IMG/VR virus record: IMGVR_UViG_2802429220_000002
Span: 1 to 29,010 of that record
Source of the DNA: a virus
Taxonomy: Duplodnaviria; Heunggongvirae; Uroviricota; Caudoviricetes
Length of the DNA: 29,010 bases
Direction: 5' to 3' (one strand)
In this document: piece by piece, positions 1-29,010 of the stretch
How positions within the stretch are numbered: the first letter of the stretch is position 1
Layout of the letters: every line of letters starts with the position of its first letter
Notes under the pieces: model-generated
Seen by the model: the letters and a program-made list of their open reading frames with translations, nothing else
What the model was told of the DNA's origin: nothing
Databases searched by the model: none
Translations under genes and position numbers: made by a program

Positions 1-1
1 G

Positions 2-664
2 CTGTGGGAACTGAAAAGAAATGGCGTCGTTGATAAAACGGGTCACACCTGGTTTCTGGCTGGTGAAGGTGAATCCGGGGTAACCGAAGAGCAGCCAGCA
101 CAATCTGAAGTACCGGATGTGCTGACCGGGGAGGTCGAACAAAAAGTTACCGCGGACATGATGATTGAGTTTATCTGTCAGGATGGGGCTAAAACGTGTG
201 AGGAACTGGCGGATAAGTTCGGTGTCAGCACTCGCAAGGTTGCTTCCACGCTGGCGGTGGTAACCGCAACGGGACGTCTGGCACGCGTAAACCAGAACGG
301 TAAATTTCGCTACTGCATGCCGGGAGATAATTTACCAGCAGAGCCGAAAGCTGCATCGGTAGCGGAAACCGATGGTAAAGCCTTTCCTCAGCCAGCCGGT
401 GTTGCGTTACCAGTACAGGAAGCTGCAACACAGGAAGATATTAAAACAGAAACTGTGGCGGACATGGTGCAGTCGTTACCATCGCTCACCGAAACGCAAG
501 GGGATGACCTGATTTTACCATCACTGCATCTGGCAAACCGCGAACTGCGTCGGGCGAAAAATCATGTCCAGAAGTGGGAGCGTGTCTGCGCCGCGCTGCG
601 GGAGCTGAACAAGTACCGGGATATTATACGGCAGATGAATTGTTCCAGAGAGGATGTGAAGTGA
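2..664 (+). CDS. hypothetical phage early-region protein, 5' partial (frame open to the window start)
   Basis: Frame of the 119..664 ORF has no stop back to position 2, so the gene probably starts upstream of the window. Product is acidic with a possible HTH-like N-terminal region; no family recognised. Confidence 0.45.
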   Translation: MWELKRNGVVDKTGHTWFLAGEGESGVTEEQPAQSEVPDVLTGEVEQKVTADMMIEFICQDGAKTCEELADKFGVSTRKVASTLAVVTATGRLARVNQNGKFRYCMPGDNLPAEPKAASVAETDGKAFPQPAGVALPVQEAATQEDIKTETVADMVQSLPSLTETQGDDLILPSLHLANRELRRAKNHVQKWERVCAALRELNKYRDIIRQMNCSREDVK

Positions 665-975
665 GATGGCGTGGCTGGGTGCGGGCTGAAATCCTTATTC
701 TTCGGCAGTGCGCGGGAACAATGAAGGTAAAAAGCATCGGCAGTCTGATTGGCCGTAGTGAGGCGGCGGTCAGGACGAAAGCCCGGGAGATGGGAATAAG
801 TCTGATTCTGCGTGGTGATTTTCACCAGTCAGCAAAATATCCGCAGAGTGATATTGAGCTGACGCGACAATTGCATCAGCGTGGCGTGTCCAGGAGAGAA
901 ATCGCCAGAAAATTTGGAATGCCGCTGCGCACAGTGAATAACTACGTTTATTTCGACAGGAGGGTGTCTGCGTGA
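661..975 (+). CDS. putative HTH DNA-binding protein (nin-region small protein)
   Basis: In-frame GTG at 661 overlaps the upstream stop (GTGA) with a GAGG 8 nt upstream; ATG 721 is an alternative start. Two HTH-like segments (SIGSLIGRSEAAVRTKAREMGISL and SRREIARKFGMPLRTVNNYV). Confidence 0.4.
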   Translation: MRWRGWVRAEILILRQCAGTMKVKSIGSLIGRSEAAVRTKAREMGISLILRGDFHQSAKYPQSDIELTRQLHQRGVSRREIARKFGMPLRTVNNYVYFDRRVSA

Positions 976-1205
976 AAATCCTGTATCAGGATTACGGCCC
1001 GGTGGGACAGGTGGTTATCAGCAGTACTGTAATGGAGTTCCGGAAGCATAACCGTGTGGTGGATGCAGTACTGTTAGCCTGTCCGGGGATATCGGCGAGC
1101 CGTGCAGGTGTGTTTTTTATGAAGACGAAGTTATATGGCAGTACAGCGTGGATAAAGAAGGCGTACCGGGTAGCGTTACAGGAGGTAAACAGTGAGCGAA
1201 ATTAA
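972..1205 (+). CDS. hypothetical protein
   Basis: 77-codon ORF whose GTG start overlaps the previous stop (GTGA); fits the tightly packed early-gene array. No motif recognised. Confidence 0.3.
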   Translation: MKILYQDYGPVGQVVISSTVMEFRKHNRVVDAVLLACPGISASRAGVFFMKTKLYGSTAWIKKAYRVALQEVNSERN

Positions 1206-1653
1206 CTGTCAGGCACTGCGAGAGGCGGCAGAGAAAGCAACTAAAGGAAGCTACATCGTAGGGCATACGTCTGTTAACCAGCATGGCAATTTAACAGGAG
1301 TTTTTGTTTGTCAAAAATGGAAAGGAGAACCCGGTGGCGTGATTGCAGAATGTCATGTTAACTGCCTGGTTGAAACAGATGCTCAGGCTTACGCAAACGC
1401 TGAATTTATTGCTGCCTTTAATCCAAAGGTTGCGCTGGCGATACTGGATAAGCTGGAAGCTAAAGACAAGCGCATTGCAGAACTGGAGGCGAGGGAAATC
1501 CAGTTACCTGCTGGCTTCGACCTTCGATATGGACACCCGATAAATGCTGATGAGCGACATGTGATGATACCTAAAGAAAATGGCAACTGGATTCATCGGA
1601 CTGACTTAGAGCACTCACTACGTGTTGCAGGGATTCGTATTAAAGGAGACTAA
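1192..1653 (+). CDS. Ead/Ea22-like lambdoid early protein (putative)
   Basis: GTG start preceded by AGGAGG. N-terminus MSEINCQALREAAEKATKG and the coiled-coil LDKLEAKDKRIAELEA resemble the Ea22-like family of lambdoid prophages; assignment from memory, not searched. Confidence 0.45.
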   Translation: MSEINCQALREAAEKATKGSYIVGHTSVNQHGNLTGVFVCQKWKGEPGGVIAECHVNCLVETDAQAYANAEFIAAFNPKVALAILDKLEAKDKRIAELEAREIQLPAGFDLRYGHPINADERHVMIPKENGNWIHRTDLEHSLRVAGIRIKGD

Positions 1654-1655
1654 CG

Positions 1656-2011
1656 TGGAAATAAAACCAGAAGATGAGTTAAGTAATATTGTTTTATTTC
1701 CGGTAAAAGAGGATGACCCACGTAATCAGGTTAATTTTCTTTATGAGCCATCGGAAAGACCATATTGTCATCACGACTCTGTCCGGGTTGACGAAAAAGA
1801 GCGTCAGGTCCGCTGTAAAATCTGCGGTGCAGTTGTGGAGCCATTTGACTGGATGCTCTCTGTGGCGAAAAGAGAAACCAGACTGGCAGATGATGTAAGG
1901 ATCTTGCGCCAGGAGGAACGGGAAAGGCGGAGAAATATAGAAAAGCTAATTCAGATTGAGCGTAACGTGAAATCGCGGATACGCAGGGCGACAAAATCCA
2001 GAACAGAATAA
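1656..2011 (+). CDS. hypothetical protein with Cys/His cluster and basic C-terminus
   Basis: GTG 1656 after GGAG. Motif CHHDSVRVDEKERQVRCKICG suggests a zinc ribbon; Arg/Lys-rich tail. Confidence 0.4.
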
Positions 2012-2059
2012 TTAAATTTAGCACTGTTAAAAATTTAATCCTTAACCGGAGGTATATCA

Positions 2060-2272
2060 ATGTCAAACGCACAGAAAGTTATTAACGCTGAAAAATATAA
2101 CGAGTGGGTGAAAAAGTTCTCAGAGCAGATTTTTAAAATTACTGGCGACGAGAATGCGGCAAAAAATGAATTAGAGCCGTGGACACCTGAAGGTGTCGAC
2201 CCAAATTATTGCTGGTGTGATGTTGATCCAGTTGATGCTGCAAATGAAGCTATGAGTTATCACAACGATTAA
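2060..2272 (+). CDS. hypothetical small protein
   Basis: 70-aa ORF with a GGAGG RBS 7 nt before the ATG. Confidence 0.45.
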   Translation: MSNAQKVINAEKYNEWVKKFSEQIFKITGDENAAKNELEPWTPEGVDPNYCWCDVDPVDAANEAMSYHND

Positions 2273-2307
2273 TGTCAGGAGGCCGCCCGAAAGGGCGGTA
2301 ATGAAAA

Positions 2308-2631
2308 GTGACTGAATTAACCAAAGAGCAATTAATCGAAGAAGCCAAATTAAAAATAGCGATTGCGAAATGCCACCCCAATTCAGGGATGGCACGGATA
2401 GAGGGCGAGTTATTCAAAATTGCACTGGCATCGCTGGTAGCAGAGCCAGCTGGTAAATTGCATGAATACAAACCAGTGGGATATCAGCGTCTGGTCGACG
2501 AGTTAACCATGCTGGTAAAGCAGTTAGCTTGGCAACTGAGGAAAGCGAAACCGGGCTGCAAATTACCGGATAAAGCGATGGACTATCTGGAGCGAAACGG
2601 ACTTATAAGCGTGGAGGATGTTTTACGATGA
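2308..2631 (+). CDS. hypothetical protein
   Basis: 107-codon ORF (GTG start) preceded by a GC hairpin (ccgccc gaaa gggcgg, 2281..2296); coding-like composition. Confidence 0.4.
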   Translation: MTELTKEQLIEEAKLKIAIAKCHPNSGMARIEGELFKIALASLVAEPAGKLHEYKPVGYQRLVDELTMLVKQLAWQLRKAKPGCKLPDKAMDYLERNGLISVEDVLR

Positions 2632-2711
2632 CCTGGCCTGAGGCGTTCACAACGGCAGGAATTGCACTGGCGGTGGCGCTGGTGGAGTATTCGATTTGCC
2701 GCTGGGGATAA
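2628..2711 (+). CDS. putative small hydrophobic peptide (27 aa)
   Basis: ATG overlaps the upstream stop (ATGA) with GGAGGA 9 nt upstream; hydrophobic product MTWPEAFTTAGIALAVALVEYSICRWG. Below the ORF-track size cut-off; speculative. Confidence 0.25.
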   Translation: MTWPEAFTTAGIALAVALVEYSICRWG

Positions 2712-2718
2712 AAACGAT

Positions 2719-2746
2719 TTGCGGGAAAAGGATAGTTAAGTAGAAT
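2719..2746 (+). promoter_or_regulatory. putative sigma70 promoter of the hok (mok/hok) mRNA
   Basis: TTGCGG, 16-nt spacer, TAGAAT. The predicted start (~2753) falls on gggtgcttgaggctg, which resembles the 5' end of plasmid R1 hok mRNA as I recall it. Confidence 0.45.
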
Positions 2747-2809
2747 TGCTGCGGGTGCTTGAGGCTGTCTGTCTCAGGCATGAACACCAAAAGGCAGATA
2801 GAGAAAAGC

Positions 2810-2874
2810 CCCAGTTAACATTACGCGTCCGGCAAGACGCTTAACATTAATCTGAGGCCATATCTATGCTCTAC
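2810..2874 (-). ncRNA. putative Sok-like antisense RNA (approximate coordinates)
   Basis: On the minus strand: TTGCCT (complement of 2904..2909), 17-nt spacer, TAACCT (complement of 2881..2886) would drive a short antisense transcript across the mok start/leader, as in hok/sok loci. Ends are not determined. Confidence 0.35.
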
Positions 2875-3078
2875 ACACGTAGGTTAGCCTCTTACGTGCC
2901 GAAAGGCAAGGAGAAGCAGGCTATGAAGCAGCAAAAGGCGATGCTAATCGCCCTGATCGTCATCTGTTTAACCGTCATAGTGACGGCACTGGTAACGAGG
3001 AAAGACCTCTGCGAGGTACGAATCCGAACCGGCCAGACGGAGGTCGCTGTCTTCACAGCTTACGAACCTGAGGAGTAA
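2866..3078 (+). CDS. hok: Hok/Gef-family type I toxin (51-aa Hok from ATG 2923; a mok-like in-frame upstream start at 2866)
   Basis: Translation MKQQKAMLIALIVICLTVIVTALVTRKDLCEVRIRTGQTEVAVFTAYEPEE has the Hok/Gef architecture (N-terminal TM helix, conserved Cys, ...AYE C-terminal region) and closely matches chromosomal HokD/RelF as I recall it. The leader resembles R1 hok mRNA. Confidence 0.9.
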   Translation: MLYTRRLASYVPKGKEKQAMKQQKAMLIALIVICLTVIVTALVTRKDLCEVRIRTGQTEVAVFTAYEPEE

Positions 3079-3148
3079 GAGACCTGGCGGGGGAGAATTC
3101 CCTCGCCACCTCTGATGTGTCAGGCTTCCTCAACGCACCCGCACTTAA

Positions 3149-3174
3149 CCCGCTTCGGCGGGTTTTGTTTTTTC
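3149..3174 (+). terminator. Rho-independent terminator after hok
   Basis: cccgc-ttcg-gcggg hairpin followed by gttttgttttttc. Confidence 0.6.
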
Positions 3175-3245
3175 TGTGCATTCTGGTTTACAATTCGCAC
3201 GCCAGCCTGAACAACTGGCACCTGCTGCGCCAGCAGAGACAACCG

Positions 3246-3524
3246 ATGGCGCATGATACCAAATTACACAATTCTGATGATTCTGCCGTCTTTGCCAGCA
3301 GGCACGGGCTGCGTTCTCACGCATTCAAATATGACTGGTATCAGCACGATCCCTGCACTGAAGAACAGGCCGAATGGCTGATTCATAACTACCGCAGACG
3401 TGGGTATGAGTTTAAGAAAGCCCTCAGTCTCGATTATCGTCACTGGATAATCTACGTCAGGCTCCCTTATTCCGAACGCCCGCCGCGTCCATCCCGCACA
3501 TTCCAGCAACGGATCTGGAGGTAA
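3246..3524 (+). CDS. hypothetical small protein (at the position rem occupies in the Qin prophage)
   Basis: ORF track 3117..3524 overlaps the hok terminator, so the start is more likely ATG 3246. Function unknown; the synteny hok - small ORF - ydfU-like matches E. coli Qin (hokD-rem-ydfU). Confidence 0.4.
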   Translation: MAHDTKLHNSDDSAVFASRHGLRSHAFKYDWYQHDPCTEEQAEWLIHNYRRRGYEFKKALSLDYRHWIIYVRLPYSERPPRPSRTFQQRIWR

Positions 3525-3525
3525 C

Positions 3526-4575
3526 GTGCGGGTATTACTTCGACCTGTTCCGGTGCCGGAACTCGGGCTGGTGGTCCTTAAGCCGGGCCGTGAATCTATG
3601 CAGGTATTTCATAATCCCCGGGTACTGGTGGAGCCGGAACCGAAAAGCATGCGCGGTCTGCCGTCCGGAGCTGTTCCTGCCGTTCGCCAGGCGCTGGCGG
3701 AAGATAAATCATTACTGCCATTTTTCAGCGATGAGCGGGTGATTCGTGCTGCTGGCGGCGCTGGTGCACTGTCTGACTGGCTGTTGCGTCATGTCAAATC
3801 CTGCCAGTGGCCTCATGGTGACTATCATCACAGTGAAACCGTCATACATCGTTACGGTACCGGCGCGATGGTGTTGTGCTGGCACTGCGACAACCAGTTG
3901 CGTGACCAGACCTCCGAATCACTCGGGCAACTTGCTCATCAAAACCTGTCGGCATGGATGATTGACGTCATACGCCACGCAATGAATGGCACACAAGAGC
4001 GGGAATTATCGCTGGCTGAATTGTACTGCTGGGCTGCTGTAAATGATGTAGTGGATGCCATGACCGAAAATATGGCGCGTCGAATCCTGAAGCGTCCGGG
4101 TGAAAAAATCCGCTCAATATACCGCGAGAGCGACATCATACCGGGAGAACCGACAGCCACCAGCATACTGAAGCAGCGCACAAAAAATATTGCGCTACCA
4201 CCTTACGCCCACCAGCAACAGAACCCACCACAGGAAAAGACGGTGGTCAGCATCGCCGTTGATCCGGAGTCTCCTGAATCTTTCATGAAGCGACCTAAAC
4301 GTCGCCGTTGGGTAAATGAGAAATATACGCGCTGGGTGAAGACACAGCCGTGTGCGTGTTGTGGTCAACCAGCCGACGATCCCCATCACCTGATTGGTCA
4401 TGGTCAGGGCGGAATGGGAACAAAGGCCCACGATATTTTTACACTACCGCTGTGCCGGGAGCATCACAACGAACTTCATGCGGATCTGCTGGCGTTCGAA
4501 GAAAACCATGGTTCCCAGATTGATTTAATTTTTCGTTTTCTTGATCACGCCTTTGCAACCGGCGTGCTTGGGTAA
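3526..4575 (+). CDS. ydfU: YdfU-like DUF968-family prophage protein
   Basis: 349 aa, GTG start 4 nt after GGAGG. C-terminal Cys/His cluster CACCGQPADDPHHLIGHG...CREHHNELH is typical of the DUF968/YdfU family; synteny with hok and rusA as in Qin. Confidence 0.65.
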   Translation: MRVLLRPVPVPELGLVVLKPGRESMQVFHNPRVLVEPEPKSMRGLPSGAVPAVRQALAEDKSLLPFFSDERVIRAAGGAGALSDWLLRHVKSCQWPHGDYHHSETVIHRYGTGAMVLCWHCDNQLRDQTSESLGQLAHQNLSAWMIDVIRHAMNGTQERELSLAELYCWAAVNDVVDAMTENMARRILKRPGEKIRSIYRESDIIPGEPTATSILKQRTKNIALPPYAHQQQNPPQEKTVVSIAVDPESPESFMKRPKRRRWVNEKYTRWVKTQPCACCGQPADDPHHLIGHGQGGMGTKAHDIFTLPLCREHHNELHADLLAFEENHGSQIDLIFRFLDHAFATGVLG

Positions 4576-4587
4576 AAGAGGTTACTG

Positions 4588-4959
4588 ATGCGTATAGAGT
4601 TTGTTTTGCCTTACCCGCCGACGGTGAACACCTACTGGCGACGTCATGGCAGCACATATTTTGTATCAAAAGCCGGTGAGCGTTATCGCCGTGATGTGGC
4701 GCTCATTGTTCGCCAGCAGCGGTTGAAATTAAACCTCTCCGGAAGGCTGGCGATAAAGATTATTGCAGAGCCACCGGATAAGCGCCGTCGTGACCTGGAC
4801 AATATCCTGAAAGCACTGCTGGATGCGCTGACACATGCGGGGCTGCTTATAGACGACGACCAGTTTGATGAAATCAATATTGTGCATGGTCTGCCTGTTT
4901 GCGGTGGGCGACTGGGTGTGAATATATTCGTAATAAGAGGATGTAATGATGTTGCGTGA
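4588..4959 (+). CDS. rusA: RusA-family Holliday junction resolvase
   Basis: N-terminal [12 protein letters not shown] and catalytic-region [16 protein letters not shown]...LIDDD match RusA signatures; ~120 aa; typical position upstream of Q. Confidence 0.85.
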
Positions 4960-5320
4960 TATTCAGCTGGTTATGGAGCGGTGGGGAGCATGGGCAGCAA
5001 ATAATCATGAAGATGTAACATGGTCCTCGATAGCTGCTGGTTTTAAAGGATTAATCCCGACTAAAGTGAAATCACGTCCTCAGTGTTCTGATGATGACGC
5101 CATGATAATTTGTGGCTGTATGGCACGATTAAACAAGAATAATCAGTATTTGCACGATTTGTTGGTGGATTATTACGTAGGTGGAATGACATTTATGGCT
5201 CTTGCACGTAAGCATAGATGTTCTGATGGGCTTATTGGTAAAAGACTTTATAAAGCTGAAGGTATTATTGAAGGAATGCTTATGGCTCTGAATGTCCGGT
5301 TAGATATGGATATGCGGTAG
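4946..5320 (+). CDS. late-gene antitermination protein Q (small Q family)
   Basis: 124 aa with a WGAWAA motif and Cys cluster, directly after rusA and before the late/lysis region, as expected for Q in lambdoid genomes. Confidence 0.65.
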
Positions 5321-5413
5321 GGATATATAGTGACGAGGGTTATGTTTTCTGTGTTTATAATTAATATGTTTATTTTTTGATGGTCATGAATTTTATGGAA
5401 GGTAAACAAAATG

Positions 5414-5442
5414 TTGCCAAGTGAATTGAAAATATTGATAAT
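5414..5442 (+). promoter_or_regulatory. putative sigma70 promoter of the CPBP/Abi moron
   Basis: TTGCCA, 17-nt spacer, GATAAT, about 30 nt upstream of the RBS AAGGAG and ATG 5474. The late promoter/qut region is probably in 5321..5410 (possible TGACGA ... TATAAT at 5331..5361, weak). Confidence 0.45.
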
Positions 5443-5473
5443 CAATCATCATCATTAAATAAAAGGAGTGTTT

Positions 5474-6292
5474 ATGTGGATTGTGTTAGCACTGTCACTG
5501 TCAACTCTCAGTTGGCATAAGGTAGTGGCTTTTTCATTGTTGACGGTGTCTGTTGTCCTGGCTGTGCTTAATGATATTATTGATTGGCCGGTGTTGTTTT
5601 TTGTTGCTACAATCGTTTTTTTTATTATTTTGAAGTTCAACTGGAAATATAACGCCTGGGCTAAATCCATATATGAAGCTGGCATAGTTTTATCAGCCAT
5701 AGCATTATCTTTCCATTTATGGCCAGGGTTTCACAATCCTGTAGTGCTAAAGTCTGTCACTATCGGACCTCAAAGCACTCCCTATACAATGTATTTTAAT
5801 TTTGATAAAGCGCTGGTGCCATTTTTGTTAGTCCTGTGTACAGCTTCTTTGTTTAAAAAAGAAGTGAAATCAGAAGTGTCTTTGTGGAAATGGGGGGCTA
5901 TGTTGCTCTCTGTTCCTCTTATACTGTTTTTGGCTGTTTTTTTTGGTGGGTTAAAGCCAGAGATTCATTTCCCAGAGTGGTTGCCAGAGTTTATATTGGC
6001 TAATTTGTTTTTTGTGTCTCTGGCAGAGGAGTCATTATTTAGAGGGTATATTCAATCACGGCTATCAGAAGTGACGTCTCCATTGGTTGCGTTAATTGTG
6101 GCGTCTTTGTTGTTTGGTTTTTATCACTATTCAGGTGGTGCTTTACTTGTATTATTTGCCACGTTATCTGGTGTTGTGTATGGATTGTCATGGATGTGGA
6201 GTGGGCGCTTGTGGGTGGCAACCCTTTTCCATTTTGGTCTGAATCTGTGTCACTTGTTATTCTTTACCTATCCATTCTTAAAACATAATTGA
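5474..6292 (+). CDS. CPBP-family intramembrane metalloprotease (CAAX protease / Abi-domain protein)
   Basis: Polytopic membrane protein with the three CPBP motifs: EExxxR (LAEESLFRGY), FxxxH (FGFYHY), HxxxN (HFGLNL). The gene is visibly AT/T-rich relative to flanking phage genes. The ORF track starts at GTG 5468; ATG 5474 has better RBS spacing. Confidence 0.8.
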   Translation: MWIVLALSLSTLSWHKVVAFSLLTVSVVLAVLNDIIDWPVLFFVATIVFFIILKFNWKYNAWAKSIYEAGIVLSAIALSFHLWPGFHNPVVLKSVTIGPQSTPYTMYFNFDKALVPFLLVLCTASLFKKEVKSEVSLWKWGAMLLSVPLILFLAVFFGGLKPEIHFPEWLPEFILANLFFVSLAEESLFRGYIQSRLSEVTSPLVALIVASLLFGFYHYSGGALLVLFATLSGVVYGLSWMWSGRLWVATLFHFGLNLCHLLFFTYPFLKHN

Positions 6293-6433
6293 TTTTTTTC
6301 TATGGCTTTAAATTTATAACACAGAAAAATAGCAGTATGTGACATTTGCATGAAAAATATGCACGGCAAAGCATTTACGTACGTAAAAAATCATGTATGC
6401 TTTTAAGAGTGGTTATTTCACCGCATAGCCTGA

Positions 6434-6456
6434 ACCCGCCTCTGAGCGGGTTTTTT
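6434..6456 (+). terminator. Rho-independent terminator downstream of the CPBP gene
   Basis: acccgc-ctctga-gcgggt hairpin followed by tttttt. Confidence 0.55.
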
Positions 6457-6579
6457 GTGCCCGCAAAGTAGCGCAGTGCGTTAAATGTGCTGGTAGTTAT
6501 TAATACTGGTCTTTCTGCTTGCTGGCTTTTTAGACAAGAGTTATTGGTATGTTACGTTAACCAGAAAAGGGAAAAAGAC

Positions 6580-6777
6580 ATGCTAAAACAGCAGGATATG
6601 ACCGAAACCGCCAGAGTGGTGTTTAATGAATTAAGCGTCACCGAACCGGCGACCGTCGGGGAGATTGCGCAGAATACTTACCTTTCACGCGAGCGCTGCC
6701 AGTTAATACTGACTCAGCTTGTTATGGCGGGTCTGGCAGATTATCAGTTCGGTTGTTACAGACGCCTTCCGCAGTGA
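6580..6777 (+). CDS. hypothetical small protein, possible winged-helix DNA-binding
   Basis: 65 aa from ATG 6580 with a purine-rich stretch upstream; TVGEIAQNTYLSRERCQLILTQLVMAGL looks like an HTH recognition segment. Weak assignment. Confidence 0.35.
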   Translation: MLKQQDMTETARVVFNELSVTEPATVGEIAQNTYLSRERCQLILTQLVMAGLADYQFGCYRRLPQ

Positions 6778-6927
6778 AGGCTTTTTAATTTGTGGTAATG
6801 GGCGGCTGGTGGGTGTTAGCGGCACCTGCCAGCCATCTGCTCATGCGTTGGGGTCACAAGCAAACCTCAGGCCCATCTGCTTTGCGCAAAAGCGGTATGA
6901 GCCTATCAGAGAAGTGCTTATTGATCT

Positions 6928-7477
6928 ATGGCTAATACTGTAAAAATATCCAGCTTCGAGTTAATCAACGCTGATTTCCTAGAATTTATCCAGACCTTAC
7001 CGGAAAACTCTGTCGATCTGATAGTCACAGACCCGCCATACTTTAAAGTGAAGCCCGAGGGCTGGGATAACCAGTGGAAGGGCGACGATGATTACCTGAA
7101 ATGGCTGGATCAGTGTCTGGCGCAGTTCTGGTGGGTATTAAAACCCGCCGGAAGTCTTTACCTGTTCTGTGGTCATCGCCTGGCATCTGATATCGAAATC
7201 ATGATGCGTGAGCGCTTTAATGTGCTGAACCACATTATCTGGGCGAAGCCGTCCGGGCGCTGGAACGGGTGCAACAAGGAAAGCCTGCGGGCGTATTTCC
7301 CGGCAACAGAGCGCATTCTGTTTGCGTCCGGGAGATTTGGTTGCCGACTTTTTCATGGGGTCAGGCTCCATAATAAAAGCAGCGCTGGCACTTGGGGGCA
7401 TGGCGTTAAGCGTTGAACTTGAGTCTGAACGTTTTGAGCATACTGCGGGTGAAATAGTTACGTTGGCAGATAATTAA
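6928..7477 (+). pseudogene. DNA N6-adenine/N4-cytosine methyltransferase, interrupted by a frameshift near 7330 (or a sequencing error)
   Basis: N-terminal part (6928..7416) carries the catalytic DPPY motif (LIVTDPPYF). The AdoMet-binding motif (DLVADFFMGSGSIIKAALALG) is encoded in a different frame (7334..7477). Neither frame alone gives a complete enzyme. Confidence 0.75.
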
Positions 7478-7591
7478 ATCACTGCACAATAAGCTAATGA
7501 ATTGATGTTAACTTCCCGTATTATTGGGCTACTTCGAGAGAAAGGTGCATTACATTTCAGATGTATTTCATCTCACATCCGAGGAAGCAAT

Positions 7592-7667
<76 letters not shown>

Positions 7668-7670
7668 TAT

Positions 7671-7745
<75 letters not shown>

Positions 7746-7877
7746 ACATTTGATAGAGGCGTATTGCAGCACTGGCGTATTTTTATTACGTGAGGACAGA
7801 TTGTTTTTTTAGGAACTCTCAGTTTTCGGGCTATGTTTTGAGGCCAGGTTAGCCTCAGTGCTGATTTTTTACAATAC

Positions 7878-7946
7878 CGGAATGGTGCATTATTGGTTGG
7901 GCTACGTAGTGAGCCCTATGGCAGGTACCGGTAATGCACCATTCCG
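7878..7946. repeat. 15-bp perfect inverted repeat (cggaatggtgcatta / taatgcaccattccg) with a 39-nt structured loop
   Basis: Arms at 7878..7892 and 7932..7946 are exact reverse complements. The loop holds a further hairpin (gggct...agccc). The ggtgcatta core also occurs at 7546..7554 upstream of the tRNAs. Confidence 0.6.
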
Positions 7947-8025
7947 ATGTTGTAAACATCACTTAGAGTAAGTTATAGAACAATTTGCTACTAAGTAAAA
8001 CCTGAAACCTGGGAATACATCTTTA

Positions 8026-8050
8026 CCGCCACACCTGGCGGTTTTTTTTT
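8026..8050 (+). terminator. Rho-independent terminator closing the methylase/tRNA unit
   Basis: ccgcca-cacc-tggcgg hairpin followed by nine T. Confidence 0.6.
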
Positions 8051-8148
8051 ATTCTGTTTTTTCATGGCTCGCTACGGCGGCCTTTTTCATGTATACCCTG
8101 GCGGTTATTATGATGGCTTGTTTATTTGTTCATAAGAGGATTGATACA

Positions 8149-8631
8149 GTGGTCACTTATGCTGATATCAGGGCAAAACGGGCCGAAATACTGAAAGCTA
8201 AGCAGGAATACATTCAGCGGTTGCGGGATACAGCCACAAGGCTGGTCAATGCCTATGAGTCTTCACTGGCGTTGCCGGAACTGCAATGGCGAGACATTGA
8301 GGGTGAGTTACATCCTTACGTCTATATTTGCCTCAATGGCTTCAGTGTCCGACCGGAGGATTTGCAGGTAGACCTTAGGGACGGAGTTGCGTTTAATTTA
8401 TACACGGTTGTTGATGACAATCCCCGCCAGTCTGCAAGTGTGGAAGTTGGTGTAAAGATTGTGCTGCTTGATGGCGATAACCTGACGATTTCAGTTAATG
8501 GTTATGGGGACAGAACATTTTCGCACGTAGATACCGATGCAAAAATTAACGAGGTATGCGAGTTCATCAAAGACAGTATTTTAATGTCGATGAATGATGT
8601 GAATTTGGCAAAGCATCTCTGCCGAAGATAG
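8149..8631 (+). CDS. uncharacterised cargo protein (~160 aa)
   Basis: Longest ORF is 8089..8631, but AAGAGGA sits 7 nt before in-frame GTG 8149, and a promoter-like TTTTCA-16-TATTAT (8084..8111) overlaps the 8089 ATG, so 8149 is the more likely start. Soluble, acidic, no motif I recognise. Confidence 0.5.
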   Translation: MVTYADIRAKRAEILKAKQEYIQRLRDTATRLVNAYESSLALPELQWRDIEGELHPYVYICLNGFSVRPEDLQVDLRDGVAFNLYTVVDDNPRQSASVEVGVKIVLLDGDNLTISVNGYGDRTFSHVDTDAKINEVCEFIKDSILMSMNDVNLAKHLCRR

Positions 8632-8844
8632 AAGGCAGGAGTCGTAAAAAGGAATCGTTCGAAAATCTCAGAATCACCAGGCTGCGCATTTGCGTGGCCT
8701 TTTTTGTATCCGCGCCACGCCCGGCGCATATCAAAAACCACAGAGCCTTTCAGGGGTGAGCTTACGGGATGGTCAGTGTGACTTTCTCTGTGGGCTGGTC
8801 ACCCCCCCCGGGCGCAGGCTCACCCCCTAAAAGGAAAAGTCACG

Positions 8845-9270
8845 ATGTTTGGTATTTTCAAAAAGAAAACTCGCAAGGCCATTACCGAAGTGAAGAAGAT
8901 GGAGAACCGCGACGCAGTGGAGGCGACCGTCTGGGGTGCGTATTCCATTGCATACGCTGACGACACCTGTGACGCGAAAGAAATCGCGGTACTGGAGAAA
9001 ACCATTGCAGCACTTCCTGCCTTTGCGCCGTTCTCCGGTGAGATTGCACAAATGAGTGCAAATATCCGCGCCCGTTATGAAGCGTCGCCGCGCTCTGCCA
9101 ATGCTGAAGCCCTTCGTCAGCTGGCTGATGTTGCAGGTACTGATGACGCAGTTAATGTGCTGTGCCTGTGTCTGGATATCGCAGACCAGGATGGCATTGG
9201 TCCGGATGAAGAAGCACAGCTCAAGAAAATTGCTCAGGCGCTGCAGTTACCGCTGGAGCAGTATCTGTGA
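8845..9270 (+). CDS. TerB-like (tellurite-resistance TerB family) protein
   Basis: 141 aa with a strong RBS (AAAAGGAAAAG). All-helical and acidic, with the TerB-type acidic motif (LDIADQDGIGPDEEAQLKKIAQALQL) and earlier DDTCDAKEIAVLEKTIAAL. Confidence 0.65.
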   Translation: MFGIFKKKTRKAITEVKKMENRDAVEATVWGAYSIAYADDTCDAKEIAVLEKTIAALPAFAPFSGEIAQMSANIRARYEASPRSANAEALRQLADVAGTDDAVNVLCLCLDIADQDGIGPDEEAQLKKIAQALQLPLEQYL

Positions 9271-9419
9271 AAAGTGCGCGCCTTGTACTGGCTGCCATCC
9301 TGCTGTTTCTGGTAGTGGTGGTGGATTTCACCGGACGGCTGATGTCGGTGCTGGCAGATGGTGTGCTGGTGGCGATGGCGCTGGTCGTGCTCCGGCCTTT
9401 ACTGCGCAAATCTGAATGA
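9267..9419 (+). CDS. putative small membrane peptide (50 aa)
   Basis: GTG overlaps the TerB stop (GTGA), implying translational coupling. Product VKSARLVLAAILLFLVVVVDFTGRLMSVLADGVLVAMALVVLRPLLRKSE is one or two TM helices. Below the ORF-track cut-off. Confidence 0.35.
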   Translation: MKSARLVLAAILLFLVVVVDFTGRLMSVLADGVLVAMALVVLRPLLRKSE

Positions 9420-9467
9420 CACCACACAAAAGGCATCTGCGGGTGCCTTTGACGGGGTGTTTTTTAC

Positions 9468-9489
9468 GGGCCGCTGGTGGCCCTTTTTT
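9468..9489 (+). terminator. Rho-independent terminator after the TerB cassette
   Basis: gggcc-gctggt-ggccc hairpin followed by tttttt; preceded by a second hairpin (aaggca...tgcctt, 9430..9449). Confidence 0.5.
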
Positions 9490-9508
9490 ATTTACAGGAG
9501 AAAAAAGT

Positions 9509-9901
9509 ATGTCTGAACCCTTATCCGGTTCCGGCACGGCGGCGGCGCTCGGTGGGGCGACGGTATTCGGGCTGTTCACCGGAACGGATTTCGGGATTGT
9601 GTTTGGTGCGTTCGCGGGTGCGTTGTTTGTGGCCACGATACCACAGACGATTTCTGTCTGGCGGGTGGCGGCGCATTTTCTGGTGTCGTTCATTGTTGGC
9701 GTGCTGGGGGCGGATGTGATGGCGTCTTATCTGGTCGAAAAACTGGGGCTTCACAGTAAATCTGTCGACGCGCTGTGTGCGGTGCTGGTGTCTGTGGTGT
9801 CGGTGAAGATTCTGTCGTTCATCCACCAGCAGGATATCGCATCACTGGTGTCCGGCCTGTTTTCCCGCCTGCGAGGCGGAGGAGGCGGTAATGTTAAGTA
9901 A
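9509..9901 (+). CDS. putative holin (multi-TM membrane protein)
   Basis: ATG 9509 after AGGAGAAAAAAG; the ORF-track start at 9416 would overlap the terminator. Gly/Ala-rich hydrophobic segments give 3-4 TM helices; sits just upstream of the endolysin. Confidence 0.55.
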   Translation: MSEPLSGSGTAAALGGATVFGLFTGTDFGIVFGAFAGALFVATIPQTISVWRVAAHFLVSFIVGVLGADVMASYLVEKLGLHSKSVDALCAVLVSVVSVKILSFIHQQDIASLVSGLFSRLRGGGGGNVK

Positions 9902-10166
9902 CCTTCCCGGATTGCTGAATGTGGTTTTATGCACGGTTATCGTGCTGACGCTCTTTTTTTATCGTCGCCGTGATTCCAGACATAAACCGCTGGTGTCATG
10001 GCTGGCCTGGCTGCTGATGCTGCTGTATGCCTTTGCGCCACTCAGCTATCTGTGTGGTCGCCCGCTAGCAACGGGCTGGCTGGAAGTGTTTTTTAATCTG
10101 CTGTTCTGCGTGCTGGTGATGCGTGCACGTGGGAACGTCACAAAAATCCTTTCATTCCGGAGGTGA
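9891..10166 (+). CDS. putative holin/antiholin-like membrane protein
   Basis: 91 aa with 2-3 predicted TM helices and a charged C-terminus; overlaps neighbours within the lysis cassette. Confidence 0.45.
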   Translation: MLSNLPGLLNVVLCTVIVLTLFFYRRRDSRHKPLVSWLAWLLMLLYAFAPLSYLCGRPLATGWLEVFFNLLFCVLVMRARGNVTKILSFRR

Positions 10167-10546
10167 GCATGTCGGGTAAATTCAGATTCAGTCGTCGCAG
10201 TGAAAAAAATCTGGAAGGCGTAAAACCACAGCTGGTTGCTGTCGTTCGTCGTGCCCTTGAACTGACGGAGGTTGATTTCGGCATTACGGAAGGCCTGCGC
10301 ACGAAAGAACGCCAGAAACAGATGGTTGCAGAAGGCAAGAGCCAGACCATGAACAGCCGCCACCTGACAGGTGATGCGGTGGATGTTGTTGCTTACATTG
10401 GCAGCCAGGTGTCATGGAACTGGCCTCTGTACGAGAAAATCGCGCAGGCATTTAAGCAGGCCGCCGCAGAGATGGGTACTGCCATCGAATGGGGCGGGGA
10501 CTGGAAAACACTGAAAGACGGACCTCACTTTCAGTTGAAACGCTGA
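10163..10546 (+). CDS. endolysin, peptidase M15 family (L-alanyl-D-glutamate endopeptidase type)
   Basis: Zinc-ligand motifs SRHLTGDAVD (H-x6-D) and C-terminal GGDW...DGPHFQ, as in VanY/M15 phage endolysins; ~127 aa. Confidence 0.8.
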   Translation: MSMSGKFRFSRRSEKNLEGVKPQLVAVVRRALELTEVDFGITEGLRTKERQKQMVAEGKSQTMNSRHLTGDAVDVVAYIGSQVSWNWPLYEKIAQAFKQAAAEMGTAIEWGGDWKTLKDGPHFQLKR

Positions 10547-10560
10547 TAACCAGGTGGGGT

Positions 10561-10743
10561 ATGAGCAGAAAACACTGGACACACAGAATGCCACGAACGG
10601 CGGCGAAATGGGCACTGGTAGCGATACTGGTGCCTTTTTTATTGGTGGGATGCGTCAGCCTGGATAAGGCGCGCCAGCTTTTCGATACAGCTTCTCAGGT
10701 CTGCGAAATTGTCGACGGTGTTCGGCAGTGTCTGCAGAACTGA
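10561..10743 (+). CDS. lipoprotein, possible o-spanin (Rz1-like)
   Basis: ATG 10561 after GGTGGGG. Signal peptide with lipobox LLVGC, then a short periplasmic segment with three Cys; directly downstream of the endolysin. Confidence 0.5.
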   Translation: MSRKHWTHRMPRTAAKWALVAILVPFLLVGCVSLDKARQLFDTASQVCEIVDGVRQCLQN

Positions 10744-10914
10744 TCGCCTGTAAGAGCAGAATATTTTGCTGAAAAATGAAGGATGCGCCAGCGTCCGGAA
10801 AGCATGAAATTCTGTGTTTGTGGCTACTCAATAAAATAAATTCTTTCTGTCGCCGCGAATACTCAAATGTTGATCAGTGCCCGGTGCGGCGACGGGCTTC
10901 AATATCAGGAGACG

Positions 10915-11214
10915 ATGATGGAAAAAACAGAAAACAAACCGATTGTAATTGGTGCTGATGCTGCTCCGTTTAAGTTTGAGTTGTCTCAACTGGTGGAGAT
11001 GCGCATCAGTGATGAATGGGGTGAGGTTAAAGCCCGCGCGCAGTATGCGGATGGCGAAAACCAGTACTTAATCCACTACAAAGCAGCTGATGGTCGCGCC
11101 ACGACAGAGTGGTTTGGTGAGTCAATGCTGGAAGCAACAGAAGATGATCGCCATCCGGGCTGTCCGGTATTTGCCGGTATGAAATTACCGGAAGGCGCAG
11201 TTGTTACTGAGTAA
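10915..11214 (+). CDS. hypothetical small acidic protein
   Basis: AGGAGA RBS with tandem ATGs at 10915/10918; ~100 aa soluble protein between lysis and packaging genes. Confidence 0.45.
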   Translation: MMEKTENKPIVIGADAAPFKFELSQLVEMRISDEWGEVKARAQYADGENQYLIHYKAADGRATTEWFGESMLEATEDDRHPGCPVFAGMKLPEGAVVTE

Positions 11215-11275
11215 CAGGCATTACAGCAGCCCTTCAGTGAGGGGCTGCGATAATGCCGGTATTAAGGAGATTCCA

Positions 11276-11626
11276 ATGCCATCACGAATACCCCGCGCCT
11301 GTCGTAAGCGTGGATGTGCAGGCACAACAACAGACAGTTCGGGTTACTGCGATAAGCATCGCGGTGAAGGCTGGGTGCAGCACCAGCGCGGACTGAGCCG
11401 CCACCAGCGTGGCTATGGCTCAAAATGGACGGTGATTCGTGCCCGTATTCTGAAGCGCGATAAAGGTCTGTGTCAGTTGTGTCTGCGTGTCGGTGTGGTG
11501 AGCGAGGCGAAAACTGTCGACCACATCATCCCGAAAGCGCATGGCGGAACAGACGCAGACAGCAACCTGCAGAGTCTGTGCTGGCCCTGCCACAAGGAGA
11601 AAACAGCGCGCGAACGAATCAGGTGA
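11276..11626 (+). CDS. HNH endonuclease (terminase-associated)
   Basis: AAGGAGA RBS. Cys4 zinc-finger spacing (CRKRGC...C...CDKH; CQLC...CWPCH) with the HNH catalytic segment VDHIIPKAHGGTDADSNLQSLCWPCH; located upstream of terS as in HK97-like cos phages. Confidence 0.85.
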   Translation: MPSRIPRACRKRGCAGTTTDSSGYCDKHRGEGWVQHQRGLSRHQRGYGSKWTVIRARILKRDKGLCQLCLRVGVVSEAKTVDHIIPKAHGGTDADSNLQSLCWPCHKEKTARERIR

Positions 11627-11640
11627 TAATTATTCTCACT

Positions 11641-11700
11641 TGTGGGGAGGGGCGGGTCAAATCCCTGCAGTCCTGGCTGTCCGGGACCGCCCGCCAACCC
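11641..11700. other. candidate cos / packaging-initiation region
   Basis: GC-rich imperfectly symmetric segment (ggggcgggtc ... gaccgcccgcc) in the 148-nt gap between HNH and terS, where cos lies in lambda/HK97-type phages. Inference only. Confidence 0.3.
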
Positions 11701-11773
11701 TTCTTCGCATCGCCGCAGGTTCGAAAACTTTTTTTTGGGAATGCGATCAAACGATTGATAGGTAAAACCGATT

Positions 11774-12256
11774 ATGTCAGGACCCCCGAAAACCCCGCCA
11801 CGCCTGCATTTGATACGAGGCAACCCCTCAAAGCGTCCCGTTAAAGACTCCAAAAAAACCGCTAAAAAGGACGAAAAAGGTCTCCCTAAAATTCCGCAGC
11901 ATTTAGGGGCGCAGGGGAAGTACTGGTTCAGGCGAATGGCGGAAGAGCTGAATGCGGAAGGGATCATTTCTCAGCTTGATGCGCGTGCACTCGAGTTACT
12001 GGTGGAAGCCTACACCGAATACCGGCATCACTGCGAAACACTCGATGTTGAGGGTTATACCTACCGCACGGAAACGCAGAATGGCGATGTGATGATCAAG
12101 GCACATCCGGCTGCGGCGATGAAGGCAGATGCCTGGAAGCGGATCCGGGCGATGCTTGCAGAGTTTGGTATGTCACCGGCAAGCCGGGCGAAAGTAAATA
12201 TCGCCGGACCGGATGATGTTGATCCGTTGGCAGAGCTTTTAAAAGCGAGAGACTGA
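11774..12256 (+). CDS. terminase small subunit (P27-family-like)
   Basis: 160 aa with a basic N-terminus, immediately upstream of and overlapping the large terminase start. Confidence 0.75.
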   Translation: MSGPPKTPPRLHLIRGNPSKRPVKDSKKTAKKDEKGLPKIPQHLGAQGKYWFRRMAEELNAEGIISQLDARALELLVEAYTEYRHHCETLDVEGYTYRTETQNGDVMIKAHPAAAMKADAWKRIRAMLAEFGMSPASRAKVNIAGPDDVDPLAELLKARD

Positions 12257-14013
12257 TGGCAAAAGTGGCTGACGGGATCCGCTACGCCGAACGTGTTGTT
12301 GCAGGAGAAATTGTCGCTGGCGAATTTGTCCGTCTGGCCTGCCAGCGTTTTCTTGATGATCTGAAGTACGGCGAAGAGCGGGGGATTTATTTCAGTGAAC
12401 CCCGTGCGCAGCACATCCTGAATTTCTACAAATTTGTGCCCCATGTGAAAGGGGCGCTGGCAGGCCAGCCCATTGAGTTGATGGACTGGCATGTATTTAT
12501 CCTCATTAATATTTTTGGTTTTGTCATTCCGCTGGTCAATGAAGAGACCGGGGAAGTTGTCATGCGCAGCGATGGCAGCGGACGCCCGGTGATGGTGCGC
12601 CGGTTCCGGACGGCATACAACGAAGTCGCCCGTAAAAACGCAAAATCTACGCTGTCATCGGGTATCGGGCTGTATATGACCGGGGCTGATGGTGAAGGCG
12701 GGGCTGAGGTGTATTCAGCCGCAACCACGCGTGACCAGGCCAGAATCGTGTTTGAAGACGCCAAAAATATGGTCAGAAAAGCCCGGTCTACACTCGGGCG
12801 ATTGTTTGATTTCAACAAGCTGGCGATTTACCAGGAGCAGAGCGCATCAAAATTTGAACCGCTTTCCTCGGATGCAAACAACCTGGACGGTCTGAACATC
12901 CACTGCGCCATTATTGATGAGCTGCATGCACATAAAACCCGCGACGTGTGGGACGTTCTGGAAACGGCAACCGGTGCCCGTCTGCAGTCCCTGTTATTTG
13001 GTATCACCACGGCAGGCTTTAACAAGGAAGGGATTTGTTACGAGCAACGCGATTACGCCATCAAGGTATTGCGAGGCTATAACAGCGACGTGGAGGGCGC
13101 AGTAAAAGACGATTCCTACTTTGCGATTATTTACACGCTCGATGAGGGAGATGATCCGTTTGATGAAACGGTCTGGCAGAAAGCGAATCCGGGCCTGGGC
13201 ATCTGTAAACGCTGGGATGATCTGCGTCGTCTGGCGACAAAAGCAAAGGAACAGATCTCGGCGCGGGTGAATTTTTTCACAAAACACATGAATGTGTGGG
13301 TCACTGCCGAGTCTGCCTGGATGGACATGATTAAGTGGGAGAAGTGTGAATACATCGCTCCACAGCATGAGCTGAAAACGTATCCCATGTGGGTCGGCGT
13401 CGACCTTGCTCATAAGATTGATATCTGTGCGGCGGCAAAACTCTGGCGAACCGATAACGGACATGTTCATGCTGATTTTAAATTCTGGCTTCCGGAAGGG
13501 CGACTGGATCGGTGTTCACGGCAGCAGGCAGAACTTTACCGGAAGTGGGCGGAAATGGGGAAGCTGATTCTGACGGATGGTGATGTTATCGATCATGCTC
13601 AGATAAAAAGTGACTTACTGGAATGGATTGGCGGTGAAAACCTGAGGGAGCTGGGATTTGACCCGTGGAGCGCAATGCAGTTCAGTCTGGCGCTGGCTGA
13701 AGAAGGGATACCGCTGGTGGAGGTTCCGCAGACGGTCCGCAATCTGTCAGAGGCCATGAAGGAAACGGAATCACTGGTCTATGCCGGACGTTTCCACCAC
13801 AGCAATCACCCGGTCATGAACTGGATGATGTCTAACGTTACGGTGAAACCGGATAAAAACGACAATATCTTCCCGAATAAATCCACGCCGGAAGCCAAAA
13901 TCGACGGTCCTGTTGCGATGTTTACAGCAATGAGCAGGATGCTGGTCAATGGCGGTGAACCGGAGCCGGATCTGTCTGAGCATCTGGTCAGCGTTGGTAT
14001 CCGCTCGCTTTAA
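12256..14013 (+). CDS. terminase large subunit
   Basis: 585 aa; size, position and nuclease-like acidic motifs (e.g. CAIIDELHA) match lambda/HK97-type large terminases. Confidence 0.9.
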
Positions 14014-14024
14014 CCGAGGTCATT

Positions 14025-14207
14025 ATGTTTCTGATAATTCTCACACCACTGGTTGGCGTGCTGGGGGCGCTTTTGCTGTCGTATGGCACATGGCTGATTT
14101 ATCCCCCGGCAGGTTTTGTTGTTGCAGGGGCGCTGTGCCTGTTCTGGTCGTGGCTGGTTGCTCGTTATCTCGATCGCGGTCAGCGGGTCGCCTCCGGAGG
14201 TGAGTAA
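14025..14207 (+). CDS. hypothetical small membrane protein
   Basis: 60-aa ORF with two hydrophobic helices between terL and portal; its stop overlaps the portal start. Confidence 0.35.
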
Positions 14208-15448
14208 TGTTTTTCCAGGGGCTTTTTCAACGCAAAAATAACACTCCCGTTACAACACCCGGGATGCTTGCGGAAGAGCTGGGATTGTCATACGACACCT
14301 ATACCGGAAAGCGGATCAGCAGTCAGCGGGCCATGCGGCTGACGGCGGTGTATTCCTGCGTCAGAGTGCTGGCGGAGTCTGTTGGTATGCTGCCCTGCAG
14401 CCTCTACAAAATCACCGGTACCCTTAAAACACGGGCGGTGGATGAACGACTGCATAAGCTGGTTTCGGCAAAACCCAATGGCTACATGACGCCGCAGGAA
14501 TTCTGGGAACTGGTCATTGTCTGCCTGTGTCTGCGGGGTAATTTTTATGCCTACAAGGTAAAGGCGCTGGGGGAAGTGGTGGAGCTTCTTCCGATAGATC
14601 CGGGCTGTGTGGAACCGAAGCTGAACAGCCAGTGGCAGCCGGTTTATCAGGTGACGTTTCCGGATGGTTCCGTGGACGTGCTGACTCAGAATGAAATCTG
14701 GCATGTACGTACTCTGACGCTGGACGGACTTGTCGGGCTGAATCCCATTGCGTATGCGCGTGAGGCCATTTCACTGGCAGCGGCAACCGAGGAGCACGGT
14801 GCCAGGTTGTTTGGTAACGGTGCGGTGACATCCGGTGTGTTGCGTACGGATCAACAACTTTCTGATCAGGCTTATGCGCGTATCAAAAAGGATTTTGAGG
14901 AACGGCATGTCGGGCTGGGAAACTCTCATCGTCCGATGATTCTGGAAATGGGGCTGGACTGGAAAACGGTGGCACTGAATGCCGAAGATAGCCAGTTTCT
15001 GGAAACCCGCAAGTTTCAGCTGGAAGAAATCTGTCGCCTGTTCCGCGTGCCGCTGCATATGGTGCAGAACACCGATCGCGCCACCTTCAACAATATTGAA
15101 GAACTGGGGCTTGGCTTCATTAACTATTCCCTTGTGCCGTATCTGACCCGTATTGAACAGCGGATCAATACAGGGCTGGTCAGGGAGAGCAAACAGGGGA
15201 AGTTTTACGCCAAATTTAATGCCGGAGCATTGTTGCGTGGCGACATGAAATCCCGCTTTGAAGCGTATGCCACGGGGATCAACTGGGGGATTTATTCCCC
15301 TAATGACTGCCGTGATCTGGAGGATATGAATCCCCGACCGGGTGGTGATGTGTATCTGACACCGATGAACATGACCACCAGTCCCTCTGCTGGCGATGAC
15401 AACGGTAAGAAAAAGGAGAGTGGAGATGCAGACAAAACAGCGTCTTGA
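14207..15448 (+). CDS. portal protein (HK97 family)
   Basis: 413 aa immediately after terminase; acidic/Gly-rich C-terminus typical of portals. Confidence 0.9.
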   Translation: MFFQGLFQRKNNTPVTTPGMLAEELGLSYDTYTGKRISSQRAMRLTAVYSCVRVLAESVGMLPCSLYKITGTLKTRAVDERLHKLVSAKPNGYMTPQEFWELVIVCLCLRGNFYAYKVKALGEVVELLPIDPGCVEPKLNSQWQPVYQVTFPDGSVDVLTQNEIWHVRTLTLDGLVGLNPIAYAREAISLAAATEEHGARLFGNGAVTSGVLRTDQQLSDQAYARIKKDFEERHVGLGNSHRPMILEMGLDWKTVALNAEDSQFLETRKFQLEEICRLFRVPLHMVQNTDRATFNNIEELGLGFINYSLVPYLTRIEQRINTGLVRESKQGKFYAKFNAGALLRGDMKSRFEAYATGINWGIYSPNDCRDLEDMNPRPGGDVYLTPMNMTTSPSAGDDNGKKKESGDADKTAS

Positions 15449-16076
15449 TATACCGCTGAACCTGAAATCCGTCAGTGATTCCGGGGAATTTGAAGGTTAC
15501 GGTTCTGTTTTTGGTGTTAAGGACAGCCACGATGATGTGGTGGTCCCCGGAGCCTTTACCACAACACTCCAGAAATGGAGCGAAAAAAAGGCGCTGCCTG
15601 CGTTGCTCTGGCAGCACCGCATGGATGAGCCCATCGGTGTGTACACCGAAATGAAAGAAGATGATGTCGGGCTTTATGTCAGGGGACGATTACTCATTGA
15701 TGATGATCCCCTGGCAAAACGTGCACATGCCCATATGAAGGCCGGTTCTTTAACCGGCCTTTCTGTTGGCTACATCCTGAAAGACTGGGAGTACGACCGG
15801 GAAAAAGGGGTATTCCTGCTGAAAGAGATCGACCTGTGGGAGGTCAGTCTGGTGACGTTTCCTTCCAATGATGAAGCACGCATCAGTGATGTGAAAAATG
15901 CGCTGGCGCGTGGGGAGATCCCTGATCAGAAAATTATTGAGCGGGTCCTGCGCGATGTTGGACTCTCGCGAACCCAGGCCAAAGCATTCATGGTCGGGGG
16001 ATATGGCGCTTTATCCCTGCGTGATGCTGAGGATGTGGATGCCGCACTGAATGCACTGAAAAATCTTAAATTTTAA
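15426..16076 (+). CDS. prohead maturation protease (HK97 / U35 family)
   Basis: ATG 15426 after AAGGAGAG; ~216 aa between portal and capsid; FEGYGSVFGVKDSHDDVVVPGAF region typical of HK97-type prohead proteases. Confidence 0.85.
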   Translation: MQTKQRLDIPLNLKSVSDSGEFEGYGSVFGVKDSHDDVVVPGAFTTTLQKWSEKKALPALLWQHRMDEPIGVYTEMKEDDVGLYVRGRLLIDDDPLAKRAHAHMKAGSLTGLSVGYILKDWEYDREKGVFLLKEIDLWEVSLVTFPSNDEARISDVKNALARGEIPDQKIIERVLRDVGLSRTQAKAFMVGGYGALSLRDAEDVDAALNALKNLKF

Positions 16077-16090
16077 CCAGGAGAAAAATA

Positions 16091-17314
16091 ATGGCTGATG
16101 TTAAAGATGTGGAACAGGTCGCGCAGGAGTTGCAGCGGAAGTTTGACGATTTTAAGGAAAAAAACGACAAACGTATCGATGCGATCGAGCAGGAAAAGGG
16201 AAAACTTGCTGGTGAAGTGGAAACCCTCAACGGAAAACTGGCTGAACTGGAAAATCTGAAAAGCGATCTTGAAGCTGAACTGGCTGAAGTCAAGCGTCCG
16301 GCAGGCGGCACGCAAAATAAAGTTGCCGGGGAACATAAAGAAGCGTTTATCGGATTTATGCGTAAGGGGCGTGAAGATGGCCTGCGTGAGCTTGAGCGTA
16401 AGGCGATGCAGGTGGGCAATGATGAAGATGGTGGTTATGCCATTCCGGAAGAACTGGACCGCACCATTCTGACGTTGCTGAAAGATGAGGTGGTGATGCG
16501 CCAGGAAGCCACTGTGATCACCCTCGGTGGCTCGGATTATAAAAAACTGGTGAATCTGGGCGGCACAACGTCCGGATGGGTGGGGGAAACGGATGCTCGT
16601 CCGGAAACCGCCACATCAAAACTGGGTCTGATTGAACCCTTTATGGGGGAAATCTACGGCAACCCGCAGGCCACCCAGAAAATGCTCGATGACGCTTTCT
16701 TCAATGTGGAAGACTGGATCAACAGTGAGCTGGCGCTGGAATTTGCCGAACAGGAAGAAATTGCCTTTACCAGTGGCGACGGCAGCAAAAAACCAAAAGG
16801 TTTTCTGGCTTACGAGTCCACCGATGAAGATGACAAGACCCGTGCGTTTGGCAAACTTCAGCACATTGCTTCCGGTGCGGCTTCCGGCGTGACTGCCGAT
16901 GCGATCATTAAACTGATTTACACCCTGCGCAAGGCGCACCGCAGCGGCGCGAAGTTCATGATGAACAACAGCAGCCTGTTTGCCATTCGTCTGCTGAAGG
17001 ATAACGACGGAAATTATCTGTGGCGTCCGGGTATTGAGCTGGGTCAGCCTTCTTCTCTGGCAGGGTATGGCATCGTTGAGAATGAGCAGATGCCGGATAT
17101 TGCCGCCGATGCAAAAGCCATTGCGTTTGGTAACTTCAAACGCGGCTATACCATCGTTGACCGCATCGGTACCCGTATCCTGCGCGATCCGTACACCAAC
17201 AAACCGTTTGTGGGTTTTTATACCACCAAGCGAACCGGCGGTATGCTGGTGGATTCTCAGGCGATTAAGCTGATGAAAATTGGGGCTGCAACCCGCCAGA
17301 AAGCCGCTGCGTAA
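16091..17314 (+). CDS. major capsid protein (HK97 fold) with N-terminal coiled-coil scaffolding (delta) domain
   Basis: 407 aa; N-terminal ~75 residues are a charged coiled coil (KLAGEVETLNGKLAELENLKSDLEAELAEVK) followed by a capsid-like body; no separate scaffold gene is present. Confidence 0.9.
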   Translation: MADVKDVEQVAQELQRKFDDFKEKNDKRIDAIEQEKGKLAGEVETLNGKLAELENLKSDLEAELAEVKRPAGGTQNKVAGEHKEAFIGFMRKGREDGLRELERKAMQVGNDEDGGYAIPEELDRTILTLLKDEVVMRQEATVITLGGSDYKKLVNLGGTTSGWVGETDARPETATSKLGLIEPFMGEIYGNPQATQKMLDDAFFNVEDWINSELALEFAEQEEIAFTSGDGSKKPKGFLAYESTDEDDKTRAFGKLQHIASGAASGVTADAIIKLIYTLRKAHRSGAKFMMNNSSLFAIRLLKDNDGNYLWRPGIELGQPSSLAGYGIVENEQMPDIAADAKAIAFGNFKRGYTIVDRIGTRILRDPYTNKPFVGFYTTKRTGGMLVDSQAIKLMKIGAATRQKAAA

Positions 17315-17348
17315 TGCGGTTTTTTTGTGCCCGCGTAATGGCGGGCAC
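17303..17348 (+). terminator. terminator-like hairpin plus second hairpin after the capsid gene
   Basis: gccgc...gcgg followed by seven T at the capsid stop, then gtgcccgc-gtaatg-gcgggcac just before the next RBS. Confidence 0.45.
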
Positions 17349-17359
17349 AGGAGGAAAAT

Positions 17360-26914: not shown

Positions 26915-27989
26915 CAGTCAGTTTTATCGCCCCGGCCTCCCGCAACTTATTTCTATGATCCGGAGCGATTTATTAACCCGCTTTGAGCAGGATACGCTGC
27001 TTCGTCGTATGGATGCGGAAGTGTATGCCCGTGTACAGGCTGCAGCCGTACACACGTTATACGGGTATATCGATTATCTTGCCAGAAATCTGTTGCCGGA
27101 CATGTGTGATGAAGACTGGTTGTACCGGCACGCCAGAATCAAACGTTGCCCGCGAAAAGATGCGGTGGCAGCCCGGGGATTTGTGCGCTGGGATGGCGTA
27201 GAGGGGACGCCGGTATTGCCAGCGGGAACGCAGATCCAGCGTGATGATCAGGTGACCTTCACCACGACGGCGACGGTGACCGCAGCCGATGGTCTTCTCC
27301 GGGTGCCTGTTGTGGCAGACGAACCGGGATCGGCGGGGAATACGGATGATGGTATTGCCATGCAGCTGGGAACACCCGTCAGTGGTCTGCCGTCCACAGG
27401 GTACGCAGACACCATTACAGACGGTGAAGATATTGAAAATCTGGAAATATGGCGTGCCCGCGTTATGGAACGTTATTACTACATTCCACAGGGGGGCGCA
27501 GACCCTGATTATGTTATCTGGGCGAAAGAAGTTCAGGGTATTAACCGTGCATGGACTTTCAGACACTGGAAAGGGATTGGAACGGTTGGCGTGATGGTGG
27601 CGACAAACGATCCGGAACACCCGGCCCCGGATGAAAGCGTGATTAACGCAGTCAGGGACCACATCCTTCCTCTGGCACCTGTTGCCGGAAGCGGATTGTA
27701 TGTATTCGGTGCCACAGAAAAAGTCATCCCGATGACGATTGCGTTATCGAAAGACACACCGCAGATCAGGGCGGCAATAAAATCAGAACTGAATGCGCTG
27801 ATGTTCCGGGATGGTGTGCCGGAAGGGCGCATGTATCTGTCCAGAATCAGCGAGGCTATCAGTTTATCTGCAGGTGAGGTGGCCCATCGACTCATCGACC
27901 CTTCATCGGATATTGACCTGGGGGAAACTGAGCTTCTGGTGCTCGGGGAGATCACATGGCAGGCTTATGACCCGGTAAGGAGTAAATAA
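26907..27989 (+). CDS. baseplate J-like protein (Mu gp47-like)
   Basis: 360 aa; size and position typical of the baseplate J family. Confidence 0.8.
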   Translation: MADSQFYRPGLPQLISMIRSDLLTRFEQDTLLRRMDAEVYARVQAAAVHTLYGYIDYLARNLLPDMCDEDWLYRHARIKRCPRKDAVAARGFVRWDGVEGTPVLPAGTQIQRDDQVTFTTTATVTAADGLLRVPVVADEPGSAGNTDDGIAMQLGTPVSGLPSTGYADTITDGEDIENLEIWRARVMERYYYIPQGGADPDYVIWAKEVQGINRAWTFRHWKGIGTVGVMVATNDPEHPAPDESVINAVRDHILPLAPVAGSGLYVFGATEKVIPMTIALSKDTPQIRAAIKSELNALMFRDGVPEGRMYLSRISEAISLSAGEVAHRLIDPSSDIDLGETELLVLGEITWQAYDPVRSK

Positions 27990-28579
27990 TGGATACGTTA
28001 CAGGATGATTATACAAAATTGTTGTATGGCCTGATGCCGCCGGGACCTGCATGGTCAGATACCGACGGTGTACTTGACGGTCTGGCACCATCGCTTGTGC
28101 GTGTTCACCAGCGGGCTGATGAACTGGTGATTGAAATCGATCCCGGTCAGTCCACAGAGCTGATTGAACGTTATGAAGAATTGTATGGTTTACCTGATTC
28201 CTGTTCCCCTGTCGGAACCCAGACATTACGCCAGCGTCAGCAACGTCTTGAAGCAAAAGCCAATGTGGCTGGTGGCATAAATGAGCAGTTCTTCCTGGAT
28301 CAGCTTGAGGCGCTGGGATATACCGGCGTGACGATCGAACAGTTCCAGAATCTGGATGCAAGCCCCGATCCGGAATGGGGAGATCGCTGGCGTTATTTCT
28401 GGCGTGTGACGTTGCCGGTGGATGCCGGTGCTCAGTGGCAGACATGCACAGACGCCTGCAACACACCGATCCGGATGTGGGGGGATACGGTTGCGGAGTG
28501 CGTGATTAATAAATTATGTCCGTCACACACCGTCGTTTTATTTTCCTATCCAGACGAGGATGAAGATGCACAGGATTGA
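27989..28579 (+). CDS. tail protein (Mu gp48-like)
   Basis: 196 aa with an acidic C-terminus; sits between baseplate J and the tail fibre. Confidence 0.65.
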   Translation: MDTLQDDYTKLLYGLMPPGPAWSDTDGVLDGLAPSLVRVHQRADELVIEIDPGQSTELIERYEELYGLPDSCSPVGTQTLRQRQQRLEAKANVAGGINEQFFLDQLEALGYTGVTIEQFQNLDASPDPEWGDRWRYFWRVTLPVDAGAQWQTCTDACNTPIRMWGDTVAECVINKLCPSHTVVLFSYPDEDEDAQD

Positions 28580-29010
28580 TACGCTGACAGCGGTAAAAGA
28601 TAAGTTTGGCCCGGGCAAGAACGGATTTACTGATGGAAATCTTCGCACAGGACGTCTTGCCACCTGGCTGAACAGTGCAATGTGGGATGCCATTCAGGAG
28701 GAAATCTGTGGTGTCATTGAGAAGGCCGGGATAGAACTGAATAAAAAAGAACACGATCAGCTATATAAAGCCATATTATTACTGGTGGGTGGTGCAATTA
28801 ACGAAGAGGCATTGCTGATAAAAAATAACCTTTCGGATGTGGAAGACAAGGATGAGGCTGTTGAAAACCTCGGATTAAAACCCACGGTGGACAAGGCAAA
28901 AAATGCCGTTCAGCGTGATGGCGACACCATGACCGGGAAACTGATATTGCCTCAGACTTCTGCATTTGGTGTAAATACAGAGAATATACTGGGCGGGAAT
29001 TCACTTGCGA
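28566..29010 (+). CDS. tail fibre protein, 3' partial (runs off the window)
   Basis: ATG 28566 overlaps the gp48 end; frame open to the window end; N-terminus MHRIDTLTAVKDKFGPGKNGFTDGNLRTGRLATWLNSAMWDAIQEE resembles the conserved tail-fibre N-terminal baseplate-attachment region. Confidence 0.65.
   Translation, partial: MHRIDTLTAVKDKFGPGKNGFTDGNLRTGRLATWLNSAMWDAIQEEICGVIEKAGIELNKKEHDQLYKAILLLVGGAINEEALLIKNNLSDVEDKDEAVENLGLKPTVDKAKNAVQRDGDTMTGKLILPQTSAFGVNTENILGGNSLA

What the first reader, a model, noticed from the sequence alone, without database searches (positions are those of the whole stretch)
2719..3174. hok/sok-type type I toxin-antitoxin locus with an in-frame mok-like upstream start
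A 51-aa Hok toxin (2923..3078) with an R1-hok-like leader, a candidate promoter (2719..2746), a candidate antisense Sok promoter on the minus strand (about 2881..2909) and a terminator (3149..3174). In plasmid R1, as I recall, mok overlaps hok out of frame; here the equivalent upstream ATG (2866) is exactly 57 nt upstream and in frame, so coupling may work differently or yield an N-terminally extended product.
Basis: partly seen in the sequence, partly recalled or inferred. Interest (0 to 1): 0.5.

Follow-up and report, generated by a model that had tools for sequence, protein, structure and literature searches.

The report
Ordinary prophage hok/mok/sok toxin-antitoxin locus

Summary
Hok (51 aa, 2923-3078) matches Pfam HOK_GEF (E 1e-23) and is 100% identical to E. 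coli K-12 HokD. The leader 2753-2928 matches Rfam RF01794 at 116 bits. The 5' end pairs with 3127-3141 (fold-back inhibition) just before a terminator at 3147-3174. On the minus strand there is a Sok-type RNA (2874 to 2804) with a promoter at 2881-2909.

The locus is 92-97% identical to prophage loci found in 3030 of 5426 complete E. coli genomes. It is also that close to mokW/hokW/sokW of Stx phage 933W. [quoted passage not shown]

The 57-nt in-frame layout is not new, however. GenBank annotates it for mokW/hokW and RefSeq for mokC/hokC.

In 156 hok loci the mok start lies 56-60 nt upstream, and all three frames occur, even among near-identical alleles. The 19 extra codons show no protein-type constraint. 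The frame is therefore incidental.

Verdict: already known, low interest.

The parts
2719..2746 (+). hok mRNA promoter: -35 TTGCGG (2719-2724), 16-nt spacer, -10 TAGAAT (2741-2746)
   Evidence: Read from the sequence. Conserved in 933W and E. coli 300709. Same position relative to the mRNA 5' end as in the R1-type locus. Below the threshold of the consensus scan.
2753..3172 (+). Full-length hok mRNA (about 420 nt), inferred ends
   Evidence: The Rfam leader hit starts at 2753 and the terminator ends at about 3174. MFE -172.4 kcal/mol, z -7.3 against shuffles, with the 5' and 3' ends paired.
2753..2766 (+). 5'-terminal element GGGUGCUUGAGGCU (tac / 5' partner of fbi)
   Evidence: Pairs with 3127-3141 (-21.5 kcal/mol) and alternatively with 2885-2901 (-15.9 kcal/mol). 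Paired to the 3' end in the MFE structure.
2804..2874 (-). Sok antisense RNA gene (71 nt by homology to annotated sokW): 5' single-stranded tail of about 15 nt, long hairpin, U-rich 3' tail
   Evidence: The sokW misc_RNA of 933W maps to these coordinates. Fold -29.7 kcal/mol, z -5.3. Complementary to the mok SD and ATG.
2881..2909 (-). Sok promoter: -35 TTGCCT (2909 to 2904), 17-nt spacer, -10 TAACCT (2886 to 2881)
   Evidence: Read from the sequence. Homologous to R1's TTGCGC-17-TATCCT. Mutating the sokW -10 element abolished antitoxin activity in the 933W/Sp5 homologue (PMC8621323).
2854..2868 (+). mok translation initiation region: SD GAGG (2854-2857) and ATG (2866-2868)
   Evidence: GAGG followed by a start codon is conserved in 141 of 156 surveyed hok loci.
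2866..3078 (+). mok reading frame, 70 codons, in frame with hok and sharing its stop
   Evidence: The identical 70-aa product is encoded in 24 loci of the survey, counting the window itself. Same layout as mokW and mokC.
2885..2901 (+). Alternative partner of the 5' end (tac stem) inside the mok-only codons
   Evidence: duplexfold -15.9 kcal/mol. Not formed in the MFE structure of the 3'-truncated RNA.
2908..2913 (+). hok Shine-Dalgarno AAGGAG
   Evidence: Read from the sequence. Invariant in the alignment with 933W.
2923..3078 (+). hok toxin gene, 51 aa
   Evidence: Pfam HOK_GEF, E 1.2e-23. 100% identical to K-12 HokD. RefSeq names the homologue hokD.
3127..3141 (+). fbi (fold-back inhibition) element UCCUCAACGCACCCG
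   Evidence: Pairs with mRNA nt 1-12 in the MFE structure. Present 43-57 nt after the stop codon in nearly all surveyed loci, and covaries with the 5' end between HokD/W-type and R1-type loci.
3147..3174 (+). Intrinsic terminator: 7-bp stem, GC-rich, then a T-run

Best explanation
This is an intact hokD/hokW-type hok-mok-sok type I toxin-antitoxin cassette in the early-right (nin) region of a lambdoid, phiP27-like prophage. It most likely works as follows.

1. A weak promoter (2719-2746) makes a stable mRNA of about 420 nt. Its 5' end (2753-2766) pairs with the fbi element (2127 nt downstream region 3127-3141), which keeps the mRNA closed to both ribosomes and Sok.
2. Slow 3' trimming removes fbi, and the 5' end re-pairs inside the leader (the tac stem). 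This exposes the mok start region.
3. Ribosomes that start at mok (SD 2854-2857, ATG 2866) translate through the structured hok SD region. That allows initiation at the hok ATG (2923).
4. The short-lived antisense Sok RNA (2874 to 2804, promoter 2881-2909) pairs with the mok start region. This blocks mok translation, and therefore hok translation, and marks the duplex for RNase III.
5. When Sok disappears, on loss of the element or on prophage induction, Hok is made and damages the inner membrane.

The 57-nt in-frame relation of mok to hok is an incidental property of this allele class. Ribosomes starting at mok must simply read on to give a 70-aa Mok-Hok protein, while Hok itself comes from internal initiation.

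Shown here: all sequence and RNA-structure elements and their homology. Inferred from R1 and hokW work: transcript ends, processing, coupling and toxicity.
For: - Leader: Rfam hit of 116 bits over the full model.
- Toxin: HOK_GEF E 1e-23; Hok identical to K-12 HokD.
- Homology: 92.6% nucleotide identity to 933W, where mokW (213 nt), hokW (156 nt, same stop) and sokW are annotated. 97% identity to prophage hokD loci, with matches covering at least 80% of the query in 3030 of 5426 complete E. coli genomes.
- RNA structure: 5'/3' end pairing in the MFE structure, z -7.3. The fbi and tac complements are present, and the 5'-end/fbi pair differs in a compensatory way from R1-type loci (GGGUGC/GCACCC against GGCGC/GCGCC).
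- Sok: fold of 5' tail, hairpin and U-tail, z -5.3.
- Experiment on the homologue: HokW is toxic; SokW, expressed from its own promoter, neutralises it with help from RNase III and Hfq; SokW disappears and HokW appears after mitomycin C; deleting the locus halves phage release (PMC8621323).
- Coupling rule in R1: mok has to be translated only as far as the hok start region (PMC9841398).
- Frame survey: the mok start is 56, 57, 58, 59 or 60 nt upstream of hok across 156 loci. HokD/W-like loci split 78 in frame, 12 at 56 nt and 3 at 58 nt.
- No protein-type constraint on the 19 extra codons: variable sites 10/11/10 by codon position, and nucleotide divergence of 0.136 against 0.013 in hok.
Against: - No transcript or protein data exist for this particular copy.
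- Neither promoter passes the generic sigma-70 consensus scan.
- The MFE fold of a 3'-truncated mRNA shows a 5' hairpin and not the tac stem, so the refolding step is supported only by complementarity and by analogy with R1.
- According to the introduction of bioRxiv 10.1101/2025.08.07.668861, the chromosomal loci hokA (E. coli C), hokB (K-12) and hokC (ECOR24) did not mediate post-segregational killing. Activity of a given copy therefore cannot be assumed.
Confidence: 0.93

Rival explanations
1. The in-frame layout is functional. The 70-aa Mok-Hok protein is itself a toxin, or a modulator comparable to the longer lambda S107 antiholin form beside the S105 holin. In this allele class Sok would then control toxin synthesis directly and not through translational coupling.
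For: In frame with no intervening stop, any ribosome that starts at mok must produce the 70-aa protein. In-frame is the majority state in HokD/W-like (78 of 93) and HokC-like (7 of 9) loci. The extension is basic (MLYTRRLASYVPKGKEKQA), which would be compatible with a cytoplasmic N-terminus (inference). The HokW homologue contributes to phage-induced lysis.
Against: Alleles with identical Hok and near-identical leaders have mok 56 nt upstream (a 19-codon mok whose stop overlaps the hok ATG; 12 loci) or 58 nt upstream (3 loci). The fusion is therefore dispensable. The 19 extra codons vary equally at all three codon positions and about ten times faster than hok, so variation in the leader does not follow a protein-coding pattern. 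In R1, amino-acid changes in Mok are not expected to matter, and translation beyond the hok start is unnecessary.
Confidence: 0.12
2. The locus is a decayed, non-functional remnant, like several K-12 chromosomal hok loci. It would be recognisable by homology but no longer expressed or regulated.
For: K-12 hokD lacks the whole leader. K-12 hokA, hokC and hokE are described as inactivated by insertion elements (PMC12214031). Both promoters here are weak matches to the consensus.
Against: Every cis element is present and uninterrupted: promoter, 5' end, Sok gene and promoter, mok SD and ATG, hok SD, intact Hok, fbi and terminator. There is no insertion element. The hok codons show mostly third-position variation among 33 alleles, which indicates purifying selection. 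The 92.6%-identical hokW-sokW locus is active.
Confidence: 0.05

Closest known systems
mokW/hokW/sokW of Stx2 phage 933W and Sakai prophage Sp5 (GenBank AF125520; Takada et al. 2021, PMC8621323)
   Same: 92.6% nucleotide identity over 2668-3150. Same 213-nt mok and 156-nt hok sharing a stop (57 nt, in frame), same Sok position, and a lambdoid prophage setting. [quoted passage not shown]
   Different: The Hok C-terminus differs (FTAYEPEE here, FVDYESEK in HokW). Mok codons 3, 5 and 6 differ (LYTRR against LNTCR), and these lie in the Sok-target region. 933W diverges after 3141 and lacks the terminator hairpin seen here.
hokD (relF) of E. coli K-12 Qin prophage
   Same: The Hok protein is 100% identical. 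RefSeq names the window-type gene hokD.
   Different: K-12 hokD lies 72 nt after relE and has no hok promoter, mok, sok or leader. The window carries the complete cassette.
mokC/hokC(gef)/sokC of E. coli K-12
   Same: mokC starts exactly 57 nt upstream of hokC, in frame and with a shared stop (16751-16960 against 16751-16903). sokC overlaps the mok start. Hok is 82% identical.
   Different: A different leader allele. The K-12 copy has IS186 immediately downstream, which is reported to disrupt fbi (PMC3562002).
hok/mok/sok (parB) of plasmid R1
   Same: Same set of elements in the same order: promoter, 5' tac/fbi partner, Sok gene and promoter inside the leader, mok SD and ATG, hok SD, Hok, fbi and terminator. 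Rfam family RF01794 covers both.
   Different: R1 mok starts 58 nt upstream and is out of frame, giving a 70-aa unrelated peptide. Hok is 41% identical. R1 is on a plasmid and acts in post-segregational killing.

Membership tests
[quoted passage not shown] | Small hydrophobic toxin with the Hok/Gef domain | tested here: met
   Pfam PF01848, E 1.2e-23, 82.9 bits against a cut-off of 22. 100% identical to K-12 HokD.
[quoted passage not shown] | Conserved structured hok mRNA leader | tested here: met
   Rfam RF01794, full-length match of 116.1 bits against a gathering score of 59, on the sense strand at 2753-2928.
[quoted passage not shown] | Upstream mok frame with its own SD that reads through the hok SD region | tested here: met
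   GAGG at 2854-2857 and ATG at 2866; open through to 3078. Homologous start found in 141 of 156 loci.
[quoted passage not shown] | cis-antisense Sok gene overlapping the mok start, with a 5' single-stranded tail, a hairpin and a U-tail | tested here: met
   Maps to annotated sokW. Fold z -5.3. Promoter homologous to R1's. This is sequence-level evidence only.
[quoted passage not shown] | fbi: pairing of the mRNA 5' end with a 3' element just upstream of the terminator | tested here: met
   MFE structure pairs nt 1-12 with 3127-3141. Duplex energy -21.5 kcal/mol, with a compensatory difference from R1-type loci.
[quoted passage not shown] | tac: alternative pairing of the 5' end within the leader after 3' processing | tested here: inconclusive
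   A complement is present at 2885-2901 (-15.9 kcal/mol), but the MFE structure of the truncated RNA forms a 5' hairpin instead.
[quoted passage not shown] | Toxin activity neutralised by the antisense RNA | not testable with these tools
   Shown for the 92.6%-identical hokW-sokW locus (PMC8621323), not for this copy.
R1-type arrangement (mok out of frame with hok) | mok start 58 nt upstream of the hok ATG, in the +1 frame, with a separate stop | tested here: not met
   57 nt here, with a shared stop. R1 is 58 nt.
mokW/mokC-type arrangement (mok in frame with hok) | mok start 57 nt upstream, same frame and same stop as hok | tested here: met
   Identical layout annotated for mokW/hokW and mokC/hokC.

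The most novel reading that the evidence does not exclude
In the in-frame allele class, the obligatory 70-aa Mok-Hok read-through protein is itself membrane-active. It could be toxic, or it could be a timing modulator beside the 51-aa Hok, by analogy with dual-start phage holins. In that case Sok would control toxin output directly in these prophage loci, and the longer form would contribute to the lysis-promoting role reported for hokW.
Probability: 0.1. Interest if true: 0.35.

Novelty: already known. Interest (0 to 1): 0.07.

Why it matters
It matters little as a discovery. The cassette, its in-frame mok and its antisense RNA have been annotated since the 933W genome record, and a near-identical copy has been characterised experimentally.

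The one useful by-product is the survey. The mok-to-hok distance varies from 56 to 60 nt, all three frames occur within single Hok subtypes, and the mok-only codons show no protein-type constraint. This fits the view that mok acts through being translated and not through its peptide.

It also leaves one small untested point: in-frame alleles necessarily make an extended Hok, and its activity is unknown.

Tried and rejected
- The generic promoter scan of 2600-3300 found neither the hok nor the Sok promoter. Its only hit was a plus-strand TTAACA-18-TATGCT at 2841-2870, at a rate no better than in shuffles (1 found against 0.5 expected). I treated that hit as chance.
- The MFE fold of a 3'-truncated mRNA (2753-3128) did not show the tac stem, so the refolding step rests on complementarity and R1 precedent only.
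- A literature search for 'orf69' with 'gef', meant to find the original description of the in-frame gef leader frame, returned nothing relevant. For the claim that the in-frame layout is known, I rely on the RefSeq and GenBank annotations.
- A PDB sequence search found no solved Hok relative.
- NCBIfam scores for the 51-aa Hok were below the curated cut-offs (48.5 against 73), so the family assignment rests on Pfam and on identity to HokD.
- I first thought R1 mok might also be in frame, because an R1-Hok-identical plasmid locus (L003) has a 57-nt in-frame mok. The R1 mutational study and the R1-identical loci (L036) corrected this: R1 itself is 58 nt and out of frame.

Full report
**Observation**

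A 70-codon ORF (2866-3078) includes a 51-codon ORF that starts at ATG 2923 and ends at the same stop, so the two ATGs are 57 nt apart and in frame.

- The 51-aa product matches Pfam HOK_GEF (E 1.2e-23) and is 100% identical to E. coli K-12 HokD.
- The stretch 2753-2928 on the plus strand matches Rfam RF01794 ('sok') over the whole model at 116 bits, against a gathering score of 59 (E 4.5e-26). Because the match is on the mRNA-sense strand, it identifies the hok mRNA leader and not the antisense RNA.
- The proposed hok promoter is TTGCGG, 16 nt, TAGAAT (2719-2746).
- The proposed minus-strand Sok promoter is TTGCCT, 17 nt, TAACCT (2909 to 2881).
- Both promoters sit where the R1-type promoters sit. 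Neither reaches the threshold of the generic consensus scan.
- The terminator is confirmed: stem 3147-3164 followed by a T-run.

**What it is**

The region 2640-3200 is 97% identical to prophage loci that RefSeq annotates as hokD. Matches covering at least 80% of the query occur in 3030 of 5426 complete E. coli genomes.

It is 92.6% identical to phage 933W, whose GenBank record annotates three features:

- mokW, 213 nt;
- hokW, 156 nt, with the same stop as mokW;
- a 71-nt SokW antisense RNA.

Transferring the sokW coordinates through the alignment places Sok at 2874 to 2804 on the minus strand. That is 6 nt downstream of the proposed -10 element.

The surrounding genes are those of a lambdoid early-right (nin) region, all on the same strand: DUF1627, Ead/Ea22, then hok, DUF968, RusA and antiterminator Q. 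They are followed by tRNA-Thr and tRNA-Gly and by a late region 96% identical to phage phiP27.

**RNA anatomy**

- Full-length mRNA: the inferred transcript (2753-3172) folds with z -7.3 relative to shuffles. Its first 12 nt pair with 3127-3141, immediately upstream of the terminator. This is the fold-back-inhibition arrangement of hok mRNAs.
- 5' end pairings: by duplex calculation the 5' element GGGUGCUUGAGGCU pairs with UCCUCAACGCACCCG (-21.5 kcal/mol). It pairs alternatively with UAGCCUCUUACGUGCCG at 2885-2901 (-15.9 kcal/mol), which is the tac-type partner.
- Covariation: R1-type loci carry GGCGC with GCGCC and CGCGC at the corresponding places, a compensatory difference.
- Sok: the Sok strand folds into a 5' single-stranded tail of about 15 nt, a long hairpin and a U-rich tail (z -5.3). 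The tail and the 5' arm of the hairpin are complementary to the mok SD (GAGG, 2854-2857) and ATG (2866).
- Limitation: the MFE structure of a 3'-truncated RNA shows a 5' hairpin and not the tac stem. That step is therefore inferred, not shown.

**The mok frame**

In the R1 mutational study the mok start codon is at nt 116-118 and the hok start codon at 174-176, which is 58 nt apart. Mok there is a 70-aa peptide, and stop codons in mok and hok are tallied separately (PMC9841398). R1-identical loci that I fetched give the same 58-nt, +1-frame, 70-aa Mok (L036).

The in-frame layout is not new, however:

- mokW/hokW of 933W share a stop.
- K-12 mokC (16751-16960) and hokC (16751-16903) share a stop with a 57-nt offset.
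- K-12 mokB/hokB are 58 nt apart with different stops.

I surveyed 156 hok loci, taken from one genome per species and from IMG/VR viral contigs. For each I located the start codon that follows the conserved GAGG box and reads through to the hok SD.

| Hok type | 56 nt | 57 nt (in frame) | 58 nt | 59 nt | 60 nt |
|---|---|---|---|---|---|
| HokD/W-like | 12 | 78 | 3 | 0 | 0 |
| HokC-like | 2 | 7 | 0 | 0 | 0 |
| HokB-like | 0 | 0 | 7 | 2 | 0 |
| R1-like | 0 | 6 | 23 | 0 | 1 |

In the 56-nt class, mok is only 19 codons long and its stop overlaps the hok ATG. The window's exact 70-aa Mok is encoded in 24 loci of the survey, counting the window itself.

Among 33 distinct in-frame HokD/W-type alleles:

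- The 19 mok-only codons vary equally at codon positions 1, 2 and 3 (10, 11 and 10 variable sites). Their nucleotide divergence is 0.136.
- The hok codons vary mainly at third positions (5, 3 and 11 variable sites). Their nucleotide divergence is 0.013.

The extension is therefore not constrained as a protein, and the frame relation flips freely between near-identical alleles. This agrees with the R1 result that mok needs to be translated only as far as the hok initiation region.

**Mechanism**

The best-supported account is the standard hok/sok mechanism.

1. A stable, closed full-length mRNA is made.
2. Slow 3' trimming removes the fbi element.
3. The mRNA refolds and exposes the mok start.
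4. mok translation opens the hok initiation site.
5. Sok blocks the mok start and directs RNase III cleavage.
6. Hok is released when Sok decays.

Direct experiments on hokW-sokW of prophage Sp5, the locus annotated as hokW/sokW in 933W, support this (PMC8621323):

- HokW is toxic.
- SokW expressed from its own promoter neutralises it, with contributions from RNase III and Hfq.
- After mitomycin C, SokW disappears and HokW appears in a RecA-dependent way.
- Deleting the locus delays growth arrest and halves phage release.

For the copy in this window, the sequence elements are shown here. Expression, processing, coupling and toxicity are inferred.

**Rivals**

- A functional 70-aa Mok-Hok isoform is not excluded, because the protein must be made whenever mok is translated. 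The free switching of frame and the lack of coding constraint make it unlikely (about 0.1).
- A decayed remnant is unlikely, because every element is intact and hok is under purifying selection (about 0.05).

**Verdict**

Noticed in passing
window 2628-2711 (+): An unannotated 27-aa hydrophobic ORF (MTWPEAFTTAGIALAVALVEYSICRWG). Its ATG overlaps the stop of ORF 2308-2631 (ATGA), and it ends 7 nt before the hok -35 element. tblastn gave 32 hits among the fetched hok loci, in 15 amino-acid variants; 30 are without an internal stop and 2 carry a stop. It is not annotated in 933W or in E. coli 300709. It may be a real small membrane protein gene.
   Followed up: partly
window 3060-3066 (Hok Tyr47 codon TAC at 3061-3063): The Tyr47 codon lies in TTACGAA, which I recall, untested here, as resembling the tRNA-Arg2 anticodon-loop motif recognised by TadA. 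hokD mRNA is reported to undergo low-level A-to-I editing that recodes this conserved position to Cys (PMC12214031). The same site is present here.
   Followed up: partly
L064 and L082, about 95 nt upstream of hok (compare L006, K-12 relE-hokD): A Klebsiella michiganensis plasmid contig (L064) carries an R1-like Hok, and a Lelliottia contig (L082) carries a truncated R1-like ORF. Both have nearly the same leaderless upstream sequence as the K-12 relE-hokD junction. relBE-hok therefore seems to be a recurring module with different Hok types, not a one-off truncation in K-12.
   Followed up: no
L001 (933W) against window 3142-3200: 933W diverges from the window immediately after the fbi element and lacks the terminator hairpin found at window 3147-3164. 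The 3' end of hokW mRNA must therefore be formed differently.
   Followed up: no
window 5468-6292 (+) and 6928-7416 (+): A 274-aa ORF starts about 150 nt downstream of the Q antiterminator gene (4946-5320). Its C-terminal region has an Rce1-like/CAAX protease domain (E 8e-20). Further downstream a 162-aa ORF matches only the first half of the DNA methylase domain (N6_N4_Mtase) and may be a fragment. These precede tRNA-Thr(tgt) at 7592-7667 and tRNA-Gly(tcc) at 7671-7745.
   Followed up: no
L003 (plasmid pMTY1886_IncFII) 344-559: A plasmid locus whose Hok is 100% identical to R1 Hok has a leader variant (ATGTCTGACAACATC...) one nucleotide shorter than R1's. Its mok is therefore in frame (57 nt), unlike R1's. 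The frame flips even among R1-type plasmid alleles.
   Followed up: yes

Follow-up and report, generated by a model that had tools for sequence, protein, structure and literature searches.

Why does a gene for a CPBP-family intramembrane protease lie directly after the antiterminator gene Q of a prophage, and which signals control it? The question is raised by a window of 29,010 nucleotides (the whole stretch of viral DNA that was analyzed, to which all positions below refer), which is an E. coli lambdoid prophage. From the 5' end, its gene order is hok/sok, DUF968, RusA, Q, the CPBP open reading frame, a 65-aa open reading frame, a truncated methylase gene and two tRNAs; the order continues with TerB, the holins, an endolysin, the terminase, an HK97-type head and a contractile tail. 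The initial annotation regarded the CPBP gene as a moron with a promoter and a terminator of its own, serving exclusion or immunity in the lysogen. The reading that we consider probable is that a single cargo gene has been placed inside the late-gene switch of the prophage, between Q and its cognate late promoter, PR'. The features of the window described from Q to PR' are on the plus strand, apart from a palindrome, which has no strand assignment.

The left border of the cargo is formed by Q (4946-5320), an antiterminator gene of the 82/933W/QuuD type (PF06530, E = 3e-51), whose product shares 85% amino acid identity with the QuuD-type Q of phage ev207. A spacer of GC 0.26 (5321-5473), in which no terminator-like hairpin is found, separates Q from the CPBP gene. 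The gene itself occupies 5474-6292 and encodes a polytopic membrane protein of 272 aa of the CPBP (Rce1-like) family, as judged from Pfam, sequence motifs and a structural model. Translation would begin at an ATG, and a Shine-Dalgarno sequence, AAGGAG (5463-5468), can be read 5 nt 5' of it. The identity of the gene is already known, since RefSeq carries an annotation of the same frame at a 99.5% identical locus (WP_000265262.1).

The membership of the protein in the family is well founded. Its match to PF02517 (E = 7.9e-20, 71.4 bits against a cutoff of 22.4) covers profile positions 3-92 of 93, and the three catalytic motifs are present as E185-E186-x3-R190, F214-x3-H218 and H253-x3-N257. Among 63 family members, E185, E186, R190, F214, H218 and H253 are invariant and N257 is nearly so. 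Hydropathy peaks are found along the protein, and the motifs coincide with hydrophobic segments. In an AlphaFold model (pLDDT 95.9), which consists almost entirely of long helices, the motifs sit in the helices at 170-200, 203-217 and 246-263. The family assignment and the membrane location of the motifs, both proposed in the initial annotation, are thus upheld. A predicted orientation of the protein in the membrane follows from the positive-inside rule.

The fold is common to the solved members of the family, Rce1 (4CAD) and SpdC/LyrA (6U0O), which are, however, only 14-18% identical in sequence to the window protein. The latter is distinguished from them by a family-specific N-terminal half that has conserved PGFHN and MY(F/Y)NFDKA motifs and a small beta-hairpin. 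A sequence-profile search of the PDB with the protein gave no match. None of the CPBP subfamilies named by NCBI matched above cutoff, the NCBIfam search yielding sub-threshold matches of the myxosortase type only. The matches in a viral fold library were confined to distant CAAX-like proteins of giant viruses, gp60 of Bacillus phage G and two unnamed entries. PHROG 13291 matches the protein over its full length.

The gene is under purifying selection: dN/dS among its phage lineages is 0.12-0.30, with dS saturated between lineages. Because every catalytic residue is conserved and selection is purifying, an active enzyme appears to be favored. Characterized CPBP members include proteases, partner-binding regulators and an acyltransferase component. 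The protein might accordingly be pictured as acting in the membrane without proteolysis, where it would bind a host partner (an envelope enzyme, a kinase or signal peptidase, for instance) and regulate it or serve as its scaffold; several characterized family members work in this way, as reported for SpdC, Abx1, SpbR and ComM. The retention of the catalytic residues in the 63 members, combined with purifying selection, is nevertheless the pattern of an active enzyme, and we consider such a role unlikely.

The base composition of the gene has been taken as a sign of foreign origin. The gene has GC 0.39, T 0.40 and GC3 0.39, compared to GC 0.51 for the window, and neighboring genes have GC3 values of 0.5-0.66, including the holins, which are likewise membrane proteins. 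The adjoining Q is as AT-rich as the CPBP gene (GC 0.41, GC3 0.35). Since Q and the spacer are equally AT-rich, low GC extends from about 4950 to 6560, beyond the limits of the CPBP gene. The claim that the gene is strikingly T-rich relative to the phage genes on its flanks therefore holds against the downstream genes and the window, but not against Q. That compositionally foreign cargo lies right after Q is supported. Phage-borne CPBP copies have GC 0.36-0.41 in every lineage, even where the neighbors have normal GC. At L137, a locus from a lambda-Q-type phage, the gene is a clear low-GC island (0.41 versus 0.55 and 0.53).

An invariant 14-bp perfect palindrome, TTTACGTACGTAAA (6374-6387), begins 81 bases past the CPBP stop codon and marks the right border of the slot. 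It contains the -35 hexamer TTTACG (6374-6379) and occurs once in the window, against 0.03 occurrences expected. The exact sequence was found in each of the 47 CPBP loci linked to Q and in none of the 83 that have no Q upstream. From this co-occurrence with Q, the palindrome, which overlaps the -35, is the obvious candidate for a Q-binding element. A literature search on its sequence found no paper.

The palindrome is followed by further conserved parts. The -10 hexamer TATGCT (6396-6401) lies 16 nt after TTTACG and predicts a transcription start near 6408. A conserved box, TAAGAGTGGTTA (6404-6415), spans the predicted start and the initial transcribed region; it is found in the versions of the block that follow a CPBP gene, a porin gene or an ORF6N gene, as well as in Stx phages, and may be a pause or qut determinant. 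A hairpin (6432-6459), at about +25 to +50 of the predicted transcript, would form an intrinsic terminator in the leader, as suggested by folding and homology. Its stem (6432-6439/6446-6453) is followed by a T-run extending to 6456, and the 58-nt stretch that holds it has a folding energy of -20.4 kcal/mol (z = -3.1), although a consensus scanner did not flag it. In every lineage, a TAT..T hexamer lies exactly 16 nt past TTTACG and is followed by a TAAGAGTGGTTA-like box and then by a hairpin with a T-run; L004, L005 and L007 have a weak or degenerate one. No terminator is found between the CPBP stop codon (6292) and the palindrome (6374).

The block made up of the palindrome, the TAT..T hexamer, the TAAGAGTGGTTA box and the hairpin is not peculiar to the CPBP loci. 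In ev207 and in the DLP12 prophage of K-12, about 120-135 nt separate it from the holin gene (S/essD) downstream, and it is preceded by a convergent porin gene, which is itself 3' of a QuuD-type Q. It comes after an ORF6N gene in L002 and L003. In Stx phages Q and the block abut, the block of an Stx1 phage overlapping the Q stop codon. Stx phages and the ORF6N loci carry a palindrome variant, TTTACGATCGTAAA, that is one step from TTTACGTACGTAAA. Homology among the CPBP, porin, ORF6N and Stx lineages starts at the palindrome. Of 5426 complete E. coli genomes, 3651 contain the block, compared to 572 with the CPBP gene. The phage records that contain it include Stx2a-converting (123), Stx1a-converting (47) and Enterobacteria (23) phages, which matches the breakdown of the Q protein.

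These comparisons allow the block to be aligned with a promoter that has been mapped. In Stx1 and Stx2a phages, the distance from the PR' start, determined by dRNA-seq, to the 3' end of tR', determined by Term-seq, is 258 nt (PMC7547250). When the start is placed 7 nt past the -10 in the Stx1 phage sequence, the run to the end of the tR' T-run is likewise 258 nt. Since the block is shared and the 258-nt distances agree, the element at 6374-6459 is, by homology to the mapped Stx-phage promoter, the late promoter PR' of an 82/933W-type Q, together with its leader. A search of the literature on the late promoter of DLP12 gave nothing useful. A TTGACC-17-CTATAT site with a hairpin, located directly after Q in L002 and L003, was also considered as PR' of those loci; it was ruled out, the PR' element there following the ORF6N gene.

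The identification changes the status of the hairpin. The initial annotation had taken it to be the terminator of the CPBP gene, and a hairpin does exist at that place. It would not be the gene's own, however, as judged by homology: it is the leader hairpin of PR', conserved in DLP12, ev207, Stx phages and the ORF6N loci, and its homologs in DLP12, the Stx1 phage and L002/L003 are all found without a CPBP gene. Transcripts from PR' in Stx phages run through the homologous hairpin to a second terminator, which the window lacks, and reach 258 nt; the leader hairpin may therefore not terminate efficiently. The finding bears on the model of a self-contained moron, in which a CPBP/Abi gene, equipped with a promoter and a terminator that both belong to it, provides abortive infection or bacteriocin immunity in the lysogen. 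The gene, a promoter-like site and a hairpin are indeed all present, and the composition is foreign. The adjacency of Q and PR' in Stx phages also implies a true insertion between neighboring elements. The model is weakened, on the other hand, by the conservation, in phages that lack the gene, of the block to which the hairpin belongs, and by a Q that is just as AT-rich. The functional half of the model is considered further below.

The promoter proposed for the gene, TTGCCA-17-GATAAT (5414-5442), presents a more complex case. It is a candidate sigma-70 promoter with 10 of 12 consensus matches; by chance, a site as good would be present in about 9% of random sequences of matching length (153 nt) and composition. 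In the lineage of at least 84% identity, the -10 and the 17-nt spacing are invariant among 16 spacer variants, while the -35 varies (TTGCCA, TTGCCT or TTGTCA). The sequence of the Q-CPBP spacer is not conserved in the lineages of 59-63% identity, and the promoter is absent as such from L005 and L007. The site claimed in the initial annotation thus exists and is partly maintained among close relatives, but is not retained in distant ones. Expression of the CPBP gene in the lysogen from this candidate promoter is plausible on sequence grounds.

Could the same site instead be PR' itself? The CPBP gene would then be a leader gene made constitutively in lysogens, and the hairpin at 6432-6459 would be tR'. 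In lambda, PR' is found about 95 nt after the Q stop codon. The site at 5414-5442 is about 95 nt past the Q stop in the window as well, is the best consensus match of the region, and is followed by CATCAT repeats that resemble a -10. Its sequence is nevertheless not conserved in the diverged Q-CPBP modules, despite Q proteins that are 79-81% identical, while the downstream element is invariant, follows the Q family also where there is no CPBP gene, and matches the mapped PR' of Stx phages. The assignment of PR' to 5414-5442 was rejected on these grounds, and the chance that it is correct appears very slight.

With PR' placed downstream of the cargo, a model can be proposed for how the locus is organized. 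The switch would consist of Q (4946-5320) and PR', the latter comprising the palindrome with its -35, the -10, the start near 6408 and the leader hairpin. Depending on the phage, the slot between Q and PR' is empty or holds a porin gene, an ORF6N gene or a CPBP gene. The CPBP gene is accompanied in the slot by about 150 bp of its own upstream DNA. Being situated between Q and PR', it would be outside the Q-dependent late operon, and two routes of transcription can be envisaged. In the lysogen, transcription could plausibly start from the gene's own sigma-70-like site at 5414-5442. After induction, RNA polymerase could read through from Q, because no terminator separates Q from the CPBP gene (5321-5473). 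Cargo transcripts that have not been modified by Q would stop at the PR' leader hairpin, and the lysis genes would thereby be shielded from them.

The model would also explain why the cargo is so closely tied to Q. The antiterminator and its target site must be inherited together, and whatever lies between them is then co-inherited, which leads to a near-perfect linkage of Q, the CPBP gene and the palindrome. Linkage of this kind is observed in the complete E. coli genomes, where the Q allele is found in 571 and the CPBP gene in 572. The linkage of Q and CPBP persists where the CPBP proteins are just 59-63% identical, the Q proteins there being 79-81% identical. The L137 arrangement differs: a 55% identical CPBP gene lies after PR'-tR', where it is the first late gene and directly precedes the holin gene. 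The CPBP family can thus be said to keep to the interval from Q to the lysis genes, with no fixed side of PR'.

The position near the lysis genes raises the possibility that the protein acts in lytic development, processing or regulating a membrane protein involved in lysis timing, DNA ejection or virion release. Such a role would fit with the phage-borne copies always being found in the Q-to-lysis interval, the L137 copy next to the holin gene included, with the lack of a terminator between Q and the CPBP gene in the window, and with the maintenance of the phage copies as one clade by purifying selection. The Q-to-lysis interval is, however, a general hotspot for cargo, stx genes being found there as well as porin and ORF6N genes. 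The CPBP gene of the window is separated from the holins by many genes and about 3 kb, and the chromosomal homologs have no phage context. We therefore regard a lytic role as doubtful, and return to the reading of the gene as cargo between Q and PR'.

The distribution of the gene points to a chromosomal source. The 1.14-kb region is found in 572 of 5426 complete E. coli genomes (about 10%), mostly at 95-99% identity, and the carriers include many O157:H7 and O111 strains. The product is annotated in those genomes as 'CPBP family intramembrane glutamic endopeptidase'. In one Stx1d phage, that of strain RM8082, the CPBP gene is directly upstream of stx1d. The gene was not found in 50,697 sequenced phage genomes, either at the nucleotide or at the protein level, and its occurrences are limited to prophages and IMG/VR contigs. 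A literature search on this gene in O157 or prophage contexts found nothing specific.

Homologs of about 50% identity, usually chromosomal, were found throughout Enterobacterales, in 215 species representatives; the synteny modE-modF-CPBP-gpmA-aroG-pnuC-nadA is common to about 35 of 83 loci. The phage-borne copies form one clade in a neighbor-joining tree. The phage gene may have been captured from this chromosomal gene family of Enterobacterales, which was not found as a chromosomal gene in the E. coli genomes analyzed here. The conserved neighbors of the chromosomal homologs are housekeeping genes only; no toxin, bacteriocin or defense partner and no phage context was found among them.

What, then, might the protein do for the lysogen? 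Some CPBP proteins confer bacteriocin immunity, according to work cited in PMC3578759, and this is a point in favor of the functional half of the moron model. The same source places less than 1% of CPBP family members in bacteriocin loci and describes the name 'abortive infection' as a mis-annotation with historical roots (PMC3578759). PADLOC assigned the protein to no defense family at E<=0.01, and no peptide or toxin gene was found within the cargo (5321-6373) or in the adjoining genes; as noted above, the chromosomal homologs have no such partner beside them either. The exclusion or immunity function suggested in the initial annotation is thus not supported, and the self-contained moron as a whole, with the terminator it requires belonging to PR', appears improbable.

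A broader role in lysogenic conversion of the envelope is the leading suggestion, which we put forward tentatively; the protein might, for example, guard the cell from a peptide that inserts into membranes or from a component of an incoming phage. A reading that joins several of these elements can be formulated. The gap between Q and PR'/qut would be protected by linkage, loss of the cargo breaking late control and the leader terminator insulating the lysis genes; the CPBP protein would be an active inner-membrane protease that alters the envelope of the lysogen, as in superinfection exclusion or the inactivation of a membrane-targeting peptide; and transcription across PR' could modulate the expression of late genes or Shiga toxin. 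Taken with all its parts together, this reading seems to us unlikely to be right as it stands.

The arrangement is of interest for several reasons. The CPBP gene is common, its carriers amounting to about a tenth of the complete E. coli genomes and including many O157:H7 or O111 strains. If the assignment of PR' is correct, the promoter would be about 1 kb farther from Q than a simple reading of the locus assumes, which matters for models of late-gene and toxin expression. The slot also explains the tight linkage between Q and its cargo, and provides a simple rule for finding further cargo genes. The new point is the architecture, in which cargo is lodged between Q and the cognate PR'. The protein family is a known one and so is the type of cargo position in the phage, and no new kind of system is proposed.

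The closest parallel for the control region is the PR'/qut/tR' region of Stx phages, with which the window shares the palindrome and its -35, the -10 at 16 nt, the TAAGAGTGGTTA box and the leader hairpin. The two differ in that the element overlaps the Q stop codon in Stx phages, whereas in the window Q and the element are held apart by cargo of about 1.05 kb. The center of the palindrome is TA in the window and AT in Stx phages. A segment of about 200 nt corresponding to StxS, with a second terminator, is present in Stx phages and in L005 but not in the window. The PR' region of 82/933W-type phages is the source of the small RNA StxS in Stx phages.

As cargo, the CPBP gene can be compared to morons, of which bor and lom are examples in lambdoid phages. 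It resembles them in being an added gene, compositionally foreign to the window at large, that interrupts elements which adjoin one another in related phages, and in being preceded by a promoter-like site. Unlike them, it has no terminator of its own and would borrow the leader hairpin of the late operon, and its left neighbor, Q, is equally low in GC. The most similar cargo is the porin gene (nmpC / lc / ompD-like) between quuD and essD in DLP12 and its relatives, which shares the slot, the Q type and the PR' element. The porin gene has the opposite orientation, so that it converges with Q, and its product is an outer-membrane protein, whereas the CPBP gene is co-directional with Q and its product is an inner-membrane protein.

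The late promoter PR', of the 82/933W Q type, is preceded in the window by an AT-rich inverted repeat, TGCAT-N7-ATGCA (6348-6364), which lies just 5' of the PR' palindrome. By sequence comparison the repeat is kept across the lineage of loci at least 84% identical to the window, and is absent from L005 and L007, which carry diverged Q-CPBP modules, and from the K-12 prophage DLP12. On the other side of PR', the window lineage has almost no gap between the PR' leader and a conserved 65-aa ORF. L005, of the 63% lineage, carries after PR' a homolog (7090-7250) of the StxS small-RNA region together with that region's terminator, whereas the window lineage has no StxS-like segment at the corresponding position (window 6460-6580).

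The 65-aa ORF (6580-6777; PHROG 331, with a weak TrmB-like winged-helix match) is the first after PR', and its counterpart in O157:H7 strain 2159 is frameshifted. It is followed by a truncated or disrupted DNA methyltransferase gene (6928-7477), consisting of a 162-aa N-terminal ORF and a 51-aa fragment; the equivalent gene is likewise given as incomplete in RefSeq. The late-region leader contains tRNA-Thr(TGT) and tRNA-Gly(TCC) (7592-7745), at a place where related prophages have tRNA-Ile/Arg/Arg. Elsewhere in the window, a type I toxin-antitoxin locus of the hok/sok kind (2753-2928) matches Rfam RF01794 at 116 bits; in a near-identical strain the annotation gives hok as frameshifted.

The CPBP gene, which encodes a PF02517 membrane protein, is common among E. 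coli prophages and IMG/VR contigs, and gave zero matches, as DNA or as protein, in 50,697 sequenced phage genomes. Free-phage isolates of the prophages that carry it may be rare, or such prophages may in many cases be defective. Homologs about 50% identical occur in three Helicobacter sp. assemblies (L060, L078, and L097), in a family otherwise restricted to Enterobacterales. These copies could reflect horizontal transfer or contamination.

The slot between Q and PR' also has other occupants. At two of the compared loci it is filled by an ORF6N-domain gene (L002, 5389-6290; L003, 5383-6370). In both, a hairpin with a T-run stands immediately 3' of Q, ahead of the ORF6N gene; this gene has a promoter-like site of its own upstream, and is followed by the PR' element in a TTTACGATCGTAAA variant. 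In E. coli RM8082 (L004, 4996-8350), the stx1d A and B genes lie directly 3' of a Q-CPBP-PR' module (85-88% identical) whose leader hairpin is degenerate. Since this module is directly upstream of stx1d A/B, the late promoter of the Stx1d phage is placed about 1 kb downstream of Q.

Follow-up and report, generated by a model that had tools for sequence, protein, structure and literature searches.

M.EcoGII is a 349-aa beta-class methyltransferase of an Escherichia coli O104:H4 prophage (Murray et al., PMC5778455). It methylates adenine in any sequence context, it is silent in the lysogen, and its constitutive expression is harmful (PMC5778455). It belongs to a very large family, found in prophages of E. 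coli and also in phages, 1720a-02 among them; reportedly, even intact genes of this type stay silent in the lysogen (PMC5778455). A Rossmann domain in two parts (residues 1-134 and 260-349) is joined by long linkers to the recognition domain (TRD, residues 160-237), which is a bundle of four helices (PMC11551740). Along the chain, an intact enzyme of ~350 aa presents the catalytic motif IV (DPPY), the helix-bundle TRD, and then the AdoMet-binding motif I (FxGxG). It has been proposed in the literature that M.EcoGII-type enzymes methylate the adenines of progeny DNA in any sequence context, evading host restriction.

The window analyzed here is the whole 29,010-nt stretch of IMG/VR virus record IMGVR_UViG_2802429220_000002. 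With high confidence, its region 6928-7477 can be regarded as a pseudogene of a prophage beta-class N6-adenine DNA methyltransferase of the M.EcoGII family, inactivated by a 503-bp deletion. The allele is already flagged in RefSeq as a pseudogene ('incomplete; missing C-terminus'), and the family is well characterized. The remnant comprises the following features:

6928..7324, + strand: 5' methyltransferase remnant, codons 1-132 plus one base, frame 1; holds DPPY
7324..7325, + strand: deletion junction, TTTG before and CGTCC after, from MAFFT alignment to intact alleles and exact count
7325..7416, + strand: out-of-frame tail of the truncated product, ~30 unrelated residues and then a TGA stop, frame 1
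7325..7477, + strand: 3' methyltransferase remnant, codons 301 to stop, frame 2; holds FFMGSGS

The DPPY motif is encoded at 7030-7041, within an ATG-started open reading frame (ORF) in frame 1 (6928..7416, 162 aa), and FFMGSGS, the form taken by motif I, at 7349-7369, within an overlapping ORF in frame 2 (7322..7477, 51 aa). By profile score, both ORFs belong to Pfam family PF01555 (N6_N4_Mtase): the first with 60.8 bits (E 2.4e-16, profile positions 1-105 of 221) and the second with 34.6 bits (E 2.4e-08, positions 180-218 of 221), both above the gathering score of 26.7 bits. This resemblance is not due to chance. Between the two matches, ~75 profile positions (106-179) are absent. An earlier note on this DNA had read the two motifs in these two frames, with a switch near 7330. 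The ORF positions and the Pfam matches confirm the former, and the switch can now be located between 7324 and 7325, both by alignment and by tblastn with an intact homologue, which finds residues 1-138 in frame 1 and residues 301-344 in frame 2. The same tblastn search gave no further methylase copy within the window. The translation of 6928..7416 ends in ...ERILF, followed beyond the junction by ASGRFGCRLFHGVRLHNKSSAGTWGHGVKR and the stop codon. The 3' remnant has no proper start: there is no ATG upstream of motif I, and the first one, at 7355, lies inside FFMGSGS. For the same allele, RefSeq calls only a 40-aa ORF from the 3' remnant, a hypothetical protein starting at this ATG.

The methylase is thus split across two frames, as the earlier note had proposed, but the cause is an internal deletion and not a simple frameshift. 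Alignment to the intact genes of phage phiP27 (L24; 352 aa, 1,059 bp) and E. coli A36 (348 aa, 1,047 bp) opens a 503-bp gap at the 7324/7325 junction, corresponding to nt 398-900, or codons 133-300 (168 codons), of the A36 gene. At the protein level, residues 1-132 and 301-348 are kept, with the second block in the other frame; the AdoMet-binding end is out of frame because 503 is not a multiple of three. Based on the M.EcoGII domain limits (PMC11551740), the lost part contains the whole TRD, both linkers, and Rossmann residues 260-300, including HPCEKP; in beta-class enzymes of solved structure, HPTQKP aligns with it, just ahead of motif I. A repeat-mediated deletion was considered and rejected, as no direct repeat of at least 8 nt is found at both breakpoints; the position of the gap is ambiguous by only 1 nt. 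Illegitimate recombination is, therefore, likelier than slippage between repeats, and this is what the event looks like from the bases at the junction. A single event of this kind would have removed the 503 bp (codons 133-300) and shifted the frame, taking away the TRD, both linkers, and the first ~40 residues of the second Rossmann half at the same time.

Identity to M.EcoGII is high, as expected for a member of its family. The window shares 124 of 132 residues (93.9%) with it over residues 1-132 and 32 of 47 (68%) in the tail, and over ~346 aa M.EcoGII is 86.1% identical to the intact protein of A36 and 87.6% identical to that of phiP27; these identities are slight underestimates, since the M.EcoGII sequence was machine-read from the supplement of PMC11551740, with a few reading errors. 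At the DNA level, the identity of 6928..7324 is 96.0% with the A36 gene and 92.7% with phiP27 L24, and phage 1720a-02, which carries a very similar methyltransferase according to PMC5778455, matches the window at 90.2% identity. The siting is also that of M.EcoGII-type genes in lambdoid/P27-like late regions, downstream of Q and upstream of tRNAs and lysis genes. The architecture is not: motif IV, TRD, and motif I do not follow each other on one polypeptide, the order being kept with the TRD deleted and motif I in the other frame, and the four-helix-bundle TRD with its split Rossmann domain is missing, residues 133-300 being absent. The locus qualifies as a gene remnant and not as an enzyme.

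The translatable product consists of 132 native residues followed by ~30 nonsense residues. Since it has no AdoMet site, methyltransferase activity has presumably been lost in the window copy; with the AdoMet-binding half gone from the product, no context-independent adenine methylation is predicted. The inactivation of the phage methylase, one of the two options of the earlier note, is thus the one to retain, with both essential motifs in different frames and codons 133-300 gone. The self-methylating anti-restriction function of the prophage has almost certainly been lost as well. Methylome analysis of the lysogen would be of little use to check this, because even an intact gene of the M.EcoGII type is reportedly silent in the lysogen (PMC5778455).

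Among 5,426 complete E. coli genomes, the 5' part of the gene is present in 1,875, and the full-length gene (counted where one place spans 80% or more of the intact gene) in about 1,665. The gene is normally full-length and the deleted allele a rare exception; no copy of this allele was found among 50,697 deposited phage genomes. At least two strains, N96 and 06-00048, have both a deleted and a full-length copy. Recurrent gene loss was considered as a general pattern and is unsupported, as a full-length place exists in 1,667 of the 1,678 records that match.

Any isolated frame break in raw sequence carries a reasonable prior of being a sequencing or assembly error in a gene that is really intact, which was the other option of the earlier note. 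Here, nothing specific speaks for it, and its probability is next to nil. The gap relative to intact genes measures 503 bp, unlike a homopolymer-type indel. Moreover, 6780-7800 has a colinear match at 98.6-99.8% in seven complete E. coli genomes (N96, GB089, 09-00049, 06-00048, RM9088, OkiPb01715, and OkiPb01695). A 40-nt string across the junction is found exactly in GB089, N96, and OkiPb01695, the three complete genomes fetched, as well as in three IMG/VR contigs, and is missing from the intact alleles compared. The sources of the genomes with an identical junction are varied (Tibetan pig, ground beef, lettuce, crow, and bovine faeces), and 261 contigs are recorded with the 40-aa tail ORF. 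The same junction in independently assembled complete genomes and in viral contigs implies one inherited event and rules out an assembly error; resequencing is, therefore, not expected to bring back a single ORF. The deletion is old enough for the identical junction to be common to several unrelated E. coli strains. This persistence of the allele, together with DPPY and FxGxG both still being readable, could be taken in favor of a functional enzyme, either as a two-subunit methyltransferase or as a short active form made by programmed +1/-2 ribosomal frameshifting near 7324. Nevertheless, such an enzyme is highly improbable, as even a fused product would be devoid of residues 133-300 (TRD, Rossmann residues 260-300, and HPCEKP). 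In addition, the second ORF has no ATG ahead of the one at 7355 inside motif I, the junction is a deletion breakpoint with no conserved slippery site, and the tail changes are non-conservative in the conserved GRRAIGVE segment, which now reads GGMALSVE. It is also very unlikely that the 162-aa fragment is expressed on induction as a dominant-negative partner of co-resident intact M.EcoGII-type enzymes, or that the deletion was selected because a leaky non-specific methylase harms the lysogen. The fragment retains most of the residues reported for the M.EcoGII dimer interface (97-110 and 116-140; PMC11551740); the support for both ideas is one of compatibility and goes no further.

A last alternative concerns the way in which the junction arose. 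DNA identity to A36 is 96.0% on the left side of the junction but only 68.6% on the right, and 7325-7590, i.e., the last ~150 bases of the gene and the spacer before the tRNAs, is a distinct mosaic segment, the spacer of which barely aligns to A36. The tail is found in only 8 of the 5,426 complete E. coli genomes, always in truncated genes; a 21-nt tail pattern occurs in four IMG/VR contigs, again all with truncated genes, and has no match in GTDB species representatives. This would agree with an unequal recombination between two diverged alleles, one with an A36-like 5' end and the other with the divergent 3' tail, the outcome of which would also be a dead chimeric gene. This origin is, however, unlikely. 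E. coli 08-00022 and IMG/VR contig L010 have the same tail joined to a normal central region, which in L010 is 91% identical to A36 nt 672-956. The tail lineage, therefore, had an ordinary full-length gene, and the divergence starts downstream of the breakpoint. Furthermore, the breakpoints show no homology able to support homologous exchange. An internal deletion within a single gene thus remains the preferred reading.

These two sequences (L004 3773-4153 for 08-00022) represent a second truncation in the same lineage: the 5' end and the upstream helix-turn-helix (HTH) gene are deleted, whereas nt 672-900, absent from the window, are retained. Neither truncated allele can be derived from the other, which implies two independent losses from a full-length ancestor. 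At the DNA level, no intact gene with the window's 3' tail was found in the 5,426 complete E. coli genomes, IMG/VR, or GTDB species representatives; at the protein level, all matches to the 50-aa tail were short (27-88 aa), so that this search was unable to reveal full-length parents. The exact parent thus lies outside the sequences sampled, and its gene might already have been impaired when the deletion took place. The differences that separate the tail from intact alleles fall mostly at third codon positions (10, 5, and 23 at positions 1, 2, and 3), as do those between two intact alleles (9, 2, and 21), while those between the two truncated alleles are even (3, 3, and 4) and affect the conserved GRRAIGVE segment. 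The numbers are small, but the pattern is consistent with a divergent allele that was once functional and drifted afterwards.

The remnant lies in the late region, between the small HTH gene and a pair of tRNA genes, and its neighbors follow one another in this order:

4946..5320, + strand: Q antiterminator gene (Pfam Phage_antitermQ, 172.7 bits)
5414-5442: promoter-like site between Q and the protease gene
5468-6292, + strand: Rce1/CPBP-family intramembrane protease gene (Pfam PF02517, 71 bits)
6580..6777, + strand: small HTH gene, 65 aa, intact (WP_000917767.1), found upstream of intact and deleted alleles
6764-6781: terminator-like hairpin at the end of the 65-aa HTH gene
7592-7667, + strand: tRNA-Thr(TGT) (ARAGORN, Rfam tRNA)
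7671-7745, + strand: tRNA-Gly(TCC) (ARAGORN, Rfam tRNA)
8089-8631, + strand: 180-aa ORF, no Pfam match
8845-9270, + strand: TerB-family gene

Further downstream, holin, M15 endolysin, P27-type terminase, portal, capsid, sheath, tape-measure, and baseplate genes are found in long open frames. Rfam detected no other RNA families in or beside the methylase remnant. The position of the methylase predicts Q-dependent late expression, in agreement with the reported silence of M.EcoGII in lysogens; downstream of Q, in the late operon, the intact enzyme would be made only in lytic growth, where it would presumably play its anti-restriction role. The 65-aa HTH protein, conserved immediately upstream of the methylase, could be a candidate controller of its expression. 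Its phiP27 counterpart, L23, is annotated as belonging to the TrmB family; the Pfam TrmB match of the window protein is weak (18 bits) and below the cut-off. The slot directly downstream of Q is occupied by the protease gene in the window and by a GIY-YIG nuclease gene in phiP27 and E. coli A36; these different genes point to an exchangeable cargo position in the late leader. The tRNA-Thr/tRNA-Gly pair takes the position of ileZ/argO in phiP27, and the stx2e slot of phiP27 corresponds to the 180-aa ORF and the TerB-family gene. In the early region, Rfam gives a full-length sok antitoxin RNA match at 2753-2928 (+ strand; 116 bits, gathering score 59), which indicates a hok/sok-type toxin-antitoxin locus; the Hok/Gef gene at the corresponding place carries a frameshift according to the annotation of OkiPb01695, the closest genome.

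The stretch ~2738-9493 is common, at 97-98%, to prophages with lambda-like lysis and structural modules (GB089, N96, and L007), while the remainder of the window matches the P27-like prophage carried by OkiPb01695, its own late genes being P27-like. As this ~7 kb module occurs in prophages with different structural genes, the deleted allele has travelled inside a mosaic module. The segment 26414-29010 is inverted in OkiPb01695, where it adjoins IS66/IS21 elements; the window's prophage, therefore, looks the less rearranged of the two.

In practice, the prophage is best annotated as having no working M.EcoGII-type methyltransferase, and the observation has little significance beyond this correct annotation. 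The released phage would be devoid of the broad m6A protection against host restriction thought to be conferred by intact relatives. The single identical junction offers a clean lineage marker for the ~7 kb Q-to-tRNA module that has moved between P27-like and lambda-like prophages. More generally, two motifs read in two frames can conceal a large deletion, and not necessarily a one-base frameshift.

Compared with known systems, the window gene belongs to the same family as M.EcoGII and M.EcoGI, the non-specific N6-adenine DNA/RNA methyltransferases of E. coli O104:H4 C227-11 prophages (PMC5778455, PMC7544214, PMC11551740); like them, it has its motifs in the beta-class order and resides in a prophage of E. 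coli. Unlike M.EcoGII, the window copy is devoid of codons 133-300 (TRD, linkers, and part of the Rossmann fold), its frame is shifted, and its last ~50 codons come from a divergent allele that is 68% identical. The solved beta-class methyltransferases M.RsrI (1eg2), CcrM (6pbd), M.MboIIA (1g60), and DpnA (5hfj) are more distant (E-values 1e-14 to 1e-25); they have the homologous DPPY and HPxxKP...FxGxG motifs, but they are sequence-specific, with unrelated recognition domains. In all of them, as in the intact homologues, the two motifs are on one chain, which speaks against the idea that they are normally carried by separate proteins. The nearest phage genes are phiP27 L24 (NP_543076.1) and the 'DNA methylase' of many Stx2-converting phages, which are 90-94% identical to the window over the 547 nt of 6780-7326 (5' part and upstream spacer), the homology ending at ~7326 in every matching phage. 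PhiP27 and the window have P27-like structural genes and a common neighborhood: Q, an accessory gene, a small HTH gene, the methylase, tRNAs, a cargo gene, and lysis genes. The phiP27 and Stx2-phage genes are, however, intact (352 aa) and are followed by ileZ/argO and stx2e, whereas in the window the remnant is followed by tRNA-Thr/tRNA-Gly and no toxin genes.

Follow-up and report, generated by a model that had tools for sequence, protein, structure and literature searches.

We read the accessory region of this phiP27-like prophage, which lies between its tRNA genes and its lysis genes, as one slot filled by a stack of two mutually independent accessory cassettes ('morons'), the second of which would be a membrane-tethered TerB module made in the lytic phase; on balance this is somewhat more probable than not. 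The architecture of both cassettes and the identities of their genes are observed, and the mechanism is one that we infer from them. The first cassette comprises a single gene, ORF1, and the second a translationally coupled pair, tciA and tciB, preceded by a conserved leader. The features of the region are as follows, with positions counted in the window, that is, the whole stretch of 29,010 nucleotides that was analysed.

7592-7667, plus strand: tRNA-Thr (ARAGORN; Rfam tRNA)
7671-7745, plus strand: tRNA-Gly (ARAGORN; Rfam tRNA)
8025..8051, plus strand: backbone terminator T1, with a 7-bp stem, a 4-nt loop and a T9 run (scan; hairpin at 8025-8042)
8064..8088, plus strand: degenerate second hairpin with T-run, GGCTCGCTACGGCGGCC-TTTTT (alignments; comparison with 8679-8709)
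8084..8111, plus strand: promoter-like element TTTTCA-16-TATTAT before ORF1 (scan, 9/12; alignments)
8149..8631, plus strand: ORF1, a cytoplasmic alpha/beta protein of 160 aa, PHROG 5091 (PHROG profile match)
8679..8706, plus strand: internal terminator T2 at the end of the ORF1 unit, with a 9-bp stem and a T6 run (top-ranked in the scan; hairpin at 8679-8700)
8709..8844, plus strand: conserved non-coding tciA leader of about 135 nt (alignments; predicted fold)
8845..9270, plus strand: tciA, 141 aa, TerB fold, homologue of P1 TciA (85% aa identity)
9267..9419, plus strand: tciB, a 50-aa peptide, DUF3927 (PF13064, E=1.6e-14; phrog_1470, E=7e-24)
9468..9489, plus strand: backbone terminator T3, just 5' of the holin gene (scan; hairpin at 9468-9483 with T-run)
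9509-9901, plus strand: holin (Pfam, PHROGs and phiP27 annotation)
9891-10166, plus strand: second holin (Pfam, PHROGs and phiP27 annotation)
10163-10546, plus strand: M15 endolysin (Pfam, PHROGs and phiP27 annotation)

The left landmark of the slot is the tRNA-Thr and tRNA-Gly pair (7592..7745), and the right landmark is a phiP27-type lysis cassette (9509..10546; Phage_holin_8, Phage_holin_3_7 and Peptidase_M15_4). According to the phiP27 annotation, stxA2e and stxB2e are located between the tRNAs of that phage and the same holin pair, and the preliminary description was therefore right to place 8026-9489 at the stx-equivalent position. Its coordinates for the three open reading frames (8149..8631, 8845..9270 and 9267..9419) also stand. 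All three frames are under purifying selection, with dN/dS values of 0.18-0.25 for ORF1, 0.07 for TciA and 0.12 for TciB, which indicates that ORF1, tciA and tciB are real genes. The GC content is 42-50% in ORF1 compared to 53-58% in tciAB, a difference that sets the two units apart. In strain C5, the same slot hosts other cargo, a DUF4145 protein.

The region had been described as one self-contained three-gene system with its own promoter at 8084..8111 and with terminators at 8026..8050 and 9468..9489 as its bounds. Both terminators exist as hairpins with T-runs, but both are parts of the phage backbone rather than limits of a cassette. Alignments place a terminator at the position of T1 in loci without ORF1 as well (e.g. 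L034 and L099), and T1 is thus not cassette-specific. T3 belongs with the lysis-cassette side, since the segment from 9416 onward, T3 included, is retained in loci without tciAB. Between ORF1 and tciA lies T2, the strongest terminator of the region in our scan, which was overlooked in the preliminary description and which is kept 3' of ORF1 in loci without tciAB (alignments). Given T2 at this position, ORF1, tciA and tciB do not form a single unit bounded by terminators. As for the promoter, the scan match itself is at chance level (4 found versus 3.0 expected), but the element is present and conserved across ORF1 loci. Its -10 hexamer, TATTAT, is the same in 12 of 13 aligned loci, the upstream sequence of the exception, L019, being unrelated, and the -35 has changed little, while the spacer varies and the coding sequence has diverged; it is this conservation against a diverged background that supports the element. 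The -35 is provided by the T-run of the degenerate hairpin at 8064..8088, an intact form of which is found directly 5' of the tciA leader in ORF1-less loci.

The three genes also separate in relatives. ORF1 precedes just 15 of the 78 close tciAB loci and is absent from the other 63, as well as from P1 and the O157 prophages, so the co-occurrence of the trio that the preliminary description had made a test of its claim fails. Conversely, ORF1 without tciAB is found directly 5' of holins in prophages of E. coli A19, Citrobacter and Hafnia; the loci with ORF1 and without tciAB are L006, L020 and L105-L108. The order ORF1-tciA-tciB does recur: 14 of the 18 viral ORF1 loci have it, as do about 25 E. 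coli genomes. Where both units are present, TciA can be 94-100% identical while ORF1 is just 69-99% identical, which indicates mosaic histories of the two units. In alignments, the tciAB insertion or deletion has clean limits at 8734..9415. Both cassettes are variable in their presence and have clean junctions; ORF1 has in addition the conserved promoter-like element and the terminator T2 expected of a moron, and a promoter proper to tciAB was not found, our scan having revealed no convincing sigma-70 promoter upstream of tciA.

ORF1 encodes an orphan alpha/beta accessory protein and has both a conserved promoter-like element and a terminator to itself. Translation starts at the GTG at 8149, behind a Shine-Dalgarno sequence, AAGAGG, at 8134-8139. 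The start chosen by PGAP, the ATG at 8089, was rejected, as this ATG is unconserved, the GTG is conserved and homologues begin at GTG 8149; the upstream start would also put the promoter-like element inside the gene. The protein matches PHROG 5091 (E=3e-41 over 154 of 160 residues), as do all 36 diverse ORF1 relatives. Sequence searches of Pfam, NCBIfam, PADLOC and the PDB gave no match, and neither its sequence nor its fold matched any known phage structural or lysis protein. A profile search of genome contigs with the ORF1 profile returned no relative. An exhaustive profile search did return a protein of 2,983 aa (P0154), which was rejected as compositional bias because it is a low-complexity repeat protein.

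The assignment of the second gene to the TerB family is borne out by both profile and model. Against Pfam TerB (PF05099), TciA scores 29.0 bits relative to a cut-off of 24.4 over residues 11-57 only, and nearly all its homologues carry a precomputed PF05099 match. A profile of 29 TciA sequences aligns residues 14-135 to residues 20-144 of PDB 2jxu_A (E=1.4e-6), and the structure model is all-helical, with a TerB fold resembling 2ou3 and 2h5n. Two acidic motifs, candidates for metal binding, are conserved, 'ADD/ADGxCDxxE' (37-46) and 'DIADQDGxxxxEE' (111-123). TciA is a soluble protein of TerB fold and has the paired acidic 'ADG...E' motifs that characterise TerB. The family (PHROG 632; Pfam TerB) falls into two clades, that of the window and that of the O157 prophages, whose proteins are just 42% identical.

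The GTG start of tciB overlaps the TGA stop of tciA by 4 nt as GTGA (9267-9270), and TciB has two predicted hydrophobic segments, is basic at its ends and keeps Asp20 and Asp31 without variation (alignment, hydropathy), in agreement with the membrane peptide coupled to the TerB gene that had been proposed. The pairing is strict. In all 155 viral loci, tciB directly follows tciA with an overlap (80/80 in the window clade and 75/75 in the O157 clade), and one database protein (P0075) is a TciA-TciB fusion. In roughly three of every four close loci, tciB ends 90 nt 5' of the holin gene. Of 5,426 complete E. coli genomes, about 1,660 have a DNA match to tciAB, frequently with multiple copies, and P1-like phage-plasmids carry the pair as well. 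The statement that no described system has this composition is therefore wrong for the second and third genes, which are the already named tciA and tciB of P1 (PHROGs 632 and 1470; Pfam TerB and DUF3927).

One point that is new in this analysis is the conserved leader of about 135 nt before tciA. It is more conserved than the gene itself and is kept before both TciA clades, in Klebsiella phages and in phage Evi. In its predicted fold (z=-2.1), CCUUU at 8747-8751 pairs with the Shine-Dalgarno sequence AAAGG at 8831-8835; the alignment holds too little variation for covariation, with only one compensatory pair. Rfam searches of the window and of 7750-9550 assigned the leader to no family, and the microRNA-like matches that did appear, on a long hairpin, were spurious. 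A sigma-70 promoter was rejected as a reading of the leader on account of the absence of acceptable hexamers (scan and inspection of the alignment), and a pR'/qut element is unlikely because three different Q families accompany the leader and its distance from Q varies.

The genomic context offers some indication of when tciAB would be made. The leader-tciA unit directly follows Q in Klebsiella phage 1 LV-2017 and phage Evi, and in P1 tciA/tciB lie between the C1-controlled ban promoters/operator and ban (NC_005856). The late operon in which the pair lies here, and the C1-repressed ban operon that holds it in P1, point, as far as sequence context can tell, to expression in the lytic phase rather than in the lysogen. 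Our best guess, which we infer from this context and from the protein families, is that tciAB encodes a TerB module tethered to the membrane and produced in lytic growth. TciB would form a helical hairpin in the inner membrane, where it would tether or partner TciA at the cytoplasmic face, giving a minimal membrane-associated TerB module. Models for such a tether are the TerB of the ter operon, reported with the membrane protein TerC, and the TerB-like domain of DjlA, which sits beside a membrane helix at the membrane (bioRxiv 10.1101/2024.08.29.610257). E. coli TerB has been reported at the inner membrane, in work cited in bioRxiv 10.1101/2022.05.11.491447, where the combination of TerB with membrane-spanning helices in Bunzi is itself proposed to serve membrane surveillance. 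The module would be produced mainly in lytic development, here when Q antitermination lets transcription pass the flanking terminators and in P1 from the C1-repressed ban operon. The structured leader may gate translation of tciAB, with tciB translated by coupling to tciA. Once made, the module might condition or protect the envelope until programmed lysis, through ion or membrane-potential homeostasis or a resistance of the Ter type, directed at pore-forming colicins or at superinfecting phage. In the paper on the Pas sRNAs, TerB is listed only as a neighbouring gene (bioRxiv 10.64898/2026.05.13.724894).

The earlier proposal of a single undescribed defence or superinfection-exclusion system of three genes, transcribed from the 8084-8111 promoter and with the two outer terminators as its bounds, now appears very improbable. 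It can draw on the recurring gene order, on the conserved promoter-like element of ORF1 and on the TerB domains of the validated defence systems Shango and Bunzi. Against it stand the strong terminator T2 between ORF1 and tciA, the many tciAB loci without ORF1, the occurrence of ORF1 alone before holins in three genera, the mosaic histories and the backbone nature of the outer terminators. The PADLOC check that had been asked for matched no defence model either: PADLOC-DB v2, which includes Shango and Bunzi, gave no family at E<=1 for ORF1, TciA or TciB. The helicase and ATPase partners of Shango are absent beside the TerB gene, whose neighbours are ORF1, tciB and the holin gene. A defence role divided between the two cassettes is an unlikely proposition, in which tciAB, carried by many E. 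coli lambdoid prophages and by P1-like phage-plasmids, would form with its structured leader an undescribed two-gene membrane-acting immunity or exclusion module and ORF1 a separate new defence or counter-defence factor. We attach a similarly low probability to tciAB as an abortive-infection or toxin-antitoxin-like module, with TciB depolarising the membrane and TciA as a cytoplasmic TerB-type sensor or neutraliser, and it is just as doubtful that infection, metal or membrane stress would free TciB and so collapse the membrane. The gene order and the 4-nt overlap resemble those of antitoxin-first operons, the size and hydrophobicity of TciB are like those of type I toxins such as Hok, and the strict pairing, the TerB and membrane-spanning helices of Bunzi with their proposed surveillance role and the other cargo of the slot, such as the C5 protein, would all suit such a module. 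The lack of a PADLOC match and the lytic-phase context nevertheless speak against it. Remnant loci keep tciB-like ORFs without tciA (L109), which, even though these copies are truncated, argues against strong toxicity of TciB. Moreover, CRISPRi knock-down of tciA in P1 caused no strong defect, and tciA/tciB are non-essential (PMC10695390).

Proximity to the holin gene, and the location of the pair in the late region from Q to lysis in E. coli and Klebsiella phages, would suit an accessory of lysis timing, in which the TciB hairpin acts on the holin in an antiholin-like manner and TciA relays a cytoplasmic signal. We consider this improbable, as a terminator separates tciB from the holin gene, the pair occurs with unrelated holin types, a 1.9-kb esterase gene intervenes in O157 prophages, the P1 pair in the ban operon has no lysis gene nearby, and the close relatives L006 and phiP27 lyse without tciAB. 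Lysogenic conversion to genuine tellurite or metal resistance is suggested by the membership of TciA in the TerB family and by the database names, which read 'tellurite/colicin resistance protein'. Tellurite resistance from the ter operon requires several genes, terB, terC, terD and terE. None of the other ter genes (terC, terD, terE) is present here, the name was transferred by homology and an own promoter is not evident, which leaves this role with a slim chance. The reading that we prefer remains that of two stacked cassettes.

Because Shiga toxin and other conversion genes of lambdoid phages are found in this slot, between the phage tRNAs and the lysis genes, the rest of its cargo is of medical and ecological interest. 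The tciAB pair is among the commonest occupants of this stx slot. Tests of function now have a cleaner start, with a unit of two genes instead of three, an obligate coupled pair, a leader and a separable ORF1. If membrane-level protection or exclusion proves true, tciAB would add a minimal TerB system and help to explain the spread of Ter domains.

Among known systems, the closest is that of P1, where tciA-tciB(-tciC) were reportedly named in the annotation of Lobocka et al. 2004; the names of tciA and tciB there were given by homology (NC_005856). The P1 proteins are 85% (TciA) and 49% (TciB) identical to those described here, the gene order is the same, the tciA and tciB frames overlap at their junction, phage tRNA genes adjoin, and the PHROGs and Pfam families are common to both. 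P1 differs in having a third small gene, tciC, for which tblastn of P1 TciC against the window gave no significant match, and in lacking the conserved 135-nt leader. The P1 copy belongs to a phage-plasmid, within the C1-repressed ban operon, whereas the present one occupies the Q-to-lysis slot of a lambdoid prophage. The TerB of terZABCDE (2jxu, Klebsiella pneumoniae) has the fold and the two acidic motifs of TciA, but the sequence similarity is distant, tciA is phage-borne, and in place of terC, terD, terE and terZ, which are absent here, the partner is the 50-aa DUF3927 peptide. Shango and Bunzi likewise contain a TerB domain, and the Bunzi TerB protein has transmembrane helices; Shango, however, depends on a helicase and an ATPase, and the multi-domain architecture of Bunzi is a different one. 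DjlA carries a membrane helix, a TerB-like domain and a J domain in one chain, whereas the anchor proposed here would be a peptide of its own and a J domain is absent; it resembles the proposed module in that a short membrane element holds a TerB-like domain against the inner membrane, on the cytoplasmic side. Compared to the stx2e moron of phiP27 and the LT-IIb moron of the SerU-LTIIb prophage, the cassettes described here share the tRNA-holin slot, the lysis genes and terminator-bounded units, and they are distinguished by a non-toxin cargo, by the stacking of two cassettes and by a promoter-like element for ORF1 only.

The region 8026-9489 is part of a phiP27-like prophage and falls within its late region; the closest public match (99.9% identity) is an E. 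coli OkiPb01695 prophage. A preliminary description had presented it as a single undescribed, self-contained three-gene system, possibly for defence or superinfection exclusion. It is instead a known, widespread phage gene pair, tciA and tciB, named after genes of phage P1, beside an unrelated orphan cassette, ORF1. We hold this joint assignment of architecture and identities with high confidence. The earlier observation was largely accurate, with all three reading frames present where they had been placed; it was the unit boundaries that were wrongly drawn.

Upstream of the slot, in order: Q antiterminator, CPBP protease gene, frameshifted DNA methyltransferase gene, tRNA-Thr and tRNA-Gly (7592-7745)
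8025-8042, + strand: stem of candidate terminator T1, T-run T9
8084-8111: promoter-like element TTTTCA-16-TATTAT
8149-8631, + strand: ORF1
8679-8700, + strand: stem of candidate terminator T2, T-run T6
8709-8844: non-coding leader of tciA
8845-9270, + strand: tciA
9267-9419, + strand: tciB
9468-9483, + strand: stem of candidate terminator T3, T-run T6
Downstream of the slot, in order: holin, holin and M15 endolysin (9509-10546), HNH endonuclease, terminase, head genes

The slot was rightly recognised as equivalent to the stx position, since phage phiP27 carries stxA2e/stxB2e there, after two tRNA genes and before the same holin pair. The upstream DNA methyltransferase gene (6928..7477, + strand) is disrupted by six stop codons when read in one frame; the annotation of the closest genome marks it as incomplete, and in relatives it is intact, at about 1,050 nt. 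In the early region of the prophage, a sok antitoxin RNA (2753..2928, + strand; Rfam RF01794, 116 bits) reveals a hok/sok module, whose Hok/Gef gene is annotated as frameshifted in the closest genome. Between tRNA-Gly and T1, a long, near-perfect inverted repeat (7868..7958, + strand) forms a hairpin of about 29 bp (MFE -53.6 kcal/mol, z = -6.9, equally stable shuffles 0/200). It is kept in several related prophages (loci L006, L008, L009 and L013) and might be where a transcript is processed, or might itself be an sRNA; Rfam matches on both strands to a microRNA precursor were spurious.

ORF1 and tciAB can each be found without the other. Where ORF1 is present and tciAB missing (E. coli A19, L006; viral contig L020), the alignment to the window covers 8025-8733 and resumes at 9416, which defines the tciAB indel as 8734-9415; T2 and T3 both remain in these loci. 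In loci with tciAB and no ORF1, the match to the window starts at 8677-8696, i.e. at T2, and T1 followed by a second hairpin and T-run stands directly 5' of the tciA leader. Because the window holds a degenerate copy of this hairpin before ORF1 (8064-8088) and T2 after ORF1 resembles it too, ORF1 looks like an insertion with a copy of the hairpin-terminator on either side. In viral contigs whose TciA is at least 95% identical (n = 80), TciB directly follows TciA without exception, and ORF1 precedes the pair in only 15 of the 78 with sufficient sequence upstream. Viral loci carrying a relative of ORF1 (n = 18) have tciAB downstream in 14 cases and none in 4. Distant ORF1 relatives (42-50% identity) do not adjoin tciA, and in Citrobacter and Hafnia prophages ORF1 lies directly before holins of two different families, without tciAB. 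Across loci in which the identity of ORF1 is 69-99%, that of TciA is 94-100%, and GC content is 42-50% for ORF1 versus 53-58% for tciAB. ORF1 DNA is present in 27 of 5,426 complete E. coli genomes; tciAB DNA is matched in 1,662, with at least 80% of the pair covered at the nucleotide level in 169.

Where 3.1 +/- 2.1 terminator-like sites were expected, the scan returned nine, and the best three are all on the + strand. The outer terminators T1 and T3 of the proposed unit were thus found, but T2, the top-ranked of all, lies between ORF1 and tciA and had been overlooked. With this internal terminator and the failure of the trio to co-occur in related prophages, a single three-gene system is highly improbable. 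The promoter-like element (a 9/12 match) is not above chance on the scan alone; however, in ORF1 loci diverged to about 70% protein identity its -10 hexamer is invariant and its -35 nearly so, with a variable spacer, and homology among ORF1 loci ends immediately 5' of it. This conservation suggests that it is likely a promoter for ORF1. No comparable element was found before tciA.

An extra insertion lies exactly after tciB in E. coli C5 (NZ_CP010122; L004 4375..5262), comprising a reverse-strand DUF4145 protein gene and a small ORF, which marks the junction at about 9415-9420 as a recurrent insertion point for cargo. The tciB-holin gap (9416..9508, + strand) contains two hairpins and T3 and remains on the holin side when tciAB is absent; its sole Rfam match was a weak one to suhB/mmgR (20 bits). 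Stx-type prophages encode the PasA/PasC sRNAs at the equivalent site, just before the holin gene (bioRxiv 10.64898/2026.05.13.724894). Remnants of tciAB persist in degraded prophages, right after the tRNA genes, as a truncated DUF3927 gene in E. coli Ecol_AZ155 (L109 3500..3616) and a tciA fragment with tciB in E. coli E1654 (L110 3006..3358). A phage deposited as infecting Actinobacillus pleuropneumoniae (vB_Apl-pPE4, PP818812.1; L002) carries hok/gef, and its DNA across tciAB and the region of the holins matches that of the E. coli prophage at 95% identity; its host assignment looks doubtful.

ORF1 encodes a soluble protein of the cytoplasm, has a promoter-like element and a terminator of its own, and recurs in the late region next to the lysis genes. 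Its start is GTG 8149, which has a Shine-Dalgarno AAGAGG nine bases upstream and is the exact starting residue of many homologues; ATG 8089, chosen by PGAP, is not conserved. ORF1 belongs to PHROG 5091, as do all 36 diverse relatives tested. A word-indexed search returned 23 proteins, all from Enterobacteriaceae, and an exhaustive profile search gave 118 cluster representatives at E<=0.001, of which 52 reached E<=1e-10; almost all have about 155-180 residues and common motifs that include ITYxDI, SLxLP, PYV, TVxDDxPRGG and CExIKD. The confident structure model (pLDDT 87, pTM 0.79) comprises an antiparallel sheet and a helix at each end of the chain, the N-terminal one long, and the protein is not recognisable as a structural, lysis or defence protein. 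All three genes are under purifying selection (dN/dS 0.18-0.25 for ORF1, 0.07 for TciA and 0.12 for TciB).

The pairing, coupling, separability and context of tciAB are established alongside its identity. TciA matches PHROG 632 (E=5e-64), and tciA is 79% identical to P1 tciA in nucleotides and 85% in protein. Its TerB assignment withstood profile searches, scoring 29 bits against Pfam TerB (cut-off 24.4), and a profile of 29 family members matched the solved Klebsiella TerB (2jxu) over nearly full length (E=1.4e-6). Conservation of the family across Enterobacterales is very high, with 84% mean column identity. TciB matches DUF3927 (E=1.6e-14) and PHROG 1470, annotated "TciB-like"; its two hydrophobic segments span roughly residues 6-19 and 26-43, its ends are basic, and Asp20, Asp31 and Pro44 do not vary. 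The GTG start of tciB overlaps the tciA stop (GTGA), as it does in the O157-type clade, where TciA is only 42% identical to that of the window and TciB follows in 75/75 loci. One database protein fuses TciA to TciB, weak evidence because it comes from a single contig.

The leader (about 135 nt) is 80-95% identical before both TciA clades and is conserved above the coding sequence: in blastn the O157 locus is matched by 8677-8912 (81%) and not by the remaining gene. It also precedes tciA in Klebsiella phages and phage Evi, 100-650 nt after Q, whereas P1 tciA lacks it. In the predicted fold, which is built round a GGGGUGAGC/GCUCACCCC stem, the Shine-Dalgarno AAAGG is paired with CCUUU, and the ribosome-binding site would be occluded; support is weak (z = -2.1; a single compensatory change, CG to UA, in 3 of the 71 distinct leaders), and Rfam gave no family match. 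The leader may serve translational control or processing, or be no more than a recombination linker. Its poly-C tract (8808..8817, + strand; C8 in the window, C5-C6 in most relatives) and a poly-G tract further upstream, variable in some loci, are possible slippage sites. The annotation of PPompW prophages places an IS110-family element (ISEc20) at a match to the first 48 nt of the leader.

The flanking terminators, the lack of an evident promoter, the position directly after Q in some phages and that in the C1-repressed ban operon of P1 make it probable that expression of tciAB belongs to lytic growth and not to the quiescent lysogen. TciB could form a hairpin in the membrane that keeps TciA against the membrane's inner face; association with membranes is a recurring trait of TerB domains, as in the ter operon TerB and Bunzi (bioRxiv 10.1101/2022.05.11.491447) and DjlA (bioRxiv 10.1101/2024.08.29.610257). 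Made in lytic growth, the tethered pair might stabilise the envelope and the membrane potential up to the moment of holin triggering, or alternatively exclude colicins or superinfecting phage during the same pre-lysis period. Either role fits the context, and we propose this mechanism only tentatively.

A toxin-antitoxin-like or abortive module, with the hydrophobic TciB as membrane toxin, is a somewhat less likely reading; tciA, tciB and tciC scored as non-essential in a CRISPRi screen of P1 (PMC10695390). The neighbouring holins would suit a lysis-timing accessory, which we consider improbable, and true tellurite resistance, which the TerB domain brings to mind, is more improbable still. A 2025 preprint reports no more of the tci genes than altered transcript levels in an hfq mutant, and the P1 record gives tci function "by homology". 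We found no paper that tests a function of tciA or tciB.

What matters most here is the high frequency of tciAB in the toxin slot, the complete absence of functional data, and the unexpectedly conserved leader. P1 has a third gene, tciC, with no counterpart in the window. PADLOC models matched none of ORF1, TciA and TciB; Shango and Bunzi are TerB-containing defence systems, but their partners differ from those of TciA.
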